From positions 192,001 through 256,000 of the IMG/VR virus record IMGVR_UViG_3300037851_000141: a stretch of 64,000 bases of DNA; one strand, written 5' to 3'. Source of the stretch: a virus (Duplodnaviria > Caudoviricetes). The notes below the pieces were generated by a model, which had not been told where the DNA came from, did not search any database, and saw only the letters and a list, made by a program, of their open reading frames with translations. Both the position numbers and the translations under genes were made by a program. Of the stretch, positions 1 through 64,000 are shown piece by piece (within the stretch, counting starts at the first letter, position 1; each line of letters begins with the position of its first letter).

Positions 1-456
1 GCGAACGAACATAAAATCAACTATACAAGAATGGGTGAACCGTTTCTTAATATTGAAGCTGTTCGTAAAGCGATTGAGATAATTGATCAACGATATCCAA
101 ATACTCACCATTATGTCAGCACTATCGGAATTGCTGGTGCTGATTATTCGTGGATCAAAGATAACATCACTTTACAACTGAGTTTACATAGCCTTGATGA
201 CGCTCGTAGAAATGACCTAATTCCATATAAGAACAAAGTTAGTGTTGAAGAGTTAGGCAAGATCAGAACCAAGAGTCATTTGAAGACTACAATCAATCTG
301 ACTCTCGTTGATGAAGCAGATTTTGATATTGATATTATTAAGAAATATTTTGATCCAGAGTATTTCTTTATCAAGTTATCGCCTATTAACAAAAACGACA
401 TTTCAATTGCTAATGGGCTTGGTGACGGTATAATCAAAGCAACAAACCTGAAGTAA
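1..456 (+). CDS. RlmN/Cfr-like radical SAM RNA methyltransferase, 5'-truncated by window edge; lacks the C-terminal AACGQL segment
   Basis: Frame open from base 1. INYTRMGEPFLN matches the RlmN MGEP motif; YVSTIG and LQLSLHSLDDARRNDLIP match RlmN core motifs. Confidence 0.8.
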   Translation, partial: ANEHKINYTRMGEPFLNIEAVRKAIEIIDQRYPNTHHYVSTIGIAGADYSWIKDNITLQLSLHSLDDARRNDLIPYKNKVSVEELGKIRTKSHLKTTINLTLVDEADFDIDIIKKYFDPEYFFIKLSPINKNDISIANGLGDGIIKATNLK

Positions 457-466
457 GGAGCCTACC

Positions 467-604
467 ATGGACACTCAAACCATCCAAGAACAACTCACTC
501 AAGCCGGCTATGATAATGCGATTGCCTGTGCTACTGAAGCTGAAATCAATGCTAAAGCGGCTTGCGGGCAATTGGCTATCATTACCGAGGCTGATGCGCA
601 ATAA
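467..604 (+). CDS. 45-aa peptide carrying the RlmN-type C-terminal AACGQL motif (not in ORF track)
   Basis: AGGAG RBS at 456-460, ATG 467, TAA 602-604. MDTQTIQEQLTQAGYDNAIACATEAEINAKAACGQLAIITEADAQ. Confidence 0.8.
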   Translation: MDTQTIQEQLTQAGYDNAIACATEAEINAKAACGQLAIITEADAQ

Positions 605-608
605 AATA

Positions 609-616
609 TATAAATA
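609..616 (+). promoter_or_regulatory. T4-like late promoter TATAAATA (representative; recurs at 1985, 3566, 5909, 25424, 54830, 56852 on + and 8540, 15736, 30767, 35954, 38919, 40744, 48475 on -)
   Basis: Exact octamer repeatedly found shortly upstream of start codons; identical to the T4 gp55 late consensus. Confidence 0.7.
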
Positions 617-638
617 GTGGGTATAAGGTAAAACAATT

Positions 639-1979
639 ATGCCCACTTTTTCGATAAAACACATTCTGGATGAAGCATTTGGTCGTACTGTTGATGACTT
701 AAATGCTAAACTTGTTCAATTAGCTAAAACCTGGGGTGGTAAAGTATATATTGTTGGTGGTGCCGTTCGTGATGAATTGATGGGCATTAAACCTAAAGAT
801 ATTGATTACCTTGTCACTAAAATTGAATCATCTGATCTTGCTAAAAAACTACAAAATATTCTTCCTGGTGCCAAGGTAAATGAAGTAGGTAAATCTTTTG
901 GTATCATAAAACTTGTTGTTGGTGATGATGAATATGATTTTGCTATTCCAAGAGCCGATGTTGATAGAGATAATGTAAAAACTGATCCAAATATCCCGGT
1001 TGAACAAGATTTATTGAGAAGAGACATAACAATAAATTCTATGGCTAAGGATGTTGAAACTGGAGAAATAATATCTGCTTTTGGTGAAGATGGCGTTGCT
1101 GATGTTAAGAATAAGATAATAAAAGCAACAGGCGACCCAAAACAGAGATTTAAGGAAGATCCGTTAAGGATGTTAAGGTGTATACAATTTTCTGCTCGTT
1201 TTGGATTTGATATTGAACCAAACACATTTAAAGCAATTCAAGAACTTAAAGATGATTTCAATCAATTATCAGTAGAACGATTTAGAGACGAATTCTATAA
1301 AGGTTGGACTAAAGGTAATAAAGACACCACGAAATTCTTACAACTATTAGTGGATACTGGTGTAGGTAATCTCTTATTTGGTTCAGATTTTAAGCCTATT
1401 GCCATTGATATAAAGAATAAAGATCCAGAGTCAGCATTCAATGCGCAATATATAGCAATGTTCCTTAATGGCGGCGACCCAACCAGATTAAGCAACTTTA
1501 ACTATGATCATGATTTGATTTTTGTTGCTCGACTCTTAAAATCTTTTATTGATAATGGTATTGATTGGAATGAATTGAAAAAGTTATATAAACATGGAGA
1601 TTTATTCCCAATTATTGCTGAAGCTTTTTATCTTATTGATCCTAAATTGGGTGATAAACTAAAGAGTATGTTATCAAAACCTCTTATACAACGGTTAAAT
1701 AAATCTCGTTGGAATATATGGGAGTTGCCGATTCAAGGTGGAGAAATACTTGAAATAATGGGTGGTAAAATACAAAATAAATCAATACCAGTTGTTATAC
1801 AGAAACTCATAAAAGCCTATCAAAATGGAGAAATAGCAATAAATCCAGATAATGAAGATGAATCTAAAGAACTTGCTAAAAAATATATATCAACTGTACT
1901 GGTAAACGATAAAGATATAAAAGAATCAGATCGTCTTGGTATATTTGAATCAAGAATCTTCAACATTTTCAACCGATAA
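639..1979 (+). CDS. cca: CCA-adding tRNA nucleotidyltransferase (class II)
   Basis: VYIVGGAVRD..KDIDY (DxD), DLLRRDITINSMA, RFKEDPLRMLRCIQFSARFGF. Confidence 0.9.
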   Translation: MPTFSIKHILDEAFGRTVDDLNAKLVQLAKTWGGKVYIVGGAVRDELMGIKPKDIDYLVTKIESSDLAKKLQNILPGAKVNEVGKSFGIIKLVVGDDEYDFAIPRADVDRDNVKTDPNIPVEQDLLRRDITINSMAKDVETGEIISAFGEDGVADVKNKIIKATGDPKQRFKEDPLRMLRCIQFSARFGFDIEPNTFKAIQELKDDFNQLSVERFRDEFYKGWTKGNKDTTKFLQLLVDTGVGNLLFGSDFKPIAIDIKNKDPESAFNAQYIAMFLNGGDPTRLSNFNYDHDLIFVARLLKSFIDNGIDWNELKKLYKHGDLFPIIAEAFYLIDPKLGDKLKSMLSKPLIQRLNKSRWNIWELPIQGGEILEIMGGKIQNKSIPVVIQKLIKAYQNGEIAINPDNEDESKELAKKYISTVLVNDKDIKESDRLGIFESRIFNIFNR

Positions 1980-2012
1980 AAGAATATAAATACAATACGA
2001 GGAACTTATATT

Positions 2013-2747
2013 ATGGCTAAACTATCTCATCTCCTTGAATCATTCTTTAAGTCAGACACAACATCATTTGAGAAACATAAAAAAAGTCAAGAAGACGTTG
2101 AACGTATCCAATCATATGTTCAAGGATTAAAGAACTTCTACCTTGCCCTAAATGGTAAAAAGATAGAAGTTATTAAAGAGTCATTCGCATCTCTACTTCC
2201 TATATTTGAGTCATATAAGTCTGATAAACTGTTTGCTATTGAAAAAGATATTGCTGTTAAACTCAATGATGCTAAAGATGAAACTGTTATTGCTGATATT
2301 ATGAAGATGTTTGGTCAAATAAAAGAGGTATTAGTTGAAAATAAGGCTCCAGAAGCAGTTATCAATGAGATTTCTGTTGACACCACTGGAACACCCGATA
2401 GAATAGAATCACCAAAAGACATACCAGCAGAACCCGCCAAAACTATAACTCCAGAAACTCCGGTTGTAGCTGATGGAACAGCCGAACCTACACCAGAACA
2501 AAAACAATCAGCAATTGAGGATGGTTTTAATGAGGGTCGAAAGTGGTATCGTGAAAACTTTGATAAGCCAGAAGCTAATGCCAAATCTCACGTTAACCAA
2601 CTTGCCGAAACTGTACATGCTGAACGGCCTTATAAGTGGGTTACGAACTATATGTCTGGATTTAATCAAGGTTGTAAGTTCGAAGAAACCATCCAACGTG
2701 ATCTTAATCCAGATAAGTTTCCAAAAGAAGATGCTCAACAAGCCTAA
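2013..2747 (+). CDS. Hypothetical protein, probably virion-associated
   Basis: 244-aa ORF with late promoter at 1985-1992 and GAGG RBS. Confidence 0.7.
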   Translation: MAKLSHLLESFFKSDTTSFEKHKKSQEDVERIQSYVQGLKNFYLALNGKKIEVIKESFASLLPIFESYKSDKLFAIEKDIAVKLNDAKDETVIADIMKMFGQIKEVLVENKAPEAVINEISVDTTGTPDRIESPKDIPAEPAKTITPETPVVADGTAEPTPEQKQSAIEDGFNEGRKWYRENFDKPEANAKSHVNQLAETVHAERPYKWVTNYMSGFNQGCKFEETIQRDLNPDKFPKEDAQQA

Positions 2748-2988
2748 ACCTCTTGAAAATGTTGCCGTCCATCATATAATTTATTTGTATGTTCCATTTA
2801 AGTTATTTAATGTCAAAATTCCATTTATAAAAAAGAAACAAAGATTTTTCTTATGTACAACTTACACTGGATTAAAGCTAATGGATGATAATGCTTATAT
2901 TGTCTCCGACCCACATATATTAAATTTGCCAGAAATCGCAGCATTATGGCAAAAATATAAGAATCATTATTTGTTCTTGAATCAATAA
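2731..2988 (+). CDS. Hypothetical protein (start moved from 2473)
   Basis: The 5' part of the track ORF overlaps the previous gene; ATG 2731 gives a typical short overlap. Confidence 0.5.
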   Translation: MLNKPKPLENVAVHHIIYLYVPFKLFNVKIPFIKKKQRFFLCTTYTGLKLMDDNAYIVSDPHILNLPEIAALWQKYKNHYLFLNQ

Positions 2989-3004
2989 AAAACCATGTTA
3001 TAAT
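2977..3004 (+). promoter_or_regulatory. Sigma70-type early promoter for infC
   Basis: TTGAAT (2977-2982), 16-nt spacer, TATAAT (2999-3004). Confidence 0.55.
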
Positions 3005-3037
3005 ATCAACCTCAACAAAAGGAGTTAATTCTCTCAT

Positions 3038-3565
3038 ATGGTCCCTTTTCAACAACCTGATCAAAAACAGGCTATGATTAATGAACGAATCTCAGCCAGA
3101 GAAGTCTTATTAATCTCTTCAACCGGCGAGAAGCTTGGAATAATAAATACCAAGGAAGCACTACAAAAAGCAAAAAATGATGGTTTAGATTTGGTTCTTG
3201 TAGCCGAAACATCTAAGCCACCAGTTTGTAAAATAATGGATTATAACAAACTTATTTACGAACAAAAGAAACGCGAAAAGAAAAATGAATCACATGGTAA
3301 AGTCGAGATAAAAGAACTCCGTTTCGGCATCTGTATTCAAGACCATGATCTACAAATTAAGGCTAAACAAGCAAAAGAATTCTTGGAAAAGGGTTGGAGA
3401 GTCAAGTTATCAGTTCAATTCTCTGGTCGCGAAAAACAACATCCCGAATTAGGTATTGATGTCCTAAATCGTTTTATCAAGTTTGTTGGCGAAGATAAAT
3501 CAAAATTCGAGAACCAACCAAGACTTGAGGGACGATACATGAATACATACTTGCTCAAAAAATAA
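3038..3565 (+). CDS. infC: Translation initiation factor IF-3
   Basis: INERISAREVLLI, LDLVLVAETSKPPVCKIMDY, KELRFG..HDLQIKAKQAKEFLEKG..VKLSVQFSGRE, PRLEGRYM. Confidence 0.95.
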   Translation: MVPFQQPDQKQAMINERISAREVLLISSTGEKLGIINTKEALQKAKNDGLDLVLVAETSKPPVCKIMDYNKLIYEQKKREKKNESHGKVEIKELRFGICIQDHDLQIKAKQAKEFLEKGWRVKLSVQFSGREKQHPELGIDVLNRFIKFVGEDKSKFENQPRLEGRYMNTYLLKK

Positions 3566-3593
3566 TATAAATAAGGTAATATAGGAGCAAGTT

Positions 3594-4100
3594 ATGACAT
3601 TCAAAGACACATTAAAGAAAAAATTGGAAGAAACTGTTGGTTATGGTGTTCAATTCCCCGGTCAAATGCCTATACAAATGATAGATTTCCCTTCCCAACA
3701 ACCAGAAGTAAATGGAATTGAACCAAAAATAACCTCTGGTGAAACAACTCCATTTGGACAACCAAGACAAGATAAGGCTATGGAAGTAAATCAACCACAA
3801 GCTGATACCGCTGTCATTGATGAAGTTGGAAATCTCTTGCTCACTATTGGTTTTATCCTTAACAATGCTGGCTTAATTTCAGATCGTTTTAATGCTGGTG
3901 AAATTCTTGATTTTGTTAACCATAATTTCGAACAACCTATGGCTCCAACTGAACAAAATCCTCTAAGTCCTGTAAATGGTGGATGTTGTGGCGGCGCGCA
4001 TAGTTGTGGATCAGAATGTTCTTGCGTTTCTCAAAATCCTGGTTATACTTATCTTCAGGAGAAACGCAAACTATTTGAGTCAAGGCACCGACCCAAATAA
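3594..4100 (+). CDS. Hypothetical late protein with Cys-rich C-terminal patch
   Basis: TATAAATA at 3566, AGGAG RBS, GGCCGGAHSCGSECSC. Confidence 0.65.
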   Translation: MTFKDTLKKKLEETVGYGVQFPGQMPIQMIDFPSQQPEVNGIEPKITSGETTPFGQPRQDKAMEVNQPQADTAVIDEVGNLLLTIGFILNNAGLISDRFNAGEILDFVNHNFEQPMAPTEQNPLSPVNGGCCGGAHSCGSECSCVSQNPGYTYLQEKRKLFESRHRPK

Positions 4101-4123
4101 GTAATAGATAAGGCCAAAGACTT

Positions 4124-4825
4124 ATGAATAACATTAAACAACAATCTTCTGATATTATTTTAGAAGGCTATTGGAAATATGGTTGGGTTATTCCAGTTAG
4201 TCTTTTTGTTTTTTGTATTATCTTTATGATTTTACGTAGAATTGATACTGATACTGATCAACGTATTTTATCCCAAACAATTATAGCTGCCGCACCTTCG
4301 CAAGACGATAAACAGTTGATGGTGCGGTTTGAAGATATTGATATTAAACCTGAAGATAAACAAGTAATAATGAACGATCCACCAGTTTTTATCAATTATG
4401 GTGGTAAAATATATAAAGAACTTGAAAATGGACTATATGAAGATAAAGATGGTGGATTGTGGCGAAAAATAAAGGTTTCTACCACAGCATATACTTGGAT
4501 TGATGATGGATTTGATTCAAGTATTGGTGCGGGCGATGGGGTCACTTCTATTGGTAAATGCGCAATTAAAACCTATGGAATTGCCGCTGATCCTAAAGCA
4601 ATTCCCTATGGGTCAACTGTTCATGTAGCTGGTTATGGCGTTTACAAGGTTGATGATACTGGTGGAGCTATGCGAAAATCATATAAAAAAGGTGAAATAC
4701 GTCTTGACCTTAGAATTCCTCAAAAAGCTTCAAATGGTCAATGGAGAAGTATATCAACCTGTCGTAATATAGCTAAAAGACATGGATATCAGCAAGACCG
4801 AGAAGTTCTGTTGAAAATTCGTTAA
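4124..4825 (+). CDS. Membrane-anchored 3D (Asp-Asp-Asp) domain protein, putative peptidoglycan lytic enzyme
   Basis: N-terminal TM helix; STTAYT..GDGVTSIG..IAADPKAIPYGS..VDDTGGAM..RLDL. Confidence 0.8.
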   Translation: MNNIKQQSSDIILEGYWKYGWVIPVSLFVFCIIFMILRRIDTDTDQRILSQTIIAAAPSQDDKQLMVRFEDIDIKPEDKQVIMNDPPVFINYGGKIYKELENGLYEDKDGGLWRKIKVSTTAYTWIDDGFDSSIGAGDGVTSIGKCAIKTYGIAADPKAIPYGSTVHVAGYGVYKVDDTGGAMRKSYKKGEIRLDLRIPQKASNGQWRSISTCRNIAKRHGYQQDREVLLKIR

Positions 4826-4930
4826 GACAAGATATAATTACTATTAGTTAATTTACATCATGAAGCATATCCGCCTTGGTGACTTTAATTCCCGTTGGCT
4901 AGTCATCCCAACTAAAAGAAAGGAAGGAAC

Positions 4931-5722
4931 ATGGACATGCACTTTCAATCCGTAGTCGTAACTCTCGTTGGAGCCGACAATAAACCCTTTAGGGAATATG
5001 ATCCACACCAAGTAGAAAATGGCAGACGTTGTAATCTGATTATGCCATTTGATACTGAATATAAGGTTTTCGTTAAGAATCTCGCAGACCGTAGAATTAA
5101 ACTTGATATTGAAGTTGATGGAACTAATGTATCAGGTAAAGGTCTTATTATTGGTTCTAAAGAAAATGCCTATATTGAACGATTTGTTGATGCGGCTCGT
5201 AAATTCAAGTTTGTAAAGGCTCAAGGTGCTGGCGCAAACCCAAATGTAGCCGATCCAACAAGTCCTGAAAATGGTATAGTGAAAATCCGAGTAGCCAAAG
5301 AGAAACAAGCTACATTAAATTGGAATTATTATTACAATCAGCCTTCAATATGGACTTCCCCAATAAATCCATATCCACTAAATCCAGAAATTATTTGTTA
5401 TGGGTCACAGTCAAATCCGACAGGAACACCAATATCATGTTCATATAAAGGTGGTGCTGGAGATAATATAAAACGAGGGTTCAGCACCAAATCAATGAGT
5501 TTTAGTAGTTTGGCATCTGCTGAGACACAACCAAAGACTGATGTTGGTGCTACTGTAGAAGGTAATAATAGTGGTCAATCTTTCGGCACAACTTACTGGA
5601 ATGGTGATGACGGAGATTCAATGGTATTTACGTTTTATGTTCGTGGCGTCGAGAATGGAATAACACCAGAAGAACAACGTCAATATGAAGAATACCTGCG
5701 TCTCAAAGAAAAATTTGGTTGA
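4931..5722 (+). CDS. Hypothetical protein
   Basis: 263-aa ORF with AAGGAAGG RBS; no recognisable catalytic motif. Confidence 0.7.
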   Translation: MDMHFQSVVVTLVGADNKPFREYDPHQVENGRRCNLIMPFDTEYKVFVKNLADRRIKLDIEVDGTNVSGKGLIIGSKENAYIERFVDAARKFKFVKAQGAGANPNVADPTSPENGIVKIRVAKEKQATLNWNYYYNQPSIWTSPINPYPLNPEIICYGSQSNPTGTPISCSYKGGAGDNIKRGFSTKSMSFSSLASAETQPKTDVGATVEGNNSGQSFGTTYWNGDDGDSMVFTFYVRGVENGITPEEQRQYEEYLRLKEKFG

Positions 5723-5746
5723 CAAATAGAAAAATGTTGGTAAAAT
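5719..5746 (+). promoter_or_regulatory. Sigma70-type promoter upstream of tRNA cluster
   Basis: TTGACA (5719-5724), 16-nt spacer, TAAAAT (5741-5746). Confidence 0.6.
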
Positions 5747-5790
5747 AGGGGCGTATCAGATATAAATCACTTGGTACGCCTCTTTTACAT

Positions 5791-5907
5791 GCTGGTTTAG
5801 CTCAGGGGTAGAGCAGTTGTTTTGCTGGAATATAGGAAAGCAAGACGGTTCGAGTCCGTCATTCTGGAATAAACAACAGGTCGGGGGTTCAAATCCCTCA
5901 ACCAGCA
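5791..5907 (+). tRNA. tRNA-Thr(UGU) with 45-nt insertion (5825-5869) inside the anticodon; no encoded CCA
   Basis: Acceptor GCTGGTT/AACCAGC+A, D-arm GCTC/GAGC, anticodon stem GTTGT/ACAAC, T-arm GGGGG-TTCAAAT-CCCTC. Removing the insert gives loop TT-TGT-AA. Confidence 0.85.
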
Positions 5908-5921
5908 TTATAAATAATACT

Positions 5922-6260
5922 ATGAACATAAACCATATCTTTGACAACTTTATAGAAACTGGAAAAATGAGTGTTGATGATGCTAAATTGTTTCTTGACC
6001 AAATCTTAGAGTTCACCAAAGGTCAAGAATTTACAAGTGTCATTGATGTTTATTCTTTTTTAGTTGAACATGGTTTGGTTGAAGATAAACTAAAATTCCA
6101 TGAGCCAACTAAAAGAATGTATCTTGATTCGTCTAAAGCACATAAGGTAATAAGATTCTTTAAGTCATTGGATCTTATTGAATATACAGACGAAGATTTT
6201 GAGGACTTCAAGAAAAAAGTACTTGACTCTGAAACATCTCTTGGTAAAATACTACCATGA
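5922..6260 (+). CDS. Hypothetical protein (true start 5922; the longer track ORF runs through the tRNA)
   Basis: TATAAATA at 5909-5916 immediately upstream of ATG. Confidence 0.65.
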   Translation: MNINHIFDNFIETGKMSVDDAKLFLDQILEFTKGQEFTSVIDVYSFLVEHGLVEDKLKFHEPTKRMYLDSSKAHKVIRFFKSLDLIEYTDEDFEDFKKKVLDSETSLGKILP

Positions 6261-6351
6261 GACATAAACATGAGTCAAATCATCTTTTATCTATCTGAGT
6301 GCGGACCCTAAACAGGTCGTTGGCACACGAATTGACAAGTATATATCGTAC

Positions 6352-6426
6352 TGCGGGATGGTGTAACGGTTAGCATAGCGGCCTCATAAGCCGCAGATTT
6401 AGGTTCAAATCCTGATCCCGCCACCA
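6352..6426 (+). tRNA. tRNA-Met(CAU), initiator-like
   Basis: TGCGGGA/TCCCGCC with 1:72 mismatch, GCGGC-CTCATAA-GCCGC, TTCAAAT T-loop, encoded ACCA. Confidence 0.9.
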
Positions 6427-6428
6427 AT

Positions 6429-6490
6429 AATCCGAATGCTGATAAGATTACATATCATTAAAAACCAATCTTATCAAATTTTGTCGGATT
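6429..6490 (+). ncRNA. Structured repeat element copy 1 (CGA-ATGC...TACAT...TTTTG-TCG scaffold)
   Basis: AATCCGA/TCGGATT outer stem, TGATAAGATT/AATCTTATCA inner stem. Confidence 0.65.
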
Positions 6491-6503
6491 TTATTTCTGA
6501 GTT

Positions 6504-6575
6504 AATACCGAATGCTTGTTGAGAGTACATTTCCTTGTAAGAAACCAACCCCTCTCAACCACTTTTGTCGGTATT
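6504..6575 (+). ncRNA. Structured repeat element copy 2
   Basis: AATACCGA/TCGGTATT, GTTGAGAG/CTCTCAAC; apical TTTC-CTTGTAA-GAAA hairpin. Confidence 0.65.
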
Positions 6576-6583
6576 TTTCTTTA

Positions 6584-6694
6584 TGAGGGTTCGAATTCAA
6601 GTTGCTGGTGGAATTCCCACGACCTACCTACCAGTAGTAAAGAGCTTGATAGTAGAATAGCTAAGCGCGGCCAGTCGTGACCTCAAAACTGGCG
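6584..6694 (+). ncRNA. Unassigned structured RNA candidate
   Basis: Manual stems TCAAGTT/AGCTTGA, GCTGGTGG/CTACCAGT, GCCAGT/ACTGGC; possible long-range TGAGG/CCTCA. Confidence 0.35.
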
Positions 6695-6698
6695 TTAC

Positions 6699-6776
6699 GC
6701 TCTCATCGTCTAGCCCGGTTAGGACATTTGGTTTTCATCCAAAAAACGTGGAGTTCAAATCTCCCTGAGAGTACCA
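6699..6776 (+). tRNA. tRNA-Glu(UUC)
   Basis: GCTCTCA/TGAGAGT, TTTGG-TTTTCAT-CCAAA, TTCAAAT T-loop, encoded ACCA. Confidence 0.9.
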
Positions 6777-6778
6777 AT

Positions 6779-6841
6779 GAAGCGAATGCAGATAAGATTA
6801 CATTCTGGAAAAAATAAAATCTTATCAAATTTTGTCGCTTC
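6779..6841 (+). ncRNA. Structured repeat element copy 3
   Basis: GAAGCGA/TCGCTTC, GATAAGATT/AATCTTATC. Confidence 0.65.
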
Positions 6842-6847
6842 TTATAT

Positions 6848-6953
6848 GCTGCGTTGACAGATCGGTTATGTGCTAGCCTTCCCGAGAAAAGGAGCCTAAA
6901 GCTTTAATTCTCGACCAAAGCTAGAAAGGCGGGTTCGATTCCCGCACGCGGCT
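6848..6953 (+). tRNA. tRNA-Gly(UCC) with 35-nt insertion (6883-6917) after the anticodon; no encoded CCA
   Basis: GCTGCGT/ACGCGGC+U73, anticodon stem CTAGC/GCTAG, GCGGG-TTCGATT-CCCGC. Removing the insert gives CT-TCC-AA. Confidence 0.85.
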
Positions 6954-7026
6954 TAGATAGTTTAGTGTGGTGTTTTTTGAGAAATAAGAACGATTGGCTG
7001 GTCGGAAGCTACCAAGAGTTAGTGAT

Positions 7027-8343
7027 TTAGTTATCAACTGTTATCACTTTGGTTGTTGGGTCAAGATGGACTCTAAGCTCATCTCCGTCCAGAGTATAGA
7101 AACCAGTTTCCTTCCAGTAGAAACCCTTCCTATTTAACTCTAACTTACGTAATTTGGGAGGTATGTCGGGTAAGGTCTGTTCGTGGTTGCACGACGCATT
7201 ATAGTCTGCGTCGTCAGAAAAGCCACAACCTCGACAGATGTAAATCTTACCCTTCCTATTACTCTTACGTACCAATCCGCAACAACTACACCGTTGACTT
7301 CTGTAAGTACAAGACTGTAAAGTGAAGTGGACCCCAGCCTCTTCACAGCGGCTACTTACTTTGTCTCTGATGAGTGTGTTTGTCCAGTGGGACATCTTAC
7401 GACTCGTTCTACGACCATAGTTTATGTTATTTATCTCTTCCAACTTTAGATGCTTGATGTTCATTAAGTTTAGTTGGTTGACTGACCAATTAATGAAGTT
7501 CTCACGGTGAGATTGGGCTTTAAGGAAGGCTCGACTTCCTTTACGTTTGGCACTCAATTTATCTATAATAGAATCTAATGAGTGTCCATGAGAGTCTGTC
7601 TTTGGTGTTGTTTGTCTGTCCGACAACGATATTATTGTCAATTTACCTTGGTCAGCACCAACATCAACACCTTTGGTCTTAGGTGGAACATCTTTTTCCC
7701 ACCGTAGATTTACGAAGTTGGTTCCGATGAGGAACGAGTTGAGCATCTTCCAATCAGCATATTTTGAGTTATGTTTGTGGAATCTTATAGGTAGTTTGAT
7801 ATGACCATATTCATCACCGATACATTTGAGTCTGAGGACTCCGTTGAAATATGATGTATTTTGGGTTGGTTCCCAATCTATACATTTGCTTGATAATTCT
7901 GGGTTGATATTACTAAGATCAGGCTTTAGAGCCTGGAATTTCTGTAGATTTTGATATAGTCTCTCATTATAAACTCCTTCATCACAGAGTTTATTGAATA
8001 CCCATAATCTTCGTCTACGGACTTCCGTAGTTGCTGATATACATCCAGCAACCTGAGTTACCAGAGAGGATAATGCTCGGGCTGATAGTGGAGTTTGAAT
8101 ACCAAACAATTTGTAATCTATGAAACTTGGAGTTTCAAGGTTATCATCTTTGATAGAGAACTGATGCTCTGTAGATACTCCAGTTTCTTTATTTGTAGTA
8201 GTCCACTTGTATCCATGTTCCCAAATAAGGTCAACTATGAGTTGCCCAACTCTACGATACTCGGCAATAAACTTGTTCAACTTGTCAAGTTTATTCTTAT
8301 TTGTATCTTTAAGAGAATGAGAAGTTGACCGTATAGTAGTCAT
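7027..8343 (-). CDS. tnpB: TnpB/Cas12f-like RNA-guided RuvC endonuclease
   Basis: VGADQG (RuvC I), KLEEIN (RuvC II), SQRCSCCG..YICRGCGFSDDADYNAS (Zn finger + RuvC III). Confidence 0.85.
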   Translation of the reverse strand: MTTIRSTSHSLKDTNKNKLDKLNKFIAEYRRVGQLIVDLIWEHGYKWTTTNKETGVSTEHQFSIKDDNLETPSFIDYKLFGIQTPLSARALSSLVTQVAGCISATTEVRRRRLWVFNKLCDEGVYNERLYQNLQKFQALKPDLSNINPELSSKCIDWEPTQNTSYFNGVLRLKCIGDEYGHIKLPIRFHKHNSKYADWKMLNSFLIGTNFVNLRWEKDVPPKTKGVDVGADQGKLTIISLSDRQTTPKTDSHGHSLDSIIDKLSAKRKGSRAFLKAQSHRENFINWSVNQLNLMNIKHLKLEEINNINYGRRTSRKMSHWTNTLIRDKVSSRCEEAGVHFTLQSCTYRSQRCSCCGLVRKSNRKGKIYICRGCGFSDDADYNASCNHEQTLPDIPPKLRKLELNRKGFYWKETGFYTLDGDELRVHLDPTTKVITVDN

Positions 8344-8519
8344 AGTTTGATAATTATGTCCTTGACATTAAGAGTAACATAGCGTATAAATTCAGAGGTA
8401 GAATGGAATCCAAATTTAACAGCATTTTGTTCGATAAGTTCTTTTTCATGTTTAGAGACACGGAATCCGTAGTTTATCTCTTTATCTTTAGGTTTTTTAG
8501 TTTGGGGTTTATTTGTCAT
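8340..8519 (-). CDS. Ribbon-helix-helix DNA-binding protein coupled to tnpB
   Basis: INYGFRVSKHEKELIEQNAVKFGFHSTSEFIRYVTL; AGAAAGGA RBS; ATGA overlap with tnpB start. Confidence 0.7.
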   Translation of the reverse strand: MTNKPQTKKPKDKEINYGFRVSKHEKELIEQNAVKFGFHSTSEFIRYVTLNVKDIIIKL

Positions 8520-8581
8520 TAGTAATCCTTTCTTACTTGTATTTATATATCTATTATACAATGTTTGCTAACTTTTTTCTC

Positions 8582-8609
8582 TTGATTTTATATTTGAGTT
8601 AGGTATAAT
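8582..8609 (+). promoter_or_regulatory. Sigma70-type promoter for tRNA-Val
   Basis: TTGATT, 16-nt spacer, TATAAT. Confidence 0.5.
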
Positions 8610-8678
8610 TTTATTTAGATGATAACAAACTTATACATTTCACATGAAATGACTTTAGACTATACTAAACTGTCGTAT

Positions 8679-8754
8679 GGGCGCTTCAGTATAATGGCTA
8701 GTACATCTGTTTTACACGCAGAAGATGGGGGTTCGATTCCCTCAGCGCCCACCA
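8679..8754 (+). tRNA. tRNA-Val(UAC)
   Basis: GGGCGCT/AGCGCCC, TCTGT-TTTACAC-GCAGA, TTCGATT, encoded ACCA. Confidence 0.92.
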
Positions 8755-8760
8755 AATAAA

Positions 8761-8795
8761 ATCCACTAAATCTTAACTGGTTTGGTGGATTTTTT
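8761..8795 (+). terminator. Intrinsic terminator after tRNA-Val
   Basis: ATCCACTAAA/TTTGGTGGAT stem followed by T-tract. Confidence 0.75.
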
Positions 8796-8827
8796 GTTTG
8801 TATTCTTATATATTTTGATTATAATGA

Positions 8828-9319
8828 TTGACCACAAAAAGGAATCAAATGGAAGAATCAGATTACGAAAATGACAAATATAATGACTTGCTGGAGAATT
8901 ACGTAATACCAAGATTAAATGTAATTATAAGTACCCTGATACAAGAGAATCCTGGTAAAAATCATCAAGAACTTATGACAGAAGCACTAAAGCTGGTGTT
9001 TACTGATGATATAAAGGAAAAGTTTTTAGAATTGGGAATTGATACTGATACTTGTAAACTTGATGTATCATTCTTTTTTATTAGTGATGATTCGGTTCGT
9101 GGTAATATTATTGAATCATTATCTGAAGCTACGGATGATACAGAGCGGCTTTCAGTTATAGATAAATATATGGCTGAAACCGATCATTATAAACTTATGG
9201 ATGCTACTGTTGATAATGTATCTATTGATGCTGTAGAACTTAAGCCAAGACTATCAATAGATGACGTTGAACCTATTTCGGAGGAAGACTTTAGAAAGGC
9301 ATTTGAAAATGGAAATTGA
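8828..9319 (+). CDS. Acidic hypothetical protein (start may be 8849)
   Basis: ORF track; overlaps next gene. Confidence 0.6.
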   Translation: MTTKRNQMEESDYENDKYNDLLENYVIPRLNVIISTLIQENPGKNHQELMTEALKLVFTDDIKEKFLELGIDTDTCKLDVSFFFISDDSVRGNIIESLSEATDDTERLSVIDKYMAETDHYKLMDATVDNVSIDAVELKPRLSIDDVEPISEEDFRKAFENGN

Positions 9320-9848
9320 ATATATACATGGTGATTTGTTTGATAACTTAGAAGATATAAACTATCCTGTTGTAATCCCGCATTGCTGTAACGACGTTTG
9401 TGCTTGGGGTGCGGGATTTGTTACTGCTATATCTAATAAATGGGCTGAACCAGAGATTGAATATAAGAAATGGCATTATAATAAGACTGTAAATAGGTTT
9501 AATAAGAATCGTCCATTTTGTCTTGGTGAGGTTGATTATGTACAAGTTAGGAAGAGTCCATTTATTTTTGTTGCTAATATGATAGGTCAGCGCGGCGTGG
9601 TTAGCTCGAATAATCATAAACCAATCAGATATCTATCATTAGCTAATTGTATGAATGATGTTGCTCACACCGTAAATGGATTAAACAACTATTTTCGAAA
9701 CAAATATCCAGATAATCATAAACCAATTCAGATATATGCTCCTAAATTTGGTGCTGGTTTGGCCCAAGGTAATTGGAGTTTTATTGAAGAGTTGATAACT
9801 GAGATTTGGGTTGATCGTGGTATTCAAGTTAAAGTTTTCGTAATATAG
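9309..9848 (+). CDS. Macrodomain (ADP-ribose binding/hydrolase)
   Basis: EYIHGDLF..IPHCCNDVCAWGAGFVTAI..VANMIGQ..IYAPKFGAGLAQGNW. Confidence 0.88.
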   Translation: MEIEYIHGDLFDNLEDINYPVVIPHCCNDVCAWGAGFVTAISNKWAEPEIEYKKWHYNKTVNRFNKNRPFCLGEVDYVQVRKSPFIFVANMIGQRGVVSSNNHKPIRYLSLANCMNDVAHTVNGLNNYFRNKYPDNHKPIQIYAPKFGAGLAQGNWSFIEELITEIWVDRGIQVKVFVI

Positions 9849-9857
9849 AAAGACATT

Positions 9858-11357
9858 ATGACCTCTCAACAAATTGACCAAAAGACCAAGATTCTAAATG
9901 AAGTTTTTGGATATGAAACATTTAGAAAAGGTCAGGAAGAGATTATTGATGCTGTAATGGATGATAATAATAAAGGTGTATTGGTTGTTATGCCTACTGG
10001 CGGTGGTAAAAGTATAACATTCCAAATACCGGCGTTGATGATGAAGAATATGACTTTGGTTATTAGCCCATTGATTTCTCTAATGAAAGACCAAGTTGAC
10101 ACATTAGAGAAAAAAGGCGTCAACGTAGCCTATTATAATTCCAGCATGACGGAGAAACAAAAGAAAGAAACCATCAATAGCATACAGCTTGGAATTGTCA
10201 ATCTGTTATATGTTGCTCCAGAGAGATTTGATGATGAAAACTTTATGCTATTGGTTGAAAGTGTTGGTGTTGATTTAATAGCAATCGATGAGGCACATTG
10301 TATCTCATTCTACGGACACGATTTCCGACCATCATATCTTAGGATTCGTGAAGTTATTGAAAGATTGCGGCCTCGCCAAGTTATTGCTGTTACTGCGACT
10401 GCTCCACCCAAAGTACAAACAGATATATGCGAAAAGTTGGGTATTCCGAAGGCTAAAAAGTTTATTCGTGGTATATATCGTGATAACCTTATTATAAAGA
10501 TAAACATTTTAGATAGTGGCGGTAATTATAGGGTAAACAAGATTATAAGCAAGTTAAAGTCTTATCATGAAAATGGGATAAAGACTGGAATTGTTTATGT
10601 TGCTACACGAAAAGCAGCAGAAGGTATGCACGCCCTTTTAAAATCCAGAGGTATCGAATCTGTCGTATATCATGCTGGTTTGGAGGATAAAGAACGAACC
10701 AAAGTACAAGAAGAATGGTTCAAGAAAGGTGGTACTGTTATAGCTACTATCGCTTTCGGTATGGGAGTTGATAAAGCTGATGTAAGATTTGTTATACACG
10801 CAAATATGTCTGGAAGTATTGAAGCGTGGTCGCAGGAGTGCGGTCGTTGTGGTCGGGACGGTGAACCAGCAGTTTGTACATCATTTATTAGTCGTGGCGA
10901 AGATTATAGAACGCATATGTATTTTATTGATCTTAGTAATCCTCCGAGTGAACGAGTAAGAAAGTTTTGGTATGCTTTAAATGAGTTTGCCAGAAATAAG
11001 AAACCAAATGAAGATGAAGTTATATTGGATATGACTCAGAAAGATATGGAAGAGGCATTTGATTTTGAGAATGGAATGGTTAGTGGATGTATTGGGGTAT
11101 TAAAGAGATATCAGTTGGTTAAGACTCTTGGGCGTGGTAAATACATGGTCAAGACGTATGAAGATCCAGACCGCGCCCGTATTAACTATGCTGATATTGA
11201 TAAAAAGCGTCAAGATAAGATTGATAAGTTAAATGAGACATTGGAGTTTATGTATAATGACTCTGAGTGTAGGTTTAAGCAGATTGGTAAATATTTTGGT
11301 ATAGATGATGATATTCGTTGTAAAAAATGTGACGTATGCTTAGGGGAGGTTGAATGA
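9858..11357 (+). CDS. recQ: RecQ-family DNA helicase
   Basis: MPTGGGKS, AIDEAHCISFYGHDFRPSY, ATIAFGMGVDK, QECGRCGRDG, C-terminal Zn Cys motif. Confidence 0.95.
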   Translation: MTSQQIDQKTKILNEVFGYETFRKGQEEIIDAVMDDNNKGVLVVMPTGGGKSITFQIPALMMKNMTLVISPLISLMKDQVDTLEKKGVNVAYYNSSMTEKQKKETINSIQLGIVNLLYVAPERFDDENFMLLVESVGVDLIAIDEAHCISFYGHDFRPSYLRIREVIERLRPRQVIAVTATAPPKVQTDICEKLGIPKAKKFIRGIYRDNLIIKINILDSGGNYRVNKIISKLKSYHENGIKTGIVYVATRKAAEGMHALLKSRGIESVVYHAGLEDKERTKVQEEWFKKGGTVIATIAFGMGVDKADVRFVIHANMSGSIEAWSQECGRCGRDGEPAVCTSFISRGEDYRTHMYFIDLSNPPSERVRKFWYALNEFARNKKPNEDEVILDMTQKDMEEAFDFENGMVSGCIGVLKRYQLVKTLGRGKYMVKTYEDPDRARINYADIDKKRQDKIDKLNETLEFMYNDSECRFKQIGKYFGIDDDIRCKKCDVCLGEVE

Positions 11358-11542
11358 ACAAGGTTATTATAATATTATTTTTTGGATTTCTTGGTTGGTT
11401 CTTTTATCAGGCATCGTTATTACAAGCATCTTTAGGGTTGAATGTTATATTTATTCTATATGCTGTTTACATTTTTACGTCGGTTATATATGAGAACTAT
11501 ATAAATAAGGATGAGGAATCAGATAATGGATCTAAAGAATAA
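11354..11542 (+). CDS. Small membrane protein
   Basis: Two hydrophobic segments, ATGA overlap. Confidence 0.55.
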   Translation: MNKVIIILFFGFLGWFFYQASLLQASLGLNVIFILYAVYIFTSVIYENYINKDEESDNGSKE

Positions 11543-12278
11543 GATTAAGGAATTGTTTATTGAATCGATGACTGGTGCCGATCCTTTTAGTAATTCTGGT
11601 GGTGGCGGGAAGAATGGTACTGTTGTAAACATGGGTGATAAAGATTCTGCTAATAGAAGAGATGATACGAGAAGAAAAAGAGTTGAACGAGAAAGAGCAA
11701 AAAGATTAAAAGGCAAGAAATCCGGTAAAACTGTTAAGAATGAAGAACCAATAGATCCAAGATCACTTCTATTAGGTGAATTCCGCTTTACATTAAAAGA
11801 ATCATTTATAAACAAGCTTATTGAATATGTTGTAACCAGAAAAACGTCAATTTTGCGTGATGCTCTTGATTTGATGGAAGAATATCCTCAATTAAAGAAA
11901 CACATTATAGAAGAGAGTAAAAAGGCCCTTCCTGAGCGTGGATTTTCTGTTTATGTATGTCGAGAGAGTACATTAAACGAAGAAATAGGGAGTGCCGGGG
12001 AGAGAACTGGAAATGGCCCTCATCGTTGGTATTTATCTGAAATGTCTGCTGTATCGCATAAGGGTGGTTTAGAATCTTATTATGTTATGGAAGCTAAGGT
12101 TAATCCATCACATACATTGTTATATGTTCCAGCATTTACTAAAGATATGGAAAAATTGATATTAAGTGGTAAAATAGATGAGCCGAATGATAATGTCCTT
12201 AGATTGGCGAGAAAAATGGGCGAAATAGTACTCGTTCCAGAAGTCAACCAAGGACAAATCATAAGACTTTGCCAATAA
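11526..12278 (+). CDS. Hypothetical protein
   Basis: ORF track; start moved to MDLK after GAGG RBS. Confidence 0.65.
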   Translation: MDLKNKIKELFIESMTGADPFSNSGGGGKNGTVVNMGDKDSANRRDDTRRKRVERERAKRLKGKKSGKTVKNEEPIDPRSLLLGEFRFTLKESFINKLIEYVVTRKTSILRDALDLMEEYPQLKKHIIEESKKALPERGFSVYVCRESTLNEEIGSAGERTGNGPHRWYLSEMSAVSHKGGLESYYVMEAKVNPSHTLLYVPAFTKDMEKLILSGKIDEPNDNVLRLARKMGEIVLVPEVNQGQIIRLCQ

Positions 12279-12718
12279 AGGACTTAGATATGTCAGAAGA
12301 AGTTAAGAAACAATCAAATCCAACTCCACCAGATGACTTAAAGTTGCGCGGATTAGATGCTTTAATGTCTGCGTCTCAAGGTTGGAAACAAATAGTATCT
12401 GGTAAGAAAGAAACTCGTCAAGAACGTATTATAAAAGAGAATCAAGAACTTTCTGCTGCTATTAAATCTGGTAAGAATCCAAATGAAGTACATGGTTATC
12501 GTCCTGGAGATGAAGAAACATATTCTGAAGTACCATCATCTCGTCAATTGAAAGAAAGCTATAAACAATCAGCAGCCAATAGAAAAGTATTTAACGGAAC
12601 TGCTGATCAGGTTGCTCTAAAAATGGTTGTGTTGTTTGAAAAAGAATCAAGAGTAAAGATTCTTAAAGTCGAGCAATCAGGATATAATACATTCAAGATA
12701 ACATATGAAGTTGGTTGA
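12269..12718 (+). CDS. Hypothetical protein
   Basis: ORF track. Confidence 0.6.
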   Translation: MPIKDLDMSEEVKKQSNPTPPDDLKLRGLDALMSASQGWKQIVSGKKETRQERIIKENQELSAAIKSGKNPNEVHGYRPGDEETYSEVPSSRQLKESYKQSAANRKVFNGTADQVALKMVVLFEKESRVKILKVEQSGYNTFKITYEVG

Positions 12719-12722
12719 TTGA

Positions 12723-15710
12723 CTATAAATGTTCTGGTCGTTTATCTACAACATTATCAACTTGTTTCATATTTGATTTGACATCCCTTGCAGCTTGTTT
12801 TATCCCTGTTGATGGGAAGCTACCGTTTCTGCCAGTAGATTGCCAAGCAGCATCTAATCCAGCCGAAGCTAATTTAGATAATGTGTCAAATATTCCAGAA
12901 CCAGTATATCCGGCAACTTTTTTCAATCTGTTTAAGGCATTTTTAGCCGCAACTTTAAGATTAACAGAGCCACCAACGATTGTAGCTGGCGTTTTTCTCT
13001 TAACCATAGATTTTGTAGCAGGGTCAAATTTATAGTAATGTTTCATATTTGCTATATGTTTTTTTCTAATCATTTCAGAGTTAAAGTCATTACCAACTGG
13101 CCAAGATTCAATTATATCTGGGTTGAATCTGGCCGCCGCTAATGTTTCTATTGAATTTTGTAGATTCTTTTTCTGTTTATATGTAAGTATATCCCAATCG
13201 GCATTCTGATATTTTTCAATGTTTTCTCTGACATTTCTGAAATATTTTTTAACTGCTTCATCTTGGATTTTATCTTCACGTTGGTCTTGTTTTTTGTCTT
13301 CTGTTCCACTATATCCCCAACCACGATCATCTCTCCATTCAATATCGGCTGAGTTTAACTTATCTTCAATTGTTGCTGATGATTTCTTTGGTCTTAATTT
13401 TTCATTTTGAGATGGATTGCCAGCGAATGAAAGATATTCAAGTCCATTTTTAGAATTTAGAGCGGCAATAAGGCTACGACCAATGAATGTTTTTAAGTCA
13501 TCGCCAGTTATTGATTTAACTGCTTTAGGTACTTGTCCTTCTTTATCTGACCAGTATGGATTTTTCCCAATTTTATATAATTTATAACCAGCTTTGGATA
13601 ATTTATCTTCAACTGACGTATCATCCATAATCATATTTGATGTTGAAGGGTATGAATTTGATGCTAATGGATCTTCTTTTAAGTCAAGTTCTTGTTTTTG
13701 AGTCTTATCTACGCCAGCTACAACTTTATCTTGTTCTTCCATTTTTTGTTTATCGTTTAATAGTTGATGGGCTTTAAGTACCATTCTTCCATTTAATATA
13801 CCAACATCGGACAAGTCAAGTTTCTTATTTTCTGTAAGTTTTCTTGCCTCGTTAAGTTGTTCTTTTGGTTGAGCTACATATTCCCATTTTCCCAAATCAT
13901 CATCGTATGAAAATCCTGTTGTTTCCATAGCAGTTGATATCTGTTCAGGTCCAACAATAGGATCACCAACATCATCAGTCTTTATATAATCAAGATTTCC
14001 AAGAGCAGCAAGATAAGAACGACCAGTTAATGACATTTTGTTTTCATTTTTTGTATATAGTTGTTCGGGTATGGTCATGCTTTGATTGAGCCATACATTT
14101 TTATCTGAATACCAGTCATAAAGAAGGTTATTCATTTGTTCTAATACGTTTTCGGACGACATTACTGGAATCCATAGTGATTTTTCTTCGTCCAAGTTAA
14201 ACTTATTAGCCTCTTTTATATTATGAGCTAAAGCAAGAATGAATCTGGCTTGATAATCTTTTATTTTTTCAGTATCTTGTGGGTTTGATAGTGGGACGGT
14301 GATATATCCTAATCCATCTCCTGTTGCTGTGGTATTTCCAGTAGTTCTTATTGGTGTTGATTCTGGATCATTAGAAATAGCAGGTTTTGGTAATGAAGAG
14401 TCGCCATCAATTGATCTTTGGGTTTCAATTGGTGGTAATTCTGGTTTTTTTTCGGCATCTTGATTATCAGTTCCACCACCGCCACCACCAGCATTATCAT
14501 CTTTCTTTTTAGATACTTTAATCCATTTCTTAGATTCATCATCATATGTATATCCAAACTTATACATCATTTTTTCAATACCATAACGGTCAATTATATA
14601 CGCTTTACCACCGGGTTCTTTTTCAAGTGCTTTTTTTTGTTGGTGTTTGGATGCTAATACTTCTCTTGCTATTTGTATTTTAGAATAACGCTTCCATTTT
14701 TCAAGAAGGTTTGTATATTTTTCTGGAAGATCAAGATCGGCCATGTTATTATCAGTTTCATTGAAGAAATTTATAGCATGTGATGATATTGATATTCTTT
14801 CTTCTTTTGTCATTTCATCTGGATTATACCCCAATTTAGTTAAAGCTCTATTACATGCTTCATAACAATCAGAATATGTAAGGAATCTTGTTCGTCCGAT
14901 TGATTCTTTTAGTTCTTGAGTTTCATTTTCATTTTTTTCTTTTTTAGCTATTTTTATAATAATGTCTTCAAGTTCTTCTTCTGACATTGAATTTAGATCA
15001 TCGATATCATACCCATTATCTTCAAGAGTCCGAGCAAGATCACCCATAGGTCCACCCCATAGGTCTTCTTTAGCTTGTTGATATTTATTACGTTCTATGT
15101 CTTTCTGACGATATTCCCCATCTTGAGTCATCTGAACAGTCCAAGGTTTATAATTACTTACTTTTGGAGCAACCATAACAATAGCAGGATCACCATTTTT
15201 ACTTCCTATTTGAGCAACGCCATCACCCGTAGAAAGGTTATTTGGTACAGCGCCATAAACTCTTGTACCTTGGCGACTCTTACCACCAAGCATGCCATCG
15301 CCTAATCCACCATATCCTGGAGTTGATCCGCCACCAGTTGAGCCTCTACCAGCAACACTATATGCTAATCTTGAACCAGAGTTTGGACCATACCCAGCAG
15401 TAGAAAGCATAAACATATCAACATATTCTGATAACAATTCCATATTATCATTTTGGTGTTTATCGAATATAGAGTTGATTGCTGTATTTTTTTCTTCTTC
15501 AGTTAATTCGCCATAAACCGGGTGATTATATACGAAATGCTTTATTTTCTTCCAAGTATCATTTTCTTCCAAGTGAGAATTTGGAGTATTTGCGTAGACT
15601 GCTTTCATTTGTTCTTTAGCATCAGTTTCGGTGGCATGTGTACCTAAAACCTTACCAGAAACGGTTTCAACAGCCCATTTACCGTCTTTTTTTACGATTT
15701 TGTATGGCAT
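12723..15710 (-). CDS. 995-aa late protein with degenerate internal repeats, probably virion-associated
   Basis: TATAAATA at 15736-15743; repeated GRSxxAAL...EDKL..xG(Y/F)xYDD..W modules. Confidence 0.75.
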   Translation of the reverse strand: MPYKIVKKDGKWAVETVSGKVLGTHATETDAKEQMKAVYANTPNSHLEENDTWKKIKHFVYNHPVYGELTEEEKNTAINSIFDKHQNDNMELLSEYVDMFMLSTAGYGPNSGSRLAYSVAGRGSTGGGSTPGYGGLGDGMLGGKSRQGTRVYGAVPNNLSTGDGVAQIGSKNGDPAIVMVAPKVSNYKPWTVQMTQDGEYRQKDIERNKYQQAKEDLWGGPMGDLARTLEDNGYDIDDLNSMSEEELEDIIIKIAKKEKNENETQELKESIGRTRFLTYSDCYEACNRALTKLGYNPDEMTKEERISISSHAINFFNETDNNMADLDLPEKYTNLLEKWKRYSKIQIAREVLASKHQQKKALEKEPGGKAYIIDRYGIEKMMYKFGYTYDDESKKWIKVSKKKDDNAGGGGGGTDNQDAEKKPELPPIETQRSIDGDSSLPKPAISNDPESTPIRTTGNTTATGDGLGYITVPLSNPQDTEKIKDYQARFILALAHNIKEANKFNLDEEKSLWIPVMSSENVLEQMNNLLYDWYSDKNVWLNQSMTIPEQLYTKNENKMSLTGRSYLAALGNLDYIKTDDVGDPIVGPEQISTAMETTGFSYDDDLGKWEYVAQPKEQLNEARKLTENKKLDLSDVGILNGRMVLKAHQLLNDKQKMEEQDKVVAGVDKTQKQELDLKEDPLASNSYPSTSNMIMDDTSVEDKLSKAGYKLYKIGKNPYWSDKEGQVPKAVKSITGDDLKTFIGRSLIAALNSKNGLEYLSFAGNPSQNEKLRPKKSSATIEDKLNSADIEWRDDRGWGYSGTEDKKQDQREDKIQDEAVKKYFRNVRENIEKYQNADWDILTYKQKKNLQNSIETLAAARFNPDIIESWPVGNDFNSEMIRKKHIANMKHYYKFDPATKSMVKRKTPATIVGGSVNLKVAAKNALNRLKKVAGYTGSGIFDTLSKLASAGLDAAWQSTGRNGSFPSTGIKQAARDVKSNMKQVDNVVDKRPEHL

Positions 15711-15755
15711 CGAATATACTCCCTAAATCAAACAGTATTTATATATATTTTAGGG

Positions 15756-16040
15756 TTAACGAACAAGACGATCTAATAAATGTCCTAAATAGTTATCTTC
15801 TTCGGCTTTGTTTAGTAGGTCAATTACTGCTTTAATCCTATCTCGTTCAATTTCATCCATTTGATAAAATTTCATATTATCACCGAATTCCATTTGATAA
15901 TCTTCAAGTTCATCAGTATCATGACAGAATATAATTTCTCCGTCATTCTCAATCGCATACTTACAATTTATTGATTCTTCTAATGCTTCAACATCATGTA
16001 TTAGTAATAAATCAAGAGGTAAGCGTAGGTATGATTCCAT
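15756..16040 (-). CDS. Hypothetical acidic protein
   Basis: Start moved to MESYL. Confidence 0.6.
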   Translation of the reverse strand: MESYLRLPLDLLLIHDVEALEESINCKYAIENDGEIIFCHDTDELEDYQMEFGDNMKFYQMDEIERDRIKAVIDLLNKAEEDNYLGHLLDRLVR

Positions 16041-16056
16041 CTTATTCCCTTGCTTG

Positions 16057-16782
16057 TTATTTATCACTTCCTTCAAGGAGGATTGCTTGTTTTTCTTTTT
16101 CTTGCTTTTGTTTTTGGGTGTTAATGTAATCATCTGTTATATCTTTCGTTAGGGTTATATCTATTTCGTAGACACCAGTTGGCCATTTAAGTTCCGTTAG
16201 ATTGAAGCTTACTTTTTGATTATCTACTATTAATTGTCCAGACATTTTTTCTGATAGTTGTCGGCGTCTAATTTCGTTGATTAAGAGTTTTAATGGAACT
16301 TCTTTAATCATATCTGTCATTGTCATAATAGGTTGTTCTTTTTTATCGGCATATTTTACTTGTTCAATTTTTCTATTTAAGATTTCATCTGGTACTTTTG
16401 GAGAATCTGTTGGTTTATTTTCTTTAGCTTTTTCAAGTCTTTCTTTTATTTTTGCTTTTCGTTCTAACATTGATTGATTTTCTTCTTCTTTTTTAAGGAT
16501 TGCTTCATTAGATGATATTTTTGGTTCTTCAATTTTCACAGTTGGTGCTGCCGCCTGAACCGACTCGTATATATCCTTAAATCTCTTAGTAAATTCATCA
16601 ATTGATATTTGTTTTTCATATACAACTGGTTTTTCAAGAAGAAACACTATATCGTTTTTATCGGTATCGGATATTGGTTCTACATAATCTACATAAATAT
16701 GGTCAGATTTATCATCAGGTTTTTTATCTCTATATACATCAATTATCTTAAATTGTTTGGCTATATATGGTTTGATGTTCAT
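16057..16782 (-). CDS. Hypothetical protein
   Basis: ORF track. Confidence 0.65.
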   Translation of the reverse strand: MNIKPYIAKQFKIIDVYRDKKPDDKSDHIYVDYVEPISDTDKNDIVFLLEKPVVYEKQISIDEFTKRFKDIYESVQAAAPTVKIEEPKISSNEAILKKEEENQSMLERKAKIKERLEKAKENKPTDSPKVPDEILNRKIEQVKYADKKEQPIMTMTDMIKEVPLKLLINEIRRRQLSEKMSGQLIVDNQKVSFNLTELKWPTGVYEIDITLTKDITDDYINTQKQKQEKEKQAILLEGSDK

Positions 16783-16997
16783 TCGTCAATCCCCCAACGT
16801 ATATAATGGTTGTTTTTATATAATACTAATGTTATACCAACAAAGTCAAGCCATTCTGTATTATTTTGTAATAGCTTGAGTAAGGCTTTTTCTTTTATCT
16901 GAATGAATGTATGTCCAGATAAGGTTCTTTTATTTATTTGAGTCGTGAGTTTAAGAATCTGCTCATGACCAAAAAATTCTTCTCTGCCAAGTTTCAT
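16779..16997 (-). CDS. Hypothetical protein, possibly leaderless
   Basis: TATAAT ends 6 nt before ATG. Confidence 0.55.
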   Translation of the reverse strand: MKLGREEFFGHEQILKLTTQINKRTLSGHTFIQIKEKALLKLLQNNTEWLDFVGITLVLYKNNHYIRWGIDE

Positions 16998-17004
16998 TCC
17001 TATA

Positions 17005-17964
17005 TTATAACTGAAGTTCTAAAATTTTATCTACATAAGTTTGACATATCTTCTCAAGGTTTTCCATGTCTGTATAACCCAATCCACCAGCATGAGAGTG
17101 ACCACCACCACGAACATTAGAATTCATTACAAACTCTTCATTTATTTTACCGATATGGAAGTCTGGGGTTGTTATTTTCTTATTTGCTCTGATACTCACT
17201 CTTTTTAGTCGAGCATTAGCAAGAATCGCAACTTGATAACCCTTATTAACAAGCAAATAATCAGCGAGTTCATTTATTTCATCGGATTCGTCCTTCAATA
17301 TTACGAATGCCACCTTATTCTTATTTATGGGATCATCAGCTAAAAGGTCAGTTTCCTGTAAATTCTTTATATCGGATTTTATTTTACTCCATTTATCTTT
17401 TAGGAACGTTTTTTCATATTCAGTAAACCCATTGAAACCATTTTTATAACGTTCAATGAATTTCTCACCCCAATAATGATAAAATAGGAAGTTAAGATTT
17501 TTAGCCACTTTATTAGGCAGTTTATTTCTCCAGTTGTCGTAATCGTCAGCTATACGTGCCAAAGTTTCGACTTCTTTATTTTCATATCCATTCTTTTTCA
17601 TAAGTTCCTGGTAACATAATGTAGCACCGCATAATTTACCGGAAGTATCAACAATACAGTTTTTATATTGAGATAAGTGAGTTGCGGTGTCATGATGGTC
17701 AAAAAGCATTAGATTATCGGGAAAATCTTTAGCAACGTGTTCTTGAACTGAAATATCTGCTATTATTATTTCTTGGAATATGTTATTATTTAAGATTTGT
17801 TCAGTATATAGATCGACGTTGGTGTAAGTTTTAAATCCCACAGCATATTGGATATTTTTGCCGTATTTGTTAAGAAGATAATTGATTATTACGATTGCTG
17901 AACACCCACCGTCAAGGTCTTGGTGTGTGATGATCTTAAATGGTTTATATTTTGATGATGCCAT
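17005..17964 (-). CDS. DHH/DHHA1 phosphoesterase
   Basis: THQDLDG, ADIS, FDHH, DDYD, SIR, GGGHSHAGG. Confidence 0.88.
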   Translation of the reverse strand: MASSKYKPFKIITHQDLDGGCSAIVIINYLLNKYGKNIQYAVGFKTYTNVDLYTEQILNNNIFQEIIIADISVQEHVAKDFPDNLMLFDHHDTATHLSQYKNCIVDTSGKLCGATLCYQELMKKNGYENKEVETLARIADDYDNWRNKLPNKVAKNLNFLFYHYWGEKFIERYKNGFNGFTEYEKTFLKDKWSKIKSDIKNLQETDLLADDPINKNKVAFVILKDESDEINELADYLLVNKGYQVAILANARLKRVSIRANKKITTPDFHIGKINEEFVMNSNVRGGGHSHAGGLGYTDMENLEKICQTYVDKILELQL

Positions 17965-18000
17965 TGAAAAATTCCTTGACCTATTATATCAAGGAAGATT

Positions 18001-18306
18001 TCAATTACAAGTATTTTTAGCTTCCACGCACTTATTACATGGAAGTAAGGTAGCGCCACAGCCAGTACGATCTGTAGCTATTGCCATTGGTCTTCCATTC
18101 ATTAGCCCACGATATCCACCACATGGACCTTGAATAATTGGGGTGACTCCGTGTGGGGTGTCTCCAGTATATTGTGGACAAGCATGTAAATCGCCTATTC
18201 TTGCTACCGGAACACCGCAAACTGTCGCAATAGGATCGCCAGTTATAACGACTCCACCATGATCAGACATACAGCCTACAGTTATTATTGTATTTCCACC
18301 AGCCAT
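18001..18306 (-). CDS. PAAR-domain tail spike tip protein (T4 gp5.4-like)
   Basis: SDHGGVVITG..GVPVARIGDLHACP..HG..NGRPMA..DRTGCGATL. Confidence 0.88.
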   Translation of the reverse strand: MAGGNTIITVGCMSDHGGVVITGDPIATVCGVPVARIGDLHACPQYTGDTPHGVTPIIQGPCGGYRGLMNGRPMAIATDRTGCGATLLPCNKCVEAKNTCN

Positions 18307-18917
18307 TATTTATTTTCCTTTAATATATCTTCAATGCTTGGTCCAGTATCGTCTTTTTTATCTTCTTCAACCACAATAGGAAGATTATCCCAACCACCTT
18401 CATATACGTGTTTTTCAAGTCCAGACACAGCTTGATTTATTTCTTCTATTGCGTCTTTAAGTATTCCTTGTCGTCTTTCAACTGTTGATTTTACATATTC
18501 TTTTAGTTCTGTTATTTCTTTAGCTAAATTGGCAACCGGATTATCGCCCAATAAATTTTCTATTTCTGTTATTTTTTTAGCCACACGTTCAAGTTCTTCT
18601 TGTTCAACGGCTGGAGTTGATTCTAATATTTCTATAACTTTAGATTCAATAGTTTCTGGCAATCTTTGTATTTTGTCATTAAGTATAAGTATTGCTTTTT
18701 CAAGTTTACGAAAATCATTCTTCTCAGCAATTTCAACTTTTTTTGGTTCTTCTTTTTTAGGTTGAAATGTTGGATTATCGTTTACAGGTTCGAAAAAGTC
18801 ATATACTGTTCCTAAGTCACGCTCTGAGTAAAATACCTGTCCTGGAGGAACATTAATTCTTTTACCATTTACAGTTATTTGTTTATAGAACTTTGATTTG
18901 TTTTTATAATTTGGCAT
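18306..18917 (-). CDS. Coiled-coil hypothetical protein
   Basis: ORF track. Confidence 0.65.
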   Translation of the reverse strand: MPNYKNKSKFYKQITVNGKRINVPPGQVFYSERDLGTVYDFFEPVNDNPTFQPKKEEPKKVEIAEKNDFRKLEKAILILNDKIQRLPETIESKVIEILESTPAVEQEELERVAKKITEIENLLGDNPVANLAKEITELKEYVKSTVERRQGILKDAIEEINQAVSGLEKHVYEGGWDNLPIVVEEDKKDDTGPSIEDILKENK

Positions 18918-18924
18918 AGAATCC

Positions 18925-19686
18925 TTAGAACGAATAACTATATGTACTATTATTTATAAATTCTGTTGTTCTTCTCATTGATTCTGGTACACCCATATCA
19001 CTCCAATAACCAGTAAGTTGAGTAGATATCATATTCCCGATCTTGGCATAATGGTCGTTTATATGTGATATCTCAAGTTCTCCACGATCACTAACTTTAC
19101 ATTCTTCAGCTAACTTATAAACATCTGGTGTGTAAAAATATAAACCCGTGACAGCCAAATCACTCTCTGAGTTCTTTGGCTTTTCTACGATTTTTATAAC
19201 TTTGCCATCTTGGTCTACTGTAGCACAACCAAAACGAGTAATTTCTGAACCAACTGATTTTAAGAATACCTGTGCCTGTTTATCTCCATTCTTAAAATTG
19301 TTTACCTCTTTAGCGAATGATTCCTCGTAAAAATTATCACCCAATATAACTGCGAATTTTTGCTCTCCAGTATAGTTTTTACATAACTTAAGTGCGCTTG
19401 CGATTCCTATTGGTTTCTTTGGGTCGTGCATGGTCTGAATCTTATATGTAAAGTCTGCTCCAAAATTAGAACCATCACCAAGAGTTTCAACAATCAAACC
19501 AGCAGCTTCATCGGATGTTATTATGAGTATATCTTTTATTCCAGATTTTACCAGTGTATGAATGGGATAATAAATCATCGGAGTTGCACCCTGATGAGAA
19601 TACACAGATAAAAGATGTTTGTTGATAACGTTAGTTGCGGGTTTACAGCGAGTACCAAATCCACCAGCAAGTATAATTCCGCGCAT
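18925..19686 (-). CDS. Sugar-1-phosphate nucleotidyltransferase (RmlA/RfbA-like)
   Basis: GIILAGGFGTR, NKHLL, VILGDN, VEKP, SDRGELEI, WSDMG. Confidence 0.9.
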   Translation of the reverse strand: MRGIILAGGFGTRCKPATNVINKHLLSVYSHQGATPMIYYPIHTLVKSGIKDILIITSDEAAGLIVETLGDGSNFGADFTYKIQTMHDPKKPIGIASALKLCKNYTGEQKFAVILGDNFYEESFAKEVNNFKNGDKQAQVFLKSVGSEITRFGCATVDQDGKVIKIVEKPKNSESDLAVTGLYFYTPDVYKLAEECKVSDRGELEISHINDHYAKIGNMISTQLTGYWSDMGVPESMRRTTEFINNSTYSYSF

Positions 19687-19729
19687 AATAAATTCCTTTT
19701 GGTTGGAATCTATTATAACATCATTTATA

Positions 19730-19990
19730 TTATTTTTGTTTAATCTTGAATCTATTGCGGAACATTATAGCCAATCCACAATCGACCCAAGATTTAGCTG
19801 TTTCATTAAATCCAACATCATAACCGGCTTTTTGCGAGAGATAATACTTGTGGACATTCATCCATTCAATTTGTATTTTATTATATTCAGATAACGTTAA
19901 TTCAACTCGTTCAACAGTTTCATTCTTACAGATACATTTTTTACATTCACAATCTTGGTTAGTCTTAGTATCATCTTCAACCATGAACAT
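19730..19990 (-). CDS. Small hypothetical protein (DUF4032 C-terminal-like)
   Basis: HKYYLSQKAGYDVGFNETAKSW. Confidence 0.55.
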   Translation of the reverse strand: MFMVEDDTKTNQDCECKKCICKNETVERVELTLSEYNKIQIEWMNVHKYYLSQKAGYDVGFNETAKSWVDCGLAIMFRNRFKIKQK

Positions 19991-20034
19991 ATTTATATTT
20001 TAGAACGAAGAAATAAGAAATCAAGAAAAAACTA

Positions 20035-20062
20035 AAGGCGACCAAATTAATGATCGCCTTTA
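20035..20062 (-). terminator. Intrinsic terminator hairpin
   Basis: AAAGGCGA/TCGCCTTT inverted repeat downstream of 20100-20375. Confidence 0.6.
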
Positions 20063-20099
20063 GCTGTGCTGTGTTTTCTCGACCTAAGTTTTTTATTTA

Positions 20100-20375
20100 T
20101 CAGCGTTTACGTGCGTCGGACTTATCACCCTTACCGACATTCTTATAGCCTTGTCCAGTTCCGGTTTCTTGGAATGGATGATTACGGTCGGCAGTTTGAA
20201 TGCCTTTACCAGCAGTACGGGCATCAGTCTTATCGCCTGAACCAACGTTTGAGTAGCCTTCATTGGTGCGAGGATGAGTACGGCAGCAATCCTTCTTCTT
20301 ATAGAAAGTTTCTTTGCGTTCTTCACCTAGACTTCCGAATGGTTTAGTGAAAGATGGGGTTTCTTTGGCTTTCAT
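20100..20375 (-). CDS. Small hydrophilic protein with duplicated GYxNVGxGDKxDAR motif
   Basis: ATG 20375 one base after the previous stop; AGGAG upstream. Confidence 0.55.
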   Translation of the reverse strand: MKAKETPSFTKPFGSLGEERKETFYKKKDCCRTHPRTNEGYSNVGSGDKTDARTAGKGIQTADRNHPFQETGTGQGYKNVGKGDKSDARKR

Positions 20376-20376
20376 A

Positions 20377-21084
20377 TTATATCTCCTGATTGAGAGTAAT
20401 TTCATCATTATTTATATCAGCTTCATCACTTATTTTACAATCTTTTTTTATTCGCAATACTCGTAAATGTGTTTCAGGATTTTTACCATGAGTCTGAATC
20501 CAACCCTGTAACCAACGAATATATAGCTTTTTCTGTTCTGCTTCAAACTCTTTATGATTCTCAGTTTTACAAGACCAATTATACATTAATTCATCTTGAT
20601 CTAATTTAATAGGGAATTGTCCAAAAGCATGTGTATATTTTTGTTTATCTTCAATCAAACACATTGCTGAAATAAATGCCCATGCTGCTCTATCCATATC
20701 AGTATATCTATCAACTTTTACAATAGCTTCTCTAAATTGCGCCCAAGAATCCAAATAGTTTATATAATATTTTTCACCACTTAGCCCAACTCCACGAACA
20801 ACATGAGTGCCACCACCAGGAATTAGATATCTACCGTCTTCCTTCCAAATTATAGGTTCACCAGCTTCGTTTATTGGTACTATTGGATAATCAAAGTTAG
20901 GAATATAAACCCCAATATGTATTTCAATAATGGGATCTTCTGGATTATTTTCGTATTTAGGTTTTCCATGAAGTAAACATTCTATTTGCTCCAGACACAC
21001 TTTTTTACGTGAATCTGAATCAAAAGTAAATGTTCCATCTTCTATTCGATCAAGAGCATAACGAGCTAATGTCCGTGGTTTCAT
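20377..21084 (-). CDS. Hypothetical protein, probably leaderless
   Basis: TGG-TATAAT ends 7 nt before ATG. Confidence 0.7.
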   Translation of the reverse strand: MKPRTLARYALDRIEDGTFTFDSDSRKKVCLEQIECLLHGKPKYENNPEDPIIEIHIGVYIPNFDYPIVPINEAGEPIIWKEDGRYLIPGGGTHVVRGVGLSGEKYYINYLDSWAQFREAIVKVDRYTDMDRAAWAFISAMCLIEDKQKYTHAFGQFPIKLDQDELMYNWSCKTENHKEFEAEQKKLYIRWLQGWIQTHGKNPETHLRVLRIKKDCKISDEADINNDEITLNQEI

Positions 21085-21115
21085 AAACTATATTATACCA
21101 CGAACAAAAAAAATA

Positions 21116-21325
21116 TTACGCTCGATTCTCAAGTTCTCGAATATAAGTGATGTACCAAGTCATTGACCAACGAGGTTCTTCACAGCTATAGTCTGCGGTT
21201 TCTCTCGCTCCAGCAATTAACTGACGAGCAAGTTTCTTATCCGTCTTATATTTATCTTTGATTTTCTTAATGAGTTTTTCAGTTTCCAAACCCATTTTTT
21301 CAAGTACGTGAGCCATGATAGTCAT
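21116..21325 (-). CDS. Hypothetical protein
   Basis: GGAAGGA RBS. Confidence 0.6.
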   Translation of the reverse strand: MTIMAHVLEKMGLETEKLIKKIKDKYKTDKKLARQLIAGARETADYSCEEPRWSMTWYITYIRELENRA

Positions 21326-21529
21326 CCTTCCAAAGTTGAATATAACCTTTTTGGTGAGACTACATTATATATACCATTTTTTATTTAGCAAGAACTTTTT
21401 TATTTGGCACGAAATTTTCTGATGAATCTTACATAGTTTAGAACATATTACTGAAAAGTTTATATAAAAATGATAATTTCAGTAAATCTAAACAAATTTG
21501 ACATCTATTTAAGAAAGGAGTATGTCAAA

Positions 21530-21898
21530 ATGCTATACTTAACCCCTTATCGTTCTCTTTTTGACCGTCTTTTGGATGAATTCTGGACCGAAGACGTTTA
21601 TTCTAAGCGAGTTAATGGAGAATTATTGGTGTACGTCAACGATCAGCTTGTTAAACGCACCTTAAAAGATGGTACAGTTGAATGGTACAAATCTGGTCGT
21701 TTACATAATGAGTCTGGTCCTGCTGTTCAATCAAAAGCTGGCGATGAATACTGGCTTAATGGTCGGCAAGTTTCTAAAGATGAAGTTGAAAAATATAAAC
21801 AGAAACTTGAGGACGAAAAGAAGATTGATTATAAACTTAGTCTGACAAAAGCAGAACGAGAAAAGATTGAATCTGCTTTAGGTCGTAAATTAGAATAG
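21530..21898 (+). CDS. Hypothetical protein with Hsp20-like N-terminus and HxxxGPA phage repeat
   Basis: AAGGAG RBS; MLYLTPYRSLFDRLLDEFW; EWYKSGRLHNESGPAV..EYWLNG. Confidence 0.65.
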   Translation: MLYLTPYRSLFDRLLDEFWTEDVYSKRVNGELLVYVNDQLVKRTLKDGTVEWYKSGRLHNESGPAVQSKAGDEYWLNGRQVSKDEVEKYKQKLEDEKKIDYKLSLTKAEREKIESALGRKLE

Positions 21899-21905
21899 TC
21901 AAAAG

Positions 21906-21939
21906 AAATGGGGTGAGAACTAAAAGCCTCACCCCATTT
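21906..21939. terminator. Bidirectional terminator
   Basis: AAATGGGGTGAG/CTCACCCCATTT between convergent genes. Confidence 0.75.
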
Positions 21940-22196
21940 TACTTAGGTTTAGTTTCTGATATCTGACCTAAAATAAGTGCCGCATTTATTTGTCTCATAT
22001 CCACTTCATATCCAAATTTGGCACATAATGCTTTTCTTAGGTCTTCCATTTGATTTTGTTTGCTAAATCCCATATATACCGTTGTATCCAATTGGTAAAA
22101 TTCGTTGTCATCAAGATAAACTGGACGATAATTTCCATCTGGTCTTTGTTGTTCTGGTCCTATACGGAATTTTAGCATATTTGATATCCTTTTCAA
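21939..22196 (-). CDS. Hypothetical protein
   Basis: ORF track. Confidence 0.55.
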   Translation of the reverse strand: MKRISNMLKFRIGPEQQRPDGNYRPVYLDDNEFYQLDTTVYMGFSKQNQMEDLRKALCAKFGYEVDMRQINAALILGQISETKPK

Positions 22197-22216
22197 TATT
22201 ATATCAGATTATTATA

Positions 22217-23878
22217 TTATTTACTTGCGATTGGTAAATATCTAAACGCAACTTCCAGAGCCAATGTATAGTAGCAATGATTTAGGATTCTTGAAGTATC
22301 TCCACCATGAAATGATTGTTTCTCAAAAGGCCAAGAACCATCTAAACAGTCTGCGGTCTTGAATTGAGTATCGATGACCCACTTGACATAACCAGTTTCT
22401 TCATCAGCCCACTTCTTCCAATGTTCTCCGTTATACATGAATGCCGATAATGATGCGTAATATAGGGCATAACTGTTGGTCTTATATTTACCACCAACAA
22501 GCCAACGTTCAGTCATATCATTCATCATAGTGTCAAGTAATATGTCTCCCTGTTTATAGCTAAGAAATACCGCACATAATGAACCTACGAAACTAAGGTG
22601 GTCTTTAGAGACTTTACCATCAACTGACCAAGTATAAGGGAATACAGATTTACCATATGGATCAAGTTTCTCATAACCAGGATTAGCAGCCTTCCAAGCC
22701 TTCTCAACCCAAACTTTTGTACCATCAAGAGCGCCTTTAGTGTCAATTCCTGCGGCTTTTGCTGACTTCAAACAAAGACAATTCCAGCCTGAGACACTTG
22801 AATCCATGCGATTAGGGTTAGCATTTACATAATCCCAAGCAAGACCAGCATAAGCTTGATCCGCAGCATTTGGGTCTTTTACTTGTCTACTGATAATGAT
22901 ATTGACTGCTTTTTCTAATGGCTCTTTTAGTTCTGGGTCATTTGTCATTCCATATGCTTCTGCGAGTGCCATTGTACAAATTGGATGTTCGTAATTTCTA
23001 TTTCCAATAAGTCCATCTGGCTTTTGTACAGCTAATAACCAACTGATACCAGTTTTTATGGAATTGCGATATCTACTCATTTGTTTATGTGTATATCCAG
23101 CCCCAAGGAAACACAATAATGAATATCCTGTCATAGCTTCATCGGCACCATTTACATTTTTTCCAGGTTCGCATTGATTGCCATCTTTACAGTTTGTGAA
23201 ATAGTTGTCAGAATCCCAACTTCCATTTTCAGATTGATGTTTTTGTAACCAACGTAGCGCAGCATCTATAGCACTTGTAGCTCCAGACGCATTCTTTGGG
23301 CCATATTTACTTCTCATTTTTGTCTTATCACCACCGGGTTTGCGCCATCCCCAAGCACCAGATCCGCCTCCACCCACACCCATAACCATAGCAAACCCTT
23401 GCCCACCAGCCTCGCTAAATGCTTTGGCTTCTTCTCTTCCATTTACTGAATTATCATCGGTTACATCTTCTCTTTCCATAGTATCATCGATTGCCATGTC
23501 TGGAACAATAACAGTCATTTCATCTTTTATATTCTTGTCATGTTCAACATTAGATATTTTTGGACGCTCAACCAATGCTCTTTCTTCAGTTTTATCAGGA
23601 GGAGGCGGTGGAATATCAATTTGTACTACTTGAATGGGCGGTTTGTCTTCAATCATTTGTTTGGCAAAATATACCATTGAAACAAGTAAAATCATTATGG
23701 CGTGTAAAGACAAAGAAATGCCCCAACCCGCGATGCCTCTTGCTTTTGATTCAGTATCATTTTCATCAAGATACTCGTTTATTTCATCAAATTCTTCTTT
23801 GACTTCATCTTTATTTTCGGTGTTTATAAGTGCCATAACCCTCTCCTTTAAGTCTGGTTGTGAATACGGTGCCTTCAT
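22217..23878 (-). CDS. Membrane-anchored prenyltransferase/squalene-oxidase-repeat (alpha/alpha-barrel) protein, Planctomycete-type
   Basis: TM SLSLHAIMILL, acidic/Pro linker, ALRWLQKHQSENGSW, GYSLLCFLGAG, ICTMALAEAYGMT, DSSVSGW. Confidence 0.85.
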   Translation of the reverse strand: MKAPYSQPDLKERVMALINTENKDEVKEEFDEINEYLDENDTESKARGIAGWGISLSLHAIMILLVSMVYFAKQMIEDKPPIQVVQIDIPPPPPDKTEERALVERPKISNVEHDKNIKDEMTVIVPDMAIDDTMEREDVTDDNSVNGREEAKAFSEAGGQGFAMVMGVGGGGSGAWGWRKPGGDKTKMRSKYGPKNASGATSAIDAALRWLQKHQSENGSWDSDNYFTNCKDGNQCEPGKNVNGADEAMTGYSLLCFLGAGYTHKQMSRYRNSIKTGISWLLAVQKPDGLIGNRNYEHPICTMALAEAYGMTNDPELKEPLEKAVNIIISRQVKDPNAADQAYAGLAWDYVNANPNRMDSSVSGWNCLCLKSAKAAGIDTKGALDGTKVWVEKAWKAANPGYEKLDPYGKSVFPYTWSVDGKVSKDHLSFVGSLCAVFLSYKQGDILLDTMMNDMTERWLVGGKYKTNSYALYYASLSAFMYNGEHWKKWADEETGYVKWVIDTQFKTADCLDGSWPFEKQSFHGGDTSRILNHCYYTLALEVAFRYLPIASK

Positions 23879-23933
23879 AAAAGGATAAACGACATAAATA
23901 AGAATAGGTTCATCTTATTTTTAGGAGACGACT

Positions 23934-24113
23934 ATGGATTGGCGAAAACTGATATCCGAAGAAAATAAAAAAGGAATAAAAGAAATAAAAATTGAAAATG
24001 GAAAAATTACTTTATATGTAGATCCAGCTTTTCTTCAACCAGTTAGAAGTAGTTTAAGAATGTTATATGAACAAATTAATATTAAACCATTCATTCGTAT
24101 AGATATTTGTTAA
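23934..24113 (+). CDS. 59-aa hypothetical protein (not in ORF track)
   Basis: AGGAG RBS at 23923-23927; MDWRKLISEENKKG... Confidence 0.5.
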   Translation: MDWRKLISEENKKGIKEIKIENGKITLYVDPAFLQPVRSSLRMLYEQINIKPFIRIDIC

Positions 24114-24573
24114 GCGAGAATCTATCCTTAATCATATTACAAACAACATCATCGTCAATCTGTGTTATTTCTGGGATTAGTTTGGCGTATTCATCCCATA
24201 TATCTTTATGTTGTAGATTATCATAAGCTTTATTATATACAACACGGGTAATTCCAGCATTTATAATCAAACCAAGACACGAATGACACGGTTGATGGGT
24301 AATATAAATCGTACATCCACTGGTATCAAAAGGACAGTTAATTATTGAGTTAGGCTCTGCATGGATGACCCTTAAGTACTTGGCAGGCCGCTCCCATTTT
24401 TCTTTAGTTTCTTCTGTACCTTTAGGAAATCCGTTATATCCAGTACTTATTTGTCTACCATTTGGATGAACTATAACACACCCGACTTTAGTTGTTGGAT
24501 CTTTACTTAAATCATATGCCGTCATCCAAGCAAGACGAAGGTAATGTGTATCAATTGTTTTTTGATTAGGCAT
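24091..24573 (-). CDS. dCMP deaminase (ComEB-like)
   Basis: SKDPTTKVG, GYNGFP, HAEPN, PCHSC. Confidence 0.92.
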   Translation of the reverse strand: MPNQKTIDTHYLRLAWMTAYDLSKDPTTKVGCVIVHPNGRQISTGYNGFPKGTEETKEKWERPAKYLRVIHAEPNSIINCPFDTSGCTIYITHQPCHSCLGLIINAGITRVVYNKAYDNLQHKDIWDEYAKLIPEITQIDDDVVCNMIKDRFSLNKYLYE

Positions 24574-24877
24574 TTTCAGTTCCAGTTTGATTGTCAGAAT
24601 TATTATCTTCTTTACTTTTAACTATTGCTTCGTATTTTTTCTTGATATCAGCTTTAAGATCATCAGTCATCTCAACATTATCAATGAGCCAGTCTATTCC
24701 CGATTCTATAAAATGATCTAACGTGAATGCTGTTAAGTAATGAATTCTATCTTTTGTATTATAGTCAACGATAAATCCAAACCAATCAAATCTGGCTTTT
24801 TGGAATGGAACTATGAGATAATGTCCATATTTGAATGCTTTTTTCTGATTAGTTGGTTCTGCGTTGAATAATGTCAT
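24566..24877 (-). CDS. Hypothetical protein
   Basis: ORF track, operonic overlap. Confidence 0.6.
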   Translation of the reverse strand: MTLFNAEPTNQKKAFKYGHYLIVPFQKARFDWFGFIVDYNTKDRIHYLTAFTLDHFIESGIDWLIDNVEMTDDLKADIKKKYEAIVKSKEDNNSDNQTGTENA

Positions 24878-25368
24878 GTTCTTAGTTTGTTAATCCTATT
24901 TTGTACTTTGCGACGATCAAAGTTAGATAGACGATCAATAAATAGCATACCATCTAAATGATCGATTTCATGTTGACAAATAATAGCAAATAATCCATCA
25001 ACATCAATTTCTTTTTGTTCGCCAGTTATCGTTTGGTACTTTAATGTAAACTTGCTAAATCTTTTATTAAGACAAGAAACATCAGGAATTGATAAACAAC
25101 TCTCAGGATACATAATAATATCTTTTGGGTTTTCTATAACTGGATTGAAAAATACTTGGTCATATTTCTGTAATTCTGGTTTTGTTGATGGTGCTAATAC
25201 AAAGAATCTTTTCTGAATGTCTATCTGTGGGGCAGCTAAAGCAAACCCACATAGTTCTTGACAATATTTCTTCATTTCTTCGCATAATGGAATAAGATCA
25301 GGTGTGAAATCAATTACTGGTTCACTCTTTAGATATAATTTTAGGTTGGGATATTTTAGTAGATTCAT
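24874..25368 (-). CDS. def: Peptide deformylase
   Basis: GFALAAPQI, ESCLSIP, QHEIDHLDG. Confidence 0.93.
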   Translation of the reverse strand: MNLLKYPNLKLYLKSEPVIDFTPDLIPLCEEMKKYCQELCGFALAAPQIDIQKRFFVLAPSTKPELQKYDQVFFNPVIENPKDIIMYPESCLSIPDVSCLNKRFSKFTLKYQTITGEQKEIDVDGLFAIICQHEIDHLDGMLFIDRLSNFDRRKVQNRINKLRT

Positions 25369-25450
25369 TTACATTATTATACCAGCCTATGATAAAATTT
25401 CAACAAGAATGTTATAATGAACGTATAAATAACTTACATAAGGAGTTATC

Positions 25451-25636
25451 ATGATTGAACTAAATAATAAAAAGTACTATACAACTAAAGAAGTATCTCA
25501 GAAATTGGGGCTACATTTTAGGACTATTCAAGGTTGGGTAAGTGCTGGTAAATTGATTCCACTAAAATTCGGACCTAAAAAATTCTATTACGATGAAGAA
25601 TCAATTGAAAAATGTTTAAGAGGAGAAAATAAGTGA
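25451..25636 (+). CDS. Excisionase/MerR-type HTH protein
   Basis: YYTTKEVSQKLGLHFRTIQGWVSAGKL; late promoter at 25424; AGGAG RBS. Confidence 0.8.
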   Translation: MIELNNKKYYTTKEVSQKLGLHFRTIQGWVSAGKLIPLKFGPKKFYYDEESIEKCLRGENK

Positions 25637-27213
25637 AGATTATTGACAATGTTGAATATTATATACAAAATGACATTCCTAAATATTTTGATATATGCTT
25701 AGATGCTATTAGGAGTAGAATTCGAGATAAAAAATTATTGCCAAGTATCATCGTTGGTCGTAAAAATATGTATTCTAAAAATGATATAGAAACTTGCTTA
25801 AAAAATTATCCACTTATTTCTCTATGGACAACCGAGAAAGTAAAAGATATAGTTAGTAAAAAACATCCAAATATAAAGTTTCAAGAAAATTATGAATATA
25901 CGAAATTAGAAGATAAAATTTCTGTTACATGTTCTAAACATGGTTCTGTTCTAACAACAGTTTATAGATTATCCACTAAAGAATTTGGGTGTCCTGAATG
26001 TGGAAAAGAGGTTGGAAATAAACGAATGATGGAAACAATATCAATTTTAGTTGATGAGTTTATTGAATTAGCCAGAGAAAAACATGGCGATAAATTCCAA
26101 TATAATAAAGAAACATATTCCGGTTTATCTTATCCTATGGAAATAATTTGTCCTATTCATGGCTTGTTGAAAATAAAACCATCATCACATCTAAAAAAGT
26201 ATGGATGTAAATCGTGTTCCGGTGAAAATAATGTTAAAATAATGAATAAAGATAAAAGGTTAACACAAGAAACGTTTATCAATAGATGTAAACTTGCTCA
26301 TAATTGTTTTTATACCTATGAAAAAACTGTTTTTACAACTACGATCAATAAAGTGGTTATAACATGTCCAATACACGGGGATTTTATCCAAATATCATCA
26401 CATCATTTAAATGGGGTTGGTTGTCCACAATGCGCTTATAAGAATGTTAGCGATCAAAGAAGAAAAAGCCAAGAAGATTTTATTAAAGAATGTTTATTAA
26501 CTCATGGTAATAAATACGATTATAGTAAAGTCGTATATAAAGGTATTGATGAAAATGTTATAATAATATGTCCTCTTCACGGAGAATATCAACAAACTCC
26601 ATATAATCATCTTAAAAGCCATGGATGTCCAACCTGTGGATTCATAGTAGCAAAAAATGCTCAACGATCAAATGTTGAAGAATTTATAAAAAATGCCAGA
26701 TTAGTTCATGGTAAGAAATACGATTATAGTAAAGTTGTATATATAAATTGTGATACTAAAGTAGAAATAATTTGTAATAAACATAAAAAATCTTTTTTCC
26801 AATCACCATATTCACATCTTAAAGGAAATGGATGTCCAAGATGTTATAATAGAATATCAGCAATAGAAGAGATGTGGTTAGATCATTTACAAATACCAAA
26901 CGATAAAGAACATCGACAGGTAAGAATTCCATTATGTACTGGTAAATATATAATTGCTGATGGTTATATTCCAGAGACAAATACTGTATATCAATTTAAC
27001 GGCGATTATTTCCATGGTAATCCAAAATATTACAAACCAGAGAGATTTAATGTTGTTTGTAATAAAACCTACGGAGAATTATATAAAATTACATTAGAAA
27101 AAGAAGATATTATAAGAAAATCTGGATATAATTTAATTGTAATGTGGGAGCGGGATTATAGATTACAACTAAAATCAATTAATGGCAACAATCCTCGTAT
27201 TCATAAACGCTGA
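25633..27213 (+). CDS. Putative free-standing homing endonuclease: HTH + repeated CPxHG/GCPxC zinc modules + C-terminal PD-(D/E)XK-like domain
   Basis: About five HGxKYDY..IICPxHG..HL.G.GCPxC repeats; IADGY..YQFNGDYFHG..YNLIVMWE. Confidence 0.75.
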   Translation: MKIIDNVEYYIQNDIPKYFDICLDAIRSRIRDKKLLPSIIVGRKNMYSKNDIETCLKNYPLISLWTTEKVKDIVSKKHPNIKFQENYEYTKLEDKISVTCSKHGSVLTTVYRLSTKEFGCPECGKEVGNKRMMETISILVDEFIELAREKHGDKFQYNKETYSGLSYPMEIICPIHGLLKIKPSSHLKKYGCKSCSGENNVKIMNKDKRLTQETFINRCKLAHNCFYTYEKTVFTTTINKVVITCPIHGDFIQISSHHLNGVGCPQCAYKNVSDQRRKSQEDFIKECLLTHGNKYDYSKVVYKGIDENVIIICPLHGEYQQTPYNHLKSHGCPTCGFIVAKNAQRSNVEEFIKNARLVHGKKYDYSKVVYINCDTKVEIICNKHKKSFFQSPYSHLKGNGCPRCYNRISAIEEMWLDHLQIPNDKEHRQVRIPLCTGKYIIADGYIPETNTVYQFNGDYFHGNPKYYKPERFNVVCNKTYGELYKITLEKEDIIRKSGYNLIVMWERDYRLQLKSINGNNPRIHKR

Positions 27214-28134
27214 TAAATCAGTCCCGCCGGCATATGATATACCAGATTGAATACTTTGTTTGAGTTCAATCAAGAAGTCTTCCATATCACCATTGTAATC
27301 CATGATGACTTTTTTGCCTTCTACGTGTATCCTTTTTCCTTTTTTAGCTTGTTCCGACGCATTACCAAAATATACACACTTTTTATGACCATCTATTTCA
27401 ATTATTTCAGAACCACTTTGATTGTATCCGCAAAATAATGATCCAACCATTACCATTGTGGCTCCACATGCTAATGCTTTATTTATGTCACCAATCTCTC
27501 TAATTCCACCATCAGCTATAACAGGTTTTTTGGCTGTACTAACACACTCCAATAAACATGAAACTGTTGGTCGAGTAAAACCAGTCATAACCTTTGTCGT
27601 GCAAGCTTTCCCAGGGCCAATATGAACCCTACAGCAATCCGCGCCCCATTCCTCAATTTCTTGAACGGAATTTTTACACGCCATATTTCCAACAATCAAA
27701 AACGAATTTGGAAGATTAGTTTTTATAAAATCAATCATTATTTTTGTTTTTTCGGACCAAGCATGAGCGACATCAATTGTAATATAATCTGGATCTAATT
27801 TTTCTTCTTTTATTCTTTTTATTTGATCTTTTGATTCTTGATTTACGCCAACACTAATTGAGGTAAACAATTCAAGAGATTTCATTTTACGAAGAAACGA
27901 TACTTGATCATGATCGAATCGGTGCATTACGTAAAAGATATTTTTCTTAGCCAAAAACTCACAGGTATATTCATTTATAACTGCTGGCATGTTGGCTGGC
28001 ATTACCGGAACATCAAATTTTCTTCCACCGAAAACTACACTTGTATCACATTCACTTCTACTATTTACTACGCATTTATTAGGTACAAGATAAACGTCAC
28101 TATAGTTATATTCTCTGGTAATTTGACGGGTCAT
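27175..28134 (-). CDS. guaC: GMP reductase
   Basis: PVMPANM, ITIDVAHA, GPGKACTTK, PVIADGGIR..GDINKAL, VEGKK. Confidence 0.92.
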   Translation of the reverse strand: MTRQITREYNYSDVYLVPNKCVVNSRSECDTSVVFGGRKFDVPVMPANMPAVINEYTCEFLAKKNIFYVMHRFDHDQVSFLRKMKSLELFTSISVGVNQESKDQIKRIKEEKLDPDYITIDVAHAWSEKTKIMIDFIKTNLPNSFLIVGNMACKNSVQEIEEWGADCCRVHIGPGKACTTKVMTGFTRPTVSCLLECVSTAKKPVIADGGIREIGDINKALACGATMVMVGSLFCGYNQSGSEIIEIDGHKKCVYFGNASEQAKKGKRIHVEGKKVIMDYNGDMEDFLIELKQSIQSGISYAGGTDLSAFMNTRIVAIN

Positions 28135-28529
28135 GATTTCTCCTTGCTTCGGTAGATTATTTTTTCTTGTTGTGGGTCATATACCATCTCAAATGAACCT
28201 TCTTCACAGAGATGATTAAGGACTTTGGTTACAATTTCATTGGTCAACTTAATAACAAATTCTTCATAACCAGAATAAGATATTATGAATTCTCCATCAT
28301 CATTTTTGGGGAAGAAGCAGTTTATAAATTGGTTAAACTCAGTTAAATCATATATATTGAATACTTGTTCATCTTCGTATGTATCGACAATATTTGGTTT
28401 AATGTCAATATCAACACCCATTTCATTTACTTTTTCATATAGAATCTTAATTGACCAGCGTATGGATTTAGCAGCAAACTCTGGTATGTTCTGCTTTGGT
28501 AATAAAAAGTATTCTTGTTCGTCGTTCAT
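28131..28529 (-). CDS. Hypothetical protein, likely paralog of 40810-41295
   Basis: Shared IVxxVLNxLxxxGxxxxxW/Y C-terminal pattern. Confidence 0.6.
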   Translation of the reverse strand: MNDEQEYFLLPKQNIPEFAAKSIRWSIKILYEKVNEMGVDIDIKPNIVDTYEDEQVFNIYDLTEFNQFINCFFPKNDDGEFIISYSGYEEFVIKLTNEIVTKVLNHLCEEGSFEMVYDPQQEKIIYRSKEKS

Positions 28530-28562
28530 GCGAGAACAATTATACCAACTTTTAGTCAGACT

Positions 28563-29147
28563 TCAATCTAAAATTCCGAATCCCAATTTATCTTTGGTTA
28601 ACTCAGATTTTTTCTCAAATATATGTTTATGTGATTGATCTGAAACAACATGTATATTTAGTTTAACTTTTATTCTATGGATACGTTGGTTGAATTTAGG
28701 TATAGATGAACCTTGGTATCCTTCATAAAGAGTTATATGTGGTTTATATGTTGGATAATCACTTGGAGAATAATTTCCGACATTTGTTAACCAAGAATTG
28801 ACCTTATTGAACCAGTTATGTATCTCATCAGAGTCGAGGGCGAAGACAAGGCATTTATCATCACCAAGGATCTTAAAATTTGATGTAAATGCTGTAATTT
28901 CAGGTAGTTGTATTGTATTTAGCCATTCGAGGAATAAGTCTGGCGTTTGTCCAAGTTGTAATCTGACATAGCGTATAGTTGCGTGGAAGTCATCTTTAGG
29001 TTGTGGTTTAGCTTCCTTAAATTGTTCTGGATACATTTCTTTTAAGGTTTCTTGTACTTCTTCCAAACAAGCCGAGAATTCTGGATAAACCATATAGCAG
29101 AAATTTCGTTTAGTTTCTTCATTAATAAGATATTGTTTGAAGGTCAT
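28563..29147 (-). CDS. 2H phosphoesterase (T4 gp57B/Acb1- or LigT-like)
   Basis: Two HxT motifs: FHATIRY and YKPHITLY. Confidence 0.85.
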   Translation of the reverse strand: MTFKQYLINEETKRNFCYMVYPEFSACLEEVQETLKEMYPEQFKEAKPQPKDDFHATIRYVRLQLGQTPDLFLEWLNTIQLPEITAFTSNFKILGDDKCLVFALDSDEIHNWFNKVNSWLTNVGNYSPSDYPTYKPHITLYEGYQGSSIPKFNQRIHRIKVKLNIHVVSDQSHKHIFEKKSELTKDKLGFGILD

Positions 29148-30106
29148 ATAGAATCATCCGAGAAAATATTGTACAGTTTTTTATTTAGTTTTTCGTAGAT
29201 AAACTCTTCTTCCAGTTCATAGTTTATATCTAATGCTTTAAGTGCTATTTCAACTTCAGAGAGACATTCATTTCTTCCACCGCCACATAGTTTAACGTGC
29301 CCTGATACCATATTTTTTAACTTAAACATTAAATCAGGTAAATTGATATTGTCATCAGCAAATTCTAAAAGTTCTCTTAAATGAGGTTTATCGTATTCTT
29401 TTACAAAATTATCCCACATTTTTGATTCTGTTATATCTCGACTATCATATATTTTATTTTTATACATGAATTTCACCAATAGAACAATATCATCTACATC
29501 AATCCCAGAATCCATACAATATCTAAAGAAAGCATAACCTTTATCGAAGAATGTTATATTATCTAAGTAATCTGCGTTTAATCCTTTTTCAATATACCAA
29601 TTCATTAATTCGGTTTCTTCAATCATATCCAAAGTTTCTTTACCATTATATAAGACAACTATATTAGTATTTGATTCAAGTTCTTCGTTTATTTTATTCA
29701 TAAGGTCATATACGTCAAATGATATGTATTTTTTATATTCTGGTTGGATATCTACTAAAATGTGGGTATAAGATTGTTTTTCATTTATTTCGGTATTAAA
29801 TATTTCTACTATTTTATTGGTGAGGATTCGTTTTCTTTCTACATTTTGAGTTGCTTCGTCAAAAAGTATATCCCAGATTGGTTTACCTTTGACATCGGTA
29901 TTCATTAGATATTCGCCGGGGTTTGATGCTGGCCTAATATCTTTTGTTTCATCCATATATGCTTTGATGACCGTATAATCTTCCCCGTTATAAATGGCAG
30001 ACGTTTCGGCATGTTCAAGTGCGAAACGTTCAGATGGGGTTACATAGTCATCTTTACGGAATATTGGTTCAGTATTTTTCGGTAAAGCCCTGTAAATAGT
30101 TTTCAT
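29144..30106 (-). CDS. Two-domain hypothetical: small ART-like N-terminus + isochorismatase-like C-terminus
   Basis: TIYRALP..DYVTPSERFALEH; HILVDIQPEY..LCGGGRNECL. Confidence 0.45.
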   Translation of the reverse strand: MKTIYRALPKNTEPIFRKDDYVTPSERFALEHAETSAIYNGEDYTVIKAYMDETKDIRPASNPGEYLMNTDVKGKPIWDILFDEATQNVERKRILTNKIVEIFNTEINEKQSYTHILVDIQPEYKKYISFDVYDLMNKINEELESNTNIVVLYNGKETLDMIEETELMNWYIEKGLNADYLDNITFFDKGYAFFRYCMDSGIDVDDIVLLVKFMYKNKIYDSRDITESKMWDNFVKEYDKPHLRELLEFADDNINLPDLMFKLKNMVSGHVKLCGGGRNECLSEVEIALKALDINYELEEEFIYEKLNKKLYNIFSDDSI

Positions 30107-30744
30107 TTTTTATCTGGAAACTCTGGTTCATTTTTCTTTTCTGGCTTGACGAATTTATGTTCTTTGCGGAGTTGTTCTACGGTTTTTTCGGCACCAGTTT
30201 TCTTACTTGCGTCTGGTGTGTCTTTTGCTGCTCTCTTGAATTCTTTACCACTGACTTCAGATATTTTATCCATTACGTCTCTGAGATTTGTAAGAGCGGC
30301 TTTATCTTCATCCGCCAGTTTTTCTTTATTTGGAGAGTTTGTACCTACTGCGCCAAGGAACCAAAATGGAACATCATCTTGTATTTTTTCCCATTCAGCT
30401 TTTACTTTTTTCATATCTGGAGATTTAGAATCAAGTTCAGCTTGGATCACATCAATGGCATCAGTAAATGTTGATTTTAGTCCGTGTTTATGAGCTAGAC
30501 GCTTTAAAGCAACCCAATCAATAGCATTTTCTAAGATTGATTCGTCTTCGGTGTCAAGAGCGCCCAGGAGAGCCTTTATATGTTGACGATATTTCTCCAT
30601 AGGATGTCCACCTGGAGTTTCTGACCCTTTACCATTTTTGTCAGTTTCCCAATCGTGCATGCGAGCGGGGGTTGGTTGCTTATTTTCTGGAAGATTCTTT
30701 GTAAATCCGAACTTCTCATTTAAGATTTCTTCGATTTTTGACAT
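30103..30744 (-). CDS. Hypothetical late protein
   Basis: TATAAATA at 30767-30774; AGGAG RBS. Confidence 0.7.
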   Translation of the reverse strand: MSKIEEILNEKFGFTKNLPENKQPTPARMHDWETDKNGKGSETPGGHPMEKYRQHIKALLGALDTEDESILENAIDWVALKRLAHKHGLKSTFTDAIDVIQAELDSKSPDMKKVKAEWEKIQDDVPFWFLGAVGTNSPNKEKLADEDKAALTNLRDVMDKISEVSGKEFKRAAKDTPDASKKTGAEKTVEQLRKEHKFVKPEKKNEPEFPDKK

Positions 30745-30790
30745 ATGATAACTCCTGGGCTAATTGTATTTATATATTTAGGATAACAAA

Positions 30791-30822
30791 ATGACCCAAG
30801 AGATTTTATCCTCCTGGGTCAT
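30791..30822 (-). terminator. Terminator hairpin
   Basis: ATGACCCA/TGGGTCAT inverted repeat with A-tract on + strand 5' side. Confidence 0.6.
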
Positions 30823-30845
30823 TAAGTGGATATAAACTTAAGTTA

Positions 30846-31517
30846 TTATGCTTGGTAGATTACGATCTTATCAGTAAACACAGCATAACGAACATTTTTA
30901 GTGAGATTAGCTTGGGTCAGGGTCATCTTACGGACTCGGCAACCCTTTGAAGCCTTCATTTGGATAACATCTGGTTGGGTGCTGACGGTGATGCTATTTG
31001 GATGAATCTTGACGAAAACAGTCTTATCAAGCAAGTTAGATGAGATAAGGACTGCCAGAGGAATTTCAATTGCGCCATCTGACCGGATTTTCGCTGGAAC
31101 ATCAAGTTGTGCGCCAGGGATGCCAGTAGAATACGGTTGAGTATCCACATTTGATTGCTGGTGCGGCTGTGGTGCTTGTTGAGGCTTGGTAGCAACCTTA
31201 TTTCGTTGAGTATAGTTATCTGGATTGAAGCCGATTGGGTGATAGAGACGAGCATGAGCCGGTCCGCTATTAGTCACCACTTCTATATCAGTGTGAGTCC
31301 AGTCACCAAGAAGATTATTGACTGAAGCATTGAAAATAGGCTTGGCTACCTCATGAACGTCCCGATGGCGAACAAAGGGACCACCATCATTCTTCACCTT
31401 TTCAGATATATCAAGAATAGTAAAAGGTTCATCAGACTGTATTGAATCGACAAATGCTTCCATTACTCGTTCAATGAGTTCTGATACAGTATGGGTTTGG
31501 GTTGCTTGGTTGGTCAT
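30846..31517 (-). CDS. Hypothetical early protein
   Basis: TTGACA-16-TACAAT promoter at 31585-31558. Confidence 0.7.
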   Translation of the reverse strand: MTNQATQTHTVSELIERVMEAFVDSIQSDEPFTILDISEKVKNDGGPFVRHRDVHEVAKPIFNASVNNLLGDWTHTDIEVVTNSGPAHARLYHPIGFNPDNYTQRNKVATKPQQAPQPHQQSNVDTQPYSTGIPGAQLDVPAKIRSDGAIEIPLAVLISSNLLDKTVFVKIHPNSITVSTQPDVIQMKASKGCRVRKMTLTQANLTKNVRYAVFTDKIVIYQA

Positions 31518-31590
31518 ATGACACCTGTGCTTTCTATGTGCTGGTGTTGTTGGGTTTATTGTACCCAGGGTTTGATGATTGTCAAGAACA

Positions 31591-33003
31591 TTATCTTTCG
31601 AGTTCTACTAAGTATTTGATAGAAACTTGTTCAACAGTTGGGAAGATAAATTCGTTGTTGTATAAGCCCTTACCTTCCTTGGCGAAAACCGAATCAAATC
31701 CTTTTTCGCGGCATTTATCTGCTTCATATCCACTACCCCAATATACTTCTTGTTGTTTGCCTGCTTTTACATTACATACAAGCAAGAAACAGTTATCAGT
31801 ATGAATCATGTTTGGGAACGGATACAAAGAGTAGTTGAGAGATTTTGTTGAGTTTGATGCCGCGTAAATACCAAACCCAAACGCCAAACCAGACCGGGGA
31901 GCTTCTTTAGGTGCGATTAATAGTCCACGCTTAAAAATGCCCAAAAAATTACTGTTTCTACTGCCATGAAATAGTTCAAGTTCATTTTTGATTGAACATG
32001 CCGAATATCTTGATGAATCCGCTTGTAAATTGACACGATAGATGTTACGAACCTTGACCGACATATGAGAATGGTTCTTGCCTTTACTTGAAACTGCTTT
32101 TTGTACAATTCTCTTATATTCTGGATCGTTTTTATCCAGTATTTCAATTTCGGTATTCAACTCTTTATACTTAATGTCGGTGCTACTTGTATATGTTCCA
32201 CCACCTACTTCCAAAGCATCTTCCATCATAGTCAACAGATCAAGTTTTTGTTGAATGATAACGTCTGTATTAATAAGATCGTTATCAGTGATTTTTCTAC
32301 CTAAGTTGGCCGGAATTCTTGAATAGAACGCACCAGTAAGGGTTCTGATTTCTTGAACATCATTATCTTTTACAGCTTGGGTTAAGTTTCCAAGAATGCT
32401 TTTACCGTCGCCAATTTGCTTAAAGGTTAGTACACCAAGCGGAGTTTCAAGACCGTTTGAAGTGATATTAACCGCAGAGTTATTCTTAATTGTACTTGAT
32501 GATTCCCGGTATAACTGATCAACGAGTTTAGAAATTGTTGGATGAAGATTAAGTTGGATAATATTTACGTCTTTATTTTCAACCAACTTTTTCTTTTTAG
32601 CTTCGGGAACTTCATCTTCCGAAACCTTATATACTTTTTGTCTGGCTTTTGGGCTTCCTACTTTAGCTTTTACGAACTGGATTTCAATATAACCCTTTGA
32701 TGGGCGAACCTTTGAGTCGAATTTTGAGTTGAAAAACTTTGTCATTTCGGATTCTGTTGCTGGACCATAAACACCAACAGACCCGGTATATTCATCATCA
32801 GATACTCGTCCATAATTAGTATAAACTCTGAACTTCCCGTTTGAGGAGCATTTATGTAATTCAATTGAGAAGAACTTGTTATTATTGCCGTCTGCGTTAG
32901 TTTGATTGCCTATTCTATGTTCAATCACTTCATAATCAGGGAAATCTTGATTGAGAGCATCGGAGCCACATTGATGCTTCACTTCTTTCCAGTCGGCAGC
33001 CAT
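31591..33003 (-). CDS. Poly(ADP-ribose) polymerase: WGR + regulatory + catalytic domains
   Basis: NNNKFFSIEL..TNYGRV (WGR); FYSRIP (regulatory); LFHGS, APKEAPRSGLAFGFGIY, LYNNEF (H-Y-E triad). Confidence 0.9.
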   Translation of the reverse strand: MAADWKEVKHQCGSDALNQDFPDYEVIEHRIGNQTNADGNNNKFFSIELHKCSSNGKFRVYTNYGRVSDDEYTGSVGVYGPATESEMTKFFNSKFDSKVRPSKGYIEIQFVKAKVGSPKARQKVYKVSEDEVPEAKKKKLVENKDVNIIQLNLHPTISKLVDQLYRESSSTIKNNSAVNITSNGLETPLGVLTFKQIGDGKSILGNLTQAVKDNDVQEIRTLTGAFYSRIPANLGRKITDNDLINTDVIIQQKLDLLTMMEDALEVGGGTYTSSTDIKYKELNTEIEILDKNDPEYKRIVQKAVSSKGKNHSHMSVKVRNIYRVNLQADSSRYSACSIKNELELFHGSRNSNFLGIFKRGLLIAPKEAPRSGLAFGFGIYAASNSTKSLNYSLYPFPNMIHTDNCFLLVCNVKAGKQQEVYWGSGYEADKCREKGFDSVFAKEGKGLYNNEFIFPTVEQVSIKYLVELER

Positions 33004-33048
33004 AGGTATGTCCCCTTTTGCTGCGAGGATTGTACCTTAGCTTTTCTC

Positions 33049-34767
33049 TTAGTCAACCTTTTTCTTTTTTCTACCTTTACCGGCCTTTACTATTGGCGTA
33101 GCTGGTGTCTGTTCTATTTCGGCGTCTGGATTTGGTGCTGGTTCACTTTTTAGTTGTTCTTTTTCAGCATCCATTTTAGCTTTTATTTCGGCGTGTTTGC
33201 GGGCTTGTTCTTCTGCGCCAGGGTTTACCCAAGCATTATATTTTGGCAATTCTGAATCTGGAATGCCGAGTTGATTTTTATAAGCAGTAAATTTAGCGGC
33301 TATTTCTTCTTTAGTAAATTCGCCAGGGAACAGTTTATTTATTCCTTTTTGATTTGTTGCTTCTATTTGGAATTTGCCGGATGGTCGTTTATGGAGTTTG
33401 AAGTTAGCTTTACCTTGTCCTTTTAAGTCAAGTGCTATTGATGGTTCTTGTGATGTCTCGACTGGTTTAGGTGGTTCAACGATAGTATTTTCGGGACTAT
33501 CTTGTTGAGTTGGTGCTGGTGCTGTTGGTTGTATATCAATTGGATTATTATCTGTATCTTCTGGTTGAACTGGTGCTGCTGTTGGTTCAGTTTTTGGTTC
33601 TTCTGGTTTAGTAGGTTCGACTGATTTGGGTTCTAATGCTGCGGTTTCTTCAGGAGGATTAAAAACATTCCTTATTTTTTGGTCTATTGGTTTATCCATG
33701 ATTTTTGTATCAATATTAGGTTCAATTAACAATTTGGACACATCTTCTATAATTTTTGGCATTAATTCTGATTGTATATATTCTTCCAGTTTTTTAAGAT
33801 TTTCTGGAGACAGAGTTTTTATAGAAGCTTTAAGATTTGGAACAAGTTGGAATATATCATCTATTGCTGATTCGTCCATTTGAGACGTTGATAGCTTTAA
33901 TATTTGTGTTGCTATTTCTTTACGATATTTACGGATAGCCTTTTTAATTTCTTCATATTTTGGAATTTTTTGATCTTCTGGTAGATTATTCCATATTTCT
34001 TTAGCTTGTTGATTTAGGAATGGAGTTATATCTATTTGTTTTGGAGTGATTGAGAATGGTTCTTTACTTTGAGGTTCAATATTTCCCACATCTATATTTG
34101 TCATTTTTTGGAGTTTTTGTTTTATTGTTTCAGGTTTAGGTTTTTCGGTTGGAGCTACTTTAGTTGGCTCTGGTGCCGTCTTATTTATTTCATCTGGGTT
34201 TAATTCTGGAACATCGAAATCTGAAGTTGGCTCTGGTTTAGTTTCGGGTTTAGTTTCAGCTTGTTTAATATCATCAATAACAGCAGATTGAACTTTATCT
34301 ATTTGTTGTTCTACTTTATCTGCTTTTTTAGTTTCTTGATCTGGATGTACAAGTCCAACTTCGCCTTTATTTGATATGATGTTATATGATGTTTCTTTTA
34401 TTTTTTGGAAATTTTTATATGATTCTTCGTGTTCAGTTTGTGATTTTTTAGTCAGTTCTGATTTTTCTTTTAATTTCTGAACAACAGGAAGATTCTCAAA
34501 GCGAGTTTCAGCATATTTTTTTAATTCAATGTCAAGTAATTCGGATTGGAGTTGAAGTGATTTATTTTTGAGGTTGAAATATTGTTCTATATAATCGACC
34601 ATTTTTTGGAATACAGTAGCAATTTTTTCTTCAGAAACTTTATTTTTTATTTCTGGTAAAGCCATACGAACAGAATCAATAGCGCCAATAACTGATATTC
34701 CTTCATTTAATACTATATCAATGTGTTCTTCTGAGAATATTTGGTTTAGTTTATCTTTAAGATTCAT
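33049..34767 (-). CDS. Pro/Glu/Thr-rich hypothetical late protein
   Basis: 572-aa ORF in late operon. Confidence 0.7.
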   Translation of the reverse strand: MNLKDKLNQIFSEEHIDIVLNEGISVIGAIDSVRMALPEIKNKVSEEKIATVFQKMVDYIEQYFNLKNKSLQLQSELLDIELKKYAETRFENLPVVQKLKEKSELTKKSQTEHEESYKNFQKIKETSYNIISNKGEVGLVHPDQETKKADKVEQQIDKVQSAVIDDIKQAETKPETKPEPTSDFDVPELNPDEINKTAPEPTKVAPTEKPKPETIKQKLQKMTNIDVGNIEPQSKEPFSITPKQIDITPFLNQQAKEIWNNLPEDQKIPKYEEIKKAIRKYRKEIATQILKLSTSQMDESAIDDIFQLVPNLKASIKTLSPENLKKLEEYIQSELMPKIIEDVSKLLIEPNIDTKIMDKPIDQKIRNVFNPPEETAALEPKSVEPTKPEEPKTEPTAAPVQPEDTDNNPIDIQPTAPAPTQQDSPENTIVEPPKPVETSQEPSIALDLKGQGKANFKLHKRPSGKFQIEATNQKGINKLFPGEFTKEEIAAKFTAYKNQLGIPDSELPKYNAWVNPGAEEQARKHAEIKAKMDAEKEQLKSEPAPNPDAEIEQTPATPIVKAGKGRKKKKVD

Positions 34768-35933
34768 TTCGTGTTCCCACCTACAAGATTTAGTTCCGCA
34801 TCACTATTTTGTTCTAAACTTGATAGTAATGAAGCAGCATCATCAAGATATTTATTTAATTGTTGAATTTGAGCATTAATATCCATGGCTGTTGGTGTAT
34901 CGTTTTGTATTTTAGCAAACTTCAAGGCATATTCAAGAGCATTTTTATAGGCTTGATATTGTTTTATAATAGTATCAAGATATTGGAGAGATTTACCCCG
35001 AACGCCAGCACCAGTTTTTCTACTTATGAAGTCTTTACCTTTACGAATAAAATCAAGCATACCTTCATCAAGTTCCATATTATAGTTAACTGACTCAAAT
35101 AAGGTGTTCATCAATGTCAATCCATCCTCGGTTTCATCTTCTTCTACTTGAACTTGAGTTTCTTTTTCAGTATCTTTTTTATCACTTTGAGTCCATTCTA
35201 TCTTCTTATTATCTCCACTCATCTTCCATACCCATTTATCTTCAACTTTACAGGCCGAGTATTTATTTGGTATTATTACTTCATAAGGTCCAGCATAATA
35301 AGGTGCTTTAGTTGCCAAGAAAGTTGTGTTTGTCTTACTTAGTGATTTCCCTGGAGCAGCTTCGTTGTTATATTGATCTATAAGTTGTTTTTTAGCTTTT
35401 ACAGCATTTATAACAGCATTAATGTCAAAAAGTAGCTTAGATGAATCAACATTTGTTATAACCAGTAAACCACCAATTGGATCACCTTTGGTTTGGTCAT
35501 ATGCTACGGCTATTTCTCTTGCTTTACTTCCATCAGATGTCCAAGAAATAAAAGCATCCTGTGGAGTCATATGAACTTCTGATCCTGGGTCTGGTAATGT
35601 ACTAAGTGGATCACCTTTACGTACCGGAAATCCCTTGAATAGACGATAATTGTCCTTTAACCCAATACCAACAAAGGTTCGCGCAACTATTGACCTACCA
35701 AGCACTTCTAATATTTCTGTGATTACTTGTCTCTTGGTTTTTCCAGGATGATCGTCAGTTAAGAATTCAACAACGCGAGATAAGATGATATTTATTTCAC
35801 CGGGACGCATTCCAAAATATTTCTTAAGTTGTTCATCAGATACATTCTCTTTTTTTAATTGAAGATAAGGATTCTGAGACATCTCTTGTTGCTCAAATAA
35901 AATAGCTCTTATCCGATCTTGAATAGAATACAT
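34764..35933 (-). CDS. Hypothetical late protein, possible ADP-ribosyltransferase-like fold
   Basis: YRLFKG..AFISWT..KAREIA; TATAAATA at 35954. Confidence 0.5.
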   Translation of the reverse strand: MYSIQDRIRAILFEQQEMSQNPYLQLKKENVSDEQLKKYFGMRPGEINIILSRVVEFLTDDHPGKTKRQVITEILEVLGRSIVARTFVGIGLKDNYRLFKGFPVRKGDPLSTLPDPGSEVHMTPQDAFISWTSDGSKAREIAVAYDQTKGDPIGGLLVITNVDSSKLLFDINAVINAVKAKKQLIDQYNNEAAPGKSLSKTNTTFLATKAPYYAGPYEVIIPNKYSACKVEDKWVWKMSGDNKKIEWTQSDKKDTEKETQVQVEEDETEDGLTLMNTLFESVNYNMELDEGMLDFIRKGKDFISRKTGAGVRGKSLQYLDTIIKQYQAYKNALEYALKFAKIQNDTPTAMDINAQIQQLNKYLDDAASLLSSLEQNSDAELNLVGGNTK

Positions 35934-36013
35934 AACTGCCCTCTTATCTATTATATTTATATATCTTGAAATCTAAAATCCCTATGATATAATGTTTACC
36001 ACAAAGGAACAAC

Positions 36014-36385
36014 ATGACCGACACTAATCAACCAGAACAAACGATAATTCCAGAAATAGAAGAACATCTAAAGACCGCATCTAAACCAAAAGAACAAATA
36101 GTGATCACGATATCATTTGAAGAAATAAATAAAGCCATAACATTGTTCCAAAATTGTCAAAATGTCAGATTTGATCCACGTATTATGTCATATTATGTTG
36201 ATGGATCTGAAGTTCGACAACAATTCCTTGCCGAAACTATAGAAAAATTTAGTCAATATATAACTGCTGCGTCTCAATTAATGAGAAAAGTCAGAGTAAA
36301 TCCACCACAAAAAGTAAAGACTACATTACAAACATTAGATAATAAATTAAAAGATGTTACAAAAGATGCTGAAATTCAACCATAA
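36014..36385 (+). CDS. Hypothetical protein
   Basis: TTGAAA-16-TATAAT promoter, AAGGA RBS. Confidence 0.65.
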   Translation: MTDTNQPEQTIIPEIEEHLKTASKPKEQIVITISFEEINKAITLFQNCQNVRFDPRIMSYYVDGSEVRQQFLAETIEKFSQYITAASQLMRKVRVNPPQKVKTTLQTLDNKLKDVTKDAEIQP

Positions 36386-36640
36386 ATAATAACATGAATA
36401 AAGATAAAGCAAAGAAACCAGATAAACATATTACCTGGAATTGCGTTTATTTCTATACTGATATATCTATCGTTTGGTCAATTCAAGATACTATTGATTA
36501 TTATGTTGCTGAAAAAGTGGAGCAAGAAATGATAGAAAATATGGACCTAACAATAGATTAGATTTTATTGAAAAAATTTAATTATAATATACCATCTATC
36601 ATCATGAAAATACTTGTAATGTAAAAATATGCTCATAATG

Positions 36641-37735
36641 TTAGCTCACAGATGCTATTGAATATTGTGATGATGCTAATGCTGGAGGTAAATTTCCTAA
36701 ATCATAATCTACTATATTTGTTGTTCGAGTTAAACCTCTTGATTTCATTACATATAAAGGATTTGTTGCCGTTACATCTGTAAATGCTACATCAAGAATT
36801 ACCATATTTGATAACGGTCCAGTGTAATTTATAGTTGTTGGATTTGATGTTGATGATGATCTGATTGTATATAATGGAGAGTTTGTATAAGATGTATCAT
36901 ACCCATTTACTATAAATAATGAATTTGTAATAGTTAATAATATATTTTGATTAATTGTTATATAAAGAATTTGATCAGTTGTTAATGACGCAATTCTTGT
37001 AGTAATACTTGTCATTGATATGTTTCGACTTGATGATGCTGAAAATATCATGTCTCTATTACCCTGTATGATTACATTTCCAAAATTAATATTAGCATTA
37101 CAATTAATCGTTGTGCTAGTTGCGGTCGCATTGAAATTTGATTTGGTGAATGTTATATTGCTCGTTCCAGCAAAAGAATATGTTCCAGTTGTAGTTGATT
37201 GAGCTAATGAACCGAGATATAAATTAGTATTTGCTGTAATAGTTGTATAGTTTCCAATAATAGTGGGGGCATTAATAACGTCAAAATAAAGATTTCCCGG
37301 TCCTTCAAATGTGGCGTTATATGAAGTAGTATCAATTGCTGACTGTGTTGTATTATTTACATGTACATCATCGGCAAGAGTATAAGTTGCCGCTGCTGTG
37401 GGCGAAAATTTAAAGTTAACAATTTTACCATTTGTTGTTAATGTGCCAGTTCTTGCCATTATTATAATAGCTGTGCCTGTGAGACTAAAGCTCATATTGG
37501 GTCCATACGTAATAGATCCGCTAACTGTAATATTACGGCCTGTACTCATTGTGATTGTGCCGTTATAATTGGATAAATCTAATGACAGACATGATCCGTT
37601 TACTGTTGTTAATGATATATTGCCGCTAGTTGACGTTGCTACAACATCATCAGATGAAGTTGGTACGGCATTTTCTACCCAAGTTGCAGCCGTTGACCAG
37701 ACTCCACCAGCATCAGATATTGTTCTTGTCGCCAT
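36641..37735 (-). CDS. Ser/Thr-rich beta-helical virion/tail-fibre-like protein
   Basis: GGVWSTAATW..VPTSSDDVV N-terminus, T/S/N/G-rich repeats. Confidence 0.65.
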   Translation of the reverse strand: MATRTISDAGGVWSTAATWVENAVPTSSDDVVATSTSGNISLTTVNGSCLSLDLSNYNGTITMSTGRNITVSGSITYGPNMSFSLTGTAIIIMARTGTLTTNGKIVNFKFSPTAAATYTLADDVHVNNTTQSAIDTTSYNATFEGPGNLYFDVINAPTIIGNYTTITANTNLYLGSLAQSTTTGTYSFAGTSNITFTKSNFNATATSTTINCNANINFGNVIIQGNRDMIFSASSSRNISMTSITTRIASLTTDQILYITINQNILLTITNSLFIVNGYDTSYTNSPLYTIRSSSTSNPTTINYTGPLSNMVILDVAFTDVTATNPLYVMKSRGLTRTTNIVDYDLGNLPPALASSQYSIASVS

Positions 37736-38892
37736 TAGATTCTAACTCCTTCTAATTCTATCTTCATAAAATTTGATGCTGAACAATTGGCGGTTTCGAA
37801 TTTCACGAAATCATTTTTATTTAATTGAAATAACATACTACCGCTAGATGATATGCTATTGGATATATTAAATGTTGTAAATAAATCCGCACTTGTAGGA
37901 ATGGTCGTTGATTTATAAAATTTTATATCTGATGAAATTTGTTGACCATTTCCATAAATATAATATGTATTTATGTTTAGTTTATATGGTATTCTTGTAA
38001 TTGAAGAGTTTCCATTTGAAATTGTTGATCCTGATACGAATGCTGCTCCAACGGTTCTTATATCAGGTATATTTACCCAATCTGAACCATTATATGTTAA
38101 TGTGTCTCCAGTTATAGGGAATGTTATTATTGCTGAAATTTCAGAGCCTCCACTTGAATCATTTGTATTTACCCAAGATGACCCATTATATTTTAGTGTT
38201 TGGTTGATTTGCGGGTTTACTATAATAACATCGGACAAATCATTTAACACGGATATGGAAGAGGAATTACCACCAGAAATATTATCTATTTGATATTGTA
38301 AATATGCTGATATTTCTGTAACTTCTGTTTTATAAATGTCGGCTGGGATATAATTTGTATTCGTCCATGTGTTTGTGTCATATACTAATATTTGATTATT
38401 TTGTGGTGATATTATATTGACATCATTTAATTCTGATAACAATGTCACTCCACCACTTACTGATTGTGATCCTCCAGTTATATTGAGAATTTGTGATTGA
38501 AGATTTGCTGATATTGCCGCTGTCGTAGATAAAGGCGTATATCGTTGGACATATGAAATAGTTTGATTATATGAATTAGCTGAAGCTGAAATTACATAAC
38601 TGGTAGTGGCATAACTTCCAGAAATTGATACAGAAAATATGTTTGATGGTGATTCTATAACTTGTATACCTGAACCACCAATTACATTTATAGAATTGAT
38701 TTGAGATTGTAAATTTCCGCTTACATTTGCTACTTCTGTGCTTGATACGCCATAAGATCCATTTGGAAATTGGTTTGATGTTACTTTTATATTACCATTT
38801 ACGTCAGCCGAAACAACGACTGAGTTATTATCATCTGGAGTAACAGAGACACCTTTATCTAATATCAATGCACCATTCTTAAAACCAGACAT
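37735..38892 (-). CDS. Tail-fibre-like protein with LxDV..P...Q.L.Y....W.N repeats
   Basis: Three copies: LNDVNIISPQNNQILVYDTNTWTN, LSDVIIVNPQINQTLKYNGSSWVN, FPITGDTLTYNGSDWVN. Confidence 0.7.
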   Translation of the reverse strand: MSGFKNGALILDKGVSVTPDDNNSVVVSADVNGNIKVTSNQFPNGSYGVSSTEVANVSGNLQSQINSINVIGGSGIQVIESPSNIFSVSISGSYATTSYVISASANSYNQTISYVQRYTPLSTTAAISANLQSQILNITGGSQSVSGGVTLLSELNDVNIISPQNNQILVYDTNTWTNTNYIPADIYKTEVTEISAYLQYQIDNISGGNSSSISVLNDLSDVIIVNPQINQTLKYNGSSWVNTNDSSGGSEISAIITFPITGDTLTYNGSDWVNIPDIRTVGAAFVSGSTISNGNSSITRIPYKLNINTYYIYGNGQQISSDIKFYKSTTIPTSADLFTTFNISNSISSSGSMLFQLNKNDFVKFETANCSASNFMKIELEGVRI

Positions 38893-38929
38893 AATATACC
38901 CCTAAATTGTTCAAATGGTATTTATATGT

Positions 38930-39928
38930 TTAAAAGCGAGTTTCGTGTCCACCGCTTTCAATATGTTCATTCATTTTCATTTTTTCTTTATAACATTCTT
39001 TAACATACTTCCATTCATCATTTGATGGCATTTTATCATATGTTTTTTCGAAATCTATGTAGAATTTAGTTTTTCCAGGCTTGGATCGTACTGATATTGT
39101 TGCTCCCATCATAAGGCAATAATCCATACAAGCTGATAATCCCAATCCATGTTGATGTGGTTTATCGTCTTTAGTTGTTATCCCTGGTCTAAATAGAGTG
39201 CTTTGTAATTCATCAGGAATACCTTTTCCATTATCTTGATATACTAATATTTTTTGGTCTGGTTTGCCGTATATTTTTATTTTAAGTGTATCTAACATAT
39301 GTTGATTATGGTCTATTGAGTTTTTTGCCAGATTATAGATGATTTGAGCTATATACATTGGACTATGTTTAGCTTGGAAGTTGAGAGATTCTTTATTGAT
39401 TATAATGTTATCTTCATGTATCATTTCTTTTATAACTCTGTCTAATAGCGTTACTTTAACCCAAGAATCAATTGTATTATTTAGAGGAAGAACCGTCATA
39501 GTGTGGTCTTTGAGTAGTTTTATATTAGAACTTAATGATGACATTATTTTTATTGCTTGTTCTAATGACATTAATGACTGATCTAGTTTTTGATGAACAC
39601 CGTGACATTTATCGCAATTCATAGGTAGATTATCTTTTACTCTTGATATAATATTAAGTACGTGTCCCAACCAAGGGCTGACTTCATGATTGATACCTGA
39701 TATCACATTTGAAAGGTGATTTGTATAACTTAATGTTGATTGAATTCTATTGGAAACGTCTTCTTTTGATACTTGAACTGGTATTGGAAAATCTGAGCCT
39801 GTTAATGATTCTGTATTGCTTTCATCTGCTGATCTTGATTTATTGTCAGGTTTTTCACAACCATGGCCAAACGTTGAGTCGGTATCTTCTTTTTTATCTT
39901 TATGAAATAAACTATCAAAAATACCCAT
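38930..39928 (-). CDS. Soluble histidine kinase
   Basis: H box NHEVSPWL, N box NLAKNSIDH, G1 DNGKGI, F box LFRPGITTK, G2 GLGLS. Confidence 0.88.
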   Translation of the reverse strand: MGIFDSLFHKDKKEDTDSTFGHGCEKPDNKSRSADESNTESLTGSDFPIPVQVSKEDVSNRIQSTLSYTNHLSNVISGINHEVSPWLGHVLNIISRVKDNLPMNCDKCHGVHQKLDQSLMSLEQAIKIMSSLSSNIKLLKDHTMTVLPLNNTIDSWVKVTLLDRVIKEMIHEDNIIINKESLNFQAKHSPMYIAQIIYNLAKNSIDHNQHMLDTLKIKIYGKPDQKILVYQDNGKGIPDELQSTLFRPGITTKDDKPHQHGLGLSACMDYCLMMGATISVRSKPGKTKFYIDFEKTYDKMPSNDEWKYVKECYKEKMKMNEHIESGGHETRF

Positions 39929-39931
39929 AGA

Positions 39932-40285
39932 TTATATTTTACATTCTCCTCCAGATAAGAAATGTTCAAGCTTCTTCCACACAATACCCATTTTACTAAT
40001 AGCTGACCATTTATTAACTGTTTTTATTGTGATATCATCTATACATCCAGTAATAAATAAGATTCTACCCAAATTTTCATTCCATTTTTCTGCGAAGAGT
40101 ACACCAGTTTTCCCATTTTTCAATATAACATCTAAAATAGAGACATCATAAATTTTTCCATTTTTCATGAGTCTTTCAGCATCTTCCCAACTGTCAGCAT
40201 AATCGACATCATGTTTTTGTTCTCGTAGTTGTTCGATTATTTCGCCAGCATAAAATTGGTGGTCTTCAAGGCAAAGGATTTTCAT
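39932..40285 (-). CDS. Stand-alone response regulator receiver
   Basis: MKILCLEDH, SILDVIL (phospho-Asp), ILFITG; AAGGGAG RBS. Confidence 0.85.
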   Translation of the reverse strand: MKILCLEDHQFYAGEIIEQLREQKHDVDYADSWEDAERLMKNGKIYDVSILDVILKNGKTGVLFAEKWNENLGRILFITGCIDDITIKTVNKWSAISKMGIVWKKLEHFLSGGECKI

Positions 40286-40299
40286 GTTCATTCTCCCTT

Positions 40300-40722
40300 T
40301 TAGAAAAGATTTATAATAAAGTTTAAGATTTGAGGCCAATGGATTACAATTTGTTTTCCTATTTCAGCAACAGCGGCACCAATGAGTGTTATCCATAAAG
40401 TTCTAACACTAAATAACTTAGATCGAGATTTATATATTTTAAGTTCTTTCCGAATTCGTTCTTCTTGTTCTTTACGTTCTTGTTCTTTTTGTATTTCATG
40501 TTCTCTTCTATAATCACCTAAAACATGGTCAAATATGGTATAGATTGTTTCTAATAGTTGATTATATTTTATAGTTTGTTTTTCGGAATCTGTAAATTTA
40601 TCAAGAATATTACTAAGTTGAAACCTTAATTTGGTTGATTCGACTGATGCCTGTTGCCACTTGCTAATCTCTTGTTTACAACGACTTACATCAGAACTAT
40701 AGTTATCTTGTGAACCTACCAT
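40300..40722 (-). CDS. Coiled-coil protein with C-terminal membrane segment
   Basis: TATAAATA at 40744; LWITLIGAAVA..ILNFIINLF. Confidence 0.65.
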   Translation of the reverse strand: MVGSQDNYSSDVSRCKQEISKWQQASVESTKLRFQLSNILDKFTDSEKQTIKYNQLLETIYTIFDHVLGDYRREHEIQKEQERKEQEERIRKELKIYKSRSKLFSVRTLWITLIGAAVAEIGKQIVIHWPQILNFIINLF

Positions 40723-40809
40723 ATTATTTATTCCTCTTATATGTATTTATAGTTTTTTGGTTGTTTTTAGGTAGAATAGTTTATAATATTGGTCTACCCA
40801 AGGATCTTT

Positions 40810-41295
40810 ATGTCAGATGATAATGATTCAATAGATGGCAGCATAGAGAATAACCGAATGATAATAGAGGATATTGATTATTTTTACAGATTTTCTCAAT
40901 TATATGCTATTTGTAACTATATTGTGACTATTGAAAATTATGATAAAATAGTAGATATAAGAGAAAAAGAAAAAATATTGGATGTTTTTATCGAAGAAAA
41001 TATAGAATGGTTAGAAGATCACAAGTTCTTAGATAGTAACATATCAATATCTGAGATTAAGGAAGTTTTTGAACCTTTGGTAAAACATAATATATTGGAT
41101 GATATTTATTATATAGATGTAAATGATCTTAATACCAGTATCCAAAAGATTACGATGTCAATTGTTGACTCTGTTCTTAATGATTTGGTTGATTCCGGTG
41201 ATATGAAGTTGGCTTGGAGTACTCAAGAGAATGATTTTGTTTTTATTCCGGCTATAGAAGAAGATAAGAAACAAAAAAGAAAGAAAACTAAATGA
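40810..41295 (+). CDS. Acidic hypothetical protein, likely paralog of 28131-28529
   Basis: SIVDSVLNDLVDSGDMKLAW. Confidence 0.6.
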   Translation: MSDDNDSIDGSIENNRMIIEDIDYFYRFSQLYAICNYIVTIENYDKIVDIREKEKILDVFIEENIEWLEDHKFLDSNISISEIKEVFEPLVKHNILDDIYYIDVNDLNTSIQKITMSIVDSVLNDLVDSGDMKLAWSTQENDFVFIPAIEEDKKQKRKKTK

Positions 41296-41384
41296 TTTGG
41301 GTTATGTTTTTTAGATTTCTGAAACATAGAACAAGTCGGTGGATAATCAAGAGTACTTTGGGAACATAGAAAGTACTCAAAAAT

Positions 41385-41927
41385 ATGTACATAGAAGAAA
41401 CTATACTTATTCAGCAATCTTTAAGTGGTGATGTTGATGCTCTTATGTCATTATTATCTTTATATAGCGATTACATGATCAGAATTGCCTCAAGATATTT
41501 TAGAAACAACAAAGCTGATATAGATGATGTTATACAAGACGCCACCATTGCCATATGTGAATGTATATCAGAATATAAAGATTTAGGTAAAGAGTTTAGG
41601 CATTGGGTTGGGGCCGTTGTATCCAATAGTTGTAAAATGTATATAAGAAAAAATAGACGACGGAGAATGAGAGAAGCTATTGTTGGCAATGAACTTAAAG
41701 AATATTATGAAACCAAAGATTTAGATTCTTTCTTGTTTGAAGATGTAGAAAAACTATTAAAAAATATACCAGCCGAAGAAAAAGAAATAATAAGATTCCA
41801 CTATTATGAAGGACTTACATACGAACAAATATCAGAAAAAATGAACATACCTTCGGCAACCATAAGATCAAAAATAAGTAGATGTTTTATTGAACTAAGA
41901 CGACAGTTTAGCGTAATTGGTGCTTGA
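41385..41927 (+). CDS. ECF-type RNA polymerase sigma factor
   Basis: Region 2 DIDDVIQDA..FRHWV; region 4 YYEGLTYEQISEKMNIPSATIRSKISR. Confidence 0.88.
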   Translation: MYIEETILIQQSLSGDVDALMSLLSLYSDYMIRIASRYFRNNKADIDDVIQDATIAICECISEYKDLGKEFRHWVGAVVSNSCKMYIRKNRRRRMREAIVGNELKEYYETKDLDSFLFEDVEKLLKNIPAEEKEIIRFHYYEGLTYEQISEKMNIPSATIRSKISRCFIELRRQFSVIGA

Positions 41928-41957
41928 TTCTTTATAATTCTTTGTTATAATATTCAG

Positions 41958-42269
41958 ATGGCACTAAAAATGAGAATAGTTATTCGGCCAGATATATCAC
42001 CCACCGCCGCCGTTGTTGCTGCTGCTCATGCCTCTTTGGGTACTTATTTGACTTTTATAGATGACCCAATAACTCAGGAATGGAAAAATAAGTCATTTGT
42101 TAAAATCATCCATAAAGCCCTAAACATGGAACAATTTTTAGCATGTAGAACGTTTGGTCCGCATAGAGTGTTTACTGAGAGTACTTTAGGTGGAATCGAA
42201 GTTTCAGTTGGATTCAAACCTCAAGAAAAAGAACACCCATTTTTTAAGGATATACCTCTGTGGAACTAA
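41958..42269 (+). CDS. Peptidyl-tRNA hydrolase type 2 (PTH2)-like
   Basis: KMRIVIRPD..VAAAHAS..EW...FVKII..VSVGFKP. Confidence 0.7.
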   Translation: MALKMRIVIRPDISPTAAVVAAAHASLGTYLTFIDDPITQEWKNKSFVKIIHKALNMEQFLACRTFGPHRVFTESTLGGIEVSVGFKPQEKEHPFFKDIPLWN

Positions 42270-42490
42270 AAACCGCCATACAAACTATAAAGAATAATGT
42301 AAAAGATTCGTATGTTCAAGAGTATATCAAAGCCATTCCTGATGTTATTGAAGAAGATGGCACTCATGGCTTATTGGTTCAACTGGAATATATTTTATCC
42401 AATCTAAGCCAATGGAAGGGTTTAGAAGCCAAAACAACTAAAGACTTTATACGAAAATGGGTCAAAACTAAACGTAAGTCGTTGAAATAA
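42260..42490 (+). CDS. Hypothetical protein
   Basis: ORF track. Confidence 0.55.
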   Translation: MELKTAIQTIKNNVKDSYVQEYIKAIPDVIEEDGTHGLLVQLEYILSNLSQWKGLEAKTTKDFIRKWVKTKRKSLK

Positions 42491-42562
42491 CTGTAGATAA
42501 AAAACATCTTGACATTTGTTGTTTCCTGGTAGAATAAACCTACCTATAAGAAAGGGTACAAC

Positions 42563-43084
42563 ATGTCAAACTCCGAAGTAGAGAATCATAAATCATACCT
42601 TCAATCCAAGTATGGCGAGAAGGCTGCTGAATTCCTAAACGACCTTGAAACCTGTCGCGGCTTTGAGGTTGTTAAAAAGTGGAATATCAGCCGCCAACTT
42701 GTATCTCTCCATAAAAAGAAGTTGGGATTCAAAGGTGAAGAATTACGAACTGAATCTATGATGGCTCGTCAGGAAGAAAAGAAAAAGCTGGCCGAGCAAA
42801 AGCGTCAAGAGATACAAGCCAAGAGAAACCTTCGCAATCTTGATATCATGACTCGTTTCAATAACAATGAGTCAGTTGAAGAGATTGCTAAGATTCACGG
42901 TATGACTCGTCCAAGTATGTATCAGCTTATTATGCGCCTCCGTGCTGTTAATAAGAGTTCTATTGGATATCGTCTCAAGCGCAAGAACTCTCCCAAGTTT
43001 AATCTAAAAGCCTATGATATCAAGAATACTCAAATCTATAAGATAGTTAAGCCTGAAGTCAAGGCAATTAAATCTACAGCATAA
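42563..43084 (+). CDS. Basic HTH-containing early protein
   Basis: Two HTH-like segments (ISRQLVS; SVEEIAKIHGMTRPSMYQLI); TTGACA-15-TAGAAT promoter. Confidence 0.6.
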   Translation: MSNSEVENHKSYLQSKYGEKAAEFLNDLETCRGFEVVKKWNISRQLVSLHKKKLGFKGEELRTESMMARQEEKKKLAEQKRQEIQAKRNLRNLDIMTRFNNNESVEEIAKIHGMTRPSMYQLIMRLRAVNKSSIGYRLKRKNSPKFNLKAYDIKNTQIYKIVKPEVKAIKSTA

Positions 43085-43111
43085 TCAAACCCCTTAACCA
43101 AGGAGGCTACC

Positions 43112-43372
43112 ATGAACAATCATTCTCTATGGACTGTTGTTGGTAATTCTCAGGTCTTCAGAGGGCGTGGATTTAAGGTGGTTTTCAATGAACATACTAA
43201 AGTTGGCCTAGAAGATCACGGTCCTGAAACGATTATTGTCAGAGAACATCCCAAACATGAATTACATTGTTTCGTTGGGGATCTAAGAAAAGAAGTTGAA
43301 ACCGCAGTCAAGCATAATATCAAATCATTCACTCGTATGTTCAAGAAACATTTGCCAAAGAAGCTGCCATGA
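43112..43372 (+). CDS. Hypothetical protein
   Basis: AAGGAGG RBS. Confidence 0.65.
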   Translation: MNNHSLWTVVGNSQVFRGRGFKVVFNEHTKVGLEDHGPETIIVREHPKHELHCFVGDLRKEVETAVKHNIKSFTRMFKKHLPKKLP

Positions 43373-43794
43373 ACGTCGCATTTGACTTTGATTTTACTTT
43401 AATGTTCCCGACAGAAAAAGATTCTGTTGGTGAACCTAATGTTGAATTTGTAACCAAGTTAAAAGAACATATTGCTGCTGGTGATAATGTGTTTATTATT
43501 ACAAGTCGAAACGATACACAAGCCAGCCGCGACCAAATACGTAAGTTTTTAATCAAACATCAGATTAGACCACTTAAGGTTTTTCATACTAACGGAACAC
43601 CAAAGCTATCAACTCTATTGGATCTAAATATTGCTCTTTTCTACGACGATGACGATAAAGAATTACAGCACGCTAAATCATCAGATATAAAAGTTGTAGA
43701 TTCTTTCAATGATGATGCGAAAAAAGCATTTCAACATTTCTATGATATTGATGAGTCTTTTAAGAAATATGTTGATAGTTTAGATAAGATTTGA
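43369..43794 (+). CDS. HAD-superfamily phosphatase
   Basis: AFDFDFTL (DxDxT), IITSR, K, FYDDD. Confidence 0.8.
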   Translation: MNVAFDFDFTLMFPTEKDSVGEPNVEFVTKLKEHIAAGDNVFIITSRNDTQASRDQIRKFLIKHQIRPLKVFHTNGTPKLSTLLDLNIALFYDDDDKELQHAKSSDIKVVDSFNDDAKKAFQHFYDIDESFKKYVDSLDKI

Positions 43795-44304
43795 TAATTC
43801 CTGTCGCCAACCAGATGTTCTAATGTTGACGACAGGAATATTATTATCTAAAGCAATCCTCACAGCCTGCCCCGTTCCGCCAGAAACATGCCCACTTTTC
43901 TTTGGGTCAGCGCAACATACAACAAATTCAACTTTTGGATAAATATCATAGCCAAATACTTGATGATGATTTCGATTCATTAACGCTTTAGCACCGCGAG
44001 ATAATATATAATAATTCGGATGATATTTTCTTGTTGACTCCAAACCTTCTTTAGAATCACCGACAATATAATATGCTTTTGAGTTCTGTTTGTAATGATA
44101 TAAATCTAACCCAAATCCATTCCAAGGAAGAAATATAACGCAATTACCACCAGAACCTTCTTGGAACGTTACATCACTTCCAGGGGCATTACCAGAATAA
44201 ACAATGAAATCTTTTTTAGCCATTACCCCAGCAAGTTCGAGTATGGTTTCGCGTTCGGCATCGGTTATATCTCTTGAACCGATCCCAGCATAATAACGAG
44301 GCAT
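43780..44304 (-). CDS. SLOG/DprA-like Rossmann-fold protein
   Basis: YAGIGSR, SGNAPGSD, SGGTGQAVRIA..IPVVN. Confidence 0.75.
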   Translation of the reverse strand: MPRYYAGIGSRDITDAERETILELAGVMAKKDFIVYSGNAPGSDVTFQEGSGGNCVIFLPWNGFGLDLYHYKQNSKAYYIVGDSKEGLESTRKYHPNYYILSRGAKALMNRNHHQVFGYDIYPKVEFVVCCADPKKSGHVSGGTGQAVRIALDNNIPVVNIRTSGWRQELSNLI

Positions 44305-44305
44305 G

Positions 44306-44785
44306 TTATTCCTTAATGTATGATTCTACAGCTTTGGCAATAATAGTCGGAAGAGATTTACCGAGTATATTATCTTCAACTTCTTTATTCTCTTTTTGTA
44401 TTCGGAGTCGTTCAGTTTTTCTATATTCTTCAAGGTTTTCTTCGGAATATTCTGGGTTATATGGTATCAATTCTTCATCTTTTATCATTTTTTCAAGTTC
44501 TTCCGGTGTATCTGGCATATTCCAATTCAATATCTCTTTATTAGCACCTTCTTCGGGAATCTTATCATAATCAAGAACCGGAGCCTTAAATGCCTCAAAG
44601 AACATTACATTGTTTTCAAGCAATTCCTTAAGTGATTCCCCGTAAGCTGCTTGAGGATTTTCGGTAATTCCTATAACTTTACCGTTTTCATCATAATATG
44701 CCTCTACGAAGAAATAACCAGTTTCGATTATCTCTCCATCATTATTTTTATAGTCTCTTTTGGCTATTCTGTAATTCCAACTCAT
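44306..44785 (-). CDS. Hypothetical protein
   Basis: MSWNYRI..EAYYDENG phage-type ORFan. Confidence 0.65.
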   Translation of the reverse strand: MSWNYRIAKRDYKNNDGEIIETGYFFVEAYYDENGKVIGITENPQAAYGESLKELLENNVMFFEAFKAPVLDYDKIPEEGANKEILNWNMPDTPEELEKMIKDEELIPYNPEYSEENLEEYRKTERLRIQKENKEVEDNILGKSLPTIIAKAVESYIKE

Positions 44786-44909
44786 TTATTCTTCCTCTGG
44801 TCAAGCAATTCTGGATCATCGTCATATATAACAACTTCATTTTTATTGAATATGGCGGCTAATATAAAAAATAAGATAGATCCGCCAAAGAGAAGTGATA
44901 ATAACCAGA

Positions 44910-45389
44910 TCATTTAAGGCTCTTTGCTAAATCGGCGTATGTTGGTGCCGACTGCTTCATTTCTACCAACAAATCCTGCTCGGTCAAGTTATATTTTTTC
45001 ATCAAGAACTTAAATCCATCAGGTACATAAACATTCTTGAATTGGCAAATAGGACATAATGCGATAGAAACATTGTGTCTTGAACACCAATCTTCACCAT
45101 TGTCTGCCGCATACTCAGCCACTTCTTCAATAGAAACATCTTCTCCATCAAAATAATCTTTTCGGTATTCAACCAATTTATCTGGATTATTCTTAAAGTA
45201 TTCTATTGCCGCATCCAATTCTGAAAATTCTTTGACAGCATGAGATTCACAAAAATCATGACCATTTTCGCATCTAATCATTCCAGCATCTTCTAAACCA
45301 AGGTCCATGCCAGAGACACATTCACCACATACGGCACAGATGAATGAACTTGAGCTTGAGTTGGTTACAAAGTCTTTTCTGAATTTCAT
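44910..45389 (-). CDS. Phage Cys-rich protein (DFVTNSSSSSF family)
   Basis: MKFRKDFVTNSSSSSFICAVC..CENGH..CPIC. Confidence 0.7.
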   Translation of the reverse strand: MKFRKDFVTNSSSSSFICAVCGECVSGMDLGLEDAGMIRCENGHDFCESHAVKEFSELDAAIEYFKNNPDKLVEYRKDYFDGEDVSIEEVAEYAADNGEDWCSRHNVSIALCPICQFKNVYVPDGFKFLMKKYNLTEQDLLVEMKQSAPTYADLAKSLK

Positions 45390-45398
45390 GTGGTTCCT

Positions 45399-46334
45399 TT
45401 ATTTTGTTCCCACCATTATATCCTTTGGCGAGTAGAAATCAAGAACGAGTTTCTGTAGGGCCAATTCTTTTTCTTTAGCCTCCAGATGGATATGTACGTT
45501 CTTATCTAATATCCAATCCGGTAATGGCTGAGAATAGTAATCAGAATGCGCGGTTATAAGTTTATTTGGATTGGCTGATTCACTATAATGGACTTGGGCG
45601 CTGCGTGTACCCCAAGTTGAATATGCGGTGAGAAAATCTTGAACTATAGAATCTGCTGTATGTCTAAAATGCCAGTGGTGGATATCAAAAGTAATAGGAA
45701 TATCAATCTGAGACGTAAGATAGCAGTATAAATCATTGACTGACCAGCAAGCAGCTTTATCGTCATTTTCTACAACTAACCGAGATTGTAAAGATTTTGA
45801 TAATGACTTGAATGAGTTTATGAATCTTGAAGCAGTACCTACATAATCGCCACTGTAACAGCCGCCAACATGAATATTGATCGGCAAATGGTTGTGGTAT
45901 TCGGAACAAATGATATCAGCAACCTCATTTTCTCGTTCCAATGCCAATATACCAAGTTGTCGGACAGATTCTTTGGGTGAACCAATACAAACGAACTGGC
46001 CGGGGTGAAACGATAGATGATGATCGTGTGATTGAGCAAACCGACCTATTTGTTTAAGCGTATCAGTTATTTCTTGGCTATCTGGCAATTGATTTACTGA
46101 ATACCCAACTTCTGGATCGTTGGACCTTGGAAGTGGCTCAGAACCAATACGAAACACCCTAATGTTGTGCTGCTCGTTCCAATGGAGTATTTTGAGAATA
46201 TCTTTGACATTTTGTAAAGCAAGTTGAGATGCTTTAGCGATTGTGAAGTTTCTACGTATAAAAGTGCGAGAACTATAAATGTCTTGCTTACGTAGGGTTT
46301 GGTTGATACAGCAATAGCCTAAGTTTGGTGTCAT
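45399..46334 (-). CDS. uvsE: UV-damage endonuclease
   Basis: LGYCCIN, HPGQF, HVGG, VENDD, FDIHH, HYSE, AHSD, LEAKEKE. Confidence 0.92.
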   Translation of the reverse strand: MTPNLGYCCINQTLRKQDIYSSRTFIRRNFTIAKASQLALQNVKDILKILHWNEQHNIRVFRIGSEPLPRSNDPEVGYSVNQLPDSQEITDTLKQIGRFAQSHDHHLSFHPGQFVCIGSPKESVRQLGILALERENEVADIICSEYHNHLPINIHVGGCYSGDYVGTASRFINSFKSLSKSLQSRLVVENDDKAACWSVNDLYCYLTSQIDIPITFDIHHWHFRHTADSIVQDFLTAYSTWGTRSAQVHYSESANPNKLITAHSDYYSQPLPDWILDKNVHIHLEAKEKELALQKLVLDFYSPKDIMVGTK

Positions 46335-46363
46335 GCTGAGATTATATCAACTAAAAAGAAAAA

Positions 46364-47101
46364 TCAAGCAGTTTTTGTGTATGCTGACTCTATTCTGGTC
46401 TTAGCAATTTCATAATAGTTTTTATCAAGTTCAATTCCGATAAATTTTCTATTAAGAATACCGCAAGCTACACCTGTTGTTCCGCTACCCATAGTAAAAT
46501 CCAATACAACATCATTTTCGTTTGTATAAGTTTTTATTAAGTATTCCATTAAGGCAACTGGTTTTTGTGTTGGGTGAATTCTACCTACTGTACCTCGTTC
46601 ATCTGCTGGTATGCTTATAAGGTTTCTTGGGTAATATTCGCCATTATTTATCGTAACTACACCATCAGTTTGTGCGCCATAGCAAGATGATTTATTACCT
46701 TTAGAAACAGCTTTATATGGTTTTCCTGCTATCATCTGTGGATTATATGTTGGTTGATCTGAATAGAATACAACAATATCTTCGACAATTCTTAATGGTT
46801 GTTTTTTAGAATTAAGATGTCCACTTATACGATTCACTTTATCCCAAACCCAATTATACTTAAACATAGATGGATTACTCATTATAAGTGCCGAAGTAAA
46901 TGGTTGGCTTGATGTCATTACTATTGCTGTATTTGGTTTGACTACATAAGATATACATTTCCACATCTGGTCAAATGGCAATATACTATCCCATTTACAT
47001 TGTGTCGTTCCATATGGAGGATCAACTAAAATCATATCAATAGATGATTTTTCAAGTGTTGGTATGATTTCTAAACAATTGCCGTTATAGAGTTTAATCA
47101 T
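46364..47101 (-). CDS. N4-C/N6-A DNA methyltransferase (beta class)
   Basis: DPPY, HPTQKP, DFTMGSGTTG. Confidence 0.92.
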   Translation of the reverse strand: MIKLYNGNCLEIIPTLEKSSIDMILVDPPYGTTQCKWDSILPFDQMWKCISYVVKPNTAIVMTSSQPFTSALIMSNPSMFKYNWVWDKVNRISGHLNSKKQPLRIVEDIVVFYSDQPTYNPQMIAGKPYKAVSKGNKSSCYGAQTDGVVTINNGEYYPRNLISIPADERGTVGRIHPTQKPVALMEYLIKTYTNENDVVLDFTMGSGTTGVACGILNRKFIGIELDKNYYEIAKTRIESAYTKTA

Positions 47102-47236
47102 CTTTATCCTAAATAAGTGATTTTACTTTATTAAATACCGTTTCCAATCCAGCATCATCACCATCAACGTCTATGTATTCTATATCCAGAAACATAATAT
47201 TGATGAAATAATGCTAAATAATTCTTCTGCCTTTCT

Positions 47237-48448
47237 TTAGGTGTGAATAAGTGAGTATATTTTACCCGACTTATTTACAATGTCAAGATTACTGTTTCTT
47301 CCATCTGACTTGTTATTGATATTGCTATCAAATTCAGAGGTCTGATGTCCACAGTCGTTGATTTCCGCCAAGCCAGCGGTATATATATTTATTGCGGCAT
47401 TATAGTCTCGATTTAGTGTAAATCCACAAATCTCGCATTTATATGTTCGTTCTTCAACTGGCATCTCGGCTTTAACATGACCACAACTTGAACATGTCTT
47501 GGTTGATGGATACCATTTGTTTACCTTATGTAAGATATTGTCGTAAATATCTTTTTTATAAGATAGCTGTCGAATAACTTTCCCTATACAAGTATCGGTA
47601 GTAGATTTACCATACTTCTTCATCCATGATTTTACAGATAAATCCTCAATTATGATAGCTTGGTTTTCGCTACATAACTGAGTTGTTAACTTATGAGTAA
47701 AATCATGTCTGATATTAGATATGCGAAGATGTAGCTTCGCTACTTTGAGTCTTTGTTTATCTCTATTTTTACTTCCTTTTTGTCTACGACTTAGTTTACG
47801 TTGATACCGTGCTAACTTCGACAAATTGGACTTGAGTGGCATTGGCGAGTGAATCTCATTACCTTGGTTGTCGGTAACGAGAGTTGTCAAACCAAAGTCA
47901 ATTCCTATTTTATTATCAGAAATACGAGGTTTTTGATAACTTCCAACATCAACTGATATTGAAGCGTACCATTTGTCTGCTTTTCTTGAAATTACACAGG
48001 AGTTGATTTTACCTTCGAATCTCAACTTCTCTGTTATTCTTATTTTACCAATAAGAGGAAGTCTGATGTGAGTATCTGATATGCTAAACTTGTCATTTGA
48101 TATATAGAATGTGTCTCGATTTCCACGTTTCTTAAATTTAGGGTAATTTGTTATCTTATTGAAGAAACTTGAGAATGCTGCACCAAGATACGCAAATGCT
48201 TGTTGATTCGCATCTTTTGGACTCTCATATATCCATGGGAATTCAGCTTCTTTTATTTTATTGAATTCTTTTTTGATTAAGTTAGCATTCGGTTTGGGTA
48301 AGTTATTATCAGATTTCCAACTTTCATACATTTTAGTCCACTTACTTAGTCCCCAATTATAAGTAAATCTGGCACAACCACATGCTTTAGCAAGTTGATT
48401 TTGCTGTTCCTTATTTGGTTGGAGTTGTATCTTGTGGCTGAGTATCAT
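47237..48448 (-). CDS. tnpB: IS607 TnpB RNA-guided endonuclease
   Basis: HTH LAKACGCARFTYNW, GIDFG, IIEDL, STKTCSSCG..CEICG..RDYNAAIN. Confidence 0.93.
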   Translation of the reverse strand: MILSHKIQLQPNKEQQNQLAKACGCARFTYNWGLSKWTKMYESWKSDNNLPKPNANLIKKEFNKIKEAEFPWIYESPKDANQQAFAYLGAAFSSFFNKITNYPKFKKRGNRDTFYISNDKFSISDTHIRLPLIGKIRITEKLRFEGKINSCVISRKADKWYASISVDVGSYQKPRISDNKIGIDFGLTTLVTDNQGNEIHSPMPLKSNLSKLARYQRKLSRRQKGSKNRDKQRLKVAKLHLRISNIRHDFTHKLTTQLCSENQAIIIEDLSVKSWMKKYGKSTTDTCIGKVIRQLSYKKDIYDNILHKVNKWYPSTKTCSSCGHVKAEMPVEERTYKCEICGFTLNRDYNAAINIYTAGLAEINDCGHQTSEFDSNINNKSDGRNSNLDIVNKSGKIYSLIHT

Positions 48449-48513
48449 ATGAGTTCTTGTCTTATCTCACCTTGTATTTATATCAATAGAGTCATCTTTT
48501 TATAAACTTTTTT

Positions 48514-49122
48514 TCACTGTTGTTCACTTATCATTTTCTTTAGAGATTTTCGATAATTACGAAGCCCATACAATCTGGAACTAAAGCAATGGATAATAGT
48601 CATCAAATCTTGAACCATTTCTTGTTTTGGTGATAGCGCAGTATTGTCGAGAATTTCAATTTCGCAATTGTATTTTTGACATATGTTGTTTATCATGTCA
48701 AACCCAAATCTACACAATCGGTCTTTATGAGCTACAATAAGTTTAGAAACTTTACCTAACATGATATCAGATAATATTTTGTTGAATAATTTACGATTGA
48801 AATTTAGTCCACCGCCAATTTCATTTAGAAACTCTACATTTTTATAACCTCTATTGGAACAATATTCTGATAGTATTTGGTGTTGATTGTTTAGGTCTTG
48901 TTTTTGGTTATTTGATGACACTCTACAATATGTTATTATTTTTTTATTTTCTTCTTTTGGTGCTAGTCCTTTGAACTCAAGTATTTGATTTTCGGTGTAA
49001 TATCTTCGATTTGTTTGAGTTCTATATGCTTTTAAGGTTCCGAGTCGATCCCATCTTTGTAAACATTTAACTGTTCTATTTAGGAGATTGGCTGCTTCTG
49101 TTATAGTGTATGTTGTATCCAT
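48514..49122 (-). CDS. tnpA: IS607 serine transposase
   Basis: MerR HTH + YCRVSS, EIGGG, HKDRLCRFG, FSSRLYG. Confidence 0.95.
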   Translation of the reverse strand: MDTTYTITEAANLLNRTVKCLQRWDRLGTLKAYRTQTNRRYYTENQILEFKGLAPKEENKKIITYCRVSSNNQKQDLNNQHQILSEYCSNRGYKNVEFLNEIGGGLNFNRKLFNKILSDIMLGKVSKLIVAHKDRLCRFGFDMINNICQKYNCEIEILDNTALSPKQEMVQDLMTIIHCFSSRLYGLRNYRKSLKKMISEQQ

Positions 49123-49167
49123 ATTTGTTTCCTTGTGTGTCCAAATATTACTCTATTATACACAAGT

Positions 49168-49683
49168 TTATATTATTTTCGGGTCTATACTATACTCCAA
49201 GTATGTTTTAAGTCGCTCAAAGTTAACTGGTGTATAATTCCAACAATCTACTCCAACGTCACAAGATTTACCATATGGAGTAAGTGTACCATGCGAATGA
49301 CCATAAAAATGATAACTTCCATGGTGAGATTTATTCCACACACGATGACCATAATGTGCCAGCCAAATATAATCTTTTTCTATTCGTATTCCTTTTACAT
49401 CAAATACATATGACCAAGTGTGTTCTTTTTTAACGTCATCGTGGTTGCCCATAACGAGGAATTTTTGGCTACCATTAAGTCTTCCAAGATAATAGTTGAC
49501 TTTACGAGCATCCAAGCTGAAATCCCCCACAACATAAACTGTATCTTTTACTCCGACAACAGAATTCCAGTTTTTGATAAGAGTTTCGTCCATTTCTTCT
49601 ACTGATTGAAATGGACGATTACAATGACTAATTATATTTCTATGGCCAAAGTGTGTATCTGCGGTAAACCATATATCAGACAT
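49168..49683 (-). CDS. Calcineurin-like metallophosphoesterase
   Basis: DTHFGH, GDF, GNHD, HY, GHSH. Confidence 0.9.
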   Translation of the reverse strand: MSDIWFTADTHFGHRNIISHCNRPFQSVEEMDETLIKNWNSVVGVKDTVYVVGDFSLDARKVNYYLGRLNGSQKFLVMGNHDDVKKEHTWSYVFDVKGIRIEKDYIWLAHYGHRVWNKSHHGSYHFYGHSHGTLTPYGKSCDVGVDCWNYTPVNFERLKTYLEYSIDPKII

Positions 49684-49706
49684 ATGTTATCCGTTTAGAA
49701 AAGTCC

Positions 49707-49758
49707 CCAAGCATAGCCCTAAGAAATACAAGGAGGAGGGACGGACTATGCTTGGGGA
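49707..49758 (-). terminator. Terminator hairpin
   Basis: 13-bp TCCCCAAGCATAG/CTATGCTTGGGGA stem followed by T-tract on - strand. Confidence 0.65.
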
Positions 49759-49767
49759 TTAGATTTA

Positions 49768-50013
49768 TTAGCCGATGGTTACTTCTTTTACAAGTTTCTT
49801 ATTCTTGTAAACGCGCTTAACGAGTTGACCACCATAGGTATTACGGATGGCGCATCGGGCTTGTTCGTAGCTGAGATAGGCAACTTCATTCTTATTGCCG
49901 GTCCAAGCATACTTACGTGTGGTGCCAGTGGTATTGATTTCGCGGAACTTAAGGTATGCTCCGCTCTTAGTGCCTCCACGGACATAATAAACGGTACGAA
50001 TCTTTTTAGCCAT
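49768..50013 (-). CDS. Small basic hypothetical protein
   Basis: AAAGGGG RBS. Confidence 0.65.
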   Translation of the reverse strand: MAKKIRTVYYVRGGTKSGAYLKFREINTTGTTRKYAWTGNKNEVAYLSYEQARCAIRNTYGGQLVKRVYKNKKLVKEVTIG

Positions 50014-50070
50014 GTTATTCCCCTTTCTTGATAGGATTTTTTGGCTTTGTTGAGCTAATATTATACGGGA

Positions 50071-50361
50071 TTATTTTTTGGAATCAAGTACTTTGTTTTC
50101 TTCGTACATCTTCTTCATTTTCGTTGTTAAATCATCATAATCAACTTCTAATGATACTCCAGTAAACCGAGACATTAAATCATGACTGTAATGTTCCGTA
50201 ATGACCTTAAGCATTGATTTTACATCATATGCTTCAACAACATATTTTAGATAGATACAGCAGGCATGATAGTATTTCTCGCCTTTAGAATAAGTTGCCA
50301 GTTCAAGAATACAGTAATCTTTATTTTGATGTGGTTTTAGGTCAGCCGTTATTTTACTCAT
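50071..50361 (-). CDS. Hypothetical protein, probably leaderless
   Basis: TTGATT-16-TATAAT ending 6 nt before ATG. Confidence 0.65.
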   Translation of the reverse strand: MSKITADLKPHQNKDYCILELATYSKGEKYYHACCIYLKYVVEAYDVKSMLKVITEHYSHDLMSRFTGVSLEVDYDDLTTKMKKMYEENKVLDSKK

Positions 50362-50413
50362 TCTGATATTATAACCGGATGATAAATAAAATCAAGAGGT
50401 TAAAATAAGATAT

Positions 50414-51124
50414 ATGTCATTCAAGAATTATTTCAACAAACATCTATTATTTGAGCATGGAATAATAGTAGAACGAGAAAATGACCAAGAGTTTAGAGTT
50501 GCTATTTATTCCGAGATTGAGAAGATAAAAGAAAAAATGAAAATAGAAAACTCTTATTCAATTGATGTTGATGATTATCGGGTTATGATTATTCTCGACC
50601 CCGATTCTCCTACTGGATTTTTTACATTTACAAGAAACAAACCAAAAATTCCTGTTGTGGTTCTAAATGTTGATGGAATCTGTGAAGACCTATATAAAAG
50701 ACAAAAATTTATAGATATTATTGACAAAATGAGCGATGTCCTATTTCACGAACTGACTCACCTAATGAACTATCGTGTTGTCGTTAAACCTGGGGAAGAA
50801 TACGATAATCTAAAAAATATAAAAGGCAAATATAACAATCGGGAAGAATTCAACGCATATTATCAACAAACAGCCTCCTTATTTGAGCGGATGCTACCAA
50901 ATCTTATAAAATCTGACAACACTTTTGAGTCAGTTTATGGCGATAATGTCCAACAGTTTATCTCAAAATTCTGGAATAAACTAAATGATATAAATAATGA
51001 AATAGTTGACTCCATAGCACAAAGTAAAGTATATAAAAGAAAATGGCTAAAAAGAATATATCAGCTTTATTATGAACTAATGGACACTTATAACCGGGCT
51101 AAAGGAATAACGGTTGACTCTTAA
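50414..51124 (+). CDS. HExxH (zincin-like) protein, probably virion-associated
   Basis: LFHELTHL..EEFNAY. Confidence 0.65.
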   Translation: MSFKNYFNKHLLFEHGIIVERENDQEFRVAIYSEIEKIKEKMKIENSYSIDVDDYRVMIILDPDSPTGFFTFTRNKPKIPVVVLNVDGICEDLYKRQKFIDIIDKMSDVLFHELTHLMNYRVVVKPGEEYDNLKNIKGKYNNREEFNAYYQQTASLFERMLPNLIKSDNTFESVYGDNVQQFISKFWNKLNDINNEIVDSIAQSKVYKRKWLKRIYQLYYELMDTYNRAKGITVDS

Positions 51125-51142
51125 TTTTTCTTTAGTATAATT

Positions 51143-51919
51143 TTGGTCATGGTTAAGCATTATCACCCTACTATCAGAGACGATAAGGTTTATTCTAACT
51201 GCCGTATATTCCATCCTGACGGTACTCTTATGTGCTGTGTTGGAAGAAAAAGAATAAACTGGTATCTCAAACGTGGCCTCGCTAAATCCTTGTCTGAAAA
51301 TGATATACAACTCCTGTTTGAACCTAAAGGTAAAGGTAAACACGACATTCCATATTATTTAGAGGAACGAGTTAATAGATGTGTTGTGTGTGGATGTAAT
51401 CAAGCATTAACTAAACACCATATAGTTCCACATCAATATCGTAAAGCCTTGCCAGAACAATATAAAGACCGAAACCATTTTGATATTCTATGCGTATGTA
51501 GTTCCTGTCATGCCGCTTACGAAAAAATAGCAGATAAACTAAATAATGAACTTTGTTATGGATTACGACAACATATAAAGAAAAAAGAAAATAAATCACG
51601 TAAAGCTGCCTCTGGTCTATGGGCGCTTAAAAATAAAGAAAATATACCATCAGAATACGTAGAACAAATCCTAGCCAATATCGCTCGTTATCTGAAGGTA
51701 GAATCAATTACACTTGAAGAAGCACTAAAATTAGATATTTCAGATAATAAAGAATCTCAAGACGTAGAACATATTGGTAAAAAAGCACTTGAACGCTATT
51801 TGCTTGATAATACTGCCGAAGACTTCATTATTATGTGGCGCGAACATTTCTTAACTAATATGCTACCCAAATATATGTCCGACGAATGGGTAAGTAATTA
51901 TAAGACGAATTTTAGTTGA
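51143..51919 (+). CDS. HNH-like protein resembling the EXD2 C-terminal domain
   Basis: YSNC..PDG.LMC..WYLKRGLA..CVVCG..HHIVP.QYR..HFDILCVC.SCH. Confidence 0.75.
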   Translation: MVMVKHYHPTIRDDKVYSNCRIFHPDGTLMCCVGRKRINWYLKRGLAKSLSENDIQLLFEPKGKGKHDIPYYLEERVNRCVVCGCNQALTKHHIVPHQYRKALPEQYKDRNHFDILCVCSSCHAAYEKIADKLNNELCYGLRQHIKKKENKSRKAASGLWALKNKENIPSEYVEQILANIARYLKVESITLEEALKLDISDNKESQDVEHIGKKALERYLLDNTAEDFIIMWREHFLTNMLPKYMSDEWVSNYKTNFS

Positions 51920-51967
51920 CATTCAGTTATTCTGTGCTAAACTCTTGTCCTCCGAAAAGGAAATCAT

Positions 51968-52540
51968 ATGTCCCATCCACTCCCATCCGAAACCATGACT
52001 CTTGCTCAATTTCAGAAGAATATGGAGCAAGTTATTGAAACTGTTGAGCGGGATAAACGTACATTCTTCATCCAAACTCCAGATAATCAAAACTTTGTCC
52101 TTCGTCCTCTTACTGCTCAAGAAAAAGAGGAATACAAGGGTGTAAAGTTTAATGATGATGGTACGGTGGATGTTGAACTTGATATTGATAATGAAACCTA
52201 TTCTGCGATTGATAAAGCTTGTAAAGAGCGTGGCGTTTCGTTCAATGATTACTGTGTTGCTGCTATAAAGGACTATGTAAATAAGGCAGATACTTTTGAT
52301 AAGATGTTTAAGAGTGCTGTAAAATATATGCTTGCCGAAGGAATCACAGCAGAAACTTTAGTTGATTTTGGCGAAGCATATAAGCAAGTATCAACTGAAC
52401 GGCCTTTGTTTGATGATGCTCGTTGGCACCTTATTCAAGAAGCATTTGATGAAGACCAAGCTGAAATTGACGCAAAGTATCATGAAGAAATGATGAATAA
52501 TAGCGAAGCTGCCAATTCGTCCGAAGACCTTCCATTCTGA
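51968..52540 (+). CDS. Hypothetical with Phd/YefM-like N-terminus and RHH-like middle
   Basis: TLAQFQKNMEQVIETV..; ELDIDNETYSAIDKACKERGVSFNDY. Confidence 0.5.
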   Translation: MSHPLPSETMTLAQFQKNMEQVIETVERDKRTFFIQTPDNQNFVLRPLTAQEKEEYKGVKFNDDGTVDVELDIDNETYSAIDKACKERGVSFNDYCVAAIKDYVNKADTFDKMFKSAVKYMLAEGITAETLVDFGEAYKQVSTERPLFDDARWHLIQEAFDEDQAEIDAKYHEEMMNNSEAANSSEDLPF

Positions 52541-52554
52541 AACAAAGGAATATC

Positions 52555-53142
52555 ATGTCTAAACCTCTACTTATTTCACTTATCATTGGCGTATTCTGTA
52601 TTATCCTTGGCTTAACACTTATCGGATATACAGTTAGTACCTTAAATAGTGAACAAAAACTCCGTAATCTTGTCGAGGCCAAACAGGTAGATAATACCAA
52701 CGAATTCGACAACATGAAAAAGAAGTTGAATCAAATCTGTCAACTTCCAGAGGCTCAAACCCAAATGCTGATGGATATTATTGTCGGCAATGCTCAAGCA
52801 AGGGCAAGTGGACAAGGCAAGGGTTCTTTGTTTGCTATGGTTCAAGAGTCAGTTCCAAACGTGAGTACTGACATCATCAACCGTCTTGCTAATGAAATCA
52901 CAGCAAGTCGTAATGCTTGGACCATTCGACAAAAGGAATTGATTGATCTTAACCGAGCGCATACTGATATTATTACTACAATTCCATCAAGCTTTATCTG
53001 CGGCATATTTGGGCGAAACTCCAGGATTGATATTACTGTGGTGACATCAGCCAATACCAAGCAATCATTCAAGACCGGCGAAGATAATGAAACTGATCTT
53101 GGTCTTCCTAAGCGACAAACCAAGCAGAAAATTGAGCAATGA
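52555..53142 (+). CDS. Single-TM coiled-coil protein (LemA-like architecture)
   Basis: N-terminal TM; C-terminal TTIPSSFICG. Confidence 0.65.
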   Translation: MSKPLLISLIIGVFCIILGLTLIGYTVSTLNSEQKLRNLVEAKQVDNTNEFDNMKKKLNQICQLPEAQTQMLMDIIVGNAQARASGQGKGSLFAMVQESVPNVSTDIINRLANEITASRNAWTIRQKELIDLNRAHTDIITTIPSSFICGIFGRNSRIDITVVTSANTKQSFKTGEDNETDLGLPKRQTKQKIEQ

Positions 53143-54374
53143 CAACTCTTATAATTTGGCTGCTTTCACCAATTCCTTTTCTCTTAGCTGGACTCTTATG
53201 GGTCTTCTCTAAAAAAATAAATTGGATAGAATCAGCCATTTTATCTGGTTTAGGCTTTGTTATTGCTGGGTTATTCTGTGTCATTGGTACATATGGGATG
53301 ACTCACGATACCGAGATATGGTCTGGCGAATGTATAAATGCTACCCATATTCCGGCTTGGCTTGAGTATTATGAAGAAGCAATTTATCGGACTGAACATT
53401 ACACCGAAACTGAACACTATACTGACTCCAATGGACATTCTCAAACTCGAACAGTACATGAAACTCGTCAGGTATTCAGCCATTGGGAGCCTCGCACTCG
53501 TCACCATTCTGATGAGTATATTTTTCACGATACGCTTGGCAATTCTAAAAATATCGACCCAAATAGATATAACGATGTGAAGTCCAAGTTTGGTGGAGTT
53601 GAGGGCAAGCGTAAAGGCGACCGAACAACCAGTGAACACAATAGTAGAATGATTAGTGGCGATCCAAATGACTATTACACCATCAATAAAACCAATCACG
53701 TTTACCCTGTTAGTGAAATGCGATCTTGGGAGAATAAAGTAAAAGCATCACCATCAGTATTTTCTTTCAAGGAAGTACCTAAAAATATTCCGGTTTACGA
53801 ATATCCTGTTACAAAAAATCATTTCACATCAAAGCGTATTATTGGTTCAGTTCCTATTGATATCTATAAGTGGGATCAATTGTGTGCTGAATTAGGTCCA
53901 ATGAAAAAGGTAAATCTTATTATTGCCTATTTCCCAAACCATGATGAATCAATAGCAGAATGGCAAAGAGCAAAGTGGATTGGTGGTAAAAAGAATGACC
54001 TTGTGATCTGCTATGGTGGAATTACCTCAGAAATGACCGAAACAACCAAAGTTGACAATTCTAAACCAGCCTGGGTCAAAGTATTCGGGTGGACTGAACA
54101 GGAAATCGTTAAGGTGAAATTGGAAGAATTATTGCTAAAATCAACAATCAATAATGATGTCCTACCTAAAATAAAAGAAATTGTTATGGTTGACTATAAG
54201 ATAAAGGATTGGAAAAAGTTTGATTATCTATCAGTGGAATTACCAGCATCAGTAATTATCTGGTATGTTATAGTCCAGATTGTTGTGTGTGGAGTTTGGT
54301 TCTGGTTTAGTTGGGTCAATGAACACGATAAATCAAAAGAAGAACAAGACTTGATTAAGATTTCTTCGAAGTAG
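53139..54374 (+). CDS. Multi-TM membrane protein
   Basis: Two N-terminal and one C-terminal TM segments; ATGA-coupled to previous gene. Confidence 0.7.
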   Translation: MTTLIIWLLSPIPFLLAGLLWVFSKKINWIESAILSGLGFVIAGLFCVIGTYGMTHDTEIWSGECINATHIPAWLEYYEEAIYRTEHYTETEHYTDSNGHSQTRTVHETRQVFSHWEPRTRHHSDEYIFHDTLGNSKNIDPNRYNDVKSKFGGVEGKRKGDRTTSEHNSRMISGDPNDYYTINKTNHVYPVSEMRSWENKVKASPSVFSFKEVPKNIPVYEYPVTKNHFTSKRIIGSVPIDIYKWDQLCAELGPMKKVNLIIAYFPNHDESIAEWQRAKWIGGKKNDLVICYGGITSEMTETTKVDNSKPAWVKVFGWTEQEIVKVKLEELLLKSTINNDVLPKIKEIVMVDYKIKDWKKFDYLSVELPASVIIWYVIVQIVVCGVWFWFSWVNEHDKSKEEQDLIKISSK

Positions 54375-54570
54375 CAGTAATTTTCTTTGTTTCTTCTTCA
54401 TCAGTCTTTACATAGTGCGCCAAATTCCATATTTCGGGGTTTTTAGCCTTTATCATAACTTCGTATAATTGATGTTTACCCATTCTAAAACCTATCCAGA
54501 ATCCAACGAAACCTCCTGTTATAAGGGCAACAATTGCTGTAATAATATATGATAGTGGAATTTCGATCAT
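54355..54570 (-). CDS. Small membrane protein
   Basis: AGGAG RBS, TM helix. Confidence 0.55.
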   Translation of the reverse strand: MIEIPLSYIITAIVALITGGFVGFWIGFRMGKHQLYEVMIKAKNPEIWNLAHYVKTDEEETKKITATSKKS

Positions 54571-54624
54571 TGTCAACTCCTGTTATTTGCTTGTATTTAT
54601 ATTATGTTGAGATAAAATAATAAA

Positions 54625-54834
54625 ATGAAACCAAATATCAAGGAATTCTGTCAAGAACGAACTTATTTTAGATGTGAAGAAAAAATATTCCATAACCTAG
54701 ATTCTCAACTCCACGAATATTTGTTTGACCAATTTGATTGGAATGGTGTAATCAATGGAATAATTGAGAATTTAGGATATTATATTGACCATAAAATAAA
54801 TAAACAATCGGTTCTAAATAGCTTAAAAGTATAA
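54625..54834 (+). CDS. Hypothetical protein
   Basis: ORF track. Confidence 0.5.
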   Translation: MKPNIKEFCQERTYFRCEEKIFHNLDSQLHEYLFDQFDWNGVINGIIENLGYYIDHKINKQSVLNSLKV

Positions 54835-54842
54835 ATAATGTC

Positions 54843-55550
54843 ATGTATAAAGAATATGATAAACAACTCAAGCTATTGACTGAAGCCTGGAATACAATTA
54901 GTGAACGACATTTGATTGAATCTGCTGTTGTATCTGGCGAATATTGGATTATAGATGGATCTGCGGTATATGCTGATGGTGATATTGGTGATATGAACCA
55001 TGAAGCATATGTAATTGATCATCTTAATAGAATTTTCCTGGATATTTTTGATATTAATAAAGATGAACCATTGCCGTTGTCAGAATATGAGAATCAGATT
55101 GGACAGTGGTTTATGGAAAATGGTATAATTCAACCAGGAACCGAATCAGAAGAATCTTACAATAATGACCCTGCTAATTTTATGCTTAACTATTTATTGG
55201 CAAATCATTTAGATAAGTTCAATAATGATAAACAGCAATTAACTGATGCGTTCTTTTTAGCCTATGGTTCTTCTGGAAGGCAGGATGCGCGAGATTACGG
55301 AATGAGGCATCTTGGTTGGATAAGAGTAGCAGGTAATAATATACAAACCTGGACATTAACATCAAAAGATATGGATAACATAAGTCGTGGAATCAATGAT
55401 GTTCTATCTCAAGAAAATAACGAGGATGAATCAGAAATCAATGAAATGACGTTCAATGTTGAATCTATGTCAAACAGAAAATTTTACGTAGATGTTCCAT
55501 TTGAAGTTATTGATTCTGGTGACGTTACAAGATTATTACAATATCGTTGA
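54843..55550 (+). CDS. Acidic hypothetical late protein
   Basis: TATAAATA at 54830. Confidence 0.7.
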   Translation: MYKEYDKQLKLLTEAWNTISERHLIESAVVSGEYWIIDGSAVYADGDIGDMNHEAYVIDHLNRIFLDIFDINKDEPLPLSEYENQIGQWFMENGIIQPGTESEESYNNDPANFMLNYLLANHLDKFNNDKQQLTDAFFLAYGSSGRQDARDYGMRHLGWIRVAGNNIQTWTLTSKDMDNISRGINDVLSQENNEDESEINEMTFNVESMSNRKFYVDVPFEVIDSGDVTRLLQYR

Positions 55551-55567
55551 TTATTCGATATCAGCAC

Positions 55568-56100
55568 TCAAGTAAATTGCCTATCATATTTTGTTTCTAT
55601 TTCAAGTATTTTGGCTATACAATCTGGATAACAAAATATCGCTTCACCAACAACTTTTTGATTCTCGTCAAGGTTATTACCGATTATACCCTTATTCAAT
55701 CCACGACAAACATTACCGTAAATTGTAATAAAGGTATCCAATTTAGCATCATGTAATCGACCACATCTTTCGCATTTTACAGCTTCAATCTTCATAGCTT
55801 AATCCTTTCATGCTTAATTTCTTCGTACCAATATCCATCTGTTTCGTTATATGTAGGGATAATGGTTAACAGTTCAATTGCGTCACACCCAACAGGTACA
55901 AGCCCACTTTCTCGTAAAAACTTTATTTCTTCTTTAGCCTTACTCTTAGACTCAAAAATAATCATATTACGACAATCTTCAATTTTACTTGACTCAATCC
56001 ATTTATTTATAGATTTATTACCAATTAGATAATAAACGGAATTGTCAGAGCAAGCAAATATAGCGTATTGTTGCTTGATGGAGTTCTTAAGAAGGTTCAT
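55568..56100 (-). other. Two coupled small hypothetical CDSs (55792-56100, 55568-55795)
   Basis: ATGA overlap; second has CERCG motif. Confidence 0.55.
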
Positions 56101-56147
56101 ATTCTTCCTTTTGTGAGGTTCCTATTTTATCTGTTTATCGTCAATAG

Positions 56148-56792
56148 TCAAGATTTTTTCTTATATAATGAAAGATGATCATGAATCCCATACCACTGAT
56201 CTAACCTATATTCGTCAACCATTTCATATTGTTTACTTAAGGTATCATGAAATGCGTCGTCACCAGTACATCCACCATATCCTTCACCTATATAAACCAC
56301 TTTTTCTGGCATTAATGTATTTAAGTATTCGCCAGACCAAGAATCGGAGTAACTTGGCCAGCAGTAAAAATGACACTTGAAATCTTTAGCCAAACTAATT
56401 ATATCATTAGACAACTTAACTGGATAAAAATACTTAGCTTTGTTATTGAAATATAAACAATCATGAATCGGTTGAATATCGCATGCCGTTATTTTTCCGC
56501 CAAATTCACTAATTAACCAAGACCACAATCCAGTTCCAGCCCCAATTTCAAGGATTTCATCATTCTCAGCAAAATCAACAATTCGACGTACAGCCTCTCT
56601 GGAAGGAATTGCCCAGGAAAACTGCTTTACAAATTCTTCTCGCATATGGTATCGTATCGTGAAGTTATTAAGAAATTCATCACTTATACAATCAGACATA
56701 AAGTTATTTACATAAGGATATATCTTATTTTTCAAGAATCCGTAAAACTCATCAATATTGAGAAATTCTTTAGGGAAATGGAAGTGCGACAT
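56148..56792 (-). CDS. Class I SAM-dependent methyltransferase-like protein
   Basis: ILEIGAGTGLW, CWP, YIGEG..GCTGD. Confidence 0.75.
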   Translation of the reverse strand: MSHFHFPKEFLNIDEFYGFLKNKIYPYVNNFMSDCISDEFLNNFTIRYHMREEFVKQFSWAIPSREAVRRIVDFAENDEILEIGAGTGLWSWLISEFGGKITACDIQPIHDCLYFNNKAKYFYPVKLSNDIISLAKDFKCHFYCWPSYSDSWSGEYLNTLMPEKVVYIGEGYGGCTGDDAFHDTLSKQYEMVDEYRLDQWYGIHDHLSLYKKKS

Positions 56793-56864
56793 GGATACCC
56801 TTTATCTTTAGGAAGCATATTATAGCAACCCGTAAAAAAGGTCAAGAAAATTATAAATACAAAC

Positions 56865-57851
56865 ATGACATTCAAACTATATTACGAATCTACTTCTAAT
56901 AATGAATCTAAGTTATTATCTGCCATAGACTTACTGAAAAAAGAATATGGTCAAGATAATCTATGGGCTGGAAACTGTGGAATGTTCTCGTATGCTTTGT
57001 TTATCTATTTCAATGAGGATCTTAATATTCCACTTAACTTAGGATTCATTTATAGGGGTGATGTTGAGAATTTAACGAATATAGATGAAGCAGATATTTA
57101 TCACGTTTGGGTAGAATTAGATAACTCAAAATACGATGCGAGTGGTAAAATCAATAACGATTATCTCATTAAATTTGCTGAAGAAGAATATGGTGAGCAA
57201 GATCCAGGTTCATTTACTAATATTGATATAACTGAAAAAGAAATCATAAGAAAAATAATATATAATGAAACAAACTGGAATACCGAATGGACTACTTTCT
57301 ACAACACGTTAAAAAAGGCACAGATAACCGAAATGAAAATAGATCCACGATTCGAGAACTTTGGTGATGAAGATGAAGAAGGTTCTCAAGAAATCAAAAA
57401 ATTCCTTGAACTACGTAGATTACAAAAGGGTGGCTGGAAGAAACTTGCTGAAGAACAATATAAAGACTTTAAACTTGAATTGTATAATAAGAAAAATATG
57501 TATGAAGTCTTTGTTACTGACTCAACTGATAGAATTGTTGGACAAACCGAAGCGCAGAAACGTCCACATAAAGGCGTCGAACAGTATCCGCAAGTCCACT
57601 TTACCTTTGTATATAAACCTTTTCATGGGCGTGGAATAGGTTATCAAATGCACCGACTCTTAATTGATACCGTTGGTGGAATTACAAGCGATTTTACTCT
57701 AACTGATGGTTCATATAAACTATTTAAGAAACTAATGAACGACTACAATGTTTCAATATATGATGAAAATGGAACTTTTATCCCATTTCAATCAGATGAC
57801 CACGCTTTAGAAAATAAGAATCGGATTTTCGTCGCAACTAAACCCAATTAG
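56865..57851 (+). CDS. Late protein with C-terminal GNAT-like domain
   Basis: VYKPFHGRGIGYQMH acetyl-CoA motif; TATAAATA at 56852. Confidence 0.6.
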   Translation: MTFKLYYESTSNNESKLLSAIDLLKKEYGQDNLWAGNCGMFSYALFIYFNEDLNIPLNLGFIYRGDVENLTNIDEADIYHVWVELDNSKYDASGKINNDYLIKFAEEEYGEQDPGSFTNIDITEKEIIRKIIYNETNWNTEWTTFYNTLKKAQITEMKIDPRFENFGDEDEEGSQEIKKFLELRRLQKGGWKKLAEEQYKDFKLELYNKKNMYEVFVTDSTDRIVGQTEAQKRPHKGVEQYPQVHFTFVYKPFHGRGIGYQMHRLLIDTVGGITSDFTLTDGSYKLFKKLMNDYNVSIYDENGTFIPFQSDDHALENKNRIFVATKPN

Positions 57852-58617
57852 GACCAGTCGCCTTCCAAGGTTTGATATCATACTCACCACGAATGTACTT
57901 AGTATGAATGTCAATAAGGAAGTTCTCTACCTTGTGATAATCCGGTGATTCTGGCAAAGTCGAAGCTTTATACGCATCATACATTTGCCTATCAACGGAT
58001 TCCAAGATAGCCAATGCTTCCTCCTTAGAATATTTACCAGCACGCATTTCTTTAGCGATTCTTAGATCCTCACCCTCAAGCGTTGGAATGATTTGACCAG
58101 TAGACATAGCAATAGTTGCCTGTCGTCCAAGTCTATAACTATGAACTGCGAATTTTAGATCATACCCATGCGCCGCCACCATTTCAGCCCGTTTACCAGT
58201 TCGTTCCATGCTCTGTAATTTTCTGACTTGGGCGCGATGATAAGCACTATATGGAGCAAACAGTTTCTTCGTAATTGAATTCTCACGAACAAACTTTGCT
58301 ACTTCCAAACCAAGTTCAGTGGTGTGGATATAGAATTCTGGACGAACAAACGCAAACTCAAGAACAGTAGGATTACATTTCATTACACCAAGATGTAAAT
58401 ACTGGCTAATAGAATGTAATACCCCCTCTTCTTTAGTAGGTCCATCAGGTCGTCCATTTGTATATTCTTGTTGTTCAAATCTTTCTAAACCAAGTAATTG
58501 TGGAATTGTTGATAAGCAGAATCCTTTAAAGTCATAATCGGATTCTTCAGTATCAAAACCATAAAGTCTGCTACCAACTCGAACAACATAAAGAGCAAGA
58601 GTTTCGTTGTTAGTCAT
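57838..58617 (-). CDS. Pol-beta-superfamily nucleotidyltransferase (RlaP/PF10127-like)
   Basis: GSRLYG..ESDYDFKG, NPTVLE, GYDLKFAVHSYRL. Confidence 0.8.
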   Translation of the reverse strand: MTNNETLALYVVRVGSRLYGFDTEESDYDFKGFCLSTIPQLLGLERFEQQEYTNGRPDGPTKEEGVLHSISQYLHLGVMKCNPTVLEFAFVRPEFYIHTTELGLEVAKFVRENSITKKLFAPYSAYHRAQVRKLQSMERTGKRAEMVAAHGYDLKFAVHSYRLGRQATIAMSTGQIIPTLEGEDLRIAKEMRAGKYSKEEALAILESVDRQMYDAYKASTLPESPDYHKVENFLIDIHTKYIRGEYDIKPWKATGPNWV

Positions 58618-60476
58618 TCTTTTTCCTTTTCTTTTAGTAATTCTAGCAGCTTTTCACCAATCTCTTTACCTGTGAGTGTTACGTCTGGTGAACCTTTGAT
58701 AAGTTGATCTGCTAGAGAGTATACCCTTGAAACCTTTTTAGTCAAGACTTTTATTTGACGAGACTGTTTAATCATCGCCTCGACAGAAAACGCCACTCGG
58801 TTTATCGGTTCGTATGCCATGACCTTATTATATGGCGAATTTTAGGAAGTCAAGCCTATTTTACTTCCTTAGTTGTCCATCCGCCCATTCCACGACAACC
58901 AGTATCAGTTTTATGCTCTCTTAACATTGGCGGAAGTAAAGAATATTCCATCTGGATCTGACTGTCTTTATTTACAACAATCGTGTCTATTTTTTGGCCA
59001 CATTCAGCACAATAACAATCTAAAGTCACGTTGTTATTGATTAGGAGCATGGTTAGTCCTTTTTTGGTTGACAGATTTCGTCGGCAACCTTAAATCCTAA
59101 GAATGTATAATGTCCTTTTTCATTCTTTTGGTCGCTCCATTTACCAGCTATACGTTTAAGTCCAGCCGCAGTTAGAACTCCATTTATCACACCAAGTAAT
59201 CCAACGGTAACATATGGTTCTAAATTGGCATTAACTACGATATGAGGGTGATCAAGTAGTCCTTTATTGGCTGGAACAACATTTAACAGCAAAGCATGAA
59301 AAGCGTGTGGATCAGCATTATAAGCCGAATTTAGACAATCCAGAATTGCTTCCATTTGTTGATTTAGAATAGTTGATTCCATGATGTTCCTTCTTTTGCG
59401 CAACTCATTTCAATGTCTTTAAGGGCTGAAAAGCATTCATCTATCATTAGGTTTTCACCATAACTATATAATGCTCGGCCTGCCCTACGACGCATGCGAT
59501 CAATAGTGTCACTTAACTCTTTATTTGTACGAGTTATGATTTCTTCAAGTATTTTTTCTTTAAACTCTTTACCGCATCCGTCAGTAGTCAATAGAGAATT
59601 TTTAAGTTCTTCCATTGATGCTTTGGATATGTCGTCTTTGATAGATAGCCACTTAGTTTGGTTACTCATGCGCGTATTTTATCCTGTCTTTAAGAATGTC
59701 AAGTCAAATCTATTTTTAGTTCTTTATGGTCGCAAAGTAGGCAAGTACGTTCAAGATATTCCTCAAAATTGATATTATGACGATGTTCAATCTTTATAAT
59801 AGTCCAATCAGTAAAATCATGTTCGCAGTTTAATCTAATATCTTGTATTTTTCTCCAGGCATCCAACTTAACTTTTTCTATATCTTTATCGCGTTGGATG
59901 AGTATATTATTGATTACTTGGCGTGGGTCGTTTTCCATGATTATTTCCTTTAGAATGTTATTGGGTTGTGGTGATATTCTTCTTCGATTTTTTCGTTTGT
60001 TTCTGGTGGGGTTTCTCTGGTTTCTTTTTTATTACAAGTATAGCACCATCGCTCATATCTTGTTACATATCCAACTATCATTTCCGAATGTACTTTTTTC
60101 CATTTATAGAACGAATCGTGTGGACATTGCGCTTGTATTTCTTCTAAATCTTTACGGTATTTCTTTTTTATTTCGGCACACTCATCTTGAATTTTCCGTT
60201 CTATTTCTTTTCTCTTTTGATATATTTGTTTAAGTTCTTCTACTGACATTTTAGCCCCTTTAATACGTGGAGTTTGTTGACTTTATCTTGATTTTCTTCG
60301 CAATAACTCTTTTCAATATTGGTTCTGAGCGTCCTCTCATCCCAAACGGAATTTACTGGAAACATGCCGTATAGCACTTTTCCTTGTATTTCGCTTTTAA
60401 TAGTCCGCCAAATAGAGTGACTGATTAATGGGCGAATTTTATAGTAAACTGTGTGAACAATATCATTTGTCAACAT
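58614..60476 (-). other. Run of seven small hypothetical CDSs (58614-58820, 58856-59050, 59053-59403, 59364-59669, 59699-59938, 59950-60249, 60240-60476)
   Basis: ORF track; co-directional, short gaps or overlaps, several Cys/His zinc-like motifs. Confidence 0.55.
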
Positions 60477-60967
60477 AATTCTGCTCGTACTTCCATCAAT
60501 ATTTTACCAAGCAGATTAAGACCCCATTCTGAACGAGGTCCGACATTTTCAGCACTAAATCCGATACCCCAAATACGATCACGGGGGTTTGCTTCTACGA
60601 GTTCCAAATTTTCTGTCATTTTTAGGATTTCAAGCAATTTTGGATTTTGGCCAAACTTGAGCATATTGCCGGCTTTTACTATGTTATATCTATTTTCTTC
60701 CCATATTTTTTCATCAAATCCAGCAACTTGTCGTCCTAAGTCTTTACATATACGAGCATTAGTTGTATTACCTATTTTTTCAGCAGTTTCCATATCCTTG
60801 AATAATACGGCTTTCTGTAGCATCATCCATTGTTCACAGCAAACATATCCCCGCCCTAAATTAGAGAAACGACTTGGCCACCATTGAGAAAGTGGGCCTT
60901 TAAGGAATAAAACCGTATCATCCTTAATTGTTGATACTAATATTTTTTCAAGTTGTTCTTTATTCAT
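60470..60967 (-). CDS. NADAR (YbiA-like) ADP-ribose/N-glycosidase
   Basis: LSQWW, EQWMM.QKA.LF.D, K.LGRQV, KFGQN, EANPRDRIWGIG, GLNLLGKILMEVR. Confidence 0.92.
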   Translation of the reverse strand: MNKEQLEKILVSTIKDDTVLFLKGPLSQWWPSRFSNLGRGYVCCEQWMMLQKAVLFKDMETAEKIGNTTNARICKDLGRQVAGFDEKIWEENRYNIVKAGNMLKFGQNPKLLEILKMTENLELVEANPRDRIWGIGFSAENVGPRSEWGLNLLGKILMEVRAELC

Positions 60968-62458
60968 TTGATTTCCTTTTCACTATATTTCCGCAAGTGT
61001 GGGGGTATTTTGATATTTTCTTGGTTTTAGTATTATACATCCAAACTAAAGTTTCTTTTAGGAATGCATGAAATACTAAAAGCAGCTTTATATCTGGATT
61101 TGCTTGATAGTTTTCCACCGATAGCAATTTAAGATTAGTATTGCCAGTTGTTATCTTATTGAACTGTAAAACAACTTCATTTAAGAAATCATTTTGGGCT
61201 TTTTCAAGGAAGTTATTTGCCCATTTTTCTTGAGCATCAGTCATTCTATATGTACTAGAAGCTATCATCATCACCAACTCCTGATCCTTCTTCGAGTTCT
61301 TTATATCCAATTAGCTTAAACTTATCTGTCCATGTCGTATCGCAATCCAGACAATGAACATATAGCAATACAACGTCATCTTCAATATCATAATCTTCAT
61401 CAATTATATTTTTGGTATGACAGATTGGACATTGTTTACCTTCTCTTGCGACATATTGTTTAGACGTGAGTTTCTTTTTACGGACCATTTTGTGGTAATT
61501 TCCTTTGATGGGTTATTATACAAGATCAACCATTGGATTCAAGTGGATATTTTCGATCTAATAGTTTGAGTCTTGTTTTTAGTATATTCTCAAAAAAAGT
61601 AAAATGCTTGCCGGTTAAGTATTTGTCTGCTCTTTTGATATAGTCTGTAATAACGAGTTTTCCTATATATCTTCGAAATTTTAGTTCATGTGAGGTTTTA
61701 TAAAGTTTTAACGAAACATCATAAAATTGTTTAACCTGATTATATATGTAATTTTTATGATTCTTGGGTATCGAACCATCTTCCATCAAATCAACAAAAA
61801 CTTCACAAGCTTTAGTATTTCCGAATGTTCTCTTAATTCCGTCTTTTATTTCCATGTTTCACCAACTTAACCAAAAAATGTTTTCATCAACTGGAAATTC
61901 GGCATCAATCAAAGAGAGTATTTTGTTATATTGGTCATTTCCTTCGCACTCTTTGCTTAGTTGGATTCCAGTATCATTGTGATAATCGCCATCCATCGCA
62001 TCTAATATAACCCCAGCAACGTCTTCCAATTTGTGTTTAGCTTCAATATAATAACATACATCGTAAAAATTATAACAGCCTCGACTTTTCTTAGGTGGGT
62101 CGCATAATGGACAGAAAGCCCGATAATTCATTCTCTTTTTAGTGCCGCATACCTTACAGAATGATTTACCATTTCTCGTTTGTTCTTCATCCCATTCTTT
62201 TTCAGGATCTTGACCATATATAATCTGATTAGATGACCAAGAATAAGATAATCCGCGTCTAAAATATTCTTCCAGGGTATTACACTTTGTTCGACACATT
62301 GTATGGTAATCAATTTCTTCCAGATTCTTCAAAGCATCCAATAACATTTTTTCGTCACCAACATATTTAAGACGAGGATCTACCTTAGAAAAGTAATAAC
62401 CATCTTCAGTTTTTATTACTAATGGTTTATTATCTTTGGTTGTTGCTATTATTTCCAT
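60960..62458 (-). other. Four hypothetical CDSs (60960-61310, 61255-61488, 61526-61855, 61859-62458)
   Basis: ORF track; CPICH and CKVC/CPLC zinc motifs. Confidence 0.55.
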
Positions 62459-62461
62459 AGG

Positions 62462-63073
62462 TCAAACCTCGTCAGAGTTAATGATTTTGATTCCGGCTTT
62501 AGTCATTTCAATAATTGCTTCATTCTCACTACCTACAGGATAATTGACACCACGGCAGGCATCAACAACAACATAGGTTTCAAAATGTTTAACAGCATCA
62601 AGAGCAGTAAACTTCACACAATAATCCGTAGCAAGTCCACAGATATAAACTTTCTTGACCCCAGCATTAAGTAAGAATGTTAATAGTCCGGTGTCATTTT
62701 TGTTATGATTGTCTTGGAATCCACTATAGCTATCAACCGTTGGATCACAGCCTTTATAAAATACTACCGGCGGCGTAAGCAAGTCTGGATGTAATTCGGC
62801 TCCTGGCGTATTTTGTACACAGTGAGCGGGCCACATCATTTGAGGTTGCCCACCTAATGTACCCATAGTAAACGGTTGAGTATTATTGTTTGCCGCAAAG
62901 CTACCATGATCCGCCGGATGCCAATCTTGAGTAGCAACAACTAAGTCATTTCTATCAAAGAATTTACGCATAATCTCATTGGCAACCGGAACGATACTAT
63001 CTCCATCGTTTACTGCTAAAGCACCACCAGGGCAGAAGTCATTTTGTATATCAACCAGAATAAGAGCATTCAT
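62462..63073 (-). CDS. pncA: Nicotinamidase
   Basis: LVDIQNDFCPGG, DWHP..H, WP.HC, KG..DSYSGF, GLATDYCV. Confidence 0.95.
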   Translation of the reverse strand: MNALILVDIQNDFCPGGALAVNDGDSIVPVANEIMRKFFDRNDLVVATQDWHPADHGSFAANNNTQPFTMGTLGGQPQMMWPAHCVQNTPGAELHPDLLTPPVVFYKGCDPTVDSYSGFQDNHNKNDTGLLTFLLNAGVKKVYICGLATDYCVKFTALDAVKHFETYVVVDACRGVNYPVGSENEAIIEMTKAGIKIINSDEV

Positions 63074-63624
63074 GGTGTTCCTCCTTTACTTGGCAACAGT
63101 TTAACAGAATTTTGAGCTAAGTCAACATATTTTCTAATTAAAGTATCGTGAGAAAATGCGAAGTTATATTTACTTAAATCATCAGCGTAAGCCCATTTAG
63201 CGTCAGCAACTTCAATACCATCAATATGTAAATCTGGAAGCGGATTATTGCCTAAATCAATACACATCCCATATCGTAGAGTTATATTCTGTCTATTTTC
63301 TTTTGGGTCAGTGTTCACATACCAAGGCTGTTGTAAATGTGATACAAGGATTTGCTTAAAGTCATTTATATCTAATCCAATTTCTTCATAAACTTCTCGT
63401 CGTGCTGCTTCTGGTCCAGTTTCATTACGATCTATATACCCGCATGGCACACACCACCGGCCAGGATAATCAAGAGCCTTGCCCCGCTGTTCTATTGCGG
63501 TATGTAAAATTCCATCTCTAACCGCAAGTAGAACAACGACTACAGCAACGGATCTTGACAGCCAGACTTCTCGACCGTCAGGTAATATTACTCGTTCATT
63601 AGGCTTATTATTGAATGTTGGCAT
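63070..63624 (-). CDS. Nudix hydrolase (ADP-ribose pyrophosphatase/NrtR-like)
   Basis: Nudix box GYIDRNETGPEAARREVYEEIG; FAFSH. Confidence 0.9.
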   Translation of the reverse strand: MPTFNNKPNERVILPDGREVWLSRSVAVVVVLLAVRDGILHTAIEQRGKALDYPGRWCVPCGYIDRNETGPEAARREVYEEIGLDINDFKQILVSHLQQPWYVNTDPKENRQNITLRYGMCIDLGNNPLPDLHIDGIEVADAKWAYADDLSKYNFAFSHDTLIRKYVDLAQNSVKLLPSKGGTP

Positions 63625-63632
63625 GTTATTTC

Positions 63633-64000
63633 CTATTTCCTACAGATTGGGAACCTACGACCGATACCAAACGATACTGGACTGATCTTGACGATTGGAG
63701 CAGTTTGACGACGTTTATATTCAGCTATGTTAATAATCCGAATAATCCTGTTATAGTTCTGTTCGTCAATATCATCCGACTTACGGCATTTCTTGAAGGT
63801 ATCAAAGTTGTCAATCCGTTCTTCAATATATGCTTGACAGATACGATCAAGAATAGGATACGGCAACAAACTATCTTCATCAAACTGACCAGGAGCCAAT
63901 TCAGCACTTGGTTTCTTTTCAATTATCTCAGTTGGAATATGCGGTCCAAACTTTTCATTGATATGCCGGCACAAATCAAACACTTCCATCTTGTATAAAT
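63633..64000 (-). CDS. nadE: NAD+ synthetase, C-terminal part (gene begins beyond window)
   Basis: Frame open to window end; LYKMEVF, KPSAELAPGQFDEDSL..YPILD, AEYKRRQ. Confidence 0.9.
   Translation of the reverse strand, partial: LYKMEVFDLCRHINEKFGPHIPTEIIEKKPSAELAPGQFDEDSLLPYPILDRICQAYIEERIDNFDTFKKCRKSDDIDEQNYNRIIRIINIAEYKRRQTAPIVKISPVSFGIGRRFPICRK

Follow-up and report, generated by a model that had tools for sequence, protein, structure and literature searches.

Several described systems bear on the locus presented here. In the characterised IS607-family transposons the core dinucleotide is GG (PMC6188088), and both cutting and homing have been shown for the IS607 protein CboTnpB (PMC10690162). 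Repression of tnpB promoters by Arc/RHH proteins has also been shown, including in elements made up of arc and tnpB only (Moon et al. 2026, 10.64898/2026.09.24.754181).

The locus lies in a 64,000-nucleotide stretch of viral DNA, referred to here as the window, whose source record is a jumbo phage of 331,849 bp (92% complete). An earlier note on this DNA had described a TnpB cassette between two tRNA genes, bracketed by two complementary 16-mers; these (6956-6971 and 8659-8674) do pair over all 16 bp, with three G-U pairs, on the plus strand. Judged by its ends, its core and its relatives, the segment from 7016 to 8657 is a 1.64-kb non-autonomous derivative of the IS607 family.

Genome setting

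An ARAGORN scan finds two tRNA arrays in the phage record. The cassette sits in one of them, with the following neighbours, the second of which is directly followed on its 3' side by a terminator (8758-8793):

6848-6953, plus strand: tRNA-Gly(TCC) with a 35-nt insert after the anticodon, the upstream neighbour of the cassette (ARAGORN with intron)
8679-8754, plus strand: tRNA-Val(TAC), the downstream neighbour of the cassette

Like the 35-nt insert of tRNA-Gly, a 45-nt insert in tRNA-Thr (5791-5907) lies in the anticodon loop. A sister strain (SRR33452761), about 90% identical to the phage, keeps the tRNA-Thr insert and has at the same place a tRNA-Gly(TCC) of different sequence that is insert-free. 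Three hairpin repeats of 55-70 nt (CGAATG...TTTTGTCG) are found among tRNA-Met, tRNA-Glu and tRNA-Gly (6429-6841), two of the three being kept in the sister strain. An additional structured spacer ahead of tRNA-Glu (6573-6698) is near-identical in the sister strain (L162:730-856), with base changes that appear stem-preserving, and has no match in Rfam. The sister strain also encodes, between tRNA-Glu and tRNA-Gly, a 138-aa Cys-rich HNH-like ORF fronted by TATAAATA (L162:962-1404), which occupies the place of the window's third repeat and insert-bearing tRNA-Gly. Just upstream of the window's array (3038-3565) lies a phage-encoded translation initiation factor IF3 with both domains.

Ends, core and family of the element

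Element ends were called across about 150 related loci, on the right at TAACT[C/G] and on the left after GT[C/G]. Conservation among 84 distinct relatives stops 1 nt beyond TAACT[C/G], T being preferred at that next base, and near-identical copies at different sites diverge exactly at TAACT[C/G] and, on the left side, just before GT[C/G]T. In 37 of 45 loci the C/G base of the core is identical at the left and right ends, which is what recombination at a 2-bp core would produce. In the window the core is TC, at 7017-7016 and 8659-8658, and there is no target duplication; about 40% of the relatives have TG instead. The ends in the window are as follows:

7016-7025, minus strand: right end of the element, ...CTAACTC, with the 2-bp core TC at 7017-7016 (conservation and comparison of copies)
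8640-8657, minus strand: left end of the element, with a T-N3-5-TCATTT motif
8658-8661, minus strand: TAM and target core AGTC, ending in the common TC (agreement of the core across loci)

Cutting at the core rebuilds a perfect tRNA-Leu(TAG) in one relative (L004) and a perfect tRNA-Trp(CCA) in another (L008). Another RHH+TnpB cassette, L166, has a TG core and seemingly splits a tRNA-Ser(GCT)-like gene with an unusual T-loop (1655-1716 / 3312-3350); this resemblance was noted by eye, and ARAGORN makes no call on the rejoined form.

The right end had previously been placed at TCAA (6980-6977), a tetranucleotide that lies 36 nt outside the element. With a TAACT[C/G] end instead of TCAA and no Y1 transposase, the IS605 class was rejected: a profile search for the Y1 (HUH) transposase (PF01797) found none in the genome, and Pfam-annotated relatives carry Resolvase and no Y1. 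Nor are the 16-bp arms terminal inverted repeats: relatives are without such repeats, and the arms do not coincide with the element ends, of which one is 44 nt inward of the left arm and the other falls on the right arm's first base. A search for an IStron gave no Rfam group I intron match at the left end, and only 138 nt separate this end from the RHH gene. The IS607 serine recombinase TnpA is absent from the window copy and present in its closest relatives with the same ends, hence the assignment as a non-autonomous derivative rather than a complete IS607.

TnpB, the omegaRNA and its guide

The coding and guide-related features, all within or adjoining the right part of the element, are these:

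7027-8343, minus strand: tnpB, 438 aa, with RuvC residues D231/E302/D380, a C4 zinc finger and a PF07282 match
7021-7085, minus strand: predicted 3' portion of the scaffold of the omegaRNA, with a covarying hairpin (7085-7063) and an AU-rich terminal hairpin (7048-7021); it overlaps the 3' end of tnpB
6996-7015, minus strand: predicted omegaRNA guide, 20 nt past the right end (from the right end and a genome scan)

The tnpB gene looks as intact as the earlier note had judged it, with 438 codons and both the RuvC triad and the zinc finger in place. Residues D231, E302, D380, C352, C355, C370 and C373 are invariant in 35 homologues, and nucleotide differences in the gene fall mostly at third codon positions. 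The protein scores under all NCBIfam TnpB cut-offs, including IS607_TnpB, so that its activity is an extrapolation; its best PDB matches are Cas12f-like (E about 1e-13) and cover the C-terminal third.

Hairpin 7085-7063 lies in the last codons of tnpB and shows two-sided changes at five of its nine pairs, in up to 13 of 29 sequences. Such strong covariation at this place supports an omegaRNA scaffold there, for which no Rfam model matches. This scaffold ends at 7016 instead of 6977, and the guide formerly read from the TCAA end was therefore misplaced: the true end puts it at 7015-6996, with a probable length of 20 nt taken from known TnpB guides. The guide does lie in the interrupted RNA, as had been proposed, but in an inner hairpin and not in a stem arm. 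The idea that it hits the right arm in cis was rejected, the guide predicted from the true end excluding the arm and the genome scan finding no second TAM-flanked match. The TAM of this TnpB clade is predicted to be GTC or GTG, and GTC in the window; by analogy with characterised proteins, TnpB would cleave an empty site carrying it.

An interrupted 77-nt RNA

The sequences flanking the element can be rejoined across it:

6956-6971, plus strand: 5' arm of the closing stem of an interrupted 77-nt RNA (from sequence and fold; the first 12 nt also in the sister strain)
6972-7015, plus strand: inner part of the 77-nt RNA, with two hairpins, left of the insertion (from the fold of the rejoined site)
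8659-8674, plus strand: 3' arm of the 16-bp stem (from sequence; the last 7 nt also in the sister strain)

Joining 6956-7015 to 8658-8674 gives a 77-nt three-way junction in which the 16-bp stem closes two hairpins. The rejoined RNA folds at -26.2 kcal/mol (z -5.26) on the plus strand only, and the arm-arm duplex has an energy of -19.6 kcal/mol on the plus strand versus -8.4 on the minus strand. The earlier suggestion of an interrupted spacer hairpin holds as regards the stem, but what was interrupted is not a bare hairpin: it is an RNA of 77 nt with 45 inner nucleotides. Taken alone and searched for region-wide, the helix is marginal against chance, a 16-bp far helix with at most three G-U pairs arising somewhere in 5.7-9.0 kb (3.3 kb) in 4 of 40 shuffles. 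When the search is confined to the two flanks, whose limits the element ends set independently, none of 3000 shuffles gives a helix of more than 14 bp. The stem is best read as the leftover closing stem of a disrupted RNA. That RNA starts 2 nt past tRNA-Gly and ends 4 nt short of tRNA-Val, which is the spacing of a gene of the array, and tRNA processing would therefore release it; we infer that it is expressed.

The two contigs of the sister strain at this place break off inside the arms: one ends 12 nt into the left arm, the other covers the last 7 nt of the right arm, and the middle is unassembled. Its left arm has two changes, each giving a Watson-Crick pair where the window has G-U. The protein collection includes the sister's neighbouring proteins and, apart from the phage's own, no TnpB or RHH near 90% identity. 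This absence hints at an empty allele in the sister strain. No empty allele was seen: pattern scans found none in viral contigs, and their hits were unrelated chance matches only. Two candidates were discarded: L161, a chance match inside GC-rich coding sequence, and L167, which comes from a Bacteroidetes MAG and is unrelated. At the latter (L167:2421-2540) a 25-bp inverted repeat flanks 64 nt close to an IS30-like transposase, and 13 nt are shared with the arm by chance. Neither a neighbouring gene nor the spacer repeat, used as a query, led to related phages, and homologues of the 77-nt RNA are lacking in INPHARED, 37 phage records and the collected loci. The cassette exposes a small structured phage RNA covered by no library. 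A Ro60 gene (TROVE match, G000:189,835) lies about 9 kb from it.

The RHH gene and its promoters

The left part of the element holds a regulatory module:

8340-8519, minus strand: RHH gene, 59 aa, NikA-like, translationally coupled to tnpB (PF21983 above cut-off)
8540-8547, minus strand: T4-type late promoter TATAAATA ahead of RHH-tnpB (from the genome-wide placement of such sites)
8537-8561: AT-rich inverted repeat TTGTAT-N13-ATACAA over the late promoter, a candidate RHH operator in the light of 10.64898/2026.09.24.754181
8582-8609, plus strand: outward early-type promoter TTGATT-16-TATAAT toward tRNA-Val, which came with the RHH module

As the earlier note recognised, a coupled RHH gene stands in place of tnpA: it overlaps the start of tnpB by ATGA, and the cassette contains no tnpA. 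A ribosome-binding site, AAGGA, lies ahead of it at 8530-8526. Some 61% of the 80 TATAAATA sites in the genome are within 50 nt of a start codon, as against 1-19% for control 8-mers, a placement which indicates that the motif works as a late promoter in this phage; it is carried by five of six RHH cassettes versus 8/50 and 9/54. The outward promoter, rightly picked out before as feeding tRNA-Val, fits the phage's TTGA[CT][AT]-N16-TAnAAT class, of which the genome has 53 sites versus 5 with N17 and 3 with N18. Outward promoters are not general in this family of elements, the strict pattern being present at 2 of 51 left ends.

By analogy with Arc in IS605 elements, the RHH protein most likely represses the RHH-tnpB promoter. 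The combination put forward earlier, of RHH autoregulation with TnpB cutting of the empty allele in competing phages, is plausible and matches published behaviour (PMC10690162; 10.64898/2026.09.24.754181).

The phage has further RHH genes. A second RHH+TnpB cassette lies in its other tRNA array (L002:6117-7957, G000:181.1-183.0 kb); the TnpB, of 536 aa, is 28% identical to the window TnpB over 129 aa, and the RHH is closer to that of L008 than to that of the window. A third RHH homologue (G000:186,330-186,700, minus strand) stands behind TATAAATA; the 73-aa ORF to which it is coupled has a CPxHG motif and probably encodes a truncated endonuclease. Since the same RHH family precedes a second, unrelated TnpB and a putative endonuclease ORF, the module is portable.

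Relatives, module exchange and mobility

The closest TnpB relatives with DNA context, at about 61-69% identity, lie behind an RHH gene or an IS607 serine transposase. P0003, P0005 (68%), P0004 (66%) and P0007 (61%) all follow an IS607 transposase (NF033518 above cut-off), which likewise makes the window element a non-autonomous IS607 derivative. Among 158 loci tnpA_S is upstream in 72 and RHH in seven, L166 having been found after this count. The end motifs of the element in the window, left and right, recur in the autonomous L165. L008, with RHH, and L082, with TnpA, have both end motifs in common and are 84% identical in nucleotides over tnpB (88% in amino acids); they differ only in what lies between tnpB and the left end, where the RHH version brings the outward promoter with it. 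A quick, unrooted IQ-TREE tree was built from 51 rows, comprising relatives of at least 45.5% identity and every RHH row, without near-duplicates; RHH and TnpA versions are intermixed on it, with at least four label changes. By these comparisons, tnpA has been replaced by the late-promoter and RHH module several times.

Two RHH+TnpB copies that are 99.9% identical (L156 and L157) differ in their right flanks, and two copies without tnpA that are 98.6% identical (L056 and L096) differ in both flanks. In the latter pair (L056:2220-2500 and L096) tnpA has been replaced in another way, by an outward promoter and a 49-aa basic ORF unrelated to RHH. Every relative examined for the single site of a homing element occupies a different one. 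Two outcomes that the earlier note had named as speaking against its reading are seen: the omegaRNA scaffold has another end (7016), and transposase-less copies, RHH+TnpB ones included, are found at unrelated sites, so that arrival by TnpA acting in trans is likely; such copies still move, presumably with this help. No cognate TnpA was found in this genome (92% complete record): its only TnpA_S is that of an IS607 whose TnpB is distant and whose ends do not resemble those of the cassette. The source of a cognate helper would therefore be the host or another phage. The window also contains a complete IS607 (47,240-49,120; L003:1738-3623) with TnpA_S, a typical TnpB and TATAAATA in the tnpA-tnpB gap, and a fourth TnpB is located at G000:39.4 kb.

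RHH cassettes lie near tRNAs at five of six sites, against 9 of 100 for other members of the family (Fisher p 1e-4, kinship ignored), and a single TnpB subclade accounts for four of the five cases linked to tRNAs. This bias fits selection for homing into conserved RNA genes, in a small sample with four related cases; it is explained equally well if phage tRNAs are dispensable and insertions in them are tolerated. TnpB probably helps related elements, which recur in phage tRNA genes, to spread between co-infecting phages.

A model for the locus and its alternatives

At the level of sequence, comparison establishes the ends, core and family of the element, the split RNA, the recurrent exchange of tnpA for RHH and the occurrence of copies at many sites. 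We propose that an ancestral element carried the serine transposase TnpA_S and that tnpA gave way to a phage module in which an early promoter facing outward and the late promoter TATAAATA accompany the RHH gene. Insertion would have taken place at an AGTC site within the gene for the 77-nt structured RNA between tRNA-Gly and tRNA-Val, in antisense orientation relative to the tRNA operon and by recombination at the 2-bp (TC) core; the element either still had tnpA then or was helped by a cognate TnpA acting in trans. At a late stage of infection, RHH and TnpB would be made together with an omegaRNA that runs through ...AACUC into about 20 further nt (7015-6996), its guide corresponding to the 3' hairpin region of the interrupted RNA, and RHH would repress the promoter of TnpB and omegaRNA. 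The TAM adjoins the target only in an empty allele, whether an excised copy or a co-infecting sister phage, and the RNP would cut there; recombination repair of the cut from a filled genome would copy the cassette back, leading to its retention or spread. The outward promoter would limit the cost of insertion by re-supplying tRNA-Val. Cleavage, homing and repression are the inferred parts of this model. To the explanation as a whole, a non-autonomous IS607 element with an RHH module for tnpA, a split 77-nt RNA and TnpB homing, we give a probability of roughly 0.7.

Another reading, which we think unlikely, takes the cassette to be a dedicated RNA-guided homing endonuclease: the version with RHH and late promoter would no longer transpose. 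As with the free-standing HEGs of phages, its persistence would depend entirely on homing, with conserved genes for tRNAs and small RNAs in co-infecting phages as its targets. The proximity to tRNAs (5/6 versus 9/100), the splitting of tRNA-Leu, tRNA-Trp and probably tRNA-Ser by RHH cassettes, and the excess of TATAAATA in them (5/6 versus 8/50 and 9/54) agree with it, as does the occurrence of the RHH family, in the same genome, before another TnpB that is unrelated and before a putative fragment of an endonuclease; T4 SegB, cited in PMC13565253, is a protein precedent in a tRNA region. Yet both putative transposase-binding ends are retained intact, every RHH cassette is at a different site, and in L156/L157 one is found at two sites away from tRNAs. 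Autonomous members split tRNAs too (L029), and the tRNA-linked cases belong, four out of five, to one TnpB subclade.

The wobble-rich stem had also prompted the suggestion that the cassette loops out of the tRNA precursor, the stem re-forming across 1.7 kb so that the cassette is removed, or the RNA rebuilt, and the insertion is silent. Folding energy allows this and nothing supports it, and we regard it as very improbable. RNAfold gives the arms a pairing probability of about 1 in the 1725-nt segment, but ignores kinetics and the cost of a long loop; all three mismatches are G-U compatible on the plus strand, but three transitions that keep G-U pairing in one arm would arise by drift about one time in eight. 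Although the phage has odd tRNA inserts, there is no Rfam intron signature, and relatives in tRNA genes are without an equivalent device. Two terminator-like hairpins lie inside the cassette on the plus strand, tRNA-Val has its own promoter, and stem and element ends do not meet, with 45 nt of host RNA enclosed on the left. The least likely reading is that of an old, stranded insertion with no current role, the arms being an ordinary spacer or processing hairpin or partly chance. The 10% of region shuffles with a 16-bp far helix, the missing homologues of the 77-nt RNA in INPHARED, the 37 phage records and the collected loci, and the lack of a cognate TnpA in the genome would suit it. Against it, the catalytic residues, scaffold hairpin, both ends and promoters are all intact, the rejoined RNA (z -5.3) fills the gap between the tRNAs with spacers of 2 and 4 nt, and the arm changes in the sister strain keep pairing.

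Returning to the non-autonomous IS607 element with TnpB homing, one may tentatively extend the model, with far more doubt than belief, to the clade: phage IS607 elements with TC or TG cores would repeatedly become RNA-guided homing endonucleases through the RHH swap, here in a 77-nt phage RNA. Converted copies would persist mainly in conserved tRNA and small-RNA genes, since a guide taken from the flank would meet targets in other phages nowhere else. A series can be traced that begins with autonomous IS607 elements (L082, L165) and leads to TnpB cassettes that sit in tRNA arrays and are expressed late under a repressor (L008, L004 and the window); with it, a role of TnpB in homing between phages becomes directly testable.

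Comparison with known systems

The 77-nt RNA resembles the bacterial Y RNAs YrlA/YrlB (PMC4201824) in having a long stem that joins its 5' and 3' ends and in its place in a tRNA array near a Ro60 gene. Unlike them, it has neither GNCGAAN0-1G near the 5' end nor a T-arm, and a Y RNA identity was set aside for this reason. With free-standing phage homing endonucleases such as T4 SegB (PMC13565253 and its ref. 35), the cassette has in common a nuclease under a late promoter in a tRNA array and an expected inheritance bias in mixed infection. It differs from them in that its target is set by an RNA guide derived from the flank, that it has discrete transposon ends and that its family occupies many unrelated sites.

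Arc-containing IS605 elements (Moon et al. 2026, 10.64898/2026.09.24.754181) share with the window a small RHH gene beside tnpB, its product being a likely repressor, and a divergent promoter region. In the window, however, the backbone is of IS607 type, the RHH gene is co-oriented with tnpB, coupled to it and in place of tnpA, and the promoter is a phage late promoter.

Closest of all are IS607 elements themselves (H. pylori IS607, PMC6188088; the CboIStron with TnpA_S and TnpB, PMC10690162). The window element is like them in the absence of terminal inverted repeats and target duplication, in an identical 2-bp core at both junctions, in a scaffold ending in the last two bases of the TAM and in a right-end omegaRNA overlapping tnpB, and its relatives carry an NF033518 transposase. 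It is unlike them in its core, which is TC (TC or TG in relatives) and not GG, in the loss of tnpA from the window copy, in the lack of a group I intron and in a TnpB from a distant, largely phage-borne clade. For this clade, far from characterised ones, ends, core and predicted TAM (GTC or GTG) are now defined. What is new with respect to all of these systems is a TC-core non-autonomous IS607 derivative that has an RHH and late-promoter module for tnpA and is inserted in a small structured RNA.

Follow-up and report, generated by a model that had tools for sequence, protein, structure and literature searches.

A PARP1/2-like gene and its conserved downstream neighbour in the genome of a T4-like jumbo phage

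In this study we analysed a stretch of viral DNA of 64,000 nucleotides (the window), which corresponds to bases 192001-256000 of an IMG/VR record of 331,849 bp with an estimated completeness of 92%. The minus strand of the window carries at 31591..33003 an uninterrupted gene that begins with ATG and encodes a protein of 470 amino acids, in which a WGR domain, a helical regulatory domain and an ADP-ribosyltransferase (ART) catalytic domain follow each other. All three domains, encoded on the same strand, score above the curated Pfam cut-offs: the WGR domain (32680..32907, residues 33-108) with 34.8 bits to PF05406 (cut-off 22), the helical, autoinhibitory PARP regulatory domain (32218..32547, residues 153-262) with 49.1 bits to PF02877 (cut-off 26.8) and the catalytic domain (31600..32121, residues 295-468) with 94.5 bits to PF00644 (E 7.9e-27, cut-off 26.7). 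The catalytic domain contains the triad H346, Y380 and E451. A first-pass annotation, made by reading the DNA, had proposed a PARP of this architecture with an intact H-Y-E triad at this position; our analysis confirms the observation, and the match lies far beyond chance.

The active site of the phage PARP is well conserved. H346, G347, Y380, Y391 and E451 are invariant in a family alignment of 66 sequences, K387 and S388 are conserved to at least 90% in the same alignment, and the H, Y and E are kept in nine out of nine phage PARPs that are linked to the partner gene described below. The close parallel to PARP1/2 motifs that had been pointed out before holds as well: residues A364-Y380 (APKEAPRSGLAFGFGIY) align without gaps to the donor loop of PARP1 (APPEAPVTGYMFGKGIY), and the donor-site loop from H346 to Y380 is as long as in PARP1/2. 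In a phmmer search of the PDB a PARP1 catalytic domain fragment was matched with E 1e-30, and human PARP2 was aligned full-length over residues 32-400 with E 3e-28 in the PDB sequence search. The core leucines of the regulatory domain (Leu189/204/257) are conserved. An AlphaFold2 model built on 66 relatives (pLDDT 90.9, pTM 0.85) shows the regulatory domain as a helical bundle. In Foldseek it is matched best by human PARP2 and PARP1 on DNA breaks, as full WGR-HD-ART chains (7aeo, 6x0l and 4dqy; E 1e-24 to 1e-27, TM up to 0.71), so that the predicted structure does have the PARP fold. The core of the human enzymes shares domain order and fold (Foldseek E about 1e-27) as well as the DNA-contact residues of the WGR domain, the donor-loop residues and the catalytic residues with the phage PARP. 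Differences exist too: the phage PARP has neither the N-terminal extension nor zinc fingers nor a BRCT domain, it has no HPF1 or histone context, and it is only ∼21-28% identical to human PARP2 and PARP1 in structural alignments, with a loop ahead of the catalytic glutamate (the pre-Glu loop) that is 21-28 residues shorter.

The WGR domain displays the motifs NQTNxxxNNNKFF and Y64-G65-R66, shortly followed by K98 and Y105. A tyrosine in place of the tryptophan is usual in bacterial PARPs, which mostly have Y-G-R instead of W-G-R (PMC5966428). In PARP2 the contacts to 5'-phosphorylated breaks include N127, N128, K130, Y132, W151, R153, K179, K183 and Y201 (PMC6294510). These correspond to N40, N41, K43, F45, Y64, R66, K94, K98 and Y105 of the phage protein, respectively, and among the mapped contact positions 9 of 10 are identical or conservatively replaced, the exception being Q159. 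The mapping was checked on an alignment of 235 rows, and the WGR domain was also aligned to PARP2 and PARP3. The nine partner-linked phage rows all share N40, K43, Y64, R66, K98 and Y105. In the 235-row alignment the K98 column holds a lysine in 51 and the Y105 column a tyrosine in 50 of the 52 eukaryotic rows, and both residues are present in all partner-linked and all other phage or bacterial rows. Since the PARP2 residues for 5'-phosphorylated breaks are kept, the earlier suggestion that the WGR domain acts as a sensor of DNA breaks appears plausible for the phage enzyme.

Directly downstream of the PARP gene and on the same strand lies a gene for a protein of 223 amino acids (30846..31517, minus strand), which we call the partner and which the first-pass annotation had missed. 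The window copy has no match in Pfam or PHROG. Its structural model (pLDDT 82 overall and ∼90 for residues 5-105) shows two confidently modelled domains with a disordered linker (residues 114-134) between them: a predicted winged-helix domain at the N-terminus (about residues 5-105) and a predicted tandem AbrB/MraZ-like domain at the C-terminus (residues 135-223). The N-domain, for which no sequence family match was found, resembles many winged-helix domains including Fur, Cdt1 and SSV1 F-112 (VIA Z 5-7.4), and its structural neighbours in the Atlas are winged-helix domains too. For the C-domain the best match was MraZ in both searches (Foldseek probability 1.0, E 0.02; VIA Z 7.4 over 89 residues). 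PF04014 (MazE/AbrB) matches three partner homologues, one of them (locus L013) with 25.1 bits above the cut-off of 24.7, and gives no match to the window copy. With these middling fold scores, winged-helix and MraZ/AbrB-like folds are probable for the two model domains. The universally conserved part of the family is made up of the N-terminal ∼105 residues with the invariant positions F32, T33, K42, I78, V80, L91 and Y92; three loci lack the C-terminal part.

The two genes are strongly linked. In 13 of 13 assessable loci of the clade (the window, L005-L014, L099 and L089) the partner is located directly downstream of the PARP gene on the same strand. This includes all ten of the closest IMG/VR loci (L005-L014), across which PARP identity drops to 28-34% and none of the other neighbours is kept. 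The spacing of the genes is small in some of them, with a gap of 9 nt in L008 and overlapping genes in L013. A reverse scan was started from the partner, using a sub-alignment since the full alignment has no sufficiently conserved stretch. It returned seven loci, all of them PARP-linked (six that had already been found and one new, L099), and no partner homologue away from a PARP gene. L099, a contig of 545 kb, has PARP and then partner, and in L089, a contig from a Chloroflexota metagenome-assembled genome (MAG), PARP precedes two partner copies in tandem. A word-based search with the partner gave just two matches because the family evolves fast. In the PARP loci of the cultured phages XacN1, Klebsiella 05F01 and Cellulophaga phi4:1 we found other neighbours and no winged-helix partner.

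The pairing is also present in bacteria. In a sample of 401 Chloroflexota genomes eight carry a PARP, and in seven of these eight the genome is ∼6 Mb in size and the PARP has 438-440 aa. In each of the seven genomes the PARP gene is followed on its strand, after 12-80 nt, by an ORF that matches the HMM of the partner N-domain; it is the sole matching ORF in the locus, and its weak score (17-20 bits) is convincing by position only. A profile-profile comparison (hhalign) of the Chloroflexota and phage partners gave 88.9% probability and E 2.4e-6 over 78 columns. The Chloroflexota partner consists of the predicted winged helix only, whereas the phage partner adds the AbrB/MraZ-like C-domain. A scan of genome contigs with one narrow pattern yielded two MAG contigs.

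As judged from its sequence, the source genome (332 kb) belongs to a T4-like jumbo phage. Among its genes is one for a T4-type gp23 major capsid protein (E 7.5e-98), which is in line with the phage setting assumed for the PARP in the first-pass annotation. The window contains four tRNA genes and typical phage accessory genes with PHROG matches. For the T4 late-promoter motif TATAAATA we counted 22 occurrences where 11.7 would be expected, and it often lies immediately ahead of ORFs. A eukaryotic giant virus as the source is ruled out by the gp23 gene, the enrichment of the late-promoter motif and the PHROG matches. A megablast search with the 15 kb around the PARP gene found no near-identical DNA in GenBank phages.

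Three candidate transcription signals frame the two genes on the minus strand. A sigma-70-like consensus match (TTGACT-16-TACAAT, 33029..33056) lies just upstream of the PARP start in a gap of 45 nt, and a second one (TTGACA-16-TACAAT, 11/12, 31558..31585) lies in the 73-nt gap between PARP and partner, while such matches are no commoner in the PARP region than in shuffled sequence. Directly after the stop codon of the partner follows a hairpin resembling an intrinsic terminator (30790..30823, 14-bp stem and T tract). Ahead of the flanking genes lie TATAAATA motifs (35954-35961 and 30767-30774). The arrangement, with promoters that are consensus matches, suggests that PARP and partner might form an early-transcribed cassette among late genes. 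The layout is repeated in relatives in part: L005 has a similar promoter-like site ahead of the partner and L013 a terminator with a 10-bp stem after it. A conserved promoter layout is not general, as the genes of a second sub-clade abut or overlap and have no internal promoter.

The phage also seems equipped to replenish NAD+. An isochorismatase-family (PncA-like) protein is encoded at 62462-63073, NadE where the window ends, a NAPRTase 1.7 kb outside the window and an NMNAT-like protein elsewhere in the genome; together these four enzymes could turn nicotinamide, the by-product of PARP, back into NAD+. The ORF at 29144-30106, which had been guessed by eye to be a nicotinamidase, has no Pfam support. 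Searches of the 332-kb genome for PARG and ARH (PF05028, PF10021 and PF03747) gave no match, with the negative for PF05028 being uninformative since this model was silent in control genomes as well. One macrodomain protein of 198 aa is encoded ∼44 kb from the PARP gene, and macrodomain genes occur in just one or two of nine related genomes. Hence a reversible cycle of poly(ADP-ribose) (PAR) is not evident, and a conserved pairing of writer and eraser was dismissed. A link of the PARP to an NAD-dependent ligase was likewise dropped, as the LigA adenylation domain is absent from the genome.

Phage-encoded PARPs as such are not a new observation and have been described in PMC4245714, PMC7824862, PMC9503650 and PMC11662467. 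The PARPs of Aeromonas phage Aeh1 and Cellulophaga phi4:1 were listed in 2014 (Perina 2014, PMC4245714). XacN1 BBA65562.1 was listed later, in a paper where enzymes of this kind are suggested to attach polymers to proteins of the host (Iyer 2021, PMC7824862). 'PART (PARP)' is among the most frequent viral ART families (Iyer 2022, PMC9503650), and the NAD-dependent genes tallied in gut jumbo phages include PARP (2024 Microbiome paper, PMC11662467). The phage PARP is an ordinary, well-conserved member of a class that has already been catalogued. Annotated relatives, such as those of Xanthomonas XacN1 (ORF414, BBA65562.1), Xoo-sp13, Klebsiella FBKp34 and 05F01 and Cellulophaga phi4:1 (gp031), are mostly full WGR-HD-ART proteins as here and were annotated from sequence. 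They are, however, just 25-30% identical to the PARP of the window, sit on other tree branches and have other neighbours (a vWA protein; radical SAM and RNR; DNA ligase). T4 Alt, ModA and ModB are also phage-encoded NAD+-dependent ADP-ribosyltransferases. They belong to a different class, as had been stated: they are members of the R-S-E clade, mono-ADP-ribosylating or RNAylating and devoid of WGR and HD (PMC9503650), in contrast to the H-Y-E, WGR and HD of the phage PARP. A full-text literature search found no biochemical study of any phage PARP and no paper describing the pairing of PARP and partner. The partner linkage, its bacterial reach and the tree position of eukaryotic PARPs go beyond the literature that we searched.

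Among the closest known enzymes are two from bacteria, HaPARP of Herpetosiphon aurantiacus and CdPARP of Clostridioides difficile CD160. Like the phage PARP they are compact WGR-HD-ART proteins of ∼430-470 aa with Y-G-R for W-G-R, the H-Y-E triad and a short pre-Glu loop. The sampled Chloroflexota PARPs that are of HaPARP size are followed by a gene of the partner family as in the phage. The sampled bacterial PARPs are ∼26-30% identical to the phage PARP. The HaPARP and CdPARP bacteria pair their PARP with a PARG, whereas none was found in the phage genome. Both minimal enzymes make PAR that is anti-PAR-reactive, in a DNA-dependent and rucaparib-sensitive manner (PMC5966428).

The best explanation of the locus as a whole, which we consider rather probable, is that the T4-like jumbo phage encodes a working DNA-dependent ADP-ribosyltransferase of the PARP1/2/3 type, forming a two-gene module with the partner. 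We computed the architecture, the fold, the conserved catalytic and DNA-contact residues and the partner linkage. From these we infer that the enzyme is activated by DNA and forms a polymer, which acceptor it uses, that it is expressed early, and that it serves to mark or handle broken DNA during infection. The roles suggested in the first-pass annotation (host takeover, repair or counter-defence) are conjecture. As such the WGR domain would bind DNA nicks or ends, especially those with a 5'-phosphate. Binding would loosen the autoinhibitory helical domain, so that NAD+ could enter the H-Y-E site for the transfer of ADP-ribose. The product would probably be a poly(ADP-ribose) with short or unbranched chains, like that of HaPARP and CdPARP, which are just as compact. 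Likely acceptors might be the PARP itself and the co-encoded DNA-binding partner, with DNA ends being another possible target. PARP and partner would act as a module that is conserved in the phage clade and has a winged-helix-only partner in Chloroflexota, and the recycling of nicotinamide to NAD+ by phage genes could pay the NAD+ cost.

The nature of the product is the point at which the earlier claims have to be narrowed. The H-Y-E triad had been taken to support poly-ADP-ribosylation; the triad is indeed necessary, but it does not prove polymer synthesis, since PARP4, which PDB depositors call a mono-ADP-ribosyltransferase, has the same fold and H-Y-E, and since the pre-Glu loop is shortened here. 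The loop ahead of the catalytic glutamate forms the acceptor side of the PARP1 active site, and the chain length and branching of the product can therefore not be read from the triad alone. The phage PARP has 59 residues between Y391 and E451, the partner-linked phages have 56-64 and the 52 eukaryotic rows a median of 78.5. In pairwise comparison the loop is 21 residues shorter than in PARP1 and 28 shorter than in PARP2; the long acceptor loop of the eukaryotic PARP1/2 type is absent. Together with the missing PARG, a loop ∼20 residues shorter than in eukaryotic PARPs would fit an active transferase that is not a polymerase and that places single ADP-ribose units, similar to PARP3 or PARP4, on a protein such as the partner or on phosphorylated DNA ends as a cap. 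Besides protein, DNA is reported to be ADP-ribosylated by PARP2 (PMC8190142). We nevertheless regard mono-transfer as fairly unlikely. CdPARP has an equally short spacing of 58 (Y370 to E428, which is 57 residues between), yet anti-PAR detects its product, and the accompanying mobility shift is undone by bacterial PARG (PMC5966428), and the donor loop as well as K387, S388 and Y391 of the phage enzyme are PARP1/2-like. As CdPARP and HaPARP make PAR with such a loop, polymer synthesis is by analogy the more likely reading for the phage PARP; the short loop counts against a branching polymerase like PARP1 and not against a PARP.

Two further explanations concern the purpose of the locus. The main effect of the enzyme might be exerted on the NAD+ pool or on host proteins, in a takeover or counter-defence similar to that of T4 Alt and Mod, with DNA binding as a mere switch that responds to degradation of the host chromosome. 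Iyer et al. propose that phage PARPs act on host proteins like other phage ARTs (PMC7824862), the sigma-70-like promoters would suggest early transcription by the host polymerase, NAPRTase-family genes of NAD+ salvage co-occur in 6-7 of 9 related PARP-bearing contigs, and an Acb1-like anti-CBASS phosphodiesterase is encoded three genes from the PARP. However, the Acb1 neighbourhood is common only to L006, the conserved companion is a DNA-binding protein and not a defence-related gene, and the same module occurs in bacterial chromosomes, where a takeover of the host would be senseless; we therefore consider this explanation very unlikely. It could also be argued that the downstream gene is merely a co-inherited transcription factor that has no part in the chemistry of the PARP. 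Both partner domains have the classic folds of transcription factors (winged helix and MraZ/AbrB), and the gene has a promoter of its own, by consensus match, in the window and in L005. Against this, the adjacency spans phages and bacteria, it outlasts a divergence of the PARPs to ∼28% identity, at which no other synteny is left, and in the reverse scan no partner homologue appeared away from PARP, which makes simple co-inheritance an unlikely account. The preferred reading, a module of PARP and partner, provides a concrete and cheap handle on the target of ADP-ribose (partner or DNA), as the partner is kept next to PARP across phages and Chloroflexota.

The family to which the phage PARP belongs is widespread. 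A word-indexed search gave 109 protein clusters; most have a length of 455-490 aa and the three Pfam domains described above, and many are located on contigs of 100-420 kb. With an exhaustive HMMER search we found 3,494 matches among 1.84 billion representatives, 105 of them below 1e-30, and in IMG/VR 132 viral contigs encode a relative. Where the nearest representatives are long proteins, they are PARPs of eukaryotes that share 30-37% identity with the phage PARP; among those with a name are sequences of Balamuthia, Cavenderia, Heterostelium, a chytrid (annotated as PARP2), Panicum, Eutreptiella and MMETSP protists. The single named bacterial PARP (Pseudomonas) is 26% identical. A first topology was obtained with FastTree from 235 rows; it agrees in tendency with the tree and the AU test that follow. 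For a more careful tree (IQ-TREE, LG+C20 PMSF) we used 51 labelled rows and left out the other 184, which are chiefly short and unnamed. In this unrooted tree the 20 eukaryotic rows form one group (support 94/90). A branch with support 99/98 joins them with the sub-clade of the window (window, L005, L006, P0018 and P0042), the L012 sub-clade and P0110, and excludes the second partner-linked sub-clade (L007, L008, L011, L013 and L014) along with the other phage and bacterial PARPs. In an AU test the log-likelihood dropped by 33 units (p-AU 0.0017) when the 18 core phage rows, a group defined after a tree had been viewed, were constrained to a single clade. If long-branch attraction were at work, it should draw the long eukaryotic stems to long outgroup branches and not to the shorter window clade.

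Eukaryotic PARPs thus appear to be nested among partner-linked lineages. We treat this as a lead and not as a conclusion, as the tree is unrooted and the sampling biased: the eukaryotic and unnamed rows are top matches to this one phage PARP, and just one named bacterial PARP was included. The nesting, which bears on the origin of eukaryotic DNA-damage PARPs, would be easier to reconcile with an origin from prokaryotes or phages than with the common opinion that PARP reached bacteria from eukaryotes. A possible, rather doubtful hypothesis is that PARP and its winged-helix partner represent an old two-component module of DNA-break signalling in bacteria and large phages, with the partner as physiological acceptor or cofactor. 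Eukaryotic WGR-HD-ART PARPs of the PARP1/2 type would then have branched from within the phage-borne radiation and lost the partner, instead of prokaryotes having borrowed from eukaryotes. When Chloroflexota PARPs were added in a quick search, the eukaryotic sequences stayed nested and the partner-linked lineages were spread across most of the tree.

Besides the PARP gene, the phage genome carries a divergent second ART of the H-Y-[EDQ] type, with 317 aa and weak matches to PARP (20 bits) and to Tpt1/KptA (20 bits). It is encoded on the (+) strand of the whole phage record at G000:C1:275783-276736 (L002:1141-2094) and is directly followed by a radical SAM gene; in the cultured Klebsiella phage 05F01, PARP is likewise followed by a radical SAM gene. 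The sole candidate ADP-ribose eraser encoded in the phage genome is a macrodomain protein of 198 aa, which scores 40.5 bits with Pfam Macro and is encoded at G000:C1:268180-268776 (L003:1378-1974), also on the (+) strand. An NAD+ recycling cluster comprises an isochorismatase/PncA-like gene (window 62462-63073, (-)), a glutamine-type NadE (window 63633-64000, (-)) and, just past the window end, a NAPRTase (within G000:C1:255705-258877). Together with an NMNAT-like gene located away from this cluster, at G000:C1:164224, these genes would make up a route from nicotinamide to NAD+.

Third downstream of PARP we found a 194-aa Acb1-like 2H phosphodiesterase gene (window 28563-29147, (-)) whose product scores 37 bits with the Pfam family of the anti-CBASS protein Acb1, where the cut-off is 27. 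Such a gene also lies close to PARP in L006, a related phage locus, and in no other locus. An IMPDH/GMP-reductase-family gene (window 27175-28134, (-), 176 bits) is kept in L006 as well, and on the opposite, (+) strand lies a 526-aa HNH endonuclease (window 25633-27213). Upstream of PARP there are two genes, both (-), without a family match (window 33049-34767 and 34764-35933), one of which encodes a 572-aa low-complexity protein with a high content of Pro, Thr, Glu and Lys; both are kept in L006 and in a second related phage locus, L005.

This gene pair is preceded by the T4 late-promoter motif TATAAATA, which is enriched in the window (22 sites versus 11.7 expected, a count matched by 0 of 100 shuffles). 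Examples are found at window 609, 1985, 3566, 11500, 30767, 35954 and 38919, and ORFs start immediately 3' of many sites.

On L089 (also L109), a 122-kb contig assigned by binning to a Chloroflexota MAG and either bacterial or mis-binned phage, PARP is followed by two slightly overlapping tandem copies of the partner N-domain gene (L109:677-1502, (-)). The phage genome itself contains two transposase-family ORFs of PHROG 506, both (-), at window 7027-8343 and 47237-48448 (the latter with E 2e-110), and one of them adjoins the tRNA cluster.
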